This document shows positions 1 through 64,000 of a DNA stretch of 64,000 nt, one piece after another. The stretch is taken from IMG/VR virus record IMGVR_UViG_3300045125_000071, positions 1-64,000 of that record. The stretch is one strand, 5' to 3'. The notes under the pieces are model-generated. The model saw nothing but the letters and a program-made list of their open reading frames with translations, had not been told where the DNA came from and searched no databases. Made by a program: the position numbers and the translations under genes. The first letter of the stretch is position 1. Every line of letters starts with the position of its first letter.

Positions 1-80
1 AACACTTCGTTCAATTCATAAGAATTTGGTGTTTAGCGTTTTCGCATTTATCGTGAAACGCTTTCGCGTTTTCGTGCGCC
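1..80 (+). other. Oxford Nanopore Rapid adapter (MuA transposome end); technical artefact
   Basis: 38-80 GTTTTCGCATTTATCGTGAAACGCTTTCGCGTTTTCGTGCGCC matches the recalled ONT rapid adapter apart from one T; 1-37 resembles the noisy leader (CTTCGTTCA...TTGGTGTTTA). GC-rich against AT-rich flanks. Confidence 0.93.
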
Positions 81-100
81 CATAAATGGGGCCATCGAAC

Positions 101-130
101 CCTTACTATTCCATAACTGCCAACACTCAT
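101..130 (-). CDS. 5' stub of a virion/baseplate-region gene, truncated by the read start
   Basis: ATG at 130 (MSVGSYGIVR), preceded by TATTTAT at 161-167; runs into adapter sequence. Confidence 0.45.
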
Positions 131-160
131 TTATTTTGTTTTTAATTGTTTAACTTATTA

Positions 161-167
161 ATAAATA
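161..167 (-). promoter_or_regulatory. TATTTAT late-promoter candidate
   Basis: 30 nt upstream of ATG at 130. Confidence 0.5.
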
Positions 168-172
168 TAATT

Positions 173-1297
173 TTATTGTTTTTTTATTTCAAAATATTCA
201 TTTTGATACACAGATAATTCTCCAATACTTTCAATATCACCCAATCTAAAAATTTTCTCCATGACACTTTGTTTTCCCCGTTGGACAAAAATGTCCGAAT
301 ATATTGTTGGTTCATCAACAAACCCAAGAAAATGCTCATTTCTTGTTATTATTTGATTAAAAACATCCTCTTTGTATATCCAGTTGTTGTACCAGTAATC
401 ATAGTATAACCATCTGAATAATCTTTATAGTATAAACCATTTATTGTATATGCGCTATAGTTACCTACGGAATCTGTGCCAGTTGTTATGCCAGAATAGG
501 TATTTGAACCATATAATTTAAGTGACGATATTTGACTTTTCCCTATTGCTAAATATGTGAAACCATTCAAAGTGTATCCTGTATTATTGGTATAATCTAA
601 ATCATTTAAATAATTTTGTGTTTGACCTGTTAAATTTGAATACGCTGGTATCGTAATCCCAGTAAAAGTTCCCAATTCATTTTCAACTTCCAAATTACCA
701 GGTACTTGTATTTTTTGATAATTTTTCATTAGACCATGGCGATTGTAAGGAAATTGTTATTGTATATCCAGAATTTACTAAGTATGTATGTGAAACACTT
801 GGTAAATTCGTATTTGATTTGCCGCTGTTTACATCAATTTGGGATGTATGTCCATCACCCCAATTTACAGTATATGTTTGTTGAACAATTAACCTTAATT
901 TATCTGGATTTACTGTGTTATAGACAGTAACAGTATTATTAGATTGTTTGTATGTAAAATTTACTATTTGTTCAATTTGCTCGATATTACCGTCAAAACC
1001 AACCATTACACCAAATTCATCTGTATGTGATTCTAAGTACACAGGTATGTTGTAACTGAAATAAGTATCTTCTTTATCTATATTAACCCATTTGGTACCA
1101 TTCCAATTATAGTAACCTTCAGACAATGTTCCACCAGTGTTATAATATACATCATTAATATTTGGACCATAATAGATGCTACCTGACCACGCAAATAATT
1201 GATTATTTGAATCATACCAATTCTGGCTAGTTTCAGATACTAATATTGTTTTTGGTATGTTGTTTATCAGTATTTTATAATCATTTTTATTTAACAT
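173..1297 (-). CDS. virion structural protein with PKD/Ig-like domain (ORFs 695-1297, 349-729 and a C-terminal piece joined across indels)
   Basis: YTVNWGDG...SHTY PKD-type motif; reading continues across frame changes to EIKKQ* at 173. Confidence 0.6.
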
Positions 1298-2101
1298 GTT
1301 GCACCTCCTTTCTCATAGAATTTTATAGGATTCTGTCTTGTTCCCGCTCTCACACCTTTTTCACCATCGTATTCGTATATTTTATAAGAATAGTTTGCCA
1401 TGTCAATATCCATTTGATAATAAATGTCATCAGATTCTGAAATTTCTGTAGTTGGGGAAAGACATTTATTAGTAAAATCTAACACATCACCATTTTTAGC
1501 GTTAAAATATTTTGCGGTTACCCAAAAAGTGTTTCCAGTATATAGCGTTTCATCATATGGTGTTGTATCTTGGAACCAATAGATATACATATTTTCTTTA
1601 TTCCTATAATTATTTCCAGTAAAAACTGGTACAAAGACATAATCATTTAAATTATTTTTTGTTGTATAAAACTTTTCTCCTGAGGTAAAAACTAGATTTT
1701 TAGCAAATACTAATTTTCTATTTGCTCTTTCTGGAGATTCGTTATTTGGAGTTTTATAAAATTCTAGTCGAAAAAAACTTTTTGTTGCTTGTGATAATAA
1801 AGATTTATTTTCAGAATTTGATAACTCTGTTGCTTCATAATTTTGAACATATGTGTTATTATTTATAAAGTAAAAATAAAACCATATATCAGTTTGTAAT
1901 AAATTAATATCACTAGTTATACCAGAATATGCTTCATGTATATATCTAACAGTTTCATAATTTTCTGGGTCATTAGTTACGACCTCTAACATATCGTTTT
2001 CATATTCAGAAAAAACTTTCAGACCAACCCAAATTGTTTTGGAATGGTTGTGTGTTAGTAAAAACAATATTATTATTTTCTGTTATTCTTAATGTTTTCA
2101 T
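1291..2101 (-). CDS. hypothetical virion protein of the baseplate cluster
   Basis: ORF 1291-2067 plus frameshifted start MKTLRITENNNIVF at 2101. Confidence 0.6.
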
Positions 2102-2102
2102 A

Positions 2103-3868
2103 TTAACAATCAATAATTCTTGTTAAGAATTCTTTAAACCATCTGATTTATTTGTGTAATTTTTTTCATTACGTAAATAAAAATTTATACTTTTTCTACA
2201 TAATGTATATCGTTTGCAAATGGAAAATCTGTACCATATCCATCAGTATCTACATATCCATGGTCATATAAATCTCTCCATTTCCATAAACCTTCTTGTT
2301 CGAAATATTTTGTGTTTTCTGGTAAATTCAAAACATCATTTGTTTTTGAACTTTCAATATATGGTGATAATTGTCTAATTTTAATAGAATAATGTGGTTG
2401 ATAATATAAACCATATAAATTTGTCGATGATGCTCCAGAATAATTTGCTGGGTCATCTTGACCATGATAAAATATAGATGTTGGTATTGTTAATTTGTGA
2501 TATGCTTCACTAATAACACGCTCTTTCATTTCAGATGCATTGTATTCAACAAACGCACCAGTTAATATTGTTCCTTTTTCAAGTGTTGTTCCACTTTTAA
2601 ATGAATATGTTGTGGTGTTTTGTGTTTTAGTAAATGTTGAATATGATAACGTATTTTCATTAGATTTTGGTCCATCAAAATGATTATCAATCCAGGTATC
2701 ATGAAAATTAAATTTCCAGCCGACTTTTAATGGATAATCAAAATACCCATTACCATTTTTAAATATAATTGATGATATATATCTCTGTTGGTGTATATCC
2801 TAAATTATTTGTAATTCCAGATAAAATAAAATGGTGTTTTAAAATCATATATTAAACTTTCCATTTTATTTTTTTCAACTAAAACATTATTTTCACCTGA
2901 GTAATTTTCATATAATAATTTTTTTCATCTCTCCATATTGGAGATTCAAATCCCACTTTATCTAATAGATAATCATTTGCATCTGTAATTGTTTTATGTT
3001 TATGTACATAATATTGTGATGTTGTTCCGCTAATATCTCTAACATTTAAACATCTTTTACCAAGATAAACATAATTATCTGTTAGAGTTAAGCCGCTTTT
3101 CATTTGTTTTTTTGAAATTTTTACAACATAGTTTTCTGAATCATATGTGTTATTCCCAATTGAATTAATGTAAAACGTTTTATCTTTTATATCTAATGTA
3201 TTGTTAAATGTTCTTCCGCTAATAACAATATATTCACCAGAATTCATACCATGTTTAACTGGTGATGTTAAAATATAATAATCATCATCAGAAGTTATCC
3301 TAAACGGTATTCCATCTCCAGAATTAAAACTATATACAGTGTTACCAGAATAAGTGTATATTTCATCAAATTTTGTATCACCAAAAAACGTATGATAAAT
3401 AAATGTTCCAGTTCTGATATGGTGCTTGTATATCAGTAATAGTTGTGTGGCCTGTATATTGTGTTGTTAATTGTATATTTTTGACTAAAATTTGAAATTG
3501 AAAATCCGCTTTGTGGTATATTTATTTCTCTTAATATATCATTTCTTAAAAACGCAAATTCATTATATGGTAAATAACCTTCATAATTATTTCCTATTGT
3601 ATCATTTTTAAATACAGATTATTTTTTAAATAAACATAATCAGTATTACCAGGAATAATCATTATCAAAATCATTTTTATTTTACCAAATATTTTATATT
3701 TAATACTTTTATTCTTTTCTTTTTGATATAAATCAGCAACATCTAATACAATATTCCTATCATTTTCTCTAATATTGTTTCATTATTATATAATTCTAAT
3801 AATGTTTTGATTTCTTCTAGGCGCATTAAAATATTTTTTACTTGGTAAAATAATTTTTTGTTTTTCAT
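2103..3868 (-). CDS. hypothetical virion protein (~590 aa, frameshifted)
   Basis: Fragments 2879-3247 and 2185-2529 join through intervening open frames; start near 3868, end IIDC* at 2103. Confidence 0.55.
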
Positions 3869-3869
3869 T

Positions 3870-6800
3870 AGACACATTTATAAAGCGTTTCTTGAGGCCA
3901 AAATATTTTATTAATAAGTCAAAAGCGGTTTTGTTAGGTGTTATACCAATGTAAAATAAAAATGGTGTGGATAACACTTGCTTTGAGCCGCTATAGTTTT
4001 TTTCAGTTTGAAATAGAAACATTTCATATTTGCTCATTAACAAATCCTTGAGATTGTTTAACCCAGGTTTTGTTTACTACAACATATATATCACCAGTTA
4101 TTGGTTTGCTTTCTATAATCAATACCAACATATGTTTTAACATGTAACCACAAATCACCATCAATAAATGACAATGCACCATTTACAGATGTATCAGGTG
4201 ATTGATTACTAATAACTTCATATCTTTCTAAAGTTCCAACTTGATAATTTCCTTCTAAATTGTAAGTTGGGTGTGTTATGGTCATAGGTTTTGGTAAGTA
4301 TTCTTCCTCAGCGTCAGCCATTAAATAATTTGTTGTGGTTGAATTATGTGATGAAACTGAAAATATTCCTTGTAATTTCATAGTCGCAATATTTTGCCTG
4401 TCCCATTTTTGTATGTCAGATAGATTTCCATAATTACCAAAATAGCCTTCATTACCTTTATCCATAAATAAAAGTACTTTTGTGAAAAATCGCCAAGTCT
4501 ATAATTTGAACAACCTCTAATAAAACTGCCATTTCATCAAAATTTAAAATCTATTGGTAATGGACTATATAAATTACTGTTTTTAAAATATGTTGCGTAA
4601 TAAGGGTCATCTATGGGTCCAAAAATCCATTATTAAACATAAAGTAATGCATGGACTCTCTAAATCAAAAGCTTCGATTCAGCTTCACAATTAAATAGAC
4701 ATGAGTTGATAATATGTCGCCATCCAAACCTTGTATGTTTGGTCCATAATCGTCCTGCCACTAAAAAAATCACCAATATCTACTTTACCGTTATATATAA
4801 TCAAGCTTATAATTTAAACGCATATTCAATAATATTGCTCAGGTCTTGATATGATGTCTGAGATATATCTCTGGCTACAGAACAATTTGGGTCTACTGTT
4901 GGGTCTGTACAAATTTCATTAAAGAAAATATCTCCTGTCACCTAAATGCATAAATGTTGTTGGATCTTAATATTTGTCTTTAGATAAACATTATTAATTT
5001 TAAAGAAACTTTGACCAATAAATTACCCCACTTTTGTTTTCATATTTAATATGTGTACTCTATAATAGAAATTTTCATCCAATATGTTAAAAATATAATT
5101 CTCTTATAATTTGAAACCTTGGTTTAAATCATAATTTTGTAAATCATCCCATTTAATTCTTTATCAATTTAAAAAATACAAGACACCATTAAGCCAGGTA
5201 TCACCAAATGAATATTTACGATACACCACAAAAATGATAACATAACTCTTTTTCTTCTATACACACACATTCTTTAATGACGTCCATATTTTTTTACGTG
5301 TATAATTTTTAGTATAATTGTAAAAACACCATCTCTAAATTCAGATAATCCAGATTTTGTTCTCTATCATATGTTGCGTTTGGTATTTTTGTTATATGAT
5401 TTTTTATATGGTAATCATACTATTATTGGCACCAATTAGCATTGTTGAGATTAAAATTTTATTAAATGGTTTCGTTAAAGATTCTTCATAACCTCCAGTA
5501 TATGTAGGTGGGTTTAGCGGGTCTGTTGGGCTTCCGTAATCAGATGTTGTGTTCCCCATAAATATGTTTTTATTATTGACTCATCAAATACTGAATCCAT
5601 ATTTAGAACAACCTTAATTCAATTTCTATTCCATTATTTGACGTTGATGTTGGCGTATCAACTAAAACATGCCTATAAAGTTATGTATAAGTGTTTTCAT
5701 CATCAATAGATTGCAATTACTATAATCAATTCAGTGAGTCTAAACCATTTATCATAAGAAAATTCAATATATTTTCCTGGACTAAACCAGCATCGGTCAT
5801 TTTCAGACGTAATCAACATTAAATTTAATATCGGTATCATTAATGTTAATATCGTTGAAAAAACCAACAAAATTATTAGTAATACTATTCAAATCCGATG
5901 ATGAATATACTTCAAGCATAATATTTTGAAGTGTTATTATCATTTGGTATGTTTACAGAATATGTATGTAAATTATTCAACTCAGAATAAACCATAACTG
6001 GAATATCTTCACATTCTGAGTTATTTGACTTAGAAGATTCATTTGGAAAAAGACATTATTAGAAGTTGTCCCAATATCCGAATCGCTACTAAAATTAGTA
6101 ATACTATTCGAATCTTTAATATATAATAAAACAACATTTTCACTATTAATTGTAAAATTGTCAACTTTTTTAATTTTACTTCAGCAACTCTACAGTATGT
6201 GTTAGTATAATTTATATTTTGTAGCTATAGCATCAACATCTTGGGAACACTCTTCACAATCTGGATAAATTATTAACGGTAATGTTTTTGTAAAATTTGA
6301 TTGTATTTTATATGATGCATCTAATAATTTTTTCAGAAAATCTTTTGAATAATTCTTTTTCCAATAAAAATGTATCGGCAAAAAGTCTATGTAAATCATA
6401 AAGTATTGAGCCAAGAATCTCACCAACTTTTACTGATACTGTTGTGAATATGTATTGAAAAGTGAGTACAATGTTCAGATCAAAATTATTGAAAAAATTT
6501 CTTATATTATTAAAAGCAAAATTTGTTGGAAAGAATTTACTTTTGATGTGCAATCACTTCCTCATCTTTTGGTCTTATTTGTTTTACACCCAAAACGCAT
6601 CTTTGGATTCTCTCCTTAAAAATGAATTTATAGCAATTGCACCAGGTGTAAATGATGGTAATTGAGGTGCCGATTGATAATGTGTTCCTTGAAATGAAGA
6701 AACGGTATAGACTTTTCCATATACGAATTTATAGAAATAGTCTTCTGGTACACCATTATTAAAAGTACCAAGCATTAAATCTTTTTATGGTTTTTAACTG

Positions 6801-8119
6801 CTTGAGAATAATTTGTTGTGTTGAACGTAACAGACGATAGCGGCGGTAAGACATTTATATAATCCTCAAAAACATCTGAGAACTGATATGTTGCAAAGCA
6901 TACCCATACTATACTCATATCTGGTATTCAATCCTGTGACAGTATCTGGATTAAATTCTCTAATATTTGGTACTAGATACTTTGCTGTTGTTTTTTCTAT
7001 CTTCAAAAAGTAAACTAAATCTAAATCTTGCAGTGGTTGTTGTTGGTACTCCTTTAGATGAATCGTTAGTTATTTCTTGCTCCCCAAATTCGTTTGTGTA
7101 AACATAATCCATGTTCATGGGTAATGGTGCCATAGCAACACCATCCTCATCTATAACATCAGTGATGGTTAAATATTCTAATTCAGGGTAAACCGACTTA
7201 CCATCAGAACCTGTTACTTTTTTTCCAGTGTATCTGACACATTCAATGGTTCCTGGTGCAGTTTGTAAATTACATTTATAACCAGACCTTGGCCTAATTC
7301 TACCATTTCTTTTATAGCATCACTGTTATCATCTGTAAAAGATGAAACTAAAATTAATGATACTGGTTCAATTTCAATTCCAACAGTAGTTAAATCAAAA
7401 TCTGTTCTAGTGATACCAATTTCACATAGATTTTGATTACTCCAAAATGGATAAACATCTATTGTTTTGAAATTTACAATTTGTGGTAACCCGTCAATAT
7501 CGCTACTTGGATTTAAAATTATGAAAACCTATCGAAATTTTCTTCATTAATCCCTTTTTATAAAATCATATGGTCGTAATTGAAAACAACCTAGTACGGA
7601 TAAATCAATATCAATATGTATAGTCTGAGAACCAACAGGAACTCCCATATCATAAAATCGCCAGCATCATTTGTTTTTACAGTATAATTGTAATATTTTT
7701 CATATACTTCTAAAACCTCTTCCCTGGTTAAAATATCTTTCTTGGCTTGAGGAATGTTCCAGTTGGTGTGTGGACCACCATGTTGTTTTTCTGATGGTAA
7801 TAAATTATACCGATACCCATTTTCATTTTTATCTGAAATTTGTAGTGTAGGGATATGACGCATTTATTACTGGGTCGTCAGAATCATTGGCATCTTGCTC
7901 TATAAAAATTGAAACTTTGGCATTTGGTATACCAAGACCATTATTTGCGCTTATGCGACCTACAACCACGCCATAATCAGGAACACAATGACGAATAGAT
8001 GTCTTTTTGTGTAAAATTTCAAAGACAAGATTTCTAATAAATCATAGTCTTGTTTAAGTTCTACCAAAATCTTTTGGTCTCTACCAATACTTAGTTGAAA
8101 TTCTATGTTTTTGTATCAT
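3870..8119 (-). CDS. very large baseplate-associated structural protein (~1400 aa, many indels)
   Basis: Start MIQKHRI at 8119 after TATTTAT; fragments 7591-7863, 6584-6775, 6202-6426, 4091-4465 and 3786-4043 are collinear; follows the gp6-like wedge gene. Confidence 0.5.
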
Positions 8120-8126
8120 TACTATA

Positions 8127-8133
8127 ATAAATA
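8127..8133 (-). promoter_or_regulatory. TATTTAT late-promoter candidate
   Basis: 7 nt upstream of ATG at 8119. Confidence 0.6.
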
Positions 8134-8174
8134 GAAAAAATGAAATTTTCTTATTATTATAATTAAAAAAGATG

Positions 8175-10007
8175 TTAAAATGAAGTCGTACCTAATGTTT
8201 TAACCCTAATTTTAATATCTTTATTTGGAAATCTTATTTGATAAATTTGATTAGACTTCATATATATTGTCATATCAGATTGTTGAACTTCTTTTGTTAT
8301 GTTATCTTTATATGCTTGGGCAACTTCTGAACTAGAATATTCCCCGCCAATAAGATTAAAAACCCTAACATCAACAACGTTCACAATTCCATTTATATTA
8401 CCAAGAATCCTATATAAATCACCAACAAACAATGGGTCACCCATTTTTCTTCTATTAATTGAAAAATATTCCGTGACATCATCTATAGTTGTTCTCAACA
8501 CTTCTGTTTGGTTTATATTTTTATCGACAACTAAATCTATTTCTAATTTAAAATCTATGACTTCTCCGCTTTCAATATCTAAATAATCATTTAGCATTCT
8601 ATATTGTGACAAATATTTTATTATATTATTTTTTAAAGTATTTGAAACAACATTTGTAAGATTACCTCTCTCATCATAAGATAATATTTTAATTCTAACT
8701 TTATTATCTTCCTCGGTAACATTAACCTTTGCTGGTGCACCAAAAACAGATGGCATATTTTCTATCATTGATTTATAGTCATTTAAGGTAACCGCCCGAT
8801 TTTGTGCTGCAAAATTGTATGCGACCATATTTCTAATTTCTTCTATAGATGGTTGGTCAGCGCCACCTATTGCTGGTGTTACATTTGTAACTCTTAATGA
8901 TTGTTCAACTTGGGTATTAATTGTTGAGTTTGGACCAAGAATAATAAAATCAATATTATCAACACTAGTTATAACATTTACACCCAAATTAGAATCTTGT
9001 CCTCCACCAATTCTATATTTTACAAATAGCGTAGTATTAGATTTTGGTGTCATTCCAAGTGACATATTATTTAGATAACTTGATAACGAAACCTTTAAAT
9101 TATTTGTCATAAAATTGTCCAAATTGTCCATAGGGTCAACAACGCCAGAACCAAAAGTTAATGAGAAAAATCCTTCTGGTGTATATTCCGTTATAAATTT
9201 ATTTGATATTTTCAAATAAACACCAGCAGTATAGTTATCCCTATCTGATACTGATGTTGGGTCTGGAATAAAAACACTATCCTCAACTAAAGATTTAACT
9301 TCATACCATCTATTTGTTACAGATTCAAATTCAGAAGGTAAAGGGTTTGCACCAAAATTTGTGCCTTCTTTATGGATTACTGAGGTAACACCTAATACAT
9401 TTTGTTCAGGTAAAAATAATTTTAAAAATGGTTTTTGGTCTGACTGATTTATAACCCTTCTATAAATTCTTGTTACACCATTTACAACAGCATCTCTTTT
9501 AACAATTGTATATGAAATGAGTCTATTGTTAGCATCAAAATTTGGTATTTTTAATCTGTTTGGTTCTCCTTTACTATTAAAGGGATTTGAAAAATCAATA
9601 TCTTCAATTGTTTCAAATATTTGTCCTCCACCAGATACTTGTGCACCACTTTTTAAAACACCCAAGTATCTTTCATCTTCTTTATCACCCCTGACAGGTA
9701 CGTTAACAGAAAAATCACATAACGCTACTGATGGCCTATTTCCAGGTATCTCTTAATCCATATGTTTTTGCAATATGAAATAAAGATTGGCGTTGTTGTG
9801 CAAAATCTAAAATAGTTTCTTGCCAAACTCTGTCTATATGAAAGTGCATATTATCCGCAACAGCAGCATTCATATCTAATAAAACAGAAAAATAGACGCG
9901 TCATTAGTATTGGTTGCTAAATCTGGATAATATTGTTTTGTTAAATTAACAAGTTCTTCCCTTAACCCAGCGAAATCCCTTGTTGCGTAAGATATCTTTT
10001 TACTCAT
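8175..10007 (-). CDS. baseplate wedge subunit (T4 gp6 / baseplate J-like)
   Basis: N-terminus MSKKISYATRDFAGLREEL; motifs YRIGGG, GGAD.PSIEEIR, QNRAVTLNDY; adjacent to gp25-like gene. Confidence 0.85.
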
Positions 10008-10008
10008 T

Positions 10009-10461
10009 TTATATGTTTATAATTATGAAATCAGAGGTTGAAAATGCTCCGTTATTGACAGTATAATCTATTTTAACCTTAGCTGTATATGGTTTTGTAG
10101 AGTAATTTGAAACTCTAAATAATCTTTCGTCTTCAAGCTCATTTACACTCATAACGTCGCTTGGGTCATCTTCTGCTGATGTAACAGTTATAGAATTAAT
10201 ATCGAGATTTGGAATGTATTTTTTTACACTTTCTCTAATCTCTTCTTCAATTAATCCCCACGTCACAAAATCATTTTGGTCAAAAATAAATTCATATATT
10301 CTTGTTCCAAAATCTGGTAAATAATAACGAGAACCTCTTCTTGTTAATATCAAATGTATTAAATTAGCCCTAACTTCTCTTTCGGGAATTTCGGTCATAC
10401 TTAAAAAATCACCTTTTTGACTGTCCCTAAAAGGAAAATCTATACCATATTTAACTGCCAT
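10009..10461 (-). CDS. baseplate wedge / sheath-initiator protein (T4 gp25 / GPW family)
   Basis: GIDFPF...NLIHLILTRRGSRYYLPDFGT.IYEFIFD; intact 150-aa ORF. Confidence 0.9.
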   Translation of the reverse strand: MAVKYGIDFPFRDSQKGDFLSMTEIPEREVRANLIHLILTRRGSRYYLPDFGTRIYEFIFDQNDFVTWGLIEEEIRESVKKYIPNLDINSITVTSAEDDPSDVMSVNELEDERLFRVSNYSTKPYTAKVKIDYTVNNGAFSTSDFIIINI

Positions 10462-10465
10462 ATCA

Positions 10466-10472
10466 ATAAATA
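10466..10472 (-). promoter_or_regulatory. TATTTAT late-promoter candidate
   Basis: 4 nt upstream of gp25-like ATG at 10461. Confidence 0.65.
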
Positions 10473-10500
10473 TAATGATTGATGAAATGTATATAAATAA

Positions 10501-10529
10501 GAAAACCCAGATTATTGGTCTGAGTTTTC
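10501..10529 (-). terminator. intrinsic terminator closing the accessory island
   Basis: GAAAACUCAGA-7 nt loop-UCUGGGUUUUC, 11-bp stem followed by UUAUUU. Confidence 0.6.
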
Positions 10530-10694
10530 TTTTATTTTAGTATTACCCCTTTCTCCCTTTGGTTCATATGGACAATGTCTACATCCGTCTTTCTTTGAAC
10601 CACAACAATATCCTCTTTCGATGTGGTATTTTTCGGTGAATACCACTCTATCACCATCTAAATAATAATGAACTTCTTTTATAAATTCTTTCAT
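10512..10694 (-). CDS. small Cys-rich protein, DUF5522-like
   Basis: YYLDGDRVVFTEKYHIERGYCCG....CRHCPY. Confidence 0.7.
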   Translation of the reverse strand: MKEFIKEVHYYLDGDRVVFTEKYHIERGYCCGSKKDGCRHCPYEPKGERGNTKIKENSDQ

Positions 10695-10705
10695 GGTATT
10701 ATTTT

Positions 10706-11535
10706 TTATAAACTAATAATAGATTGAAGATACTTTTTATATTCTCCCAATCCATTTTCTAAATTATATTTTGGTTCCCACCCATCCATCCATAAAATTT
10801 TATTTGAACATGTGTAGAACTGGTATCCAAATGGTATTTTATTTTCTTCATGATATGTAAATGGAATATCCATAATATCCAATATATCTTCGAATGTTCT
10901 TGATTCACCATAACCAACATCATAAAATTTTCCTTTAAGTTTTACATAATTGTCTTCAGCATATAAATTAGCATTTACAACATCTTTAACATATATAAAA
11001 TCTCTTTTAGGTTTTAATGGGAATAATTTACATTCTTCATGTTTTCTATGTTTAATAAACGACTGATATGCGACAGATGACATCCGTCCTTTATGTTCTT
11101 CCCCTGGACCATACACATTAAAATATCTAAGTGCAATACCATTGTTTGATATTACATATTTCTCTGCAACGTATTTGCTCCACCCATAAAGATTAGATGG
11201 ATATTTCCCATTATCACCATAATTCGCTGCCGATGATGAATAAATCATTTTTGTGTTAGTCTTTACACAATAATCAGTTAAAATCTTTGTGAATTCAAAA
11301 TTTAACTTCATCATGTAATTAACATCTGTCTCTAATGTATCAGAACATGCCCCAACATGAAAAATAACTTTTGGGTTGTTCTTTTTAAGAATACCTAAAG
11401 GTTTTCATCCCAATCAGAATCATCAAATATATCTTCGTTTATTTCAATAACAAAATATGAAGACATTCTTCTAATTGTGTTAGCTAAATTTTTTCCTATG
11501 AACCCTTTTGCCCCTGTTACTATAACATTTACCAT
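10706..11535 (-). CDS. hldD: ADP-L-glycero-D-manno-heptose 6-epimerase-like extended SDR (one indel region)
   Basis: VTGAKGFIG Rossmann motif at 11535 start; YSSSAANYG, YGWSK (YxxxK), LRYFNVYGPGEEHKGRMSSV, RDFIYVKDV. Confidence 0.85.
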
Positions 11536-12268
11536 GGTGTTACTACTCCTCTTTTTGATACTACTATTGATGACATTTCATTTTGCAACTACAATAGAGT
11601 CTAAAATGTTTTTGTTTGATGATATTTTAAAATAAACGATGCTGTAAATGTATCTCCAGCACCACTAACATCTATAGTTTCCTTTGGTGATGGTGATGGG
11701 AATATATCATTTTTGTATTTGACACCTTTAGACCCTAATGTGATTAAAATATTATCAAAATTTTTAAACCTTGATTATTTTTCGCTTCGTTTTCATTTAA
11801 CTTAACAAATGTGAATTTACTTATTGTTTCATCATCAAGTATTTTTTTTGAATCAAGTATAGATAACTTAGAAAGATTACCGATAATATTTAATGATTTA
11901 ATATTTAAAAACCCTTTATCATAATCACTTACAATTACAATGTCGTATTTTGGTATTTTTTCTAATAATTCGTTAGTTAGATTTATACCAGATATATTTT
12001 CCTCACCTTCATCTAATCTTAAAAACATATGATTACTTTTTTTATCAACGTATCTTGTCTTTGTAATTTTTTCATTTTGAAAAATTTGATTGATATTCAA
12101 TGATTTATCAAGTGATTTAAGATTGTTTAAAACATTACCTGACATTCCTTTATTTCTTATAATTTCTATTGGATTTAAAACAGGTACAGGTGCTTCTGGT
12201 GATAATCTTTTACAATCCCCATAAATAAAAACATCATCACAAACCTCACCTATTATTAATATTTTCAT
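11529..12268 (-). CDS. hldE: D-glycero-D-manno-heptose-7-phosphate kinase (stand-alone HldE/RfaE PfkB domain)
   Basis: RLSPEAPVPV, SDYDKG, KLNENEA and (after a frameshift) DVSGAGDT; stop overlaps the hldD start. Confidence 0.85.
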
Positions 12269-12330
12269 TTAAAAAAAATATCAATTTTTTTGCATATTCG
12301 AAAGCGTAAATATTTTTTGTAATTTATGAT

Positions 12331-12825
12331 TTAATTCTTAATATTGTCGATTGAAATTATATATTTTGATATGTTATCAATACCGTCATCTATATTTTTA
12401 AAATAAATCCTTTCTTCTTGCTCATCATAATCCGCCAGTTTGATTAAAAAATCTCTCACAACATTTTCTGGTTCATTTTCTAACCAATCGTATTCCCAAC
12501 TATTTTCATAATTCCACCCTGGCATGTAGGCAAATGGTTTAATTTTATATTTATTAGATAATTTATCCCCATCTAATGTAATTCTATAATCAGTTTTAAC
12601 TTGCCAAGTCGTATTCCTTTTATGAAAATTTTTATTTCTTGTAAAAGAAATATAGTTTAGTTGATGTCCTCTATAAAATTCTTCTGAAGTATTTAATTTA
12701 TTTGTTTTTAAAATGTTTTCTAAACCAGTTTTAGAAGTATAATGGTACAATAATCCGACTTGCTTTGATTCATTCAAAACAATAATCATGGATTTAATTC
12801 TTGATATTTGTTCTTGTAAATTCAT
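12331..12825 (-). CDS. putative ADP-ribosyltransferase-fold protein with an N-terminal pro-peptide
   Basis: MNLQEQISRIKSMIIVLNE leader, then LYHYTS, YISFTR and DEQEERI, in the order expected for ART catalytic motifs. Confidence 0.45.
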   Translation of the reverse strand: MNLQEQISRIKSMIIVLNESKQVGLLYHYTSKTGLENILKTNKLNTSEEFYRGHQLNYISFTRNKNFHKRNTTWQVKTDYRITLDGDKLSNKYKIKPFAYMPGWNYENSWEYDWLENEPENVVRDFLIKLADYDEQEERIYFKNIDDGIDNISKYIISIDNIKN

Positions 12826-12829
12826 AATA

Positions 12830-12836
12830 ATAAATA
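12830..12836 (-). promoter_or_regulatory. TATTTAT late-promoter candidate
   Basis: 4 nt upstream of ATG at 12825. Confidence 0.65.
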
Positions 12837-13628
12837 TTATACCACCATTGATTTATCTTCAATTGGTTTGTAGTGTATAATTTCTATTTTACCATCATCA
12901 TGAATCAATATTGCTGTCATTGATTCGACCCAGTCACCTGAATTTAAATAATGAACATTATCAATAATTCTATCCATTTCTTGGTGAATATGTCCACATA
13001 TTACTCCTTGACATCCATGATATTCGGCCATTTTTGCTGCGGTATTTTCAAAATCATTGACATAGTTTGTGGCGGTCTTTACTTTTTGTTTCAATGGTTT
13101 TGATATTGATTTATATTTAAAACCTCTGAATTTTCTCCATTTATTATATTGCGTATTCATCCATAACGCAATATCATAACCAACACTACCAATTTTTGAT
13201 AACCATTTATATTTTAACATGAAAATATCGATTTCATCGCCATGAAAAACAAAGTATCTTTTATTTTCAAATTTATCTTGGGTAATCCATTTATTAATAT
13301 TTATAACATGATTTTTTACTATTTTTATATTACCCATGTTAAAACCAATGTAGTCATCTAAGAATTCATCATGGTTTCCTCTAACCCATATGACTTCAGT
13401 TGTTTCAGATATTTTCAATAGTTTATTTACAACTTTAGTATGTTTTTTCTTCCATTTTGAACCTCTTTTCAATGCCCATCCATCTATTATATCTCCATTC
13501 AAAATTAAAGTATTACAAGAGGTATTGTCTAAAAATTCTATTATTTCATTTGTCTTTGAATCTCTTGTACCCAAATGTAAATCAGAAATTACAATCATAT
13601 TAACCATTCTATCAGTTTTATAAAACAA
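12837..13628 (-). CDS. metallophosphoesterase of the LpxH2/PlcP (phospholipase C) type
   Basis: All five motifs: ISDLHLG, NGDIIDGW, RGNHDEF, FHGDE, ICGHIH; C-terminal YLNSGDWVESMTA. Confidence 0.85.
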   Translation of the reverse strand: MFYKTDRMVNMIVISDLHLGTRDSKTNEIIEFLDNTSCNTLILNGDIIDGWALKRGSKWKKKHTKVVNKLLKISETTEVIWVRGNHDEFLDDYIGFNMGNIKIVKNHVININKWITQDKFENKRYFVFHGDEIDIFMLKYKWLSKIGSVGYDIALWMNTQYNKWRKFRGFKYKSISKPLKQKVKTATNYVNDFENTAAKMAEYHGCQGVICGHIHQEMDRIIDNVHYLNSGDWVESMTAILIHDDGKIEIIHYKPIEDKSMVV

Positions 13629-13680
13629 ATGGTTAGTAACACCGTACTAACAATTATTAATTCTAAATTTATTTTCCTTT

Positions 13681-14355
13681 TCATGACCAATAATTATGTG
13701 ATTTGTAAAACCAAGATTTATTATTTCTATTAAACCAACTTTTTATGATTAGTACATACATCCACATAACACCTTTTTTATCAAATCGTCTGCCAGATGT
13801 ATATATATACTTTTTAACTAACTTATGTCTATCTTTAAGTATCATCCTACTTAATAACCAATCTTCGGCAACTTTTACGTTTTCGTTAAATTTTCCACAT
13901 TCGATAAATTTTTTTGTTCTCCATAATTGAAATCCACCTATTACAAAAGTCTCTGGTAGTATTTTTTGTAATAAATGAAACCCATTCCATAACCAATCAT
14001 ATTTTTTATCATCACATCGATATATACAAGAAACCAAATCATATTCGTCAATCGATTTTAAACAAGTTTCAATTAACTTTGTATCATATATCATCATATC
14101 CGCATCTAAAAATAAAACGAAAGGGGTTTGACATAAATCAAACCCCTTGTTTCTTGCAATAGATGGCAATCCACCATCGATTATTTTTATATGATTTTTG
14201 TTTTTAACATAATCATGTAATTCAACGTCTTTAATATCTGAAGAATCTGCAATAATTATATCAAAATTTATAGATTGTAATTCTAATAATTTTAAGCATT
14301 TTATAAGTGTATGACCTTCATTTTTTGATGGTATAACAATTGTTAGAATATTCAT
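13681..14355 (-). CDS. family 2 glycosyltransferase (GT-A)
   Basis: IVIPSKNE, IIIADSSD, ARNKG, LFLDADM (DxD), AEDW, TSGRRF. Confidence 0.9.
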   Translation of the reverse strand: MNILTIVIPSKNEGHTLIKCLKLLELQSINFDIIIADSSDIKDVELHDYVKNKNHIKIIDGGLPSIARNKGFDLCQTPFVLFLDADMMIYDTKLIETCLKSIDEYDLVSCIYRCDDKKYDWLWNGFHLLQKILPETFVIGGFQLWRTKKFIECGKFNENVKVAEDWLLSRMILKDRHKLVKKYIYTSGRRFDKKGVMWMYVLIIKSWFNRNNKSWFYKSHNYWS

Positions 14356-14360
14356 CTATT

Positions 14361-14367
14361 ATAAATA
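14361..14367 (-). promoter_or_regulatory. TATTTAT late-promoter candidate for the GT2-phosphoesterase pair
   Basis: 5 nt upstream of ATG at 14355. Confidence 0.65.
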
Positions 14368-14383
14368 TCATATATTTTTTTGT

Positions 14384-17300
14384 TTATATGCGTGTAATTT
14401 CGCAACTTGACCCAGAACAAGCCATTGAACCATATTCTCCAATGTCCTTATATTGTGGTTTATCAAGAATTTCGCCAAAGTTAACTTCCTTGAACTGACG
14501 AGTAACGGTTTCCCACTTGTGGAAAAGATGCACATCCTTCAAGCAATATACCATTTTTCTCATGTCACCCTTAAAGTAATTCTTAGCGAATTTCTTTGCC
14601 CTATCTAACCAATATTTCTTCAATAATACTTGTTCCCTTGTTCCTGTAATTGGTAGAGCATATTCTGTGCCCATATTAATTAAAGTATCACAAGCTAACC
14701 AAAGGTTGTTGTCGAAGTAATGGAGACCATCTACAACCAATCCAGAAGCCAATACAGCGCCTTTTCCATATTCCTCGACAAGTTCTTCGAGGTTAAGTAC
14801 TGAGGTGAATGGTGCTTGGTTAAAATCCTTATCGCCGTAGTCTGACATGAATGATACCGCAGTAAATTCTTCTTTATTATCCCAAATGTAATCTACAATA
14901 ACATCCTTGTCATCAATGATTACAGTGCAACTGGTATTGTGGTTTACAGGATTATATATACATTTTTCTGGATTTGTACCAGCATTAACCCAGTTTTGTT
15001 GGACTAATTTGATAAGTTCAAGGTGTTTAATACCCTTCATATCTTTTTTGAACAACCCTTTTTTAGGGTTCTCAACAGGGACGAATACAACATAATCACT
15101 TTTTGTTTGCGACCAAACACTATCTTCTAATAAGAAGTCCATATTATCAACCAACCATTTAGCAGTATTGGATTCTTTGTTTAATTGCATGACTCTGAAA
15201 TATTTTTCAGAATGTTCTGGATGAATACCAGATGCTGTACCAAGAACTACAGATGCATTACCTGAAGGTTTAACGCAAGTGGTTCTTGCTGCCTGATTAA
15301 TATCAATAACTTCTGCAAGTTCCTTATTTGTTTTCTTAACAATCTCAGCACCTTCTTTAAGAAGTTCGGCGTTGAATAACATCGGATTATTCATCCAACC
15401 AGTTATGCTCACACCAAGCAACGCCTCTCTTGCAAAAATCTTTTCACTAACCTCTCCAAGATATGGGAAACTGTTATATCCCGCCTGAAGTGTACCAAGG
15501 ATTGTCGCGTCTTTACATGCCTTAAAGAATTTCTCTTTTGTTGTACATTTTTCAGCATTAATCTCTGATAGGTTGCATTGTTTAGTTAAAACATTATTAA
15601 ATAACCCTTGATGTTTATATTGTTCTTCAAAACAATATGAATTGTGGAATCCTTCTAATTGTACAATACTATCAATACATTGATATTTACCCTTATATTT
15701 TACTTCACTTGGCTGAAACCTAGTTTTGGTTGACCATAATTCTCCACAATCACTAATTTGAACATACCAAACATCTCTATTTCTTGTTCCAAAGTTTGTT
15801 ACCTCGCCCTTTTTGCTACAAAGATTAACAGTAGAATTTACCCCAATTTTAGTTAATAAAAGTTGTAAATCCCTAATCTTGTTTTCTTCACCATAAATTC
15901 TGGCTTTGTTATTATATGTAATTGTTCCATCGGTATCTATCCAACCAGCAATAAATGCAAGAATTGATTTTTTACTCCAACTAAAAATTTCAGAAGGTAA
16001 ACCATCTTCATATTTTAATTTATGAGATAGTTCCTTATCTAACTTATTAAAAGTAACATTATAATATTCTGTTTCAATTCCATTATAAGATTCTTTTAAT
16101 TTTTTACCAATTGTACCATCAACAAAAGGATATTCATTAGAAAAATTACTTTCATAGACAGAAGCAAAGGGGGTTCTGTATTTATCACCTATCTTAGGAC
16201 AAGTACCATCGCCTAAAACAAAACCATAATCATAAGCATAAATTTCATCGTGACCAAAATCAAAATCATTTACATTACTTCTTGGTACTTGAAGTTTATA
16301 TTTGGTAGTTTTTAGCAATTCAATTAAATCTTTTGTCTCGATTTCTTTAAATTGTTTTTCAAATCTATTTTTAACTAACCATTTATGGTTTTCAGTACAA
16401 TCCAAATATGAACCATCATTTAATTTTACCCTAAAAAGTTTTCTATTTGTACCAGTAAGAATAGGTTTGACTTTTGACCAATTTTCTCCATTCCAAATTT
16501 CAACCTCCCTATTTTCATCAACTACCTTACCAATCATTTCAATTCCATCCTTAGTAATTAATTTTGTTTCATATGAAACACACCCTTGGATACCAAACTT
16601 ATGTTTGTTCACACTCACATAATGCTCAACATCTTCATAGTCGATTTTTGAGAAATCAACCTCATCGAGTATTGGTAATTTCAATATTTCAAAACATGGG
16701 TTGAACATATCAAACCAAGAATTTGCGAATACAAAACCAATATCGTTTGCACCATCGTTTAGTTTAACAAGATAATCAAACTGGTCTTTAGTCACTTTAC
16801 CCCTTAACAAGAGAACCGAATTGTTCGACCTTGCTCTTTGTGGATTTTCTTCTCTCCAATTACCCGTTTTAGCATGAATCATTTCGGTATCATTTGGGTC
16901 AACAATCATATTTAATGCTGACCTTCTAACCCCGCCAGACAATACCGCATCAGATGCATGACAAATGATGTCAAATGCCAAGATTGGCCTGATTTTATTT
17001 CCTTCCTTATCAATCCACCTTTCGATTAATTGTTCGATTTTTTCAAGGGATTGTTTAAGTCCATCGGGACCAGGAGCCTTGAATCCGCCACTAATGAATG
17101 TACCCTTTTCTCTAACTTGTGAATAATCAAATTTAACCTCATATCCTGCATATTCAGGGAATGGTTGGTTGTCAACAAAATATGATGACAAAAGAACGCC
17201 GAGTGAGTCCGCCCAACCTTCAATAGAGTCAGGTACAACAAATGTCTTAGCACCTAAAACCCTTTTCTGAATACGACTAAGATTATTAACAAATGGGATT

Positions 17301-17656
17301 AACAATCCGCCACCAACACCGCAACCAGATAAACCAAGATAAAATATTTCTTGGAATACTCTATTCCTCATTATGTGTGTACTAGTACAGTTATACATCC
17401 TTGTGTTATGTCTCAAAATTTCAGTATGTCTATACTGCAAATTTCTTTGAGATGCTAACACAACCTGGTCTTCCATACTTTCAAGAGCAGATTGTAGATA
17501 TTCTTCAATCTGATAATTAGAGTATTTTTGCCTATGACCATTTATAATGTCTGCACAAGCCTCTTTCCAATTTTCGTACCTTCCAATTTCATCCCTCCAT
17601 TTGAAGTAATCGGAATACAATTTTAAGTCGCTAAGAAATTTCTTACCTTTTTGCAT
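14384..17656 (-). CDS. nrdJ: class II (B12-dependent, monomeric RTPR-type) ribonucleotide reductase with intein
   Basis: YNCT, GGVRRSA, NPCFEI (radical Cys), CNLSEIN, TTCVKPSGNAS, C-terminal ACSGSSCEI; intact 1090-aa ORF. Confidence 0.93.
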   Translation of the reverse strand: MQKGKKFLSDLKLYSDYFKWRDEIGRYENWKEACADIINGHRQKYSNYQIEEYLQSALESMEDQVVLASQRNLQYRHTEILRHNTRMYNCTSTHIMRNRVFQEIFYLGLSGCGVGGGLLIPFVNNLSRIQKRVLGAKTFVVPDSIEGWADSLGVLLSSYFVDNQPFPEYAGYEVKFDYSQVREKGTFISGGFKAPGPDGLKQSLEKIEQLIERWIDKEGNKIRPILAFDIICHASDAVLSGGVRRSALNMIVDPNDTEMIHAKTGNWREENPQRARSNNSVLLLRGKVTKDQFDYLVKLNDGANDIGFVFANSWFDMFNPCFEILKLPILDEVDFSKIDYEDVEHYVSVNKHKFGIQGCVSYETKLITKDGIEMIGKVVDENREVEIWNGENWSKVKPILTGTNRKLFRVKLNDGSYLDCTENHKWLVKNRFEKQFKEIETKDLIELLKTTKYKLQVPRSNVNDFDFGHDEIYAYDYGFVLGDGTCPKIGDKYRTPFASVYESNFSNEYPFVDGTIGKKLKESYNGIETEYYNVTFNKLDKELSHKLKYEDGLPSEIFSWSKKSILAFIAGWIDTDGTITYNNKARIYGEENKIRDLQLLLTKIGVNSTVNLCSKKGEVTNFGTRNRDVWYVQISDCGELWSTKTRFQPSEVKYKGKYQCIDSIVQLEGFHNSYCFEEQYKHQGLFNNVLTKQCNLSEINAEKCTTKEKFFKACKDATILGTLQAGYNSFPYLGEVSEKIFAREALLGVSITGWMNNPMLFNAELLKEGAEIVKKTNKELAEVIDINQAARTTCVKPSGNASVVLGTASGIHPEHSEKYFRVMQLNKESNTAKWLVDNMDFLLEDSVWSQTKSDYVVFVPVENPKKGLFKKDMKGIKHLELIKLVQQNWVNAGTNPEKCIYNPVNHNTSCTVIIDDKDVIVDYIWDNKEEFTAVSFMSDYGDKDFNQAPFTSVLNLEELVEEYGKGAVLASGLVVDGLHYFDNNLWLACDTLINMGTEYALPITGTREQVLLKKYWLDRAKKFAKNYFKGDMRKMVYCLKDVHLFHKWETVTRQFKEVNFGEILDKPQYKDIGEYGSMACSGSSCEITRI
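15578..16582 (-). mobile_element. 335-aa intein with LAGLIDADG endonuclease, ending in Gln
   Basis: GIQG|CVSYETKLIT...CTENHKW...YGFVLGDG...FIAGWIDTDG...YCFEEQYKHQGLFNNVLTKQ|CNL; removal leaves a 755-aa RNR. Confidence 0.92.
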
Positions 17657-17677
17657 TTTTTAGTTTTATTTATTTAT

Positions 17678-19045
17678 TTATTTATTATTTAATTCCTGTC
17701 TTTTAAGAAAGGCTTTCTTTGCCAATTCTTGTTTGTTTTGAACTTGTTGGTTTTCAAAACCAAGTAGTGTATTTTGTGATTCGGTATCTATATCGAGATA
17801 TTCGTTATTAAATTTACAGTTTTGGAATATGATACCATCTTTTCCTACTCTTGATTTAACTAAAGTCATTGTTGCTAAGTTGTGTTCCTTTTGTTCTAGT
17901 GTTTTACCAAGCGATAATATGACATGCGCTATTTGTGCTTTTTTGATTGAACCACCCATTTGGTCTGTACTAACAACTTCAGATGATATTGACTCTCTAT
18001 TGCCTTGGGTTGCTGTCCATATAGCAATTTCGAATTCATCTGTCATCGCCTCAAGTCTTCTCATTATTGAACCCTCACCCTTCCATTCATCACCATTGAT
18101 TGATTTTTCTGGTGCAATACAATCAACATAATCAAGAACAAGTAGGTCTATATTAAAACCATCCGAAATCATTTTTCTGATTTTTGACTTGATTTCAGAA
18201 ATAGATACATCACTACTAGCCAATTTCAATAATTTCAATTGACCAGATGATTGACTCTGTTTTTCTCTTGCAACACTTAAAACCTCTTCTTTATTTTCTG
18301 GCTGGTCATCAGGTGCTACACCACTCCAAATAGTGTAGTGTTTTCTTTTGATATCCCCTGGATTATCTTCAAAAAATATTTGAAGAACATTGTAACCACA
18401 GTTAAATGCTGTATTTGCCATTTTTGTAAGCAAGGTTGTTTTACCAGTACCTGTAGGTGCAAGTACAACCCCCAATTCACCTCTTCCTAAACCACCTTTA
18501 AGCAGATTATCAACCCCAACAATACCTGTCGGTATTGGGTGTCTATAGTCCTTCTGGAGAGCATCTTCCATGTTTTCAAACACATCAGATATCTCATCTT
18601 CTTCAAGACCAACTTGTAAAGCATCATTAAATAAACCTTCAAGTTTTTTGTATTGCTCAAAATCACCACCTTCAATGATTTTTTCCGCAATTTTTATAAC
18701 CCGTTTGAGATTTTGTTGTTTACAGAAATTCATCGCGGTTTCCTGAACATAATCAGGGTTACCATTTAAACCTTTTAATATTTCTAAGGTATCTAAATGG
18801 ATTTTGATGCCGAATCTCCGTTTTCGTTAATAAGTTTTTGTGCTAATGTCACATAATCAGGAATTCTTTCAAATTGAGAATAGAATTCCTTTATATTTTC
18901 CATTATAAATCTAAAGGAAGCATTTTCAAAATACTTACTTTCGATTAACTCGATTATTTGCTCAGCATATTTCCTATCTTCAATGATAGTCTTGATTAAT
19001 GTTTTGTTGAAAATCAAAACCAAGATATCCAAAGTTCTTTTCCAT
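17678..19045 (-). CDS. dnaB: replicative helicase, DnaB / T4 gp41-like (frameshifted)
   Basis: APTGTGKT Walker A, LLVLDYVD Walker B, IWTATQGNR, KSRVG; N-terminal part in 18793-19045. Confidence 0.9.
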
Positions 19046-19049
19046 CTTA

Positions 19050-19506
19050 TCAATTTAATTGTAAATCATGCCCCAAATAATTTGTCTCCAAATCTTTAGA
19101 AGACAGTGTATCTGTCAATGCAGACAACATGTCTTTAAGTTTTGGACGAATATCTACCGTATATCTAACCTTAGGATGATAGAAGTATGCGGGAAATATT
19201 CTTGAAATAAATACGTTGTCATCTTGTTTAATTTCAAGTAAAAAATATTCTTCTTTTTCATCATTTAACATGTTCCACATCTTCATAAGATAACAAAAAA
19301 TTTTGATTTTCACATAAAAAATCGGAACTTTTTATTTTCAAATCTTCTGAAATTTCTTCACAAATATTTTTTACTCTTTCATGAAGATTGATAGAACGCT
19401 TTGATTTTGGATTATGATTTTTTACATTAAAAAATCTTTGACAAATAATATTGCCTTCTAGCGTCAATACAAACTCAAATTTTGTCACATCTTGTTGATT
19501 ACTCAT
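19050..19506 (-). CDS. hypothetical protein of the replication block (two fragments, one indel)
   Basis: ORFs 19261-19506 and 19050-19313 overlap and read as one ~150-aa protein. Confidence 0.6.
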
Positions 19507-20522
19507 GATTTCTAATTTTAATGTTTCTCTTATTTTTTTCTTTTCTGGTTAATCTTAAAAACGGATTTAAAAAATTAACCCAGGCATCGTCTGATTTAGG
19601 TAGGACATTAAATAAACCATCTTCCATCATCATTTTCATGGTATTCTTATATGACCTACCATCTGGGTCTAATTCTTCATTTATTAATGACAATATGTCA
19701 GCTTTAGCCTCTTCAGTTAAGAATGGTTTTTCTAAACTTACAATAGTCTCGTTTACAATGAAAAATTCATCACCTAAAACACCTTCTTTTGTTACGCCAG
19801 TTAGAAGGTTTGCGATTGTTTTATTGTTTTTATCTTGTTCAAAAATGTTGTTTGACTTCTCAATAACTTCCAATACCGAAAGTTTTTTTGTTTTTATTTC
19901 AGGGAAAAACGTTATCATTTTTTGATACCCAAACCCCTTATTCCGTAAATGTTGTCAGACTTGTCACCACATATGATTTTCGCAATTTTTAAGGTTATCA
20001 ACTAAGATTTCTTCTTTGTCATAGGTGATTAGCTCACCATTTTTGATAATTCTACCCTTTGAAGGATTGTACAATATGTACCTTATCAGAAATAAGTTGA
20101 GCCAAATCACCATCGGAAGAATATATTATTACTTCTTCGTTTTTGACATTTTGTGTGTAAAAAGCAATGGAATCGTCTGTTTCACAATATTGGAACTCGC
20201 CTTGTCTAACATAAAGTTCTTCCAAGTATTGTTTTACCCTGGTTCTTTGATAATTGTATGAACTGATTTCTTCCTCTGTTCTTAATCGTCTTGCGTCCTA
20301 TTGACTTTATACTGATGGTATATTTTCTTTCTTGTCATTTGACAATCTTCACCATCCCAAAAAACAACGACTTTATCTAAATCGATATGTTTCAATCGCT
20401 CTTCGGATAGTATTAAGAAAATGAAAAATTGCTCCAATGTGTTTTCCCTTATAAAAATGGTTTTTGAGACCATAGAAACCAATCGTAAGTAAATTGTCAC
20501 CATCAATTAATAAAACAGACAT
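19499..20522 (-). CDS. 5'-3' exonuclease / flap endonuclease (PolI 5'-nuclease, T4 RNase H-like)
   Basis: MSVLLIDGDNL, VVVFWDG, YHQYK..R, GDKSDNIYGIRGLGIK helix-hairpin-helix; frameshifted. Confidence 0.85.
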
Positions 20523-20546
20523 TAATTATTATTACAGAGTTAAAAA

Positions 20547-21534
20547 TCAATCTTCATCTTCTTCGTCAAAAACAACAGTTTCTTTCAATTCAAAATCACC
20601 ACCGCCTAATTTTTGATTCCAAAAATCGGAATATTCTTTTTGTATTGTTCTAACGCCTCTTTCGTATCAGCAATATAACCGTTATGTACAACAATAAGCT
20701 TACCATCTTTGTAACCCAATCCATTTACATGATTTTTTAATACTGAAACTTTTGTTCTAACAGCATATAGAAATCTTCCTTCCGTTTTTAACAGCATCAA
20801 TGTGATTGATTCCAGACTTCTTTTGATTACCGAACAAGAAAACAAGAGCAGATGCCAACCAAATTAGCTTCACCGCCTTTAGCTTTAATTTCTAGGTTGA
20901 CCAAATGGATTATCAGGTAATTCAACCCATGGCTGGTTCACAATAATCATTGTGACGAAATACGGATAGTCCTCTTTCTTCGATTTTGTAATTCGAGCAT
21001 GGATACCCATCCCGATTTTATCTGCCAATGTTGATGCGTTATGCTGCTTACCGCCCTTACCTTCAAAAGTCATTTTACAAGGAATCAGAACCAATTGAAT
21101 CCCAACAAATCTGAATATGCCTTGGTATTTCACCTTTTGCATGTAAATCTAAAATTTCATTGATAAAATCGGTTTAGCTTGTTCAATATAATCAAATGAA
21201 TCGTTGAAAATAAAATCACCAATCCATTCACCATTTTCATCTTGTTCTGCTTGAAAACCAAGTTCAATTGCGTGTTCCCATTTCCATTTTCTTTCGGTGA
21301 TAATGAGGATTGGTAGATGTCCTTTTCTTTGTGCATCAACAGCAGCAAGAATCATTGCTGTTGTCTTTGATGAGTTTGTGTGTCCAAGGAACATATTAAT
21401 ATTGCCCATTACTGGACCTGGAAGACCACAAGCATTACTGAAAGCTTCACCACAATAATAAAAGCTTTCAGGTTTATATTTTGTTTTACTTGAAAACTTG
21501 GATATATAATCAAATTCTTTTTCTTAATTGCCAT
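20547..21534 (-). CDS. recA: RecA/UvsX-like recombinase (frameshifted)
   Basis: GPVMGNINMFLGHTNSSKTT P-loop, IITERKW, MIIVNQPWV, KGGEAIWL-like segment, acidic tail FDEEDED*. Confidence 0.8.
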
Positions 21535-21564
21535 ATATTAATTTTATTAAATTTTAGAGAAAAG

Positions 21565-21614
21565 GAACCCCCACTCATTATTATTGACCAATTAATAATT
21601 CCGAGTGAGGGTTC
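21565..21614 (-). terminator. long hairpin/terminator between ssb and recA
   Basis: GAACCCUCACUC/GAGUGGGGGUUC 12-bp outer stem, AU-rich inner stem, followed by CUUUUCU. Confidence 0.6.
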
Positions 21615-21628
21615 ACTAATTTTAATAA

Positions 21629-22480
21629 TTAGAATGGTAAATCTTCATCAGTATCATCTTCCTCCTGGGGGTCAACTATTGTTGTTGATTTGCTTGCACC
21701 GCCACCAACAATAGTGTCTTCTGAAGTAGAATTAGATACCCATTTCCCAGTCACTGAGTCCCAACGGGGAACTTCACCTTTAGCTACCATTTCAAGGTAA
21801 TCTTTCAGCTTTTCCTTGAATATACATCAGACCAAACAAGTGAATCATCGAGCCATTCTTTAGCAATCGATTCGTCATCATGCAAAGGAGATGGGTCTTC
21901 TGGAAGAATTGAATTAATTGCGGTATATTCTCTTCCGTTTCCAGATTTTGTGAGAGTAAGAATAAGTGTTAAATCCCTACCTTTTTCTGGGTCCATGATA
22001 TTTGCCTTTCTTTTGGAAAATTGGAAAGACCTTATCAAGAATTCCGTCCTGTTTTGCATTATGCTTAAACCTCCAAAACTTTACACCATCTTGCTCATTA
22101 TCCCTATCAATAACCTTAACAATATAAAACTTTCTAGACCTATATTGTTTTGCAAGTTCTTTACTTTGTTCGTCACCTTGCATCATAAGACCTTCCCTAA
22201 CTTCATTTAGAGGTGAACGCTTACCTTCTTGTGCTGGGTCGTAAAGCTTTACCCATTTTCCATCAACTTGAATTTCGTGGAAAAACACTTCTTTGAATGG
22301 TGAAGAACCATCTTTTTGTTGGAAGAATACGAATTCTTCTTTCTTCTCCCTTTGACCCTTTAGGAAGAACAGTTGTAAAATACTTTTTCATCCTGTCCTC
22401 TTGGGACACTGCTGACCTGTTGCCGCTTGCGGCTTGTTTGTTTTTTCGTACTGTGCGAGCACTGCTTCAAATGAACCCAT
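21629..22480 (-). CDS. single-stranded DNA-binding protein, T4 gp32-like (frameshifted)
   Basis: RIRILP, FFHEIQV, KFYIVKVIDRD, FWRF, DPEKGRDL; acidic C-terminus EEDDTDEDLPF*. Confidence 0.8.
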
Positions 22481-22520
22481 AGTTTAAATGTTTAAAATGT
22501 TTGTTATATAGAAAATATAG

Positions 22521-22550
22521 AAAAAAAGTCGGATAAAAAAATCCGACCTT
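22521..22550 (-). terminator. intrinsic terminator
   Basis: GUCGGAU-U6-AUCCGAC followed by U7, just after the ferritin-like gene. Confidence 0.8.
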
Positions 22551-22569
22551 AATTTTTTTGAAAATTTTT

Positions 22570-22941
22570 TTAGTCTTGAGTTAAGAGGTATGCCGTCTTA
22601 TAAACAAGACCAAGCATCTCATCTCTGATGTTTAAAAGATTCGTATCTGATGGGTCTAGTTCACTTGTAAATTGTTCAAGTGCTTGACCAACATTTTTAC
22701 AAAAACTTTTAACATCTATATCTTTTAAATTTTGTATTGTAAAATTTGATGTTTCATCATCTAATACAAATCTTCCGTATTTACCCATATATTGTTCAAC
22801 GTATTCGTCGATTAATGGGTCCAATCCTTCATATAGCATTCCGAATGCACTATGACGTGCATGACCTTTAGTTTGCCAATGACAAACACGAATTTGTGAT
22901 TGTAATGATAAAAAGAAATTAATGTTAGAACCTAGTTTCAT
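22570..22941 (-). CDS. ferritin/Dps-like four-helix protein (DUF5856-like)
   Basis: CHWQTKGHARHSAFGMLYE...DEYVE; NIRDEML..VYKTAYLL. Confidence 0.7.
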   Translation of the reverse strand: MKLGSNINFFLSLQSQIRVCHWQTKGHARHSAFGMLYEGLDPLIDEYVEQYMGKYGRFVLDDETSNFTIQNLKDIDVKSFCKNVGQALEQFTSELDPSDTNLLNIRDEMLGLVYKTAYLLTQD

Positions 22942-23546
22942 CTTGATATGTTTCTGGGTTAAAGGTATCTCTTATGGTATCTTTTGAATAATTTTCAACA
23001 TCATTTTTGTTAAAACGTATTCATTTTTACCTGTTTGTCTCATTTCGTCATGTTTATTAGCAAAAATTGTTGTGGATTTTGATTAAAAGGATATGAATCC
23101 AAAGACCTCATTTCTAATTTTTCCTCAGGTGTTTTTGGTCTGACATTATCGATTTTTGTGCTTAACATATCAATTTTTGCCATAACATTATCCATAGCTG
23201 CGAGTTTTTGTTCCAAATCATTTAATTTGGTAAAAACATCATCCATTTTGGTTATTACACCTGAATTATCCCCCTTACTCGCATCCAATTCTTTTTTTAT
23301 ACTTTTAGTCATATTAACTAAATCTGTAATATCAACCTCCTCAACTTCATTTTCTGGCATTGCTGGTACATCACCACCAGGAGCTGGTACATCACCTTCT
23401 GTGGGTGGTGGAACATCTCCACCAGGTAATGGGGGTACATCACCTTCAGCAGGTGGTGGGGGTATTTCTTGCTCTGATATAATATATTTGTACTTATAAA
23501 TTTGATTAAACCTATTTAATTCTTCCTGTAATTTTTTCTTATTCAT
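22925..23546 (-). CDS. putative head-associated/scaffold-like protein with Pro-rich GDVP repeats and coiled coil
   Basis: Starts MNKKKLQEELNRF; four GDVP repeats; coiled coil LNDLEQKLAAMD; one indel near the C-terminus. Confidence 0.55.
23358..23462 (-). repeat. four tandem (E/G)GDVP Pro-rich coding repeats
   Basis: AEGDVPPLPGGDVPPPTEGDVPAPGGDVPAMP. Confidence 0.8.
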
Positions 23547-23550
23547 AGTA

Positions 23551-23748
23551 TTAATCTTGTAATAATTGTCTTCCGTCTTCTGTGACGTATTTTTTATTAA
23601 TTCTTTCAACAATACCGTCTTTTTCTCTTACAATATAACATTCACCAGTTACTAAATCACACTCTTCGCGCTCTTTATTGTTTATGTTTTTTGTAACTTT
23701 TGGATTTAGAAATTGATTTATGCTATTTTCTATTTTATTATTGTTCAT
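23551..23748 (-). CDS. small hypothetical protein
   Basis: MNNNKIENSINQFL...ECDLVTGEC...GRQLLQD; start chosen after TATTTAT at 23760-23766. Confidence 0.6.
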   Translation of the reverse strand: MNNNKIENSINQFLNPKVTKNINNKEREECDLVTGECYIVREKDGIVERINKKYVTEDGRQLLQD

Positions 23749-23759
23749 ATACTTTTTAT

Positions 23760-23766
23760 ATAAATA
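23760..23766 (-). promoter_or_regulatory. TATTTAT late-promoter candidate
   Basis: 11 nt upstream of ATG at 23748. Confidence 0.55.
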
Positions 23767-23789
23767 TACAGAAATTATCATTTTTACTC

Positions 23790-26700
23790 CATTCTAAAAT
23801 AAACAATATTTCCAGGATTAACTCTAATTGTTTCATCAAGGAATATGATAGTGCCAATCCAAAATTATCAATAATCCTAGTGTCAATAGCTCCAGTAAAT
23901 TTTCTACTACCAATTTCACCCGTTACAGTAGGTAAAACTTTTACTATTTGTTTTTGTTTCTGGATTTATAAATGTTGTAATTGCTGAACGGATTTTTTCG
24001 AACGTGACTTCATTTTTATTATCACCATAACCAAAGGGCACGGAATAAAAATTATGTGTTTTGTTGTTCCACTAATTTCTTCCCATAATACGTTTTTATT
24101 GTTTTTTAATTGGGATAGAATCACCATGACATTATTTTTTGGGTTAACTAAATCACCATTAAATTCATAAATTCTGGCCCTTAACCATTCTCTTTCAACA
24201 TCACCAGGGTGCGTATATTTAACAAGTTGTACATTTTCATTATTGTTATAACCATTATATGATATACCGAATTCATTATATCCAGCTTTACTAACTTTAA
24301 TTTTGTCAAAATCTTCCCCAAAAGCTTCTTGTCCAATATTGACTCTATATGTTTTTCCATCCGTACTTGTAATAGTTGCTGATTCGTTAATTGAGCCTGT
24401 GCTTGATTTGTTTTGTTTTTTAATAACATCTCTTCTCAATTTATCAAATAAAACTCTATAACTTGATATAAATGAATCTTTTGGGTCTGGTAATGATGAT
24501 TGTGGTATTCTTGTACCTTTGAATGTTGTTGTAAAATTATTACCTCTAATTTGATGTGTTACTTCAGTTATCCAATAGGAACCCTTGAACATAGGAATAT
24601 TTTTCAAATAAAAAAACATTGTTGGTTTGTATCATTGCATTACCCATACATGTTACATCACAGGTATATGATGCCTGTCTATAATAATCAAATAAACTTA
24701 TATCAACGTTATATGCGCCAGCACCAGATTCAGACCTTGCCAAGTTTTCTAAAACAACAAAAGATTCAGTTGTGTTTTTTAATGTTGTTTGGTCCAATGT
24801 GACACCTTTAAATATGCCCTGGTTTTGGTCACCAAAACTAACTTCAAACGTAACAGCCCTATTAGATTTAGATAAATCAATATTATTAAAAACATCTGGT
24901 TTTGTTATAATGATTGGATTTTATTCGGGTCGGCTATGTTAAAACTATCATCGGCAAATTTATATTTCTTACTTATAATATCTGGGTGTTTAGAAGTGTT
25001 ACCAACTAATTGTAATATGATTTTAGGTGAAGAATCCTGATAATCAACATCCAAGAACATACCAAATAAATCATTAGCAACTTTTTTCGATGGTGTAATT
25101 TTATTTTTACTTTAGCATTATTACCATAAAAATTTATATATGCTGGCATTGGTCTCATATCTACACCAGTATCCTTTATTAAAAGAGATATAATACCATA
25201 TAAGTTTGTTTTATCAAAATCTTGTTTACCAAGAGATATTATTTTACTTAAATTTAAAAATAATTCATCACCTATATCTTTATTTGCTTTATCAAAAAAT
25301 AAAAATTCCTCTAATAATAGTCTCTGACCAATAGAATTTCCACCAACCCATTTATCATTAAAAGATTTAAAATAATTATATAATTCAATTTTTAATTTAT
25401 CATTTTCATAACCACTTACAATATTGTTAAATGTGCCTGTTATAGGTGTAATTGTCAGTTTAGAAAAATTCCTAATTAATTGTGTTAAAAAATATTTTCT
25501 TCTTAGAATTGAGCCGCTTGTTTTTCTAATATTTTCATTATAATTAAAAATATTTGTTCTCAAATAATTTTTAAAAGCCTCTGATGTGTCATCACCACCG
25601 CTTTTTACATATCCTGCATATATCTGTATTAACGGTCTAAATTGTAAAATATTATTTTCATTTAGTTTGACATTATTTTTTCAAAGAAACTTTGATAGTA
25701 TCCGTCAATATCCTCACCAAGATATAATTTGATTAGTTGTTTATTACTATCTGTTAATTGTGATGAAAAATAGTTATCGGTGGTAAAAGTATTTACATTA
25801 TCTACATCAGCAAATCCATACCATAAATGATAATCAATTTCTTTTGGATTTGAGATTGTAAATTTCAATGTATTTGTAGATAACAAAATATTATCACTTA
25901 TATCTTTAAGTTTTTTTGCTGTCTTGTTTTTAATTTTTGTATTAATTCGTCTGGAGATAATAAATCATCACCACTTTCTTTATTAAATGAACAAATTTCC
26001 TTTAATAGTGATTGGAAATTGATATACTTTATATTTGGAAATCTTGAATTATTATAATTTTTATATGTTTGTGATGAAAATTCTAAAAATATATTTTCAA
26101 AATCTTCTAAAATTTTGGACTAAAAACCGCAATTAAATCTATAACTTTTTTATTATTAGCATCTAATGTGTATAAATTATTCCCAGTTGTTCCTGTTGAA
26201 TATGATTTAATATATTCATCATATGCTGGAAATGTTTTACCAGTAAATGCATCATTTATATATCCGTCTTCCCAAATAATTTTAAAATAAGATTGTGAGG
26301 CACTAATAAAATCTTCAGTATTTGTTGATATTTGTGCTCCAGTAATTAAATTTGGTATTTGTACCGTTCTATTAATATTAATATCCCCACCATCACAAGG
26401 TAAAATTGTTAACCTATTATCTGCTGGGTCGAATTTACTATTATCAACATATGTTGTCCAGTAATTTAAATTATTGGATTGTTTTCTTATTCTTGGATTA
26501 ATAGCTTTTTCGTTAACGTTTGTTGAAAAAGATGTGTTTCCAGATATTATATTATAATGCGCGTAATCATTTATTACTTGGTGAAATATTGCATCATAGA
26601 AAGGATGTATAGCAACATCTTTGCTTTCTGAATATGTAATCGTATTTCCACTTGCTGTAAATCCAGTGTATTGTGCACCAGTTTCATTATTATTAAAGAA

Positions 26701-29571
26701 CTTTAGCCCATCAATAGCTTTTGTTTTATTATTAGTATCCAAGAAACCATCCAATATATCAACACCATCTAAGATATATTTTTATAACGATGATACATTG
26801 CACCCCATTTACATATTAAATGATATGGTACATAATGTGTAGAACCAATTTCTTTAAATAATGCTATTAGATTTACATTATCGTATGGTCGCGTATCATC
26901 ACCAAATTGAATACTATCTTCTAAATCAAGAAAAGGTAATGAGGTCAATAACAAATATGAAGAACCTGCATATCTCGCATAATCAGATATTTTTCAAAAT
27001 CATTAAATAATTGATTATGAAAATATGATTGTGTTTATTATATGGGTATTTGTTTTGTTAATTTTTAATTTATTAGAAAATAAATGTTGACCAGCAAAAT
27101 TTTGGTTTACCCAGGCTTTTGGGTCCATTATTGATGCTATAAAACCTTCTTCTAGCTTATGTTGTAAAACACTATTAAAATTGAAAAAATCTGGTGTTAA
27201 TTTATTTAAGCCAAGATAACTCAAATATAAATCAGAATTATAGGGATATATGTTTACCCTATAATCTTCTGGTTTATAAAAATTTAAATTATCTATGAGA
27301 CCTGAAATTAATGTTGTTGCAACTTTTCTGTTTTTTACATTATATTCCGTTATTTCGTGTGATGTTTCTAAAGAACTTTTTATATATGGAACTGTTGGTA
27401 ATTGGTCTTGATAATATGGATACCTTTCAAAAGGTGAAAAAGATTTTAGAATATCATAAAAATCTGGTTCACTTTTTACCAATTCTTTTAATATTGTAAT
27501 AATTTGATTATCTTCCTTAATAGCATTTGAAATATTTTCAAACTCAATATTTGCTAATTCATTTAATGTTACATTACTAAAAGAATCAAATGCAGTAAAA
27601 TAATTTGCTCTTTCATATATTTCATATAAAAAAGATGATGGTGCAGTATCAATATATGGAATTGTATTTGCAACATATCCTAACGTACTAATTAATCTAG
27701 TGTTATCTAAATTATCATCATTTTCATACCCAGCAGTAACTGGACTTGATGTATGTTCTTTTCAGCGAGCGGGTCAACTTTGTTTGTTGCAACTTCAATA
27801 AATCCTTCAACAAATTCTACTTCTGGCCATAATGTTGCATTATTAGAATTTAATTTAGTTATTAAATCTTTTTCACCTGGATATGCGATAACTCTATTTT
27901 TTTCATTATCAGAATCTTTTTTAATTTCTGGCCACGGATATATTGCTGGGTCGCCTTTGGTTTCTTTAGAAAGTTTTTCTAAAAGCTTTTTTCTATTATT
28001 TGCTTGGTCAAAAGCTCTTTTGTGAACATCTTTCATTAATCTAATATAAACCTCAGCATTAGCTAATATTATTGCAAATATGTTTCTGATTGTTGGTTGA
28101 AAACCAAAACCGCTTTTTCCATTTTTGACAATATTATTCATTTCCTCCTCAATATTCTTCTCTAACTTGTCCCTTTCTTCTATAAATACTTTATAAATCT
28201 CATTTAAATCTTCGATTAGAACATCAAACTTTACTTGAAGTGTATCTTGTTTATAATATTTGTCAATTTTACCAGCAAATTTTGATAACAATTTATCTTT
28301 TTTGAAATCACCACCGCCTGTTTTTCCATCAGATGCCGCTTTTACTAACTCTTCAGTAAAAAGACTACTATTTTGTAATGCTTTATTATTTTCAATAATT
28401 AAAAATTCTAATGTTCCTGGTCTATCAGAGCCAACAATTTTTTCATTTGTGGTTGCACCAGTAATACCTTTTAAAGAATAATATTCAACACCATTTTCTG
28501 TCGTTGAATTATTTTTTAAATTTTGTTTAGCCCACGCTATTGCAGCTTTTATAAAATCATCAATCTTTTTTCAAAATCTTGCAAACCTATGAAAATATCT
28601 GGATGTAACTTTTGATATAAAATCTCTCTTTCTAATATTTTATCTAAAGATTGCGCTTTTACAATCAATTCTCTTAATGTAATAACTGGGAAATCTTGAG
28701 GTACTAAATTCTTTTTTTGTATTCTGAATATATGTTCTTCAAAATCAAATACCCTCTTGATGTTTTTCCAACATTTTTACTTACATTTTGTGTAGTTTTC
28801 GTTTAATGTACCATCAGTAAGATTATCTAATGGAAACATATATGGCGCATTCATAATGACTTTTAAAGATAAATCATTTAAGAAAGCAAAAGTTGACCCA
28901 ACAAAACTGTCGTTACTTCAAAATTTCCATTCGTATCATTGAATTTAGATGAAAATTTAACAAGATGTAATCTATAACGTATTGCTTTACCATAATATCC
29001 CTTTTAATGTTAAATAAAATATTAGGCTAAGGAACATGAAAAAAAGCATTATATGGTGAATTTTCAGCCGCTTCAAATAATGTTTTACCTCTAACATCTA
29101 TAAAATTAATAGTTACTTGTGGTATTAATTTGCGCCTTTAATTGTAACATATGATATTATCTATACCAAAGATTGTCCAGAATCCATCTGATGTGGTATA
29201 TTTATCAGCTAATTTGTATGGAAATATTGTACCTGGAATATTTTCAGTTTTGGCAAATTTTGGTGTTGTGTTTGTATATGAATCAGTCCATGCAGAATCA
29301 TAATCTCTACCATTCTGATTAGACATGAAAATTTGAAGTCCCTTTTGCTAATAGAAACAAGTGTATCCTGGTCATTATGTTGCTTTGAGAATCGGACGTA
29401 GGTACAATATCCGCTTCTAAATTTACGTAAATAACCAAATTTCCTGGATACACCTCTTGGATGTATATTACCATCCTTATCAATAACACTATTTGGGTCG
29501 ATATATACTAAATTATTTTGGTCGACTTTAACTAAAATATTTTCATTATTCGATAAATCATTGTTCACCAT
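23790..29571 (-). CDS. giant baseplate hub-like protein (gp27/gpD-type C-terminal region), ~1900 aa, many indels
   Basis: Collinear fragments from MVNNDL (29571); near the C-terminus CDVTCMGNAMIQ...FYLKNIPMFKGSYWITEVTHQI....TTTFKGTR, a hub-type signature. End position approximate. Confidence 0.55.
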
Positions 29572-29886
29572 AATATAAATTATATAAATCTACAGCTCTT
29601 TTGTAATCTTGTAAAGTGCTTATCAAAGGAAAATGGTATTCTAAGTAAAGAATTATCTGGTATTTCGTATTCTACACCGCCAACAGATGGATTCGTCAAT
29701 AAAATTAACCAACCGAAAACTGGTGTATTATAATATTCCTTGAGATATTTTATCTAACCTAGTTTTACCTACTTTATAAAATATGTATTTATCAGTTCCC
29801 TTTATTGGTAGTTCAATACCTGGAACAATTCTAAAAGTTCCGTCTTGTTCAAAGTATTGATATCTGTCAAAATAATCTCTACTCAC
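29558..29886 (-). CDS. LysM-like / tail-X-type baseplate protein (not in ORF track; indels)
   Basis: GTG start, SRDYFDRYQYF...TRLDKISQ.YY..PVFGWLIL...EIPDN..LRIPF. Confidence 0.6.
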
Positions 29887-32800
29887 TATGCTGTTTTTAA
29901 TTTTATAAAAATTTAAATTAGTCTTAGCATCAACAATTGATTGAATTTATTTTTTTACCATCAGATATTAAATCTTCATCTGTTGTTTCTGTTTCAGTTA
30001 ATATTATATATTCAAATTTCTTTTCATTTTTTCTATCTTTAAATTTATCGAATTTGAAGATTTTTTCTTTTGGTATACTAATAAAAGAATCTAATTTATA
30101 TGATAATCTTTTTTATTGTTTTTTCATCAAATTCATTTTTAAATAAATTTAAAATATTTTCTTTTATCCTTTTGAATCAACACAGATAAAATATCTGATA
30201 AATCTGATGTTGTGATTGTTGGATTCAAGAAAATTTATACTGTTATCTAAATCACTATATAATGTTGTTGATTTTGATGATATATAATCAATACAATATG
30301 AATATTCATTATAAAGTAAATTTCTAGTAAACCAGACAATTCTATTTCATAATTTTTTCTTTATTAATTTTGAAATCTCTTTCATGTTTAACAATAAAAT
30401 TAACTTTTATCCAATGATGTTATTAATAAATTCCTTTTTATTTTCAAAATTTTAATTCCAATATTTTCATTTAATTGTATAGTTTATTATCAACTAATGT
30501 TTTGATAAAAGGTTTTAACAATCTATTTGCCCTACTATGTTTTGTGTCGGTATTTCTTTATCAAATCCAAATATCTCACAAAGATTTGCGTTATCAATCT
30601 ATTCAAACATTTTTTATTTTAAATGTTTGAATCAATCTGCTCAATTCAAAACCTTTTTTATATATCCCAAACAAACTTAAATTAGTAGTTGTATTATCAC
30701 CTTTAGTAATTACATATTGATTTATTTGCCTATATTCAGTTGATAAAACCATATTGGCAATTTTATTACCATAATTTAGTACTATTATATTATATAATGT
30801 TTGATATTCTGTAAAGTAATTTTTTGTATTTGTATAAACATCATTGATTAATGATGCGTAACCTAATTTATTATCAATAATTTCACCAATATATTTACCT
30901 TCAGCAACAACATTTGTTGGTGAAATAGCTTCTGGTTTTACTGTTTTATTTTTTAAATCAAAACTTTCTAAAAATTCTTTTGTGAATTTATTAGCATCTT
31001 GACCAGCAATTTTAGTATTTGTTGGTATTGACCTTTCATCATATATTTCTGTATTTGCATAGAAATTAGATGATAAAGCATTTTGTAACCTTGATACTGG
31101 TTCTTCCAAACCTTGACCACCAATAAAATTAAGTGATAATGTTACACTCGCTAACATTGGTTGCATACCAATTCCCTCTGGGTTAAAATCCCATGGAGAA
31201 TCTTCATATGATATTTGCACATCTCTGATTACAACTTTAGAATGATAAAAATCACCAATTCTTAAAATACAAATCGGTGGGGGACCAAATGTTGTGTTTC
31301 TTGCATCAACATCAACATCATCAACTCTTCCCTTTATTGGTATTGTATCTCCTGGTCTAATACATTGATGTAAAAATGTTAATCTTGAATTTAAACCCTC
31401 TGGTGTTGTTGAATGAAAACCTGGATGGAAATATCTTAATTTTTCTCTTAAAGATTTAAAAACTAATGGTGAATCTTCTTCAAGTTTTTTAAAGTAATAA
31501 CATTCAGATAGCGTTTTCATAATGATTCGCTTCATTACATCTACTAGGCGGTTTTTTTACTTTGGACTGTCTTGTTACTGTTACCAGATTCAACAATTCT
31601 ATTCTTTGTGGTACGACTTTTTCTGGTTCTGGATTTATTGGTTTTACAGCTTCATCTTTAATTTTATATTTAAAATCAATTTCAGCTCTTCTACAATAAA
31701 AAGATATCGGTGAATACTTGTTTAGTTCAGGAACACTTTTAAAGTCCTTATTCCAACAGTCATTATCAACACCACCATTTGTATTTAATGAATTATTTTC
31801 ACCAACAGATTGAACTTTAATTTTAATTGTTGTATTGTAATCGGTCCACCCCAAATCTTTTAAAGAATATTCATACTCCTTAGTTAATTAAAATCACGAG
31901 TAAGTTCATTCATCATGAAATCCATTTTATTGCTTGATGGTAAAGTATTATCTTTACTAATTCTTTTTAAGAAATCAATCATAACACTATAACATCTTCA
32001 ATGATAATAAAAAATTATATTGGTCGGAATCTGATGATGATGTTGATGCATTAATGTTTACAACAATTTCTTGTGCTTTTTTTCTGTGATTTTTGTTTTT
32101 AAATCTGCTGTTTTTGTTGAATATGTATTGAAATTATTTGTCAAATTTGTAAAATAATTTGTAATTTGACTTGTTACAGCCGATGCGTTTCCTGTTGTTG
32201 AATTAAACAAAATTTTTCTATCCGAATTAGCATCTTTATCATTTGCTGGTTTAGCATTTAATTGATTTACACTGGTTGTTAATCTATCAATAAATGTTGT
32301 TTGGTTATTGGAACTTGTATAATCGTTATATAATGTTGTATAATCTGATTGCGTCTTTGATTGCCCTGGAACACCAGGAATCGCATTTGAAAAATTTAAT
32401 GATATTGTTTGTAAACTTCACTTTCCGTAGTTTTCGGTTCTGATGGTGTTATAACATTAGATTTAGGTTTTTCAACTTCCTCAGTAACAACATTGTATTG
32501 TTTTATTTGTTCTGGTGAACCACCCTTATTTAAATATGCTAATATATACTCAACATCTGATTTATCAAGTGTTGTGTATCTTTTAATTAAATCATAAAAA
32601 TCATAATTTTCACATCCAGCAAATAAAGCGTTTATATAATTATCAGCTTCCTCATCTGACATATTTTTAAACTCTTCCCGAACCATTAAGTTAAGTATAC
32701 TAGGATGGTCAACAACAATTTTAAAACTTAATTGACCAGTTCTTTCTGTGCTTGAATAGGTATATATTGGTTCTGGTCTACCTAAAAATTTGTTTGCTTC

Positions 32801-34617
32801 CCAAGTACGCTTGGTTGTTTTCACTTACTTTCAAATCATATGGTGGAAACCACATAACTCTACCGCCATTCGGTCCTCTTTCACAATATGGTAAATCTAA
32901 AACTGTAAATCCAGATTTGTCAGATGTTCTCCATGCAAGGTTTTCAATAGAAAACATGTATTTTTTCGCATAAAAACTTTTACCATCAGAATCTGGCCCA
33001 TACTTATAGCCTTCAACAATATTTGAATCTAGAGGAAAATCCTTTTTACCATTTGACATATGGTGCAATGCTAAGATTCCAAGGGTCTTTAACAACAGTA
33101 CCATCAAATTTCCTAATATTACCACCCTTTTTCATTGTATCTGAATGTGTAATATATGGTCTGTCTTTAGTCCATACTCTACAATATTCCACACCACTTT
33201 GCTGACCATACGAATCGACATATTGAATAGCAGAACCTCTAGAAATAAAAGTATTACCTTCTCTAAAATTCTTGTTGTTTGGTCAATAACATTTGCAACG
33301 TGAGACCTTGCTTCACCACCATTTGTGGGCATACTATCAAGAATATCTTGGGTATAACCTAATAGTGAATCATCCCTAAAATCAAATCTTGTAGATAGTG
33401 AACCTCAAGTTGTGAGCGTTGTGAATCATACTCTGAGTTATTAGCACCTAATGCATTTTTTGAATTAATACTAATCCAAGTTAATTTACCACTAATTTGC
33501 CCACCTTCACCTATGTTCTTTTTCTTTCAAATAATTCAGTTTGTACTGGGTCAAATAAAAGACTTAAATAATATGGACTTCTAACTGGTCTATCATTGAA
33601 GTCATTCATTGCATATTTTACATCATTACCTCTATCATCACCTATATATGCATTACTATTAGGTGCTTCAACACCTAACAAATTTTTTGCACTTTGAGCA
33701 AATTATCTACAAAATTGAATAATTTTGATGTGTTTTGTGACCTTGCTGTTGTTGTATAATTTGGAGCATATTTTGAATAGGATAATAAATCATAAAGTGT
33801 TTGTTTCTGACCACTACCCATATATTCAATAAACAAATCTGATGGTTTTCTTTCACTTGTAGGTCTTCTTTGTATTCCTAAAATGAACCTAGAGCACCTG
33901 TAGTGTCTTGAAATATTTTACCATATTCACTATTTGGTACTGGTTTTACATTTATCGGATTAGAAGGATTAGATAAATAATCACCAGGTATTTCTGCCCA
34001 TGGAAATTCTATACCCAGAAACAGTTTGAATGAAATCAATTCCTTTACCTATTGGTGTTTTCGCGACAGTAATTTGATAGTTTGATTCAACTAATGGTTC
34101 TTTTCCTGTAATAATATTTGTTGCTGTTGCTAAATTACCATTTAATGCATCTAATATTCTAACTCTACCAAATAGTTGCTTTATATAAATTTTGTTCAAT
34201 TCTTGAATATACAGGACCTTTTTGATTTTTATCTTGAATATATGAAGCTGCAAATTTGAATAATTCAGATTCATTATCATAATTCTGATTACTCATTATA
34301 CCAACTAAAGTATGTTTTTCAGCAACAAAATATGGAGTTCCATTATAATATAATGAAAGATTCGCTTTTCTTGGAATAACATTTAATTCCTCAACAATAT
34401 TATATTTTAATGGTTTAAAAACATTAGCGTTTTGAGATTTTAATAAATCATTATCTCTATTTGTATCTACAGCGCCAGGGTCTACATTTGGAAAATCATT
34501 TAAGTTTTTTACTGCATAGTTATTTTCATTAAATGTTTGTGGACCATTTGGTACTTGTAATGTTTTTGATAGTACAAAATCCCTAAATCTTTTTGTTGTA
34601 TTAAAATCTAAAGGCAT
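29887..34617 (-). CDS. very large tail/baseplate protein with tube-initiator-like segments (~1570 aa, many indels)
   Basis: MPLDFNTTKRF start after TATTTAT; RVMWFPPYDL, FLGRPEPIYTYSSTERTGQLSF, PPICILRIGDFYHSKVVIRDVQISY. Confidence 0.55.
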
Positions 34618-34633
34618 TAATATGTTTTATACT

Positions 34634-34640
34634 ATAAATA
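34634..34640 (-). promoter_or_regulatory. TATTTAT late-promoter candidate
   Basis: 16 nt upstream of ATG at 34617. Confidence 0.6.
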
Positions 34641-34675
34641 GATAAATAATAAAATTGTTAATTTATAGATTGAAA

Positions 34676-37169
34676 TTAAACATATGAATTAGATAAATAA
34701 GACAACCTATCAACTAATTTACCACCCAATTCGGATGACGATAATAACATTTCATTTACTGCCCTACCAACTTTATCTACCGAACCATCATTTGCAGCTA
34801 ATAAAATTTTAACCGTGTGAGTTGTTTCAGTTTTATTTTTTTCCATTGTATTTTCTGGTGTTGGTTTTTCAATTATTTTTTCGCGTAATTCCAATGGTTT
34901 TATGGTTGATGCGAAACTAACTAAATTATCTTTTGTAACTAAATTTTTATTTGGTTCTTCTGGTTCTACATTTGGTTTTGTTTGGTTAAACTTAGCAAAT
35001 ATTCCAAATTGATTATTTATTAAGTCTAATGTTTTTGTTGTATTTGATGTATTCATCATAATACCATCATTTTGCTTGATTAATATGTCTTGACCATTAT
35101 TAATTTAGAATATGCATCAATTAAAATTACTTACTAAGGTGTTTGATGTTGAATCAGTAAACCATTTGTTGATTTAGTTTGTGAAGCAAACGTATTCAAA
35201 TAATTTAATAATTGGTTATTTAAACTAAGAATATTATTAGAAGTATTTTGTGTGTTTTGTGCTATATTCAACGTATTTGTAACTAAACCATCTTGTTTTG
35301 TATTTAAACTTGTTAAGTTAGTAATAGCATCATTGTTAAATGAAAAATTTATACTACTTAAATCAACACCAGTTAGTGTGCTAGTAGTTTCTGATTTTTT
35401 TGTTGTTTTAGTTGGTTTTTCACCAGTTTCTGGTGATTCGGGAGTAGTTAACTAGATGTTTTTTCGGGTTTTTTTCCTCTATTCATAATATCAGACATAG
35501 CTCTTTTCATTTCATCAGCGAGTTCTTTACCTTTACCTGTCATATTGGCAATATACTCTTTAAGCCATAGGTCCAGTCATATCTGAAAACCTTTCATATT
35601 TACCGCCTGTTGTTGCTTGAACAATTGATTTACCTTGTTCTCTTATAAAAACACCAACCTTGTTTAGCTGCAATTGATAAAATTGCTGATACATCTCTTT
35701 AAGATTTTCAACATCTGAAGCTTGTTTTCTGACAATTTCTTCGGATGACATTTTTACAAATTCATCTTGAAATTCAGTTAATCTTACCAATTGTTTTTGA
35801 TGTCAAATCTTCTAATGCAACTTCTTTTGCACCAAATTCTTTTTGTAATTGTTCGCTGTTTAATTCAATTGTCATTTTACCACCTTTCATTTGAGAGATG
35901 TTGGTGATAAACTCTCTTTGACTATCTGTTAACGTTAATCCACGAGCTGCTAAATCAGAAGCTGCTTTGCTTCTTTCTGCGGCTGCAATTGCTACCTTTG
36001 AGAACTCTTGATAACTAACACCTAAAGCATCTGCCATTGCTTTAGCTTTTCTTAAATTAATTCCAGTTATTTCAAATCTACCCTGTTCTTCATTATATAA
36101 TGCTAAACCACCTGTTGCACCTATCAACGCATCTTGCAAACCCTCAACATTGTTTGTTGCCATATACATTAATTCTGGGGGTCATTAAAATCACCAATTG
36201 CACCACCAAGAACTTGTAAGTTAGCTGACAAATCTAAAGCACCTTCTGGATTGATTACTTTATCAGCAATTTTAAAACATCATCCATGCTCATTCTAAAT
36301 TCAGTGGCTTTTCTTGTCATAGCCGCTAAACCATCAATACCATTTTTAAAACCATATTCATTTAACTTACTAATATTTGTCGATAAATCCTTTGTCGCTT
36401 TTTGTGCTTGTAAACCAAGACCTAAAGCCGCTTTACCAGCTGCTCCTATCCTTTCTTGTGCATCTGCGGCCCCTAAACCAACTTTTTCAAATTCAGGGTA
36501 CATTGCAACTAAATTTTCTAAAGAACCAACATACGCTTTAGCTAATGCGCCAGCTCTTGTCCAAGTATCAGCGTTAATTGTTGCGAATCTACCTGATTGT
36601 GTTACTAAATTTTGTGCAGATTGTGCTAATTCATCGAACCCGATACCTAATTGTAATAATCTTGGATTTGCTGTTGTTAATTCTTCTCTAAATCTTTCAG
36701 CATAATCTCCAGTCATTCCAGCCTTTTCATTAATCATTGTTAATAAAGCAGACTGTTGTTGAAAATATGTCTCAAGAGATTCTATTGCGGTTTTAATGAG
36801 TTTACCCATTATTTCTCTTGGACTCATTAACTTATCTTGCTCATTGAATATTAAACTATACGCTTCCTTAATAGATAATAATTCATCATTACAGGCCTGG
36901 CATATATTCCCTTTTTTCTTGAGCAAGAAATCATGGTTTGGAATAATTCTGGAACACTTAATTTTGATACTTCAGATTTTATTGGTTTTACTCCAGAAGG
37001 AGTATACGTTCTTGATGATAATTTAGCACTCTTTATATTACTAATATCGTCATTTAATTCTCTCGATGTTTTGTTTGGATTCGAAGATTTCCACAAATTT
37101 ATTGCAGCTTCCTCTGATACACCACTATCTAAACATGCTTGAATAAAATTTCTTTAATTCGTTATTCAT
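34676..37169 (-). CDS. tape measure protein (~830 aa, frameshifted)
   Basis: Ala/Leu-rich helical fragments 36255-36926, 35774-36169, 35560-35790 and 34676-35059; directly after the tail chaperone. Confidence 0.75.
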
Positions 37170-37173
37170 AATA

Positions 37174-37180
37174 ATAAATA
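37174..37180 (-). promoter_or_regulatory. TATTTAT late-promoter candidate
   Basis: 4 nt upstream of tape-measure ATG at 37169. Confidence 0.6.
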
Positions 37181-37185
37181 CATAA

Positions 37186-37344
37186 TTACTGTTTTTCCAA
37201 CTCCATTATGTATTCTTATGTAATATCGCCTAATGAAGACTGGCATACTGATTACATCGCTGTAACTAAAATTTCTGTTGACTAAGATACAGATATTTCA
37301 GATAATTGGTTCTTCTTATACTCCGAAGAAAGGGCGAAAAATTC
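37186..37344 (-). CDS. tail-assembly chaperone extension ('T' part), no obvious upstream start
   Basis: FALSSEYKKNQLSEI..LVNRNFSYSDVISMPVFIRRYYI; overlaps the chaperone end at a T-run. Confidence 0.55.
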
Positions 37345-38062
37345 AACCCCAAAGCCGATATAATATTCGACCTTTTCTCCTGATGGGGCTGTTGCTGTTT
37401 GCTTTTAATTCTATACCTGGTTTATGTTTGTTAACATACTTTCTAAATTCTTGTAGAATCTTTGATTGGTAATGTATCGATGAAATTTTTAATATTCATC
37501 ATATCCCTATTACCCTTAACTGATTTAATCATAAACTCAAGTTCTTTTGTTTTGACTGGCGGAACACCTAAACCATTCCAACTTTTTTAATTTCTTCCAA
37601 CTCTTTTTCTTGTTTTTGATTCAAAACTTGAATGTGATATCAATACCAGTTTTAACCATTGTATATGAATATTCACCCATAGCATCTGCAACCAATTCAA
37701 ATGGTTTGAAGTCAAGAGAACCTAAATCACACTTTGCAGTAAATGTTTCATCTGTTTTTGGGTCGGTTAACGTTAATTCGTATTCTGAACCAAATGCGGT
37801 GTTTCTTAAAAATATCAAAATTGCTCGAACATCCTCATCAACCAATTCTTCAGTATTGATATCTCTATCAATTACTTTTCTTTTATAATTTCTGTAATGA
37901 GATTATTGGATTGTATTAAATTGGGTGCCGATAATATGTTTCATCTGCTGCTGTCAAATATGCAACACGAACAGATTTTTTATTATTAGCATAATAAATT
38001 CCTCTACTTAGTAATTCAACTACATCATATGCGATGTTTGGGTCAATTCTATATTCTTCCAT
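37316..38062 (-). CDS. tail-assembly chaperone / T4 gp26-like protein (frameshifted)
   Basis: YDVVELLSRG..Y, YLTAADEN, DVRAILIFLRNTAFGSEY, C-terminal GFGVEFF(RPFFGV*); between tube and tape measure. Confidence 0.75.
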
Positions 38063-38102
38063 ATCTATAATTTAAAACAATAATTATCAGAAAATCAAGT
38101 TT

Positions 38103-38134
38103 AAAAAAAGAACCCACCAAAATTGGTAGGTTCC
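38103..38134 (-). terminator. intrinsic terminator after tail tube
   Basis: GAACCUACCA-AUUU-UGGUGGGUUC followed by U7. Confidence 0.85.
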
Positions 38135-38158
38135 AATAAACAAATGCAACAAATATAA

Positions 38159-38646
38159 TTAGTATACCTGTATACAACGGTCCATGCGTAATGTGCAGTC
38201 GATACTTGCCAAATCATCCCTGGAATAATCCAAATCACCGAAGTTCAAATCTGTGATAAAGCAACCAACAAGAATCCATTTTTCCACAACAACACCAGTT
38301 GGGTCGAGCATTTCAAGCTCCACATCCTTCTTATAGCCCGCTGCATAGCCCATTCTGCCCGTTACAGACTCAGCATGGAGTCTGAACCACTCCATCAATG
38401 CCTGAGATGCTGAAGGGCCTATTGGGTCTTTAAACTGTACTTTAATGGACTCCCAGTTAAATCTACCAGCTACGTATGTTGAAGTATTTAAAAGGGAATT
38501 TCTACATCCTTAATCTTTGCACTTGGTCTTGATGCCGATGTAACATACCATTCATTGATACCTAAACTTGATGGAAATCTTACAATAAGCCTATTTTTCC
38601 TCTTAGGTTCAAATGGTATTGGCATTTTCATTAGTAAATCCGCCAT
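38159..38646 (-). CDS. tail tube protein (T4 gp19-like; indels in the 5' half)
   Basis: MADLLMKMPIPFEPKRKNR, TYVAGRFNWESI, EKWILVGCFITDLNFGDLDYS, LRMDRC. Confidence 0.9.
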
Positions 38647-38686
38647 AATGTATTTTTTTAAAAATTTATTAGTTTATTATTTTATT

Positions 38687-38693
38687 ATAAATA
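38687..38693 (-). promoter_or_regulatory. TATTTAT late-promoter candidate
   Basis: 40 nt upstream of tube ATG at 38646. Confidence 0.6.
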
Positions 38694-38764
38694 TGTGGTT
38701 AAAAAAATAATTTTTGAGCACCTCTTGATTTTTTGATTTTTTTTTTAGTATTTTTTCCGAACAC

Positions 38765-38950
38765 CAATATACTAGTTACTAATACTACTAATACTAAATT
38801 AATATTATATAAGTAATAAAATATATACTAGTACTAATACTACTAGTACTACTAATATTAAATTAATATTACTATATAGTAATAACAATACATAGAATTA
38901 TATACATAGTAATAAAATATTAGTATAGTACTAGTATTATAATACTAAAA
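38765..38950. repeat. non-coding TACTA/TAGTA palindromic low-complexity island
   Basis: About 14 TACTA copies; TACTAGTA at 38826, 38841 and 38929; perfect 18-bp palindrome TATTACTATATAGTAATA at 38867-38884. Confidence 0.9.
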
Positions 38951-38952
38951 CT

Positions 38953-38983
38953 AAAAACCCCGAAAGAAATTTAGGGTTTTTTT
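38953..38983. terminator. probably bidirectional terminator after tail sheath
   Basis: AAAAACCC...GGGTTTTTTT inverted repeat with A/T runs on both sides. Confidence 0.7.
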
Positions 38984-38988
38984 ATTTG

Positions 38989-41877
38989 CTATACCGTTAT
39001 ATTATATATTTTCAAAACGATGCTCCAGTTGGATGTGATAATGAATTCAACATCTATGAATTCTAGCGCACGAGTGGGTTTAATATAAATCTTACCCCTC
39101 AATGTGTTAGCATCAATATCCTCTGGGTCATTTGATACTGTTACTCTGAAATCTGTTAAACCTCTTTCCTTTTTAATTGATTCAAGAATTGGGTTAACTA
39201 ATCTCAAGAATTCATTTCTAACTTGTTCATCATTTTGTTCGAACAACAATCTAACCGCAACTGCTGAAATGAGTTTTCTTGCTCTAAGTAACAATCTTCT
39301 AACATTCATTCTATCCAATGCTGATTCTTTAACTTGAAGTGTTTTATTACCCCAAATAATCGTACCAGTATCAGAGAATGTTGCAATTGGGTTAATTCTT
39401 GCTTGATAAAGGTCATCTCTTTCGTCAAGTGTAAGTTTCTTGTACGCTTTAACAGAATTAACAAGACCTCTTGAATAACCAGCAACAGAGAACCAAGGAT
39501 ATGCAACATTATCAGTCAATGCTATGTTTCTAACAACTTCACAAGTAGGTGGAACATATAAATTAGTACCACTATCAGCATCTTTTACTTGTATCCATGG
39601 CCAATATGTTGCAGAATAGTTTGAATCCAAATCAGCAGCTTCTAATTCAGCAATTACAACATCAGCTGATTCTGAATTTCTAGTGTTGATTATGTATAAA
39701 GAATCCGCTCTATCTGTTTCAACCATATCGATAGCTTGTTGTGTTAAAGATGTATGGTCATAAAAGTTAATACCTGGTGTTGCGAAAACATTGATATCAA
39801 CCGCTTCTGGGTTTGCAAATGTTTGAATACCAGTTAAATAAGCGTAGTAATCGGAATTACCAACTGTTGAACTGAATACACCACTTGTTGCAACGGCAGT
39901 TGATTGGTTTGCAGTATATGTGTTTTTACCAAAAATGTATGCATCATCGTATGTTCTAACATTTCTATAGATATCCCAACCATCAAAACCACCAGAACAA
40001 GCAAATGTGAATTTTCTATTTCCAATCGGTGCTAAAAGACCTTTTGATGTACCTTCCAAATCATAAGGTGTTGTTTCGAATTCATAACCTGTTGGGGTAT
40101 TTCCAGTAAATCCAGATGCGTTTACTGACAAATGGAAACCAGGAGTTACACCTGTTACTGACGCAGAACCTTTATAAGTAAATAAGTCATTATCAAATGA
40201 AAAACCAGCTTGAGTGGATAAACCAAGAGAAACTTTCTTAATTTTATCACCATTTGAAATAACTGCTGTACCGTCTGATTCATATCTAACAACGTCACCA
40301 GCACTTAAATAACTTTTCTTATATACAACTCCACCGAGTGTTTTAGCACCAAATGTATCATTAACACTAAATCCTCTGAAACCACTAGGTACAGCATCCG
40401 TTGGGTGATTATCGGCATAGACTAATCATGATATATTTAGAAACCAATGGATAATCACCATTTGATGTACCGATTTTTTTGCGATAAATCCTGGAACATC
40501 TGGATTCATAGAACATCTAGCATATCTTTCTATTACAACCATGTTATCGTCTGTATCATTAAAATCACGAACAATTACATCGAATTCCATTTTTCTAAAT
40601 CGATATTTTGAATCATGACCTTAACTTCAGTGTTTGAAGAATTACCATCTGATACAGTAACAACACGGAATAAATCAACCACTTTATTACCTCTAACTTC
40701 TGATACAACATATGGTGATTGTGCTGTTCTCCATTCTGAGACAAATTCACTTGCATCAAGATTTGTTGTTACAGTGGTACTTAAACCTCTTATATGACCT
40801 TGGTCATATAAATTTTTAACCAAATTGCTATAATTTTTCATGTACGTAAAGTGGAAAATCAGAATAATCTCTATCATAAACGTCACTACCTAAAACTTTA
40901 GAAATGAATTTGGTAGATGATGAATCTAATGAACAATTAAATGTTTTTTCACCACCAGTATATCCAGTAACATTTATAACAAACTCACCAAGAGCATTAG
41001 AATCTAAATTATCAACTTCTGATATTGTAACACTAGTTGCACCAGTAACTTCTCTAATCAAGGTTTGTCCATCATAATGTCCTCTTGACCTTAAAGCCAT
41101 AACAATTAAATCTTCATAATTTTCATTAACATATGCACCATATGAGTATCTTGTTACGTTAAAAGTCGAACCCGTTGTATACACAAATAAGTAAGCATAT
41201 ACACTTGTTAAACCTGATGAATATAATTTGTTATACCATTCTTTTCCATTAGTATTTTCATCATTATATAATCCAGTTAATGGTGAAACTAATTCAGTAC
41301 CAGTTAAGCTAGTTGTTCCTGATGATGGTACTTTTCCTAATACAAACCATTTATCAGCATCTGTTGTACCAGTAAAACCTGAAAAATTTGCAACTAAATA
41401 ATCAGTGATTGTTTCACCATCTATTGCAAGTTTATCAGATAATTCAGTATAAAATGTACTACCTGTTATAGATGATTCTGATGTCGCATCTAATGTTCCA
41501 GATGTTGTTGTTGGTGTTGTACCAGTAACAACTAAACCACCTAAAGTTGATAAACCATAAGTTCTATATGGTTTATAACCAGTTAATCCTAATACTCTTG
41601 TTATAAACAATTGATTAGATTCTTGCAAATATGATTTTGCAACATATGGTAATTCATATTTTGGATTACCATTACCATCTTTTAAAACGGAAGTGCCTCC
41701 GAAATAAGTCCTAAAGTCATCATAATTTGTTACTAAAACTGGTTCAAATGCTGGTCCTTTTAAGGTTTCACCAACAAGACCCAATGTTGTAACACCCACA
41801 CTCTGAGCTACAAACGTCAAATCTTTTTCCGATGTGTACACACCAGGTGATACAAATACTCTGTTAGAAGTTGCCAT
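38989..41877 (-). CDS. contractile tail sheath protein (T4 gp18-like; frameshifted)
   Basis: MATSNRVFVSPGVYTSEKDL, GLVGETLKGPAFEP, FATPG, YWPW, PWFSVAG..RG, WGNKTLQ, NVRRLL, IYIKPTRALEFI. Confidence 0.95.
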
Positions 41878-41914
41878 TGATTTTAATTATTTTAAAAAAT
41901 TTATTATCTACCTT

Positions 41915-41921
41915 ATAAATA
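41915..41921 (-). promoter_or_regulatory. TATTTAT late-promoter candidate
   Basis: 37 nt upstream of sheath ATG at 41877. Confidence 0.6.
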
Positions 41922-41997
41922 TCTTTATTTTGTTCAAAGATTTTTATATTATTATATTTGAAGATAGTTTTAGATAATTAATTATCTTTTTGTATTT

Positions 41998-42163
41998 ATG
42001 ATTCAAAAAATCTCATATAAGAATATAAAAATCAGTGAAAAACATCATAAAATGTTGAAAGACCACTGTGACAAGAACGGTTTAAAAATTCATAAAATTT
42101 TGGAAAAATGGATTGAAGAAAATTTAAAACCAAAGAAAAAAAGACATATATGGGGAAGATTAA
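41998..42163 (+). CDS. small ribbon-helix-helix-like DNA-binding protein
   Basis: KNIKISEKHHKMLKDHCDKNGLKIHKILEKWIEE (beta-strand plus two helices); divergent from sheath. Confidence 0.65.
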
Positions 42164-43414
42164 TGCAAATATGTGATTCCAATTTTAGAACCAACCATTG
42201 GTGTATAATTTAATTTTAAAACATAATCGCTCGTTATTTCATATCCGATATTTTCTTCTTCAACAAGACCATTAATATCCAATGATATAATATCTTTTAT
42301 AGCATTAATAACAGTAAATTCTAAACTTGTACCATCATAAGTGTAATATTCGGTAGCCACAAATAACGGTTTTCCGTAATTATCAATAAAATTTGTTGTT
42401 TTGTTTTTATAGTATGTTATTGTTATTACTACTACCCTCAAGTGGCGCTTCCTCAAATGTAATCTTTGAAGTACCAGCTATATGGTAATAATCATCATTC
42501 ATTTGTTGCAACAACCCGTTAACAGCAACACTAAATAATACAGATATTGTTTCACCAACACTAAATTGTGTTTGCATACCATCTGCTGTAAAGTTTGATA
42601 CTTTTATATCTATTGATTTATTTATAACTTTGGTTTCAATTGCTCTCCTATCAATAAATTCATTCATTAAGAAAAATCTACTTATTGCTGGTTTAACTTC
42701 AAACTCTTCTCTATCAATTAAAAAACCTAACATGATAAGTTTATAATTTTGAATATAAAATCTTCTACCATCAATAGTATCCATTGGTGTACTATCATCT
42801 ATTGTATCTAAAATAATTGGTATATAATGTCCCTTTACTGTTGTATATGCCTGTCTAGATGAAAATTTTTGTAAAACAATTTTATTGAATCTGTTTAAAT
42901 CCCTGAATTTATTACAAACTATTGTAATTTCATATGTTATGTCAACCGCAACAGGCTGTGGTATTTTATATATATCGGCACCCATTTGTGAACCATTCCA
43001 TGTTGGAACAGAAGCATAATAAAAGGTTTTTCTATCTGGTATTGTTCTTTGTGTTACTGGATTTGTTCCTGGCTGAACATCTGGTTTTCTAATTACAGCA
43101 ATAAATGGTAATTGCATATTACCATCATCATCAGCAAATTCCCAATTATTAGAAAATTCTGCCCATCTTTGTATTGTCAATATTTTATTTATGACTGGTA
43201 TTTTTTGACCATCTGATATTACAACAAATGATGTTTTAATAAAATCTAGCATACCCAAATCTAAATCGTCATGTAAAATAGAATCTGGTAAATAGGTATC
43301 TGATTTGGTAATTCTGTCAAGTAATTCTTGCCTCCTATTTTGTATATCCTTACCTAAAAAGTATGGTTTATTTCCATAAACCTCAATATTGTTTTTTCTT
43401 TTTGGATATGCCAT
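42160..43414 (-). CDS. tail terminator / sheath stabiliser (T4 gp15-like) with C-terminal extension
   Basis: ILHDDLD, LPFIAVIR, PQPVAVDITYEITI; frameshift into 42160-42456. Confidence 0.65.
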
Positions 43415-43423
43415 TTTTTATGT

Positions 43424-43935
43424 TTATATTCCTCTAAATTCACTGTCTTGTACATAAGCACAAGTTATTGTTGTATAATGTGGTTTATAACCAAACATTT
43501 TATGTTTATTGTCTGCAATTACTCGACCATCATTTGTTACACTATAAAATCTTAATTTTTCATCTGATTCTGGATAACCAATATAGTCACCATATCTTAT
43601 ATCAATACCTAAATCTTCTAAATGGCTTAAATAAATATTAATAGTTAAATTTCCTGGCTCATTATAACGTAGTAATCCATTTTTGTATGTCGCATTTTTA
43701 GGGTCATCAATTTTTACTAAACCATTAAATTCAACTGGTGGTAAAAATTTTATTTCATCTTTACCCACTTCGCCATATACATTATCAATATCTGTTTTTT
43801 CCCTATCAACACGATATAAAACTAATCGCATATTTATATCTCCGTGCAAATATTCTTTGCCCAATTGAACTTGTAAAAAAAATCTTCTTCTGAGAAGAAT
43901 TTAGATAGTCTTGTTATAGGTAACCGATTATTCAT
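43424..43935 (-). CDS. neck / head-closure protein (T4 gp14-like)
   Basis: Start MNNRLPITRLSKFF (indel); DNVYGE..K..KFLPPVEF; DIRYGDYIGY. Confidence 0.7.
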
Positions 43936-44938
43936 TTTAAATGTTTTTTAATATATTTATTTATAATTTTTGGAGAACAATTATATATTTTAGATATCTC
44001 AACTTGTTTCATACCTTTATTTAAATATTCTTTAATATCTTCAATATTAAAAAAATATTTTTTTCTAACATGTTCACGACTCAATCCAAATTCTATAATT
44101 TTTTTTATTATTAACTGATATGAACATCCATAATATTCACTAATTTGTGTTACCGAATATTTTTTATTTATATATAAATCAATAAATATATTTTTATCAA
44201 TATCAAATTGATAATTTGGATTATTTTTTCCTTTGTATGTCCCGTTTTTTTTAACTTTTTCTGACCTTTTTAATAATGTTTCTTTTGATAATTGTTTTCC
44301 AAACATTGGATTATTTTGACCACTATTTAAAATACTCATCAATTTTTTTGTTTCATTGGAGTGAAAAAATTTATTTTTATGTGGGTAATATTTAATTTTT
44401 CTATTTTTATTTGATTCCGAAATTTTTTCTTCGTTTCTTCAGAATGACTAAACCCAAACCTTTTTTTTCTATTTAAAAATTTTTCTCTAACAATATTTGC
44501 CCATTGTTCATCATTCCATAATTCTTTTAATCTTTCTTTCTGTTTTTTCTTTTCTTCAGAACTTCTTTTCCTACCTTTTTGAATTATAGATATTTTTTCT
44601 TTACTTTCTTTGGTATGGTGTTTACCAAACATTGGATTTATATCTCCGCCATCTGAAATATTATATAAAAAATAATTACTTTCTCTACATTTTTTTATTT
44701 CTAAAATTTCAGATTGTAATAAATCATCATATGTTTTACATTCTTTTTATTAATAAAATATTTGGTTTTAAACTTTTTCTTGCAGTTCTTCGAACCAATT
44801 TTTAATATATAGATTGGTTGGTTTTTTTAAATGCGCATTCAATCTACTTTTTAAACTACCAGTAGTTATACCAATATATTTCAAATCATTATATATTGGA
44901 CAATATAAACCATATAAATAAAATTTCTTATTGTTCAT
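43932..44938 (-). mobile_element. free-standing GIY-YIG homing endonuclease with NUMOD3 repeats and two C-terminal HTH motifs (indels)
   Basis: FYLYGLY...KYIGIT...RL..H; NPMFGKHHTKESKEKIS, HSEETKKKIS, NPMFGKQLSKET; C-terminal SVTQISEYYGCS and KQVEISKIYNCS. Confidence 0.85.
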
Positions 44939-44945
44939 ATAATAT

Positions 44946-44952
44946 ATAAATA
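44946..44952 (-). promoter_or_regulatory. TATTTAT late-promoter candidate
   Basis: 7 nt upstream of endonuclease ATG at 44938. Confidence 0.6.
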
Positions 44953-44996
44953 GTTGAAAATGACATTGTAATTATATATATTTAATATGTTTTATT

Positions 44997-46736
44997 ATGA
45001 TACCTGAAATTGAAGCAAAAGAAATTTTAGAAAGTTACGATGGAAGTAATAACCAGTTGTTGGAATGGAAATTAAAATTTACAAATATAAAAAATTTTAA
45101 ATTAACAAGACCACAGGCGGATTATGTTTTGAAATACCATAATCAACAACCAAAAGTTGCGAAAAAATACCTTAATATTGTAGAAGGATTTGGTAAAAAA
45201 ATTATGGAAGATAAATTATTACCAGAACCACCAGAAAAAATATGGTGTGAAAAATTATTATGCGAAAGCGAAAAAGCATATCATTTATGGGGTCGAGTAA
45301 TTGAATCTGAAAAAAACTATGCATTCTGGATACCTAAAACAGCAATAATACAAGAAGAAAAAAATTAGATAGGGAAGTGGACTACAATAAATATTCTGCA
45401 AGGCCGCCATTGGAACATCAAAAAGTTGCGATAGAAAAGTTATTGGCGAATAATAGATATATTTTAGCTGACGATATGGGGGTGGGTAAAACGACCTCTG
45501 CTGTTATAGCATCACTTGAAAGTGAGGCGAAAAAATATTAATAGTATGTCCAGCATCATTGAAGATAAACTGGAAAAGGGAAATTGAAAATTACACTGAT
45601 AAAAGAATTTTTATAATTGAAGGTAGAAAATGGGGTTCTACTTTTGATTATTACATAATAAATTATGACATCATAAAAAATTACCATAGTACAGATAAAT
45701 CAGAAGATAGTGATGATTACAAATTATTGGTAAATGCTGGATTTGATTTAGCCATTGTTGATGAAGCGCATTATTTATCAAATCCGCAAGCAAATAGAAC
45801 AAAATTATTAAATGATGTTTTAAGCAAAATACCAAAAGTGTGGTTATTGACAGGTACTCCGATGACATCAAGGCCCATAAATTATTTTAATTTGCTTAAA
45901 ATTGTAAATTCTCCATTATCATTAAACTGGCAAACCTATGTTAAGAGATATTGTAAAGGTTATCAATTTAAAGTTGGTAATCGAAAAATATGGAATACAA
46001 GTGGTGCAAGTAATTTAGATGAATTAAGAGAATTAACAAAAAATATTGTATTAAGAAGAATGAAAACCGATATTTTGGATTTACCTGAAAAAATTATAAA
46101 TCCAATTTATTTGGAATTGAAAAGTACATTCTACGATGAAGAACTTGAAGAGTTTATGAGAATAAGTGAAGATAAGAAAAAGGATGAGAGTATAACTGTT
46201 ACATTAAATAGATTAATGAAAATTAGACAATTAATTGCAATGGAAAAAATTCCATATACTTGTGAATTAATTGATAAAGTTTTAGAACAAGATAAAAAGT
46301 AATTGTTTTTACAAATTTTACTAATGTTCTTGATAGTTTACATGAAAAATATAAAAAAAATTCTGTAGTTCTTGATGGTAGAATGTCAAAGGAAAAAAGG
46401 CAAGATAGTGTAGATAAATTTCAAAATAACGATAAAATAAAAATTTTTATATCAAATATCATAGCAGGCGGTGTTGGCATAACATTAACTGCTGCCGAAA
46501 CCGTAATTATGAATGATTTGTCTTTTGTTCTCCGCACATCATTCTCAAGCAGAGGATAGGGCGTATAGATATGTGGCAAAAAATTCTGTTCTTGTTTACT
46601 ATCCAATATTTGAAAATACAATAGAAAGGATTGTTTATAATATCTTACAAAAGAAAAAAATATTATCGACCAAGTTATGGGTGATAGTGAATACTCTGAA
46701 TCATTTACCAGGGAGTTGATTGATGAAATTTTTTAA
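44997..46736 (+). CDS. SNF2-family helicase (HARP/SMARCAL1-like; homopolymer frameshifts)
   Basis: LADDMGVGKT, IVDEAHYL, LLTGTP, LRRMK, QAEDRAYR; ends ELIDEIF*. Confidence 0.9.
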
Positions 46737-46931
46737 ATTTATAAACCCATCATCAATAATTTTATCCAAGTTTTTGTCTTTTGGATTACAAATGAATACG
46801 GTAAAAATATATTTACCATCTACCATTTTATAATGTGTAGAATTAATATCGGATTGTGTATCAATTTCAAATATTATTTTTTTATCAAAACAATATGTGG
46901 CTATTTCATTTATGGTTTTTTCTGATAACAT
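46701..46931 (-). CDS. small hypothetical protein
   Basis: 76-aa ORF with TATTTAT upstream on the minus strand. Confidence 0.45.
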   Translation of the reverse strand: MLSEKTINEIATYCFDKKIIFEIDTQSDINSTHYKMVDGKYIFTVFICNPKDKNLDKIIDDGFINLKNFINQLPGK

Positions 46932-46947
46932 AATGTTAAATATAAAC

Positions 46948-46954
46948 TATTTAT
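46948..46954 (+). promoter_or_regulatory. TATTTAT late-promoter candidate (overlapping divergent pair)
   Basis: 16 nt upstream of ATG at 46971; an opposite-strand copy lies a few nt downstream. Confidence 0.6.
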
Positions 46955-46970
46955 TGTAATAAATAAAGTT

Positions 46971-48099
46971 ATGAGTACAGTAATCACACAGACAGAAAAA
47001 GAGAAATTATATACACAAATCTTCCATTTGCTTGGTATGCCAGTTCGTGGGGTTGAATTGACGGAAGAACAAATGGACTCATTTTTTAGAATTATCTATG
47101 AATGATTATGAGCAATATGTACATAATTGGCTTATTGAATCTCAGTGGTCTTCTTTGGTAAATGTCGATGTTGATACAATATCATTAACGAGGGCGTTTA
47201 CCACAAGAAGCCCCTTGATTATGAAACACAATACTCTTATGCATATTCTAAAATTGTCGGTCTTCAGGCTGGTGGACCATGGGAATTAAAAGATTACATT
47301 GAATTAAGTGCGAACACACAAACATATATTATACCAGCTGGAAGAGAAATTAATGAACTCTTATGGTTTACAAGAGCAGAATTGACAGATAGTATCGTAG
47401 ACCCCTTTTTAGGCGGTTTTGGCGGTCTTGGTGGCGTTGGATTTGGTGGTGTGGGTGGTTTTGCTCAGATTGGTACATCGGGCTCTTATTTCATGCTACC
47501 AGCGTTTGATTTGTTATTGAGAATGCAAGATAGAAGCATGAAAAATAAATTGATTGGCGGTGAATTAACGTACAGAATTACTGCTGGACCAAATGGTACT
47601 AAATTGGTTCATTTATATAACACACCTGGCGGTAGATTTGACTTCGGTTCAATACAACAACATAATTATAAAGTTTGGTATTGGTACTATGAAACCACCG
47701 ATAATAGGGATGAATGTTTGGCCCAAAATAAAGATATTGTAAAATTACCCTCAGATGTACAAACAGAAGGGATATTGTGGTCTGATTTAAATAGACCTGC
47801 ACAAAACTGGGTTAGAAGATATTTGATGACCTATGCCAAAGAAGGTTTGGCAAGAATTTGGGGTAAATTCTCTGGTGAATTACAAGTTCCAGACAGTACT
47901 GTTAAATTAGATTACAATAGTTTGTTGACTGAAGCCTAAAGACGACAGAATGAAATTAATTGAAGAGCTTATAGGTGCTGAAGGTATCTTAACAAGACTC
48001 AGACCCGAAAAACTCATGGAAAGAAGAAAGTTAGAGGCAGAGAATCTGAATGGTGCAATGAAATTCAGAGCAATGCCTGTTCCTATCATTCCTATTTAA
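46971..48099 (+). CDS. neck protein / head-tail adaptor (T4 gp13-like; frameshifted)
   Basis: LGMPVRGVELTEEQM, YLMTYAKEGLARIWGKFSGELQVPDSTVKLDY, MKFRAMP..I*. Confidence 0.75.
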
Positions 48100-50992
48100 A
48101 CGAAAATAGCGTGTGCAATAGTGTCGCTATTTTCTTCATTAAAAATTTCATCTTCATTGTTTTTAACATGGCTTTGATTATTATCCAATAGTTTTCTATT
48201 ATGGTCAATCCATGATTGGTCAATATATTTTAAACTATCTTCTACATACATAAAATATGGGTCTATACCCATTTTATTCCAAAACAAAACTTCACTATCC
48301 GACAATGTTAAAACCTCATCCAACTTGTCTTGGTTTTCAGGTTTTAATGGATGACCATTCACCAATTTGCACTGGTGTTTTGTGAAATATTGTCTGTTTT
48401 TAGGGTCATCAATAAGTATATCTTCTCTTATTTCGGGTTTAAATACCACGAGCAGAGGTTCGATTCTTTTATTGAAAATTTCAATATATCTTGCAACATT
48501 ATAATCACCTTTCATATCGGGATTTTCCATGATTTCTTTTTCTGGAATCATATAGAGAATTAATCTCTAATACCCTATAATTATCTGGCATAGGTATCCC
48601 ATGAGTTGACTCATATTCTTTTTTCTCTTTTTTTGTCCACTTATTTTTCATGTTGACATCACCAGAACCTTTTTTGTTCCGTTATTAACATAGAATATGG
48701 TTTCACCCAAATTTGCTGGGTAGTTATTTTGTATTACTAATTCCATATGTGCTTGCCTGGACATTGGTGTTCCCGCTTTTGTTACTTTCTTAATATGTTT
48801 TCCGTAATCATCAACTGATTGTTTCACACGAGCTTTGTTAGCAATTTTAGCCAATGGTATCTCTTTGTTATGAATCTTTTCGATGTATGAATAATACAAT
48901 TCAATGAATGATAAACCATCACCATTTAACAAGTGCTTTAATCCTTCATCCAAAAAGTCTGCAACATATTGTTGTAACTTCTTTGACTTAATAGTATTAC
49001 CTGTAAGTTTAATTTTTTCTTTACCTTTTTTAACAATCTTAATGATGTAGTTTTTCTTTGAAACATTTATTGTTGCTGGGGCAATATAGTCAATATCTAA
49101 ACCCATTTCATCTCTCATGAATATGTCATTGAATTCAGCAACATCAGCAGCAATTCCTTCATATAACTTACCATTTTCAACCAATTCATTCAACCCCTTT
49201 CCAATATATGTGTGTGTTTCAACGTCTGGTGGTGTTTCAAAGTTCACACCATCAGTGTCCATAACCAATGCTTTATAACCTTTTTTCATGAAAAACATAA
49301 TCATCATCCTCAAGCATTGTCTTCCAATACAAGTTGTCATTTCACCAAGATTCATATCACCCCATGGGAATACGTGAGGTGCCGACAATGAGCCGAAAAA
49401 CGCGTTGATGAAGATTTTGATTGGTAATTGTTTTCTATCATACATTTCTGACATTGTGGGGTCAGAATCTTTTAATTCGGAAGTTAACCTTTTATATTTG
49501 ATACGAATGTTTCTAAAATAACCCAGCATTGTTTTTAGTGCACCCAAGATATCACAATCAGGAAATATGTCATAGTACAGCTCAATAGACGGGTATAGAG
49601 AAGCAAAGTCAAACTTTACAATATTTTTAGAATATCCAACATTCAGTAACCTAGATAGACCACCAGTAATCTTTCTTTTTCATCTTTAAGTGGAATCGGT
49701 AAATTATTCTCGTAAGACCAAGCAACCATAATTAGTCTCCACAATGACGCTGTACCCATCGTGGCAACTTTTTCATATGTTGTTGGGACAAGTTTTGAAA
49801 GCAAAAAAGTTGATTGACTAAAAGAATCGTCAACAATCATTGTTTCATACAAGTCGTCATCAAGATATTGTTCTACAATTTTTTGACCTGACCATATTTC
49901 ATATGATTTCGGATACTTTTGTAGTAAGTTTTCAGTACCAGGGGTACCAATCTTTTTGTATTTACCTGTTTTAGGATTTACATAATAACTCTCATCATCC
50001 AAATAAATTTTGCTGATTTTATCACCATCAACATATACACGATTTGGTTTTTCTTTTTCAAGAAACTTTGTAACGTACTTTAACCCCCAAGATTTAATTT
50101 CTGAATTTATCGCTTGTGCTCTTCTAACTGAATGTGCGATATCTATAATGTTAAAACCAAATAAAATATGTTGGGTGTATTTTTCAACTTCATTACCTAA
50201 TTTTAATACACCCTCTCTTTCTTTAATTGGTTTATTGGTTATAATACTTGTTAATTTGTCAACATCCAAACCTAACAATTCTGCTCTTTTTAAAATAAAA
50301 GGCAAGTCAAAAGAGGCGGAGTTGTAACCACCAATAATTGTTGGTTTTAATAATCTAATAGATTCAAAAATTCTATTATACATAATTTTTCACCATTTTC
50401 ACCATACGCTGGTATTGTTTTTTTGTACCCTCTATTATCTTTAACACCAATTAATATTATTTTATTGACATTAGGGTCTAGTCCAGTTGTTTCAATGTCA
50501 TATACAAATCGATGAACATCTGAATAATCTTCTATCCCCTTAAATAACTTTTTTCTTTTGAATAAGAAATTGTTCAACTGGAGATAATATTGTGAAATGT
50601 TTTTTATAATTTTCATTCCACGGGTCAATACCACCATTCTTAAAAAATTAATCATGTGGGTATAAGTTTTAATACATTTAATTAAAAACTTATGCCCATT
50701 TTCTAACCTTTTGTCACCATGAGTATTTAATTTTTCAATTAAAATACCATAATGACTCATCATTTTTTTAATTCGGATTTATTTCCTCTGTAAAAATTTA
50801 ATTCAGACAAATCCCCACACACATAAATGGTGTAAATGTGTCTGGTTTTGTTATCTTACCTTGTTCTGGGTCCTGAATGATTTTATGAATTAGATGATTC
50901 TTATAGTCATATTCAACACCAACAATATATTTTTCATTATCCTCACCATCCAAAAATTTTTCAATAATTTCTTGTGAAATGACATTAGACAT
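48096..50992 (-). CDS. polB: family B DNA polymerase with 3'-5' exonuclease (~965 aa, frameshifted)
   Basis: ExoI YDIETTG, ExoII GYNSASFDLPF, ExoIII YLDDDL; DFASLYPSI, KIFINAFFG, MDTDG, KKNY. Confidence 0.93.
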
Positions 50993-51062
50993 AAATAATT
51001 CAATATTTTATATAAAAACCAAAATAGTTAGAACATGCAATCTAAAGAAAAATATTCGCAAA

Positions 51063-51431
51063 TCAAACAATGTTGATAAACAATTTTTCTCTAATTGGTA
51101 AAATCAATTTTGTTGTTGGATTTTGGTCTGTATCAAGGAATTGAATAATTATTTTTCCTTCAAAACGGCCTTTTTCTGCTGTCTGTAATTCAGTAAATCT
51201 GTATACAATATAATACTCGTCTGTTGTATTTTGGAATTTTTTTGTTCTTGTTGTGATACTACATTCTTCATCTAATATAACAGGAATATCTGTTTTAATA
51301 TCATACATTTCAAATGTTATATTAGCATTTTCTAACATATCATTCATAGATGATTTATCATTTTTTCCATCATCAATCATTCTTAATTTCAGTATGGGGT
51401 CACTAGCACCCTGTCTAATAAAAAATTCCAT
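51063..51431 (-). CDS. Ig-fold virion protein, BppU N-terminal-like
   Basis: FFIRQG..DPILKL, VYRFT...TAEKGRFEGKI; late motif upstream. Confidence 0.5.
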   Translation of the reverse strand: MEFFIRQGASDPILKLRMIDDGKNDKSSMNDMLENANITFEMYDIKTDIPVILDEECSITTRTKKFQNTTDEYYIVYRFTELQTAEKGRFEGKIIIQFLDTDQNPTTKLILPIREKLFINIV

Positions 51432-51436
51432 ATACT

Positions 51437-51443
51437 ATAAATA
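51437..51443 (-). promoter_or_regulatory. TATTTAT late-promoter candidate
   Basis: 5 nt upstream of ATG at 51431. Confidence 0.6.
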
Positions 51444-51501
51444 TAGCACCTAATGGATATTTTTTTAATATTTTTATGATAAACTTATACAAAAGAACAC
51501 A

Positions 51502-51534
51502 GGAAGGGTAAGGAGGCCTTTCACCCCATTTTCC
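51502..51534 (-). other. GC-rich intergenic RNA hairpin (terminator or small RNA)
   Basis: GGAA/UUCC, GGGU/ACCC and AAGG/CCUU stems; TATTTAT at 51550-51556 just upstream; U-rich tail downstream. Confidence 0.45.
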
Positions 51535-51580
51535 GTAGATTTGGATATTATAAATAAATATTGTTAAAAAGTAAATTGTT

Positions 51581-51718
51581 TTATAATGATGATTCTATAG
51601 TAAACATAGTAGCATCACCATTATTATTTATCCAATTTATTGCATCAGTTATGTTATCAAATTCCAAATTTGGAACTACCAATGGTGTTTCTTTTCTTAA
51701 ATCAATTATATAGTACAT
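51581..51718 (-). CDS. 45-aa hypothetical protein (not in ORF track)
   Basis: MYYIIDLRKETPLVVPNLEFDNITDAINWINNNGDATMFTIESSL*, directly after the TPT-repeat gene. Confidence 0.5.
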   Translation of the reverse strand: MYYIIDLRKETPLVVPNLEFDNITDAINWINNNGDATMFTIESSL

Positions 51719-51719
51719 G

Positions 51720-52649
51720 TTATGAGAATGTTATTGTTATTGTTTGTGTTGGGGCATTGCAAGTTGATTGGTTTGTACCACCCCAGTTTGCGTTTCTTAT
51801 AAATGGTCTCATTGTATATTTCCCAGCGCCACCACAAGCACATAAACCATCGTTGGTAAACTCAATAGCATTGGCTGGTGTTGGAGATGTTACACTACAG
51901 TTTTGTGCTACACGCCAAGTATTGCTGCCGATTACAACCGATACGCTTGTGCCTGTTGTGCCTGTCCTAAGTGCATTTGCTAATGTTTGTACATTACTTG
52001 CGTGTGATACCGTTATACTACTACCATTTGAGCTTGACCATACAAATTGTGTGTAAGTTCCTGTTAATTGTCCCCTAAATGTTGTCCACGCATTTTCTAT
52101 TGTTGTACCAGGACTTACACCATTTGTAAATGTTTGCGGAAAAGTTACACCCGTACTTTGTGTTGGTGTCACACTTGGTGTTGGTGTATTGGTTGTTGTA
52201 ACAGTTGGTGTTACGGTTGGTGTTGGCGTATTTGTCCTAGTTTGTGTTTGTGACGGTGTGACAGTTGGAGTTGGTGTGGCAGATTGTACTGGTGTACTGC
52301 TTGGTGTAATATCAAATATATCAGATGTTGTCAAATCAGATGATGTTACCCACATATTTGATTGATTGTCTGCCCAAGCCAATACATCAGATATTGTACT
52401 ACCAGTTGAACCAAAGATTTCAAAAAATAAATGCATTGTAAATCATCATTTGCAACATGAATACTTGGTCCCTGGAACTCTTTTGCGACATATATTGTAT
52501 ATCCACCTACTGGTGGAGTAATCCCATTATAAAATCCAGTTATATTTGTTGGGCCATAATCCGCAGCACCACTTACACCAACACGAAAATTTTCTCCTTG
52601 TTGTGGATAAGATACTACTTGTTGTACCTGATTTTATGTAATTGGGCAT
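51720..52649 (-). CDS. virion decoration/fibre-like protein with Thr-Pro linker
   Basis: Start MPNYIKSGT (indels); TPT repeat stretch; Cys-containing C-terminal domain. Confidence 0.6.
52150..52310 (-). repeat. Thr-Pro mucin-like coding repeat
   Basis: TPSSTPVQSATPTPTVTPSQTQTRTNTPTPTVTPTVTTTNTPTPSVTPTQST. Confidence 0.85.
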
Positions 52650-52665
52650 GTTAAATTTTATAAAA

Positions 52666-52710
52666 ATAAATATCTTAATAATTTTTATACTATACTTAAA
52701 AGATATTTAT
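52666..52710. promoter_or_regulatory. divergent pair of TATTTAT motifs
   Basis: ATAAATATCTT at 52666 and AAGATATTTAT ending at 52710 form an 11-bp inverted repeat between divergent genes. Confidence 0.65.
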
Positions 52711-52733
52711 TAATGACAAAAAAATAATATAAC

Positions 52734-52925
52734 ATGGAAAACGGAAAATTATTTAGTTTTATTGGTTCTTTTATTAGTCATGGCTATTGCCATCGGAATC
52801 TTCTTTATGTTAATGGAAAAGGAAATGCCCCAGTCAAATAGGGAATTATTAATTGCCTTTGTTCTGTATTATTCGGTGCAATGGCCACATCAATTAAAAA
52901 AATAACTGGAGACAATGAAAAGTAA
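52734..52925 (+). CDS. small two-TM membrane protein, holin candidate (two indels)
   Basis: Reconstructed FIGSFLLVMAIAIGIFFML-MEKEMPQSNRE-LLIAFVSVLFGAMATSIKK. Confidence 0.45.
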
Positions 52926-53223
52926 GGAATTTATCATTATGACTATTGCATCCCTATTATTATTAGGGTTTGTAGTGTATATGTTTAATTATTCATTCAA
53001 AATGACAAAAACAGGATTAATTCGTCAAGATTTACAAAACGATAGTGTCTTGATGATACAAAACAATCAATTAAAATCATCAGATTCTTTGTTAAATGTT
53101 AATGATGACCAATTAAATATCAAATTGGACAACCATGAAACAAGATTAAGAAAATTGGAAACCAGAAAACCAATTGTTAGAAAAGACACCGTGTTTTTAG
53201 TCGGTGAACAAATTGGGGAATAA
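52915..53223 (+). CDS. N-terminally anchored coiled-coil membrane protein, spanin-like candidate
   Basis: TM FIIMTIASLLLLGFVVYMF, then coiled coil LDNHETRLRKLE; overlaps the preceding gene. Confidence 0.45.
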   Translation: MKSKEFIIMTIASLLLLGFVVYMFNYSFKMTKTGLIRQDLQNDSVLMIQNNQLKSSDSLLNVNDDQLNIKLDNHETRLRKLETRKPIVRKDTVFLVGEQIGE

Positions 53224-53252
53224 TCTATATTAGGTTATTCCCCATTTATTTT
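53214..53252. terminator. terminator at the convergent junction
   Basis: TGGGGAATAA...TTATTCCCCA 10-bp stem, T-rich tail on the + strand. Confidence 0.7.
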
Positions 53253-54154
53253 TTAAGTAAGTTTCTGTATTTGTTATTTCAGTATTTGTTAATGCTTTTG
53301 TATAAAGTAATAATTCACCAATATAACCATCTAAATCTTCTGTTGCATCTGCGGTTTCACCTATGTAGAATACAGATGTATCAGAACTTGTTTGTTCCAC
53401 TTGGATTTTGTGAAAATGTCAATGTTCTATCTACACCATCAATTCTAAATTTCAACCTATTACTTATTTCCTGTTTGTGTCCCATCAAATACTGCGGTAA
53501 ATACATGAAACACTGTTGTTATTGTAACACCACTTGTTTTCCCAAACCTTGGCCCATACCAATTTGATAATCACCGCTTCTTATTGATAACCAATTTGCG
53601 TTTCTTTGTGCATTATTAGTACCTAATTGAGTCAAGGTATTTGTTGCAGATGCGTTGTTAAATCTACCCACAATAATCATGGTTGCACCTGTCAATGATT
53701 GGAAATTTGTTATTGGATTAATGGTAAACAAATCATTATCACCATCGAAATAAGCAACATCTTTCCCATTTTGAAAACTTGTTACCTGTTTTGGTCTTTT
53801 ACCACCAGTTGAGTTAGCTGGTTTAACAGTACCCGTAGATTTGTCATTTACAGAGTTAATATCTGTACCTGTCCCTAATGTAATGGTTGTGTTGTCAGAA
53901 AAATCATACCAAACTTCCAAAGTTGGGTCATTAGCAACAGGTGGTGGTATTGTACTTGTTGATGGTGTAATTGTTGGAGTCACTGTATTGGTCGGTGTAA
54001 CACTTTGTGTTGGAGTCACTGTATTGGTCGGTGTTGGAGTAGGAGTGTTAGTCGGAGTATTGGTAGGTGTTGCAGTAGGTGATATCACCTGGTTTGGTTT
54101 TCTTTTTCCAAATCTATTACTGCTACCCCTAAATGATGATATTCTATTTATCAT
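53230..54154 (-). CDS. LamG/concanavalin-A-like lectin domain protein with Thr-Pro linker (tail fibre/adhesin)
   Basis: LEVWYDFSD..TIT, YFDGDNDL, and after a frameshift YIGELLLYTKALTNTEI..TETYLKNKW. Confidence 0.7.
53955..54085 (-). repeat. Thr-Pro coding repeat
   Basis: SPTATPTNTPTNTPTPTPTNTVTPTQSVTPTNTVTPTITPST; TGGAGTCACTGTATTGGTCGGTGT occurs twice. Confidence 0.85.
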
Positions 54155-57100
54155 GACCCAAATGATGATAAGGAACCTAAAACATCCCAAGTTGAACCAA
54201 CTCTAAATGCTGTAAGACCAATTATTTCTGTTTTATTTGCACTACCAGATGGTACAATACTATCGGCCCATTTAATCGTCACATTGCTTGAATTAAATTG
54301 ATATGCCGATGCACTATATGGAGTAACACCTTGTGTAACAACAAACGTCATCGTTAATGCTTTATTATTTGTTGTTGGAACATTTGTTATGTTCCATGTT
54401 CCATTACCAGTCAATCCTGTAAGATAAAATATTGAACCACTTGTATAATCAAATGTATTTCCACTGAACCCGCCACTGACCGCTAAATTCTCACTAACTC
54501 CCCCTTATATCCAATGAACCAGTTATTGTTAGCCCATTTGTATAGTTGCCAGAACCACTAACATCTAAAGAATAGATTGGTAAAGGTTGATTTATACCTA
54601 TTCTACCATTAGCTGAGCCCAAAAATGGTGATAATGAAGATGTTTCAAAATACGAACCAGTACCAAATATTAAACCACCCAAGTTAATACTATCTTTTCT
54701 TCCGTTTTCAAGTGATATATTTGTACCAATAATTATATTATTAGAATTAACACCTGTATTATCGGGTGATTTACCAACTTGGTATCCTATAAAAGTAGAA
54801 AAAGAAGCACTTCTTGCATATTGACCAGTATGATATCCTATAAAATTTGAATACGATGCGCTATATGCCGATTCACCAGCATATTCACCAATTAAAACAG
54901 AATATTTTCCATGTTCAGAATCTAAACCAGCACGACTACCTATAAAAATACTTCCAGTCACAGACCTTACACTATACCCAGCGTATGTTCCAATAAATAC
55001 AGATTCAAACGCACTTGCATATTCTCCAGCATTATTTCCTATAAACGTAGAAAAACTTGAACTCAAAGATTCTCTACCAGAAGCATAACCAACAAAAACC
55101 GAAACTCTTGAATTTCTTGTTCTCCATCCAGATTGGTATCCAATAAATGTATTTATATCTGATACTCCTTGTATTTCCATACCCGCTTCTCTTCCTATAT
55201 ATTGTGAAAGATAACTATTTGATGAACTATACCCAGCGTTTTGTCCAATAAAAATTGAACTATTATTGTTTACTAAAGATGTGTTATATGTGTACAATGA
55301 ACTTCCTGTTACTGCAAATGGATATGATGAACTAACTGCATTATTTGCCCAACTTGATGTTCCTTGTAATGAACCTGTAAAATTAGTTGCCTCAATAGAA
55401 CCTGTAACTGTTAATCCATTTGTATAGTTACCAGAACCACTGACATCTAAAGAATAGATTGGTAAAGGTTGATTTATACCTATTCTACCATTAGCGGAAC
55501 CAGAAAAAGGATTACCTGTTGTTGTTGCATATGACCCAGTACCGAATATTAAACCGCCTAAATTAATACTATCTTTTCTATCATTTTCAAGAGTGATATT
55601 AGTACCAATTATTGTGTTATTGCTTCCTATACCATTACTACTAACTCTAGCACCAACGTTATAACCAATCAATATTAAATCTCTCTTTAATGTTACTGAT
55701 ACGCCATTTATTCCAACACCAGCACCATTTCCTATTATATTTGAATGTATAACATTGGTAGTTTTAGCACCAGCAGAAAGACCTATCATTGTGTTCGGGC
55801 CCTTATCATCCATAACTGAACCAGACCCTGCATTTGTACCTATTAAAATAGTATTTTGTAATCCTTGAGAATATATTCCCGCATTAGTTCCTATTGCAAT
55901 AATATTAGTAGAAGGTGATGAATTTTGACCCGCTGAAGTACCTATTAAAATAGCATCATTTGTAGTACTACCTAAATTAGAACCCGCTTGATAACCTATT
56001 ATATTAGAATTAGATAATGCTCTAGTTTGATACCCCGCTTGATAACCAAAAATATTACTATTTTGTACAGTAAAGAATTGATTTGCTCGTCCAGCATCCA
56101 CACCAACTACAATATTGTTTGTTGTTACACTTGTATCTGATGGTGTTTTTGGTATCCATGAATTTAATGAATATATTGCGCTTCCTGTTACTGCAAATGG
56201 ATATGATGAACTAACTGCATTATTTGCCCAACTTGATGTTCCTTGTAATGAACCTGTAAAACTATTAGCAACAACAGAACCAGTGACTATCTGATTACCA
56301 TTAAATTGATTTGAACCTGTCGTTACTAAATTTGTAGGGATTCCTGTAAATGCGGTTGTTTGTATTGTTGAATCTGGAAATGATATTGTTCCTTCAGGAT
56401 TAAACGACCAAAGATAATTATTTGATACAATATTGATTTGTGGATTTTCACCACTTGGTATACTAACATTACTATTTTCGCCACCCAAATATAAAGAGGC
56501 ACTTGAATTATCTTGAACACCACCAGCCCTTATATGGATATGATTTGGATATGTCGGGTCAATTATCAAATATTGGTCATATTCAGTGTCTTTTCTGGTT
56601 TCAATTCAATTGTTGTAAAACCATTACCATCACCCGAACTATTTGGAACAAAACGTAAACTACCTGAACCACCAATAATATCATTCGGAATAGTTAATGA
56701 ACCAGACCTATCAAAAGTAAAAGTATGACTACCTGAAAACCAATTTGTTCCAATGTATGCAGCCGTATCATCAACCCACATATATTGATTTGAATCACTA
56801 CTTTGTAACTCAGCCCATCCACCTTCAGCAGCTTTTAAATCAATACTACCAGAATTACCACTATCATTTGCGATTATTTGTGCACCACCATCAAAAGTGA
56901 TAGACCCCGTAACAACAATATCTGATTCTCCATTTATTATTAAAGAACCTGTTATTTTAACGGAACCTGTAAAGTTGTGGGTATCATCAAATGAATTACC
57001 GAATTGAGTCGAACCACTTATTGTTTCTATAACAATATTTGATACGGATGAACTTAAAATATATTGTTGTGCGGTTAATGAACCGCTTATAATCAAATCT

Positions 57101-57276
57101 CCATTTATTGTTTGACTACCTGTAAACATATGTGAACCACTATTTACCAATACTTGTCTTAAATGATTTAATGTGTGTTGAAATGTAACACCAGAATAAA
57201 CTACGGTTGTCACACCACTTAAAGGTAAATTAGATAACGAACCGCTTGTTAATTCTGTAATTTTCTTTGTTGCCAT
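54151..57276 (-). CDS. long tail fibre/adhesin (~1040 aa) with two Gly-rich repeat cassettes
   Basis: ORFs 56566-57276, 54494-56569 and 54151-54414 joined across indels; ~14-aa N.(F/I)IG..AG repeats typical of trimeric adhesin/fibre beta-rolls. Confidence 0.7.
54539..56261. repeat. tandem ~880-bp cassette duplication inside the fibre gene
   Basis: Identical 81 bp at 55302-55382 and 56181-56261 (offset 879); identical 53 bp at 54561-54613 and 55443-55495 (offset 882); interiors divergent. Confidence 0.9.
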
Positions 57277-57280
57277 TTAC

Positions 57281-57287
57281 ATAAATA
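57281..57287 (-). promoter_or_regulatory. TATTTAT late-promoter candidate
   Basis: 4 nt upstream of fibre ATG at 57276. Confidence 0.65.
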
Positions 57288-57288
57288 T

Positions 57289-58389
57289 TTAATATACTAA
57301 TATGTTATTATCTTCTGTTAATATTATTTCATCTAATTCTGTCATTATTGCAAATTCTGAAAATTGCATTATTATGTTTATACACTCATCTTGACATTCA
57401 TTCACATTATAATATGGAATAATTTCTGTTTTGTAATAATGTTTTATATTTGGATAACCTAATGGTTCTTCAAAATATTTTATTTGTTTTAAATTAAACT
57501 CAGTTGTTCCAGTATGAATATTTGTAGAACCAGATGTACCGCCACCCCATATTTGTACAATATTATTATCAGAACCCCTAACAGAAGGAACAACTTCTTC
57601 CCAATCTTTTACTTTATATATTAATCTACCATTTAGGTATATCTTTAAAGTACCTAATCTATAATCTCTTTCGGATAACCAATTTTTGTTTAATGTTTCG
57701 ATTATTGTATATTCTTCAGTGGCCCCTGTAATTACATCAATTGGATTTGTAACCGTCCATCCCGTTATATAATCGTTTGAACCGCCTCTATTTAAAATGT
57801 CACAATTATCCAAATAATTGTTTCGTTTAAAAACTATTGTAATATCAAAATCATTTGATGTACCACCACTACATAAAACATTTGTTTGTCCAGAAGCAAT
57901 ATAATTCAATTCCGTATATCCTGATGTTGTTTCACAATATCCCGAAATGTGATAAGATTCCCATTTAATTCTACCATCATCAGTAAAACTGAACGAAAGG
58001 TTATTATCTAAATAAAATCTTTCGTTTGTTTCATTTTCAATACCCCAGTAATAAAATGTACTACCACTTGTCCAGGGTAACGTTTCTCTATTGAAAACAA
58101 AATCTAAAGTCCACCCATATTCTGTTCTTTTTCTAATTGTAAAATCACAAGTATTTCCCGTATAAGGCTCTGTAATATTTATAGACCATGGTTTAATACT
58201 ATCTAATGTTACATCTAAACAAGAAGAATCTATTGTTAACCCAGTATAAGTAATTTGATTGTTAAAATCTAAAACATCTGTATCAAAATCAATTTCTGAC
58301 GTACCAAATTCATAATCATAGAATTGAGATGAATCTAATCTTAATTTTAGTCTTTGACCCCAGTATCTTAAAATATTTTGACTATTCAT
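57289..58389 (-). CDS. virion protein, possible lectin-like fold
   Basis: Intact 366-aa ORF; GWTLDFVF, GTLKIYLNG, LKQIKYFEEPL; late motif upstream. Confidence 0.55.
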   Translation of the reverse strand: MNSQNILRYWGQRLKLRLDSSQFYDYEFGTSEIDFDTDVLDFNNQITYTGLTIDSSCLDVTLDSIKPWSINITEPYTGNTCDFTIRKRTEYGWTLDFVFNRETLPWTSGSTFYYWGIENETNERFYLDNNLSFSFTDDGRIKWESYHISGYCETTSGYTELNYIASGQTNVLCSGGTSNDFDITIVFKRNNYLDNCDILNRGGSNDYITGWTVTNPIDVITGATEEYTIIETLNKNWLSERDYRLGTLKIYLNGRLIYKVKDWEEVVPSVRGSDNNIVQIWGGGTSGSTNIHTGTTEFNLKQIKYFEEPLGYPNIKHYYKTEIIPYYNVNECQDECINIIMQFSEFAIMTELDEIILTEDNNILVY

Positions 58390-58395
58390 GTATTA

Positions 58396-58426
58396 ATAAA
58401 TATCTTTCATAACATTTGATATTTAT
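58396..58426. promoter_or_regulatory. divergent pair of TATTTAT motifs
   Basis: ATAAATATC (58396) and GATATTTAT (ending 58426) inverted between divergent ATGs at 58389 and 58442. Confidence 0.65.
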
Positions 58427-58441
58427 ATAAAAAACGATTTG

Positions 58442-59221
58442 ATGAATAATTTTATAAAACAAGTTATAGAAGAAAAATTCGCATCAAAAGCACAACAGAG
58501 GTATTTTTATGCACAAGCTGGAAAAGGTGGTAAAAAGGGTAAAAAATGGGCTAAATGGGCAAAAGAATTTTCTGATGATACCGATTTTGAAAAAATACCC
58601 GAAAAAGTAGAGGAAGAAGAGATTGATGAAATTGTTGATGAGAAAGGTAATATTATGAGAAAAAATACCATTATCATTAAAGAAAAGCGGAATAACGCAA
58701 AAAGACATAACAGATAGAGTAGTGAAAACTGGCGCAGCATCTATGGGTACTCACGGTGTACACGGTACACACACATCATTGAGATATTGGGCCGAAAATA
58801 GACAAGAATTAAAAAAACTTATTGAAAATACAATTGATGAAATAGAAATGGATGATGCTCTTGGATATGATGAAACATTAGGTAAAGACGCTTCTTATGA
58901 TGAGGCGTACAAATATTTTAGAAAAATTTAAATTTATCTGATGAAGAAACTATAGAAAGACTAAAAAATTTAGGATATGATGAAAAATTAAAAGGTAATA
59001 AAGTTAGATTGATTGAAAACCCTAAAAAATTTATTGAAGAATTTATTGAAAGTATATTATCTAGAAAAAATTCAGATTATGAACTGGTAAATTCGTCAAA
59101 TAAAGAAATTAAAGAAATTAACCCAATTATAAAAAGACAATTAAAATCATTTAAAGAAACGTTAGAAAATAATAATTTATCTATAGAAGATGTTTTAGAA
59201 TATTTAAAAAACAATGAATAG
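58442..59221 (+). CDS. acidic/basic hypothetical protein, possible head-internal protein (three fragments)
   Basis: ORFs 58439-58717, 58722-58931 and 59009-59221 are collinear; FASKAQQRYFYA basic motif. Confidence 0.55.
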
Positions 59222-59711
59222 CCAATTAAAAAATAGAATTTTTGATATACCAAAAAATGTTTTAGATTTAATAAATCATACTGTATCAGGTTTAAGCGGG
59301 AAAAGAACATCAGGTATTCAAAGAGCTGAAAAACTTTTATCAGATAAAAAAGTAAATTATGGTCAATTAAAAAGAATTATCCACGATTTACAAAATATGG
59401 ATAAAAATAACCAATTGACAAAATATAATTTAGCTGGTGGTGATACTATGTTAAATTGGGGAAGTAAATTTTTAGATGGTGAAAGAAATTTAATAAGTAA
59501 TAAAAAAGATTCTAAAAAAAGAGCTGATGAAATTTCTGGGTTGTCTGGTGAAAGAAAAAATACACATATAAAAAAACATAAAAAAAGATTTGATTTTAAT
59601 GTAAAACCAAATTTAATAAAAAATTCTTCACATAAATCATCAATAAAGCCAATAATGTCTTTAGGTTTATTTGAAGAAATAAATAAAATAAAAAAATTAA
59701 TACTATACTAA
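59214..59711 (+). CDS. basic hypothetical protein with C-terminal LFEEINKIKKLI motif
   Basis: Intact 165-aa ORF. Confidence 0.65.
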   Translation: MNSQLKNRIFDIPKNVLDLINHTVSGLSGKRTSGIQRAEKLLSDKKVNYGQLKRIIHDLQNMDKNNQLTKYNLAGGDTMLNWGSKFLDGERNLISNKKDSKKRADEISGLSGERKNTHIKKHKKRFDFNVKPNLIKNSSHKSSIKPIMSLGLFEEINKIKKLILY

Positions 59712-59712
59712 T

Positions 59713-60087
59713 ATGACAGAGTTAGAAAAATTAGCGAATCAATATCGCATAGAACATTTGGCGAGAAATGCTTATGACTATAATGACCTTTATAGCTCAA
59801 CAAATAAAAACGCATTATCTGATGGTGATGATAAAGGTAAAGGAGATAACAATGGTAGCGTTGGTTCAAGCGTAGATATTCAAACAAGAATTGAAACTAT
59901 GGCAAAAAATCAATATAAGTCTGAAAATGAATATTCATCAAATAATAAAAATGCTCTTTCAGATGGGGATGAGAAAGGTAAGGGTGATAATAACGGTAAT
60001 GTGGGTGGTTTAACAGATATAAAAACAAGGGTCGAATCGGTTGTGAGAAACAAATACGGCGAAAATAACAAGTATCCTAATTTTTAA
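59713..60087 (+). CDS. hypothetical protein with two and a partial ~47-aa repeats
   Basis: YSSTNKNALSDGDDKGKGDNNGSVG / YSSNNKNALSDGDEKGKGDNNGNVG. Confidence 0.7.
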   Translation: MTELEKLANQYRIEHLARNAYDYNDLYSSTNKNALSDGDDKGKGDNNGSVGSSVDIQTRIETMAKNQYKSENEYSSNNKNALSDGDEKGKGDNNGNVGGLTDIKTRVESVVRNKYGENNKYPNF

Positions 60088-60089
60088 CA

Positions 60090-60808
60090 ATGAATGATAG
60101 TATTCTTTTTCAAATACTGGTTGAACAAAATATTCTTAAAACAACGCAAACTAAACCAATAGTAAATGCTATTAAGAATAAAAGAAAAATCACCTTTGAT
60201 TATTATGGGCCAAGAAAACCAAAAAAGATAGTGTAAGACCTGGAAGAAGAATAAAAGCGGAACCGTATGCTATTGGTTTAAGTAAAAAAGGTAAATTAAT
60301 TATTAGAATGTGGGTTGAACCACCATCAATCTCAAAAAAGGTTTTGCAAAAACCAACTGGAGAACATTTATGGGTGTTAGAATGAGAAATGTTGTAATAA
60401 CAGATGAAACATTTACAGGCGATAGACCAGGTTATAAACAAGGAAATGATAATTCAATGACTGTTACTTATGTTAGTTTAGATAAATCTACACAACCAAA
60501 ACCAGTTAAACAAAAGACACCAATAGAGAAGAAACCCGAAATTAAAAAACCAGTAAAATTACCTACAGCGACAAAACCACCAGTAACAGTTAAAGAACCC
60601 GAAAAATTACCACAACCTAAACCAGAAAAAAACCAGAAGAAATTAAAAAAGAACCTGAGGTTGAAAAACCTGAAGATTTAACTAATAAAGAAAGGAACTA
60701 CCACAACCAAAACCAGAAGATAAACCATCAGATGATGTTTTAGATAATAATTTGAAAGAAGAATTAATAAGAATGAAAGCTTTAATGTTTTCACAAAAAT
60801 TCATATAA
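60090..60808 (+). CDS. stand-alone WYL-domain protein with Pro/Lys-rich tail (frameshifted)
   Basis: NAIKNKRKITFDYYG...R.IKAEPYAIG...GKLIIRMW...WRTF...RMRNVVITDETF. Confidence 0.7.
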
Positions 60809-60821
60809 TTAATAAAAAATT

Positions 60822-61394
60822 ATGTCACAACAGCAAGGTACAATATCACCAAATGAATTAATGACACGTTTGGTACAAGCAAAAAAAGTAATGAATAAAG
60901 TCGAAACAGGTAATTTTGAAAAAGGTCATGTAAATGAACAAATTTTAAAATCAAATCCTGAAGATTTAGTCAATATTCAAAATATCCAACCGTCACAAAA
61001 ACCAGTTGCACATCAATTAAATGCAGATAAAATTAATAGTTCCAAATTACCTGATGCAATTAAAAAAGCGATGATTGAAAATCCAATACCACAAATCACA
61101 TTAAATGATAATATCAATATGGATTTTATTCAGGGTGCTAAAAAATTAATGGAAAAGGAAGGATTATCAAAAAAACCATCACAAAAACTTTATGAAAGTC
61201 AACAGAATTTTTCAAATATTGATATGAGTTCTTTAACCACATTGATTGAAAATACAATTCGTAAAGTGTTGGATGAAAAATTAAATCAAATTTTAACAGC
61301 TCAACAAACAGCAACTATTAATGAAAATTTAGTTCTTAAAGTTGGTGATTCAATATTTAAAGGAAAAATTACTGGCGTAAATAAAGCCAAATAG
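60822..61394 (+). CDS. hypothetical protein
   Basis: Intact 190-aa ORF; KLPDAIKKAMIENPI. Confidence 0.7.
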   Translation: MSQQQGTISPNELMTRLVQAKKVMNKVETGNFEKGHVNEQILKSNPEDLVNIQNIQPSQKPVAHQLNADKINSSKLPDAIKKAMIENPIPQITLNDNINMDFIQGAKKLMEKEGLSKKPSQKLYESQQNFSNIDMSSLTTLIENTIRKVLDEKLNQILTAQQTATINENLVLKVGDSIFKGKITGVNKAK

Positions 61395-61441
61395 TTTATT
61401 TTTTTATTTTTTTACTATTATTTAGACATAATATTATATTA

Positions 61442-62656
61442 ATGTCTAAAATAAAATTATTAGCAATCCCGTCAGATACACACGGCGTAGGTAAGTTTAG
61501 AATTCTTGACCCATTCAAATATATTGGGGATAACTTTTCAGATGATATCCATGTCGATATTATGTTTGATGCACCAGACCTGGATAGTACATTTGATGGT
61601 TATGACATCGTATATTTACATTCTTTTATTCACAAAACATCACACGAGGCTAATGTAAAAAGAATTAAATGGTTAAAATCAAAAGGTATCAAAGTTATTG
61701 TGGATATCGATGATTTATGGTTTGTTGACCAAAGACATCCAATGTATCATCAAGTTATTGCAACAAAAGTACCAGAAAAGAAAATTGAATTACTGAAATT
61801 AGCAGATTATGTAACAACAACAACACCAGTATTCAGTAAAACAATAAAAGATAGATTAAATCTAAAAAATGTAATTATTTTTCCGAATGCAGTAAATGAA
61901 GACGAGGAACAGTTTAAAGTAAACAAAATACCTTCTGAAAAAATTAGATTTGGGTGGCTTGGCGGCAGTAGTCATTTACATGATATTGAATTATTAGAAC
62001 AAGGAATATCAAGCATACATGCATCTTATAAAGATAAAGTTCAATTTGTTCTTTGTGGTTTTGATTTAAGAGGGACGGTAACAGAAATCAAAAAAGAAAC
62101 TGGCGAGCAAGTACAAAGACCAATACAACCACTAGAAACTGTTTGGTTTAAATATGAAAGCATATTCACAGACAAATATAGAACATTAGACCAAGAATAC
62201 AAAACATATTTGTTTAATTTCACAGAAGCACCGTATAATGATACTAATAAACCATATGTTAGAAGATGGACAAAAAACATTAATACATATGCAACGAATT
62301 ACAATCATTTTGATGTTTCATTGGCCCCTCTTGTAGAATCAATGTTTAACGCTAACAAATCACAGTTAAAAGTTATCGAAGCTGGTTTCCATAAAAAAGC
62401 TATTATTGCAAGTGAAACAAATCCTTATACCATAGATTTGGTAAATTCAATAGAAAATGGTATATTTAACAACAAGGGCAATGCGCTTCTTGTTTCATCG
62501 AGAAAAAACCATAAACAATGGGCGCAACATATGAAAAAATTAATCGAAAACCCTTCCATGATTGAAGACCTGGGAAATAGATTATACGAAACAGTAAAAG
62601 ACACATATTCATTAAAAAAGTGTGTAACGATAGAGTTCAATTTTTTAAAACCATAA
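61442..62656 (+). CDS. GT-B fold glycosyltransferase (GT4-like)
   Basis: VIVDIDDLW, ADYVTTTT..F, FPNAVN, RFGWLGG, DVSLAPL...FN..KSQLKVIEAG...IIAS. Confidence 0.85.
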   Translation: MSKIKLLAIPSDTHGVGKFRILDPFKYIGDNFSDDIHVDIMFDAPDLDSTFDGYDIVYLHSFIHKTSHEANVKRIKWLKSKGIKVIVDIDDLWFVDQRHPMYHQVIATKVPEKKIELLKLADYVTTTTPVFSKTIKDRLNLKNVIIFPNAVNEDEEQFKVNKIPSEKIRFGWLGGSSHLHDIELLEQGISSIHASYKDKVQFVLCGFDLRGTVTEIKKETGEQVQRPIQPLETVWFKYESIFTDKYRTLDQEYKTYLFNFTEAPYNDTNKPYVRRWTKNINTYATNYNHFDVSLAPLVESMFNANKSQLKVIEAGFHKKAIIASETNPYTIDLVNSIENGIFNNKGNALLVSSRKNHKQWAQHMKKLIENPSMIEDLGNRLYETVKDTYSLKKCVTIEFNFLKP

Positions 62657-62670
62657 TAAACAAGTAAACT

Positions 62671-62904
62671 ATGCATTATTTAGTAACAATCGGCTACGAA
62701 ACGGAGCAAATGGACAGAAATGGAAATCCAAGACTCCAGAAATTAAAGTATGTTATTGAGGCAGAATCTGTTGAGGAAGCGACAATAATTGCTTCTAAAT
62801 ACAGAGCAGAAGACATTAGGTCATCTGAAAGTATCTCTATTATGAAATTGCCAATAGAGTGTGTTATTGATTCAAAAAATACCCCGCAATACTATAAATC
62901 CTAA
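62671..62904 (+). CDS. DUF4494-like small protein
   Basis: YLVTIGYETEQMDRNGNPRLQKLKYVIEAESVEEA resembles the Bacteroidota DUF4494 N-terminal pattern. Confidence 0.5.
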   Translation: MHYLVTIGYETEQMDRNGNPRLQKLKYVIEAESVEEATIIASKYRAEDIRSSESISIMKLPIECVIDSKNTPQYYKS

Positions 62905-62908
62905 TAAA

Positions 62909-63121
62909 ATGGAATTCTACAACAGAGACATCCAAATTTTACGTCAGTCACAAAGCAAAATGGCTTTGGAATTTGTCACTCACATGGGTTTGACAATCAC
63001 ATTCGCAGAATTACAAAGAATTACCGATGTATTTGTGGAATGTTGTTTACGAGCCCAGGATGATGAATTAAAAGAAAGAATAAAAAAATTAGACGTTTGG
63101 TTAAAAAATAAAAAGATAACA
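62909..63121 (+). CDS. small hypothetical protein (fused to dUTPase in the read, probably a lost stop)
   Basis: MEFYNRDIQILRQSQSK...IKKLDVWLKNKK. Confidence 0.45.
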
Positions 63122-63688
63122 ATGAATAACATAAATTTAGAAGAACTAATCTCAAAATTAAGAGATGTTGAATCATCAATAAATGATGATACTGAGAATA
63201 GTACATCTTTTATGAAAGAATTAGATGACATTATGTTATTTTTAAATCCAAAAAATAACATTGTAAATGTCAATATCAAAAAACTCCATAAAGACGCTGT
63301 AATCCCTTCATACGCTAAAGATGGTGACGCTGGTTTGGATATGACAGCAACTGAAATTATATCAGAAACTGATGAAGATATAACGTATGGAACTGGTCTT
63401 GCTATGGAAATTCCAAGAGGATATGTTGGATTGGTATTTCCAAGGTCATCAATTAGGAAATATCAATTAAAGTTATCCAACTCAGTTGGTGTTATTGATA
63501 GTGATTATAGGGGTGAAATACAAGCAACATTTAAAAAGACAAGTGGATTTTTTAGCAAAGCGTATTTAGCGGGTGAAAGAGTTTGTCAAATTATAATTTT
63601 ACCATATCCACAGATAAAATTTAATGAAGTACAAGAACTTTCTGAAACTAATAGAGGGACTGGGGGTTTTGGAAGTACTGGTTTGTGA
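63122..63688 (+). CDS. dut: trimeric dUTPase
   Basis: All five motifs: AGLDM, PRSS, GVIDSDYRGEI, ERVCQII, RGTGGFGSTG. Confidence 0.95.
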   Translation: MNNINLEELISKLRDVESSINDDTENSTSFMKELDDIMLFLNPKNNIVNVNIKKLHKDAVIPSYAKDGDAGLDMTATEIISETDEDITYGTGLAMEIPRGYVGLVFPRSSIRKYQLKLSNSVGVIDSDYRGEIQATFKKTSGFFSKAYLAGERVCQIIILPYPQIKFNEVQELSETNRGTGGFGSTGL

Positions 63689-63728
63689 TATTTAATAATA
63701 TAATAAGTTATATTAAATTTTTAATTTC

Positions 63729-64000
63729 TTGAGAACAAAAACTAGGGTAGTTTCAGCGGAAGAAGAAAAAAGAACACCAAATAAAGAAAGAATTAGAGAA
63801 ATCATAAAAAAACCAAAAGAAAAGTTTTTAACAAAATCTCAAAAAGATTATTGGGATATTTTGGGTGAAAATGAAATAACAATTTGTATTGGACCAGCAG
63901 GAGTCGGAAAATCATATATTGCAATGAAAAAAGCAATTGATTTATTGCATGATGATAAAAACAAATATGAAAAGATTATCATTGTTAGGCCAGCAGTAGA
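63729..64000 (+). CDS. phoH: PhoH-family ATPase (5' part, truncated by window end)
   Basis: TTG start; TKSQKDY, ICIGPAGVGKSYIA, KIIIVRPAV. Confidence 0.9.
   Translation, partial: MRTKTRVVSAEEEKRTPNKERIREIIKKPKEKFLTKSQKDYWDILGENEITICIGPAGVGKSYIAMKKAIDLLHDDKNKYEKIIIVRPAV

What the first reader, a model, noticed from the sequence alone, without database searches (positions are those of the whole stretch)
38765..38950. 190-bp TACTA/TAGTA palindromic island between sheath and tube genes
Seen: non-coding, and nearly all of its few G/C bases lie in ACT/AGT contexts. About 14 TACTA copies, three TACTAGTA palindromes, a perfect 18-bp palindrome, a near-identical 22-23 bp direct repeat (near 38768 and 38824), and a right half that loosely mirrors the left. 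It sits between the sheath terminator and the tube promoter, so it is probably weakly transcribed, and nothing like it occurs elsewhere in the window. Inference: a replication origin/DNA-unwinding element with iterons, a packaging or nucleoid-anchoring site, a cruciform, or a decoy array that titrates a host restriction or DNA-binding protein recognising CTAG/ACTAGT.
Basis: partly seen in the sequence, partly recalled or inferred. Interest (0 to 1): 0.62.

Follow-up and report, generated by a model that had tools for sequence, protein, structure and literature searches.

The report
Conserved repeat island between tail genes
A unique, extremely AT-rich array of short TACTA/CTAG repeats lies between the tail-sheath and tail-tube genes of this uncultured T4-like phage and of most of its relatives; it is probably a protein-bound control site on the DNA, most likely a replication origin, but its function is untested.

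Summary
Window 38765-38950 holds 14 TACTA and 7 TAGTA. No other 186-nt stretch of the 251-kb virus record has more than 4. It is also the least stable duplex of the record and the richest in TpA steps. It is not a base-calling artefact: 43 of 59 distinct relatives (sheath 72-79% identical) carry five or more copies of the same motif family (CTAG, CCAGT/ACTGG, TTAGWA) at the same place.

The array is one part of a conserved module. A two-way terminator sits beside the sheath stop. Then comes the variable array, then a conserved box, then the tube gene's own promoter-like motif. Read on the strand opposite the genes, the box resembles a Bacteroidota-type promoter (TTG-N19-20-TAnnTTTT) that points into the array. 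It is present in 56 of 59 relatives.

The module occurs once per genome in all three genomes scanned. Cultured distant kin lack it. No conserved RNA fold, cruciform signal, Rfam family, GC-skew shift or excess of contig ends was found.

My best reading (about 0.3) is a transcription-activated origin: micro-iterons plus an unwinding element, comparable to T4 oriE/oriF. The rivals are a motif-rich non-coding RNA, an operator array, a pac site, and a neutral spacer. Function is unproven.

The parts
38989..41877 (-). Tail sheath gene (gp18-like). In this assembly it is split into several frames by indels.
   Evidence: PHROG 23 tail sheath, 4.9e-51 for 38989-40131 and 1.3e-08 for 40828-41877. Frame changes are seen. 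An RNA-run contig lacks 1 base at 40834.
38951..38985 (.). Two-way intrinsic terminator hairpin (AAAAACCC...GGGTTTTT), with a T-run after it on both strands.
   Evidence: Read directly and folded. In relatives a GC-rich hairpin at the same place has an A-run before it in 45 of 53 cases and a T-run after it in 29 of 53.
38765..38950 (.). The repeat island: 14 TACTA, 7 TAGTA and 4 ACTAGT in 85% A+T sequence.
38766..38886 (.). Two tandem units of about 56 and 65 nt (38766-38821 and 38822-38886), a sign of recent duplication within the island.
   Evidence: Pairwise alignment; repeat families D2-D4 and D6.
38867..38884 (.). Perfect 18-bp palindrome.
   Evidence: Only 9 perfect 18-bp palindromes exist in the 251 kb.
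38932..38947 (.). Perfect 16-bp palindrome next to the terminator. It lies where relatives carry a TATAA-type element.
38725..38756 (+). Conserved box. On the + strand, antisense to the genes, it reads as a Bacteroidota-type promoter-like pattern (TTG, 21 nt, TATTTTTT) that points into the island. The predicted start is near 38761.
   Evidence: the homologous TTG-N19-20-TA[GT][TC]TTTT is on the antisense strand in 56 of 59 relatives, with no homologous match on the sense strand. The box is the most conserved block of the spacer apart from the tube promoter. Caveat: its last base is T, whereas this phage's own ORF-linked promoters prefer G.
38685..38694 (-). Promoter-like motif ATATTTATAA, 40 nt upstream of the tube ATG. 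It is probably this clade's late promoter.
   Evidence: Invariant in the 59-sequence alignment. The same motif lies 10-40 nt before many start codons across the record.
38159..38646 (-). Tail tube gene (gp19-like), with one frameshift near 38480-38490.
   Evidence: PHROG 4542 and PHROG 45. The two pieces are contiguous in about 70 relatives.

Best explanation
The island is the variable core of a single-copy, clade-specific, cis-acting DNA module. It most likely serves as a replication origin of the 'promoter plus unwinding element' kind, decorated with very short iteron-like repeats.

Shown:
1. The array is unique in each of the three genomes scanned. It is the least stable 150 bp in two of them and fifth least stable in the third.
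2. A motif family with a palindromic core is kept at this site across relatives: CTAG, or CCAGTA/TACTGG, with TTAGWA in one clade and TACTA here. Copy number, spacing and order change freely, and tandem duplication is visible.
3. The array is always framed by a two-way terminator on the sheath side. On the tube side it is framed by a conserved box that, read antisense, looks like a host-type (Bacteroidota sigma-A) promoter aimed into the array.
4. The frame stays with the array when foreign genes are inserted next to it.

Inferred:
1. Early in infection the host RNA polymerase starts at the box and transcribes about 220 nt through the easily melted array as far as the terminator.
2. The transcript, or the opening it causes, lets replication start, as at T4 oriF/oriG (R-loop) and oriE (early promoter plus iterons) and at the lactococcal phage c2 origin.
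3. The repeats bind a phage or host protein that marks or bends the site.
For: Uniqueness and instability.

Positional conservation and motif enrichment: CTAG- and CCAGT-centred hexamers are 30-86 times enriched over the flanks, and 43 of 59 relatives have 5 or more copies.

The module is missing from cultured distant kin, whose sheath-tube spacers are only 17-94 nt.

Conserved antisense promoter-like box in 56 of 59 relatives. That a Bacteroidota-type promoter is relevant follows from about 20 canonical TTG-N19-TAnnTTTG sites 20-35 nt before start codons at 156-181 kb of the same record, 82 hits against 32 in shuffles, together with the published -7 box (PMC9723704).

Terminator with a U-tract in the antisense direction in 45 of 53 relatives.

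Six relatives have no motif but keep an AT-rich spacer of the same length and the same frame. This fits a requirement for unwinding rather than for a specific sequence.

Gene insertions occur next to the module but leave it intact.

Precedent: T4 oriE has evenly spaced direct repeats and depends on an early promoter inside a late-gene region; oriF and oriG are a promoter plus a downstream unwinding element (PMC3016281).
Against: There is no functional data of any kind.

There is no GC-skew inflection at the site, and it lies inside a long run of co-oriented late genes.

The repeats are 5-9 nt long with spacings of 6, 8-9 and 14-16 nt. Classical iterons are 17-22 bp and regularly spaced.

No initiator gene lies beside the module.

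The promoter-like box always ends in T, whereas the phage's own ORF-linked promoters prefer G, so it may not be a promoter at all.

The same anatomy fits a small RNA gene or an operator array equally well.
Confidence: 0.3

Rival explanations
1. A small non-coding RNA gene on the strand opposite the tail genes, about 38761-38985 on the + strand. The host-type promoter would give a transcript of about 220 nt that ends at the terminator. It would be largely unstructured and carry many UWCUAR motifs. It would act through those motifs, for example by soaking up an RNA-binding protein or nuclease, as CsrB and CrcZ do.
For: The promoter-like box, body and terminator form a complete unit. Where motif direction can be read, the copies face the same way as this transcript: 14 TACTA against 7 TAGTA in the window, and 8-11 against 0 in the TTAG-type arrays. 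Keeping the motif while its arrangement changes is how sponge RNAs evolve. The module stays intact next to inserted genes.
Against: No conserved fold was found: RNAalifold gives -5.2 kcal/mol antisense and -0.75 sense, with a single compensatory pair. Single-sequence folds favour the sense strand in 45 of 59 cases. Palindromic motif cores point to double-stranded DNA recognition. Six relatives have no motif at all. There is no Rfam match. No expression data exist: the one RNA run found does not cover the island.
Confidence: 0.22
2. An operator array. The repeats would be binding sites for a dimeric phage or host DNA-binding protein of the ribbon-helix-helix or TrpR/MetJ style. This protein would control the tube gene's promoter, or the divergent box, from upstream.
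For: The motif cores are palindromic: TACTAGTA, and CCAGTA joined to TACTGG. Spacings of 6-9 nt match contiguous tandem boxes of the MetJ (8 bp) or omega (7 bp) type. The array sits directly upstream of conserved promoter elements. Many relatives also carry a 16-bp operator-like palindrome, TGTTCCACGTGGAACA.
Against: The array occurs once per genome and at no other late gene, and no regulator gene lies beside it. The distance to the tube promoter varies by tens of nt. The TTAG-type arrays are pure direct repeats with no symmetry. Six relatives lack the motif yet keep the promoter.
Confidence: 0.2
3. A packaging-initiation (pac) site of the P1 kind. Two clusters of short motifs with a palindromic core would flank an AT-rich centre and be recognised by the small terminase subunit.
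For: The site is single-copy. In a 23-sequence subfamily, left and right motif clusters flank a variable AT-rich middle. From my own knowledge, T4 has a gp16-binding sequence with a homologue in gene 19.
Against: T4-like phages package by headful without a strict pac site. Contig ends are not enriched at the array (5 observed against 2.4 expected). Many arrays are not built from two clusters.
Confidence: 0.07
4. A spacer with no function. The AT-rich DNA between two transcription units would be prone to slippage, and short repeats would expand and decay in it neutrally.
For: Tandem duplications and unit expansions are visible. Sequence turnover is extreme. Six relatives lack the motif.
Against: The same rare motif family is kept at this one site across relatives whose sheath proteins differ by 21-28%. 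Enrichment is 30-86-fold, even though CTAG is depleted to 0.16-0.29 of expectation elsewhere in two of the three genomes scanned. The length of the spacer and its frame are conserved.
Confidence: 0.08
5. A decoy or designated target for a protein that recognises CTAG, either a host restriction enzyme or a phage nuclease. Cruciform extrusion is a sub-variant of this idea.
For: Lineages with CTAG arrays deplete CTAG in flanking DNA (pooled observed/expected 0.26 against 0.58). In G002, 9 of the 117 CTAG sites in the genome lie in the array's spacer.
Against: The association rests on a single clade-level transition. A cluster of cleavable sites would normally be lethal to the phage. The window's own array is mostly TACTA, with only 4 CTAG. 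The DNA fold does not stand out (z = -1.07).
Confidence: 0.05

Closest known systems
Phage T4 origins: oriE (early promoter plus a cluster of 12-nt direct repeats) and oriF/oriG (promoter plus downstream DNA-unwinding element, R-loop priming)
   Same: A promoter of the early, host-polymerase type sits inside a block of late structural genes. It reads into easily unwound DNA that carries short direct repeats, and the repeats are kept at the syntenic place in relatives (PMC3016281).
   Different: The repeat units are 5-9 nt long with irregular spacing, not evenly spaced 12-mers. There is no sequence similarity. The site lies between genes 18 and 19. Origin activity is untested here. Even in T4 the role of the oriE repeats is undefined.
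Lambda ori and iteron plasmid origins
   Same: Repeated sites with internal dyad symmetry lie beside an AT-rich region, once per replicon.
   Different: No initiator gene surrounds or adjoins the site. The units are much shorter than 17-22 bp. Their number and spacing are not conserved.
P1 pac site and E. coli oriC GATC clusters (from my own knowledge)
   Same: Both show a local pile-up of a short palindromic tetranucleotide or hexanucleotide. In a subfamily here, two clusters flank an AT-rich centre.
   Different: The core is CTAG or CCAG, not GATC. No link to methylation has been shown. Methyltransferase genes were found in G001 and G002, but not in the held parts of G000 and G004.
MetJ, TrpR and omega-repressor operator arrays (from my own knowledge)
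   Same: Tandem 7-8-bp boxes with CTAG at or between the boxes, in contiguous arrays upstream of promoters.
   Different: No such repressor was identified. The array is 100-190 bp long and occurs once per genome.
CsrB, RsmZ and CrcZ protein-sponge RNAs
   Same: Each has its own promoter and terminator. The motif is kept while the arrangement and copy number drift.
   Different: The motif is different and is not held in conserved hairpin loops. Expression has not been shown. The likely host phylum (Bacteroidota) lacks CsrA and Hfq (from my own knowledge).

Membership tests
T4-type R-loop origin (oriF/oriG) | An early or middle promoter that reads into the element | tested here: inconclusive
   TTG-N19-20-TAnnTTTT is on the antisense strand in 56 of 59 relatives. 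Its last base is always T, while ORF-linked promoters of this phage prefer G.
T4-type R-loop origin (oriF/oriG) | A DNA-unwinding element just downstream of that promoter | tested here: met
   The array is the least stable 150-186 bp of G000 and G004 and the fifth least stable of G002.
T4-type R-loop origin (oriF/oriG) | A persistent RNA-DNA hybrid and measurable origin firing | not testable with these tools
   This needs infected cells. The only sequencing run found does not cover the island.
Iteron origin (lambda, RK2/R6K, T4 oriE-like) | Three or more direct repeats of about 12-22 bp at regular spacing | tested here: not met
   Units are 5-9 nt long. Spacing peaks at 6, 8-9 and 14-16 nt with no helical phasing. 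Arrangement is not conserved.
Iteron origin (lambda, RK2/R6K, T4 oriE-like) | A cognate initiator gene that overlaps or adjoins the repeats | tested here: not met
   The neighbours are the sheath and tube genes. Inserted ORFs in four relatives carry DUF7487 or OmpA-like domains.
Any Rfam RNA family | A score at or above the family's gathering threshold | tested here: not met
   The best hits were 24-28 bits, against thresholds of 65-114 for those hits, and lie on or beside the terminator.
Structured non-coding RNA | A conserved secondary structure with compensatory changes | tested here: not met
   RNAalifold on 23 sequences gives -0.75 kcal/mol sense and -5.17 antisense, with one compensatory pair that lies outside the array.
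Sponge RNA (CsrB/CrcZ-like) | Own promoter and terminator, plus many copies of a short motif | tested here: inconclusive
   The anatomy fits. Transcription is not shown and the binding partner is unknown.
Cruciform-forming palindrome | A long, near-perfect inverted repeat with folding energy well beyond shuffled sequence | tested here: not met
   DNA fold is -18.5 kcal/mol, z = -1.07, and 34 of 200 shuffles fold as well. The self-complement is only 73%.
pac site (P1-type) | Terminase cleavage, or a pile-up of read ends, at the site | not testable with these tools
   No raw reads were available. Contig ends are not enriched (5 against 2.4 expected).

The most novel reading that the evidence does not exclude
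The array is a designated self-break site. In lineages that purge CTAG from the rest of the genome, the one cluster that is kept would be cut or nicked by a CTAG-specific nuclease, either the host's restriction enzyme or one made by the phage. This would create a defined DNA end. A T4-like recombination machinery could turn that end into the start of recombination-dependent replication or packaging. It would also explain why foreign genes land next to the array.
Probability: 0.05. Interest if true: 0.85.

Novelty: new variant of a known kind. Interest (0 to 1): 0.5.

Why it matters
Cis-acting sites such as origins, packaging signals and regulatory RNAs are almost unknown for uncultured T4-like phages of Bacteroidota, although this clade is abundant: more than 598 related stretches turned up in IMG/VR. 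This module is a sharply defined, single-copy element that is easy to recognise and can be cloned and tested. If it proves to be an origin, it would be a sequence-recognisable origin shared across a whole T4-like clade. It would also bear on the long-open question of what the T4 oriE repeats do. If it proves to be an RNA, it would be a new repeat-motif RNA in a phylum that lacks Hfq and CsrA.

Tried and rejected
- Alternative genetic code. The ORFs look broken, but the stop codons are of mixed type. Relatives read straight through the tube break, and a short-read-derived contig lacks one base at a break. I kept table 11.
- Megablast against named phages found no match. By protein, the closest cultured phages are only 35-40% identical.
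- Rfam gave nothing at threshold.
- The E. coli-type sigma-70 scan found fewer sites than shuffles do. Sense-strand sigma-70 readings (TTGACA-N17-ATAAT, and palindrome plus TATAAT) look plausible by eye. I set them aside because the phage's own promoters are of the Bacteroidota type.
- The TTGAC-N3-GTCAA hairpin idea fails: many relatives carry a C..A mismatch there.
- A helix between CCCAGTAT and ATACTGGG that would bracket the array: six sequences break the pair, so I read the two ends as motif copies, not as a stem.
- The box and the 16-bp palindrome are not repeated regulatory elements. They are not found elsewhere in G000, G002 or G004, apart from one perfect copy of the palindrome at G000:184040.
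- Contig ends at the array show no significant excess.
- Sequencing runs: one metatranscriptome holds a relative's sheath fragments only. A 35-nt hit inside the island is an unrelated low-complexity contig.
- The link between CTAG depletion and array type was downgraded, because the tree shows a single transition.
- The methyltransferase search is uninformative because the records are incomplete.

Full report
What the window is. The window is the first 64 kb of a 251,358-bp IMG/VR virus record, 31% G+C, rated 75% complete by CheckV. Genes from 1 to about 44.5 kb run on the minus strand. The ORF at 38989-40131 and its upstream piece at 40828-41877 match tail-sheath families. The ORFs at 38159-38398 and 38488-38646 are two halves of a tail-tube protein.

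The reading frames are broken by frameshifts, not by one kind of stop codon. In about 70 relatives the two tube halves are contiguous. A contig from an Illumina RNA run lacks one base at 40834, where the sheath frame breaks. I therefore treat the breaks as assembly indels and kept table 11.

No named phage is close. Megablast finds nothing. By protein, the best matches are Microcystis phage Mel-JY01 (40%), Flavobacterium phage immuto (38%) and Pelagibacter phage HTVC008M (35%).

Positions 38765-38950 contain 14 TACTA, 7 TAGTA, 4 ACTAGT and 3 of the record's 7 TACTAGTA. Of the 28 G/C bases, 22 lie in TACTA or TAGTA. The 18-bp perfect palindrome (38867-38884), a 16-bp one (38932-38947) and two tandem units of about 60 nt are all present.

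No other 186-nt window of the 251 kb has more than 4 such pentamers; the mean is 0.33. The only comparable repeat clusters in the record look like coding repeats. The island is also the least stable 186 bp of the record (3.2 sd from the mean) and has 58 TpA steps against a next-best of 37.

It is one part of a conserved module. A search with the sheath C-terminal region found more than 598 related stretches in IMG/VR, and I kept the best 80 (72-79% identity). Seventy of them include the start of the tube gene.

Apart from four with inserted genes, their sheath-tube spacers are 226-354 nt; the window's is 342 nt. Cultured distant kin have spacers of only 17-94 nt and no array. Read in the direction of the genes, the 59 distinct spacers (58 relatives plus the window) share one plan:
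- a GC-rich hairpin flanked by an A-run and a T-run;
- in many, a 16-bp palindrome TGTTCCACGTGGAACA followed by a TATAA-type element;
- an AT-rich array of 100-190 nt;
- a strongly conserved box of the form GTAAAAAACTACGAAAAA...TTGAC-N3-(G/A)TCAAG;
- 30-50 variable A-rich bases;
- an invariant ATATTTATAA;
- an A-rich leader of about 35-40 nt with no Shine-Dalgarno sequence, then the tube ATG.

The ATATTTATAA motif lies 10-40 nt before many start codons across the record, including the sheath gene. It is probably this clade's late promoter.

The array itself. Hexamers centred on CTAG or CCAGT are 30-86 times more frequent in the array segments than in about 395 kb of flanking DNA from the same loci. 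Forty-three of 59 arrays have five or more copies.

The shared motif is roughly W-C-T-R-G-W-A, with a palindromic core. The variants are:
- CTAGTA/CTAGAA and CCAGTA/TACTGG in most relatives;
- TTAGTA/TTAGAA, all in one orientation, in seven relatives;
- TACTA(G/A/C)TA in the window;
- no recognisable motif in six relatives.

Copy number, order and spacing are not conserved. Units expand by tandem duplication: 6 nt x 8 in L081, 16 nt x about 12 in L061, and about 60 nt x 2 in the window. Spacing peaks at 6, 8-9 and 14-16 nt, with no 10.5-nt phasing.

I scanned three large records (G000, G002, G004). In each, the sheath-tube array is by far the strongest cluster of its motif: 18 against 4, 11 against 3, and 9 against 4. 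It is the least stable 150 bp in two of them and the fifth least stable in the third. Neither the box nor the 16-bp palindrome is repeated elsewhere, apart from one perfect copy of the palindrome at G000:184040. The module is therefore a single-copy cis element.

Which strand matters. The record carries about 20 textbook Bacteroidota sigma-A promoters (TTG-N19-TAnnTTTG) that lie 20-35 nt before start codons at 156-181 kb. In total there are 82 hits against 32 in shuffles. This matches the published -7 box and the lack of Shine-Dalgarno sequences in flavobacteria (PMC9723704). The host is therefore probably a member of Bacteroidota; this is an inference.

Read on the strand opposite the tail genes, the conserved box is TTG-N19-20-TA[GT][TC]TTTT in 56 of 59 spacers, including the window at 38725-38756. 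The sense strand has no match at the homologous place. Transcription from the box would start at the edge of the array and run towards the hairpin beside the sheath stop. That hairpin has an A-run on its sheath side, which is a U-tract for the antisense direction, in 45 of 53 cases. Only 29 of 53 have a T-run on the other side. When foreign ORFs are inserted (L019, L061, L065, L069), the array keeps a terminator beside it.

Two caveats apply:
- The box always ends in T. In this phage the G-ending form is the one enriched before ORFs: 24 of 55 G-ending sites precede an ORF, against 16 of 112 T-ending sites.
- The upstream TATAA-type element resembles a degenerate late promoter in the sense direction. 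Sense transcription of the array therefore cannot be excluded.

RNA structure. Single-sequence folds are more stable than shuffles on both strands, and more so on the sense strand (mean z of -4.9 against -3.7). The folded stretches include the terminator. On a 23-sequence alignment, RNAalifold finds essentially nothing in the array: -0.75 kcal/mol sense and -5.2 antisense. The only compensatory pair lies in the TGTTCC/GGAACA hairpin.

The apparent stem between CCCAGTAT and ATACTGGG is broken in six sequences, so I read those ends as motif copies. As single-stranded DNA the island folds no better than shuffles. There is no Rfam match.

CTAG usage. CTAG is depleted genome-wide in G000 (observed/expected 0.29) and G002 (0.16), but much less so in G004 (0.78). 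Across loci, those with CTAG arrays have flank values of 0.26, against 0.58 for those without. On a sheath-plus-tube tree, all TTAG-type and motif-less arrays fall in one supported clade of 13 rows. This is one transition, not a replicated correlation. Methyltransferase genes were found in G001 and G002 only, but all the records are incomplete.

Interpretation. The firm result is a single-copy, clade-specific, positionally conserved module with four parts: a two-way terminator, a motif array in the most meltable DNA of the genome, a conserved promoter-like box aimed into the array, and the tube gene's own promoter.

Three features favour action at the DNA level: the palindromic motif cores, the extreme instability of the duplex, and the survival of the frame without the motif in six relatives. 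The closest described precedents are the T4 origins. T4 oriE combines an early promoter with a cluster of direct repeats inside late genes, and the role of those repeats is still undefined. T4 oriF and oriG combine a promoter with a downstream unwinding element (PMC3016281).

I therefore rank a transcription-activated origin first (0.3). A motif-rich antisense RNA (0.22) and an operator array (0.2) follow. A pac site, a CTAG-directed decoy or break site, and a neutral spacer are less likely. None of these can be separated without reads or experiments.

Negative evidence. There is no skew inflection at 38.8 kb, no excess of contig ends at the array, and no informative sequencing run.

Noticed in passing
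window 38480-38490, 40131-40830 and other places (for example 36926-38150): Many genes are split by frameshifts. Relatives read straight through the break in the tube gene, and an Illumina-derived contig lacks 1 base at 40834. The record looks like an indel-prone (long-read) assembly, so homopolymer lengths, including the T10 run at 38737-38746 inside the promoter-like box, are unreliable.
   Followed up: partly
window 41914, 38686, 34633 and 10492 (minus-strand genes), and about 40 more sites across G000: The motif (A)TATTTATA lies 10-40 nt before many start codons. It is the reverse of the T4 late-promoter word TATAAATA, read on the coding strand. It is probably this clade's late promoter.
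   Followed up: partly
G000:156000-181000, + strand (outside the window): A dense run of canonical Bacteroidota-type promoters (TTG-N19-TAnnTTTG), each 20-35 nt before an ATG, with no Shine-Dalgarno sequences. This looks like an early-gene block and points to a Bacteroidota host.
   Followed up: partly
L019:5264-6781, L069:3229-4749, L061:5523-7133 (minus strand), L065:5162-5839: Four relatives have genes inserted between sheath and tube, next to the array. Two (L061, L069) were scanned and are cysteine-rich ORFs of about 500 aa with DUF7487 (one also has a weak Mom-like hit). L019 carries a similar ORF with the same N-terminal sequence as L069, not scanned. L065 carries an OmpA-like ORF of 226 aa. 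L061 also has a 16-nt unit repeated about 12 times, and L065 has a 380-nt array of TACTGG-N-CCAGTA palindromes.
   Followed up: partly
G000:184040-184057 (outside the window); relatives' spacers, for example L037 and L025: The palindrome ATGTTCCACGTGGAACAT is part of the sheath-tube module in many relatives. In this genome it is absent from the module but occurs once elsewhere, in a different context.
   Followed up: no
whole records G000, G002 and G004: CTAG is at 0.29, 0.16 and 0.78 of expectation respectively. The clade whose arrays lack CTAG is the one that shows little or no CTAG depletion.
   Followed up: partly
window 41878-42406: A spacer of about 530 nt lies upstream of the sheath gene, with a possible 71-aa ORF on the opposite strand (41998-42213). 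Position 41880 is among the least stable stretches of the record.
   Followed up: no
G000:145283-145414 (outside the window): This is the second least stable stretch of the record, with weak similarity (78% over 50 nt) to part of the island's surroundings. It lies between two promoter-like motifs that face opposite ways.
   Followed up: no
window 23364-23459; G000:191841 (outside the window): Tandem repeats that look coding: a 48-nt unit x 2.1 in the window, and a long CAGCA-rich run at 191.8 kb.
   Followed up: no
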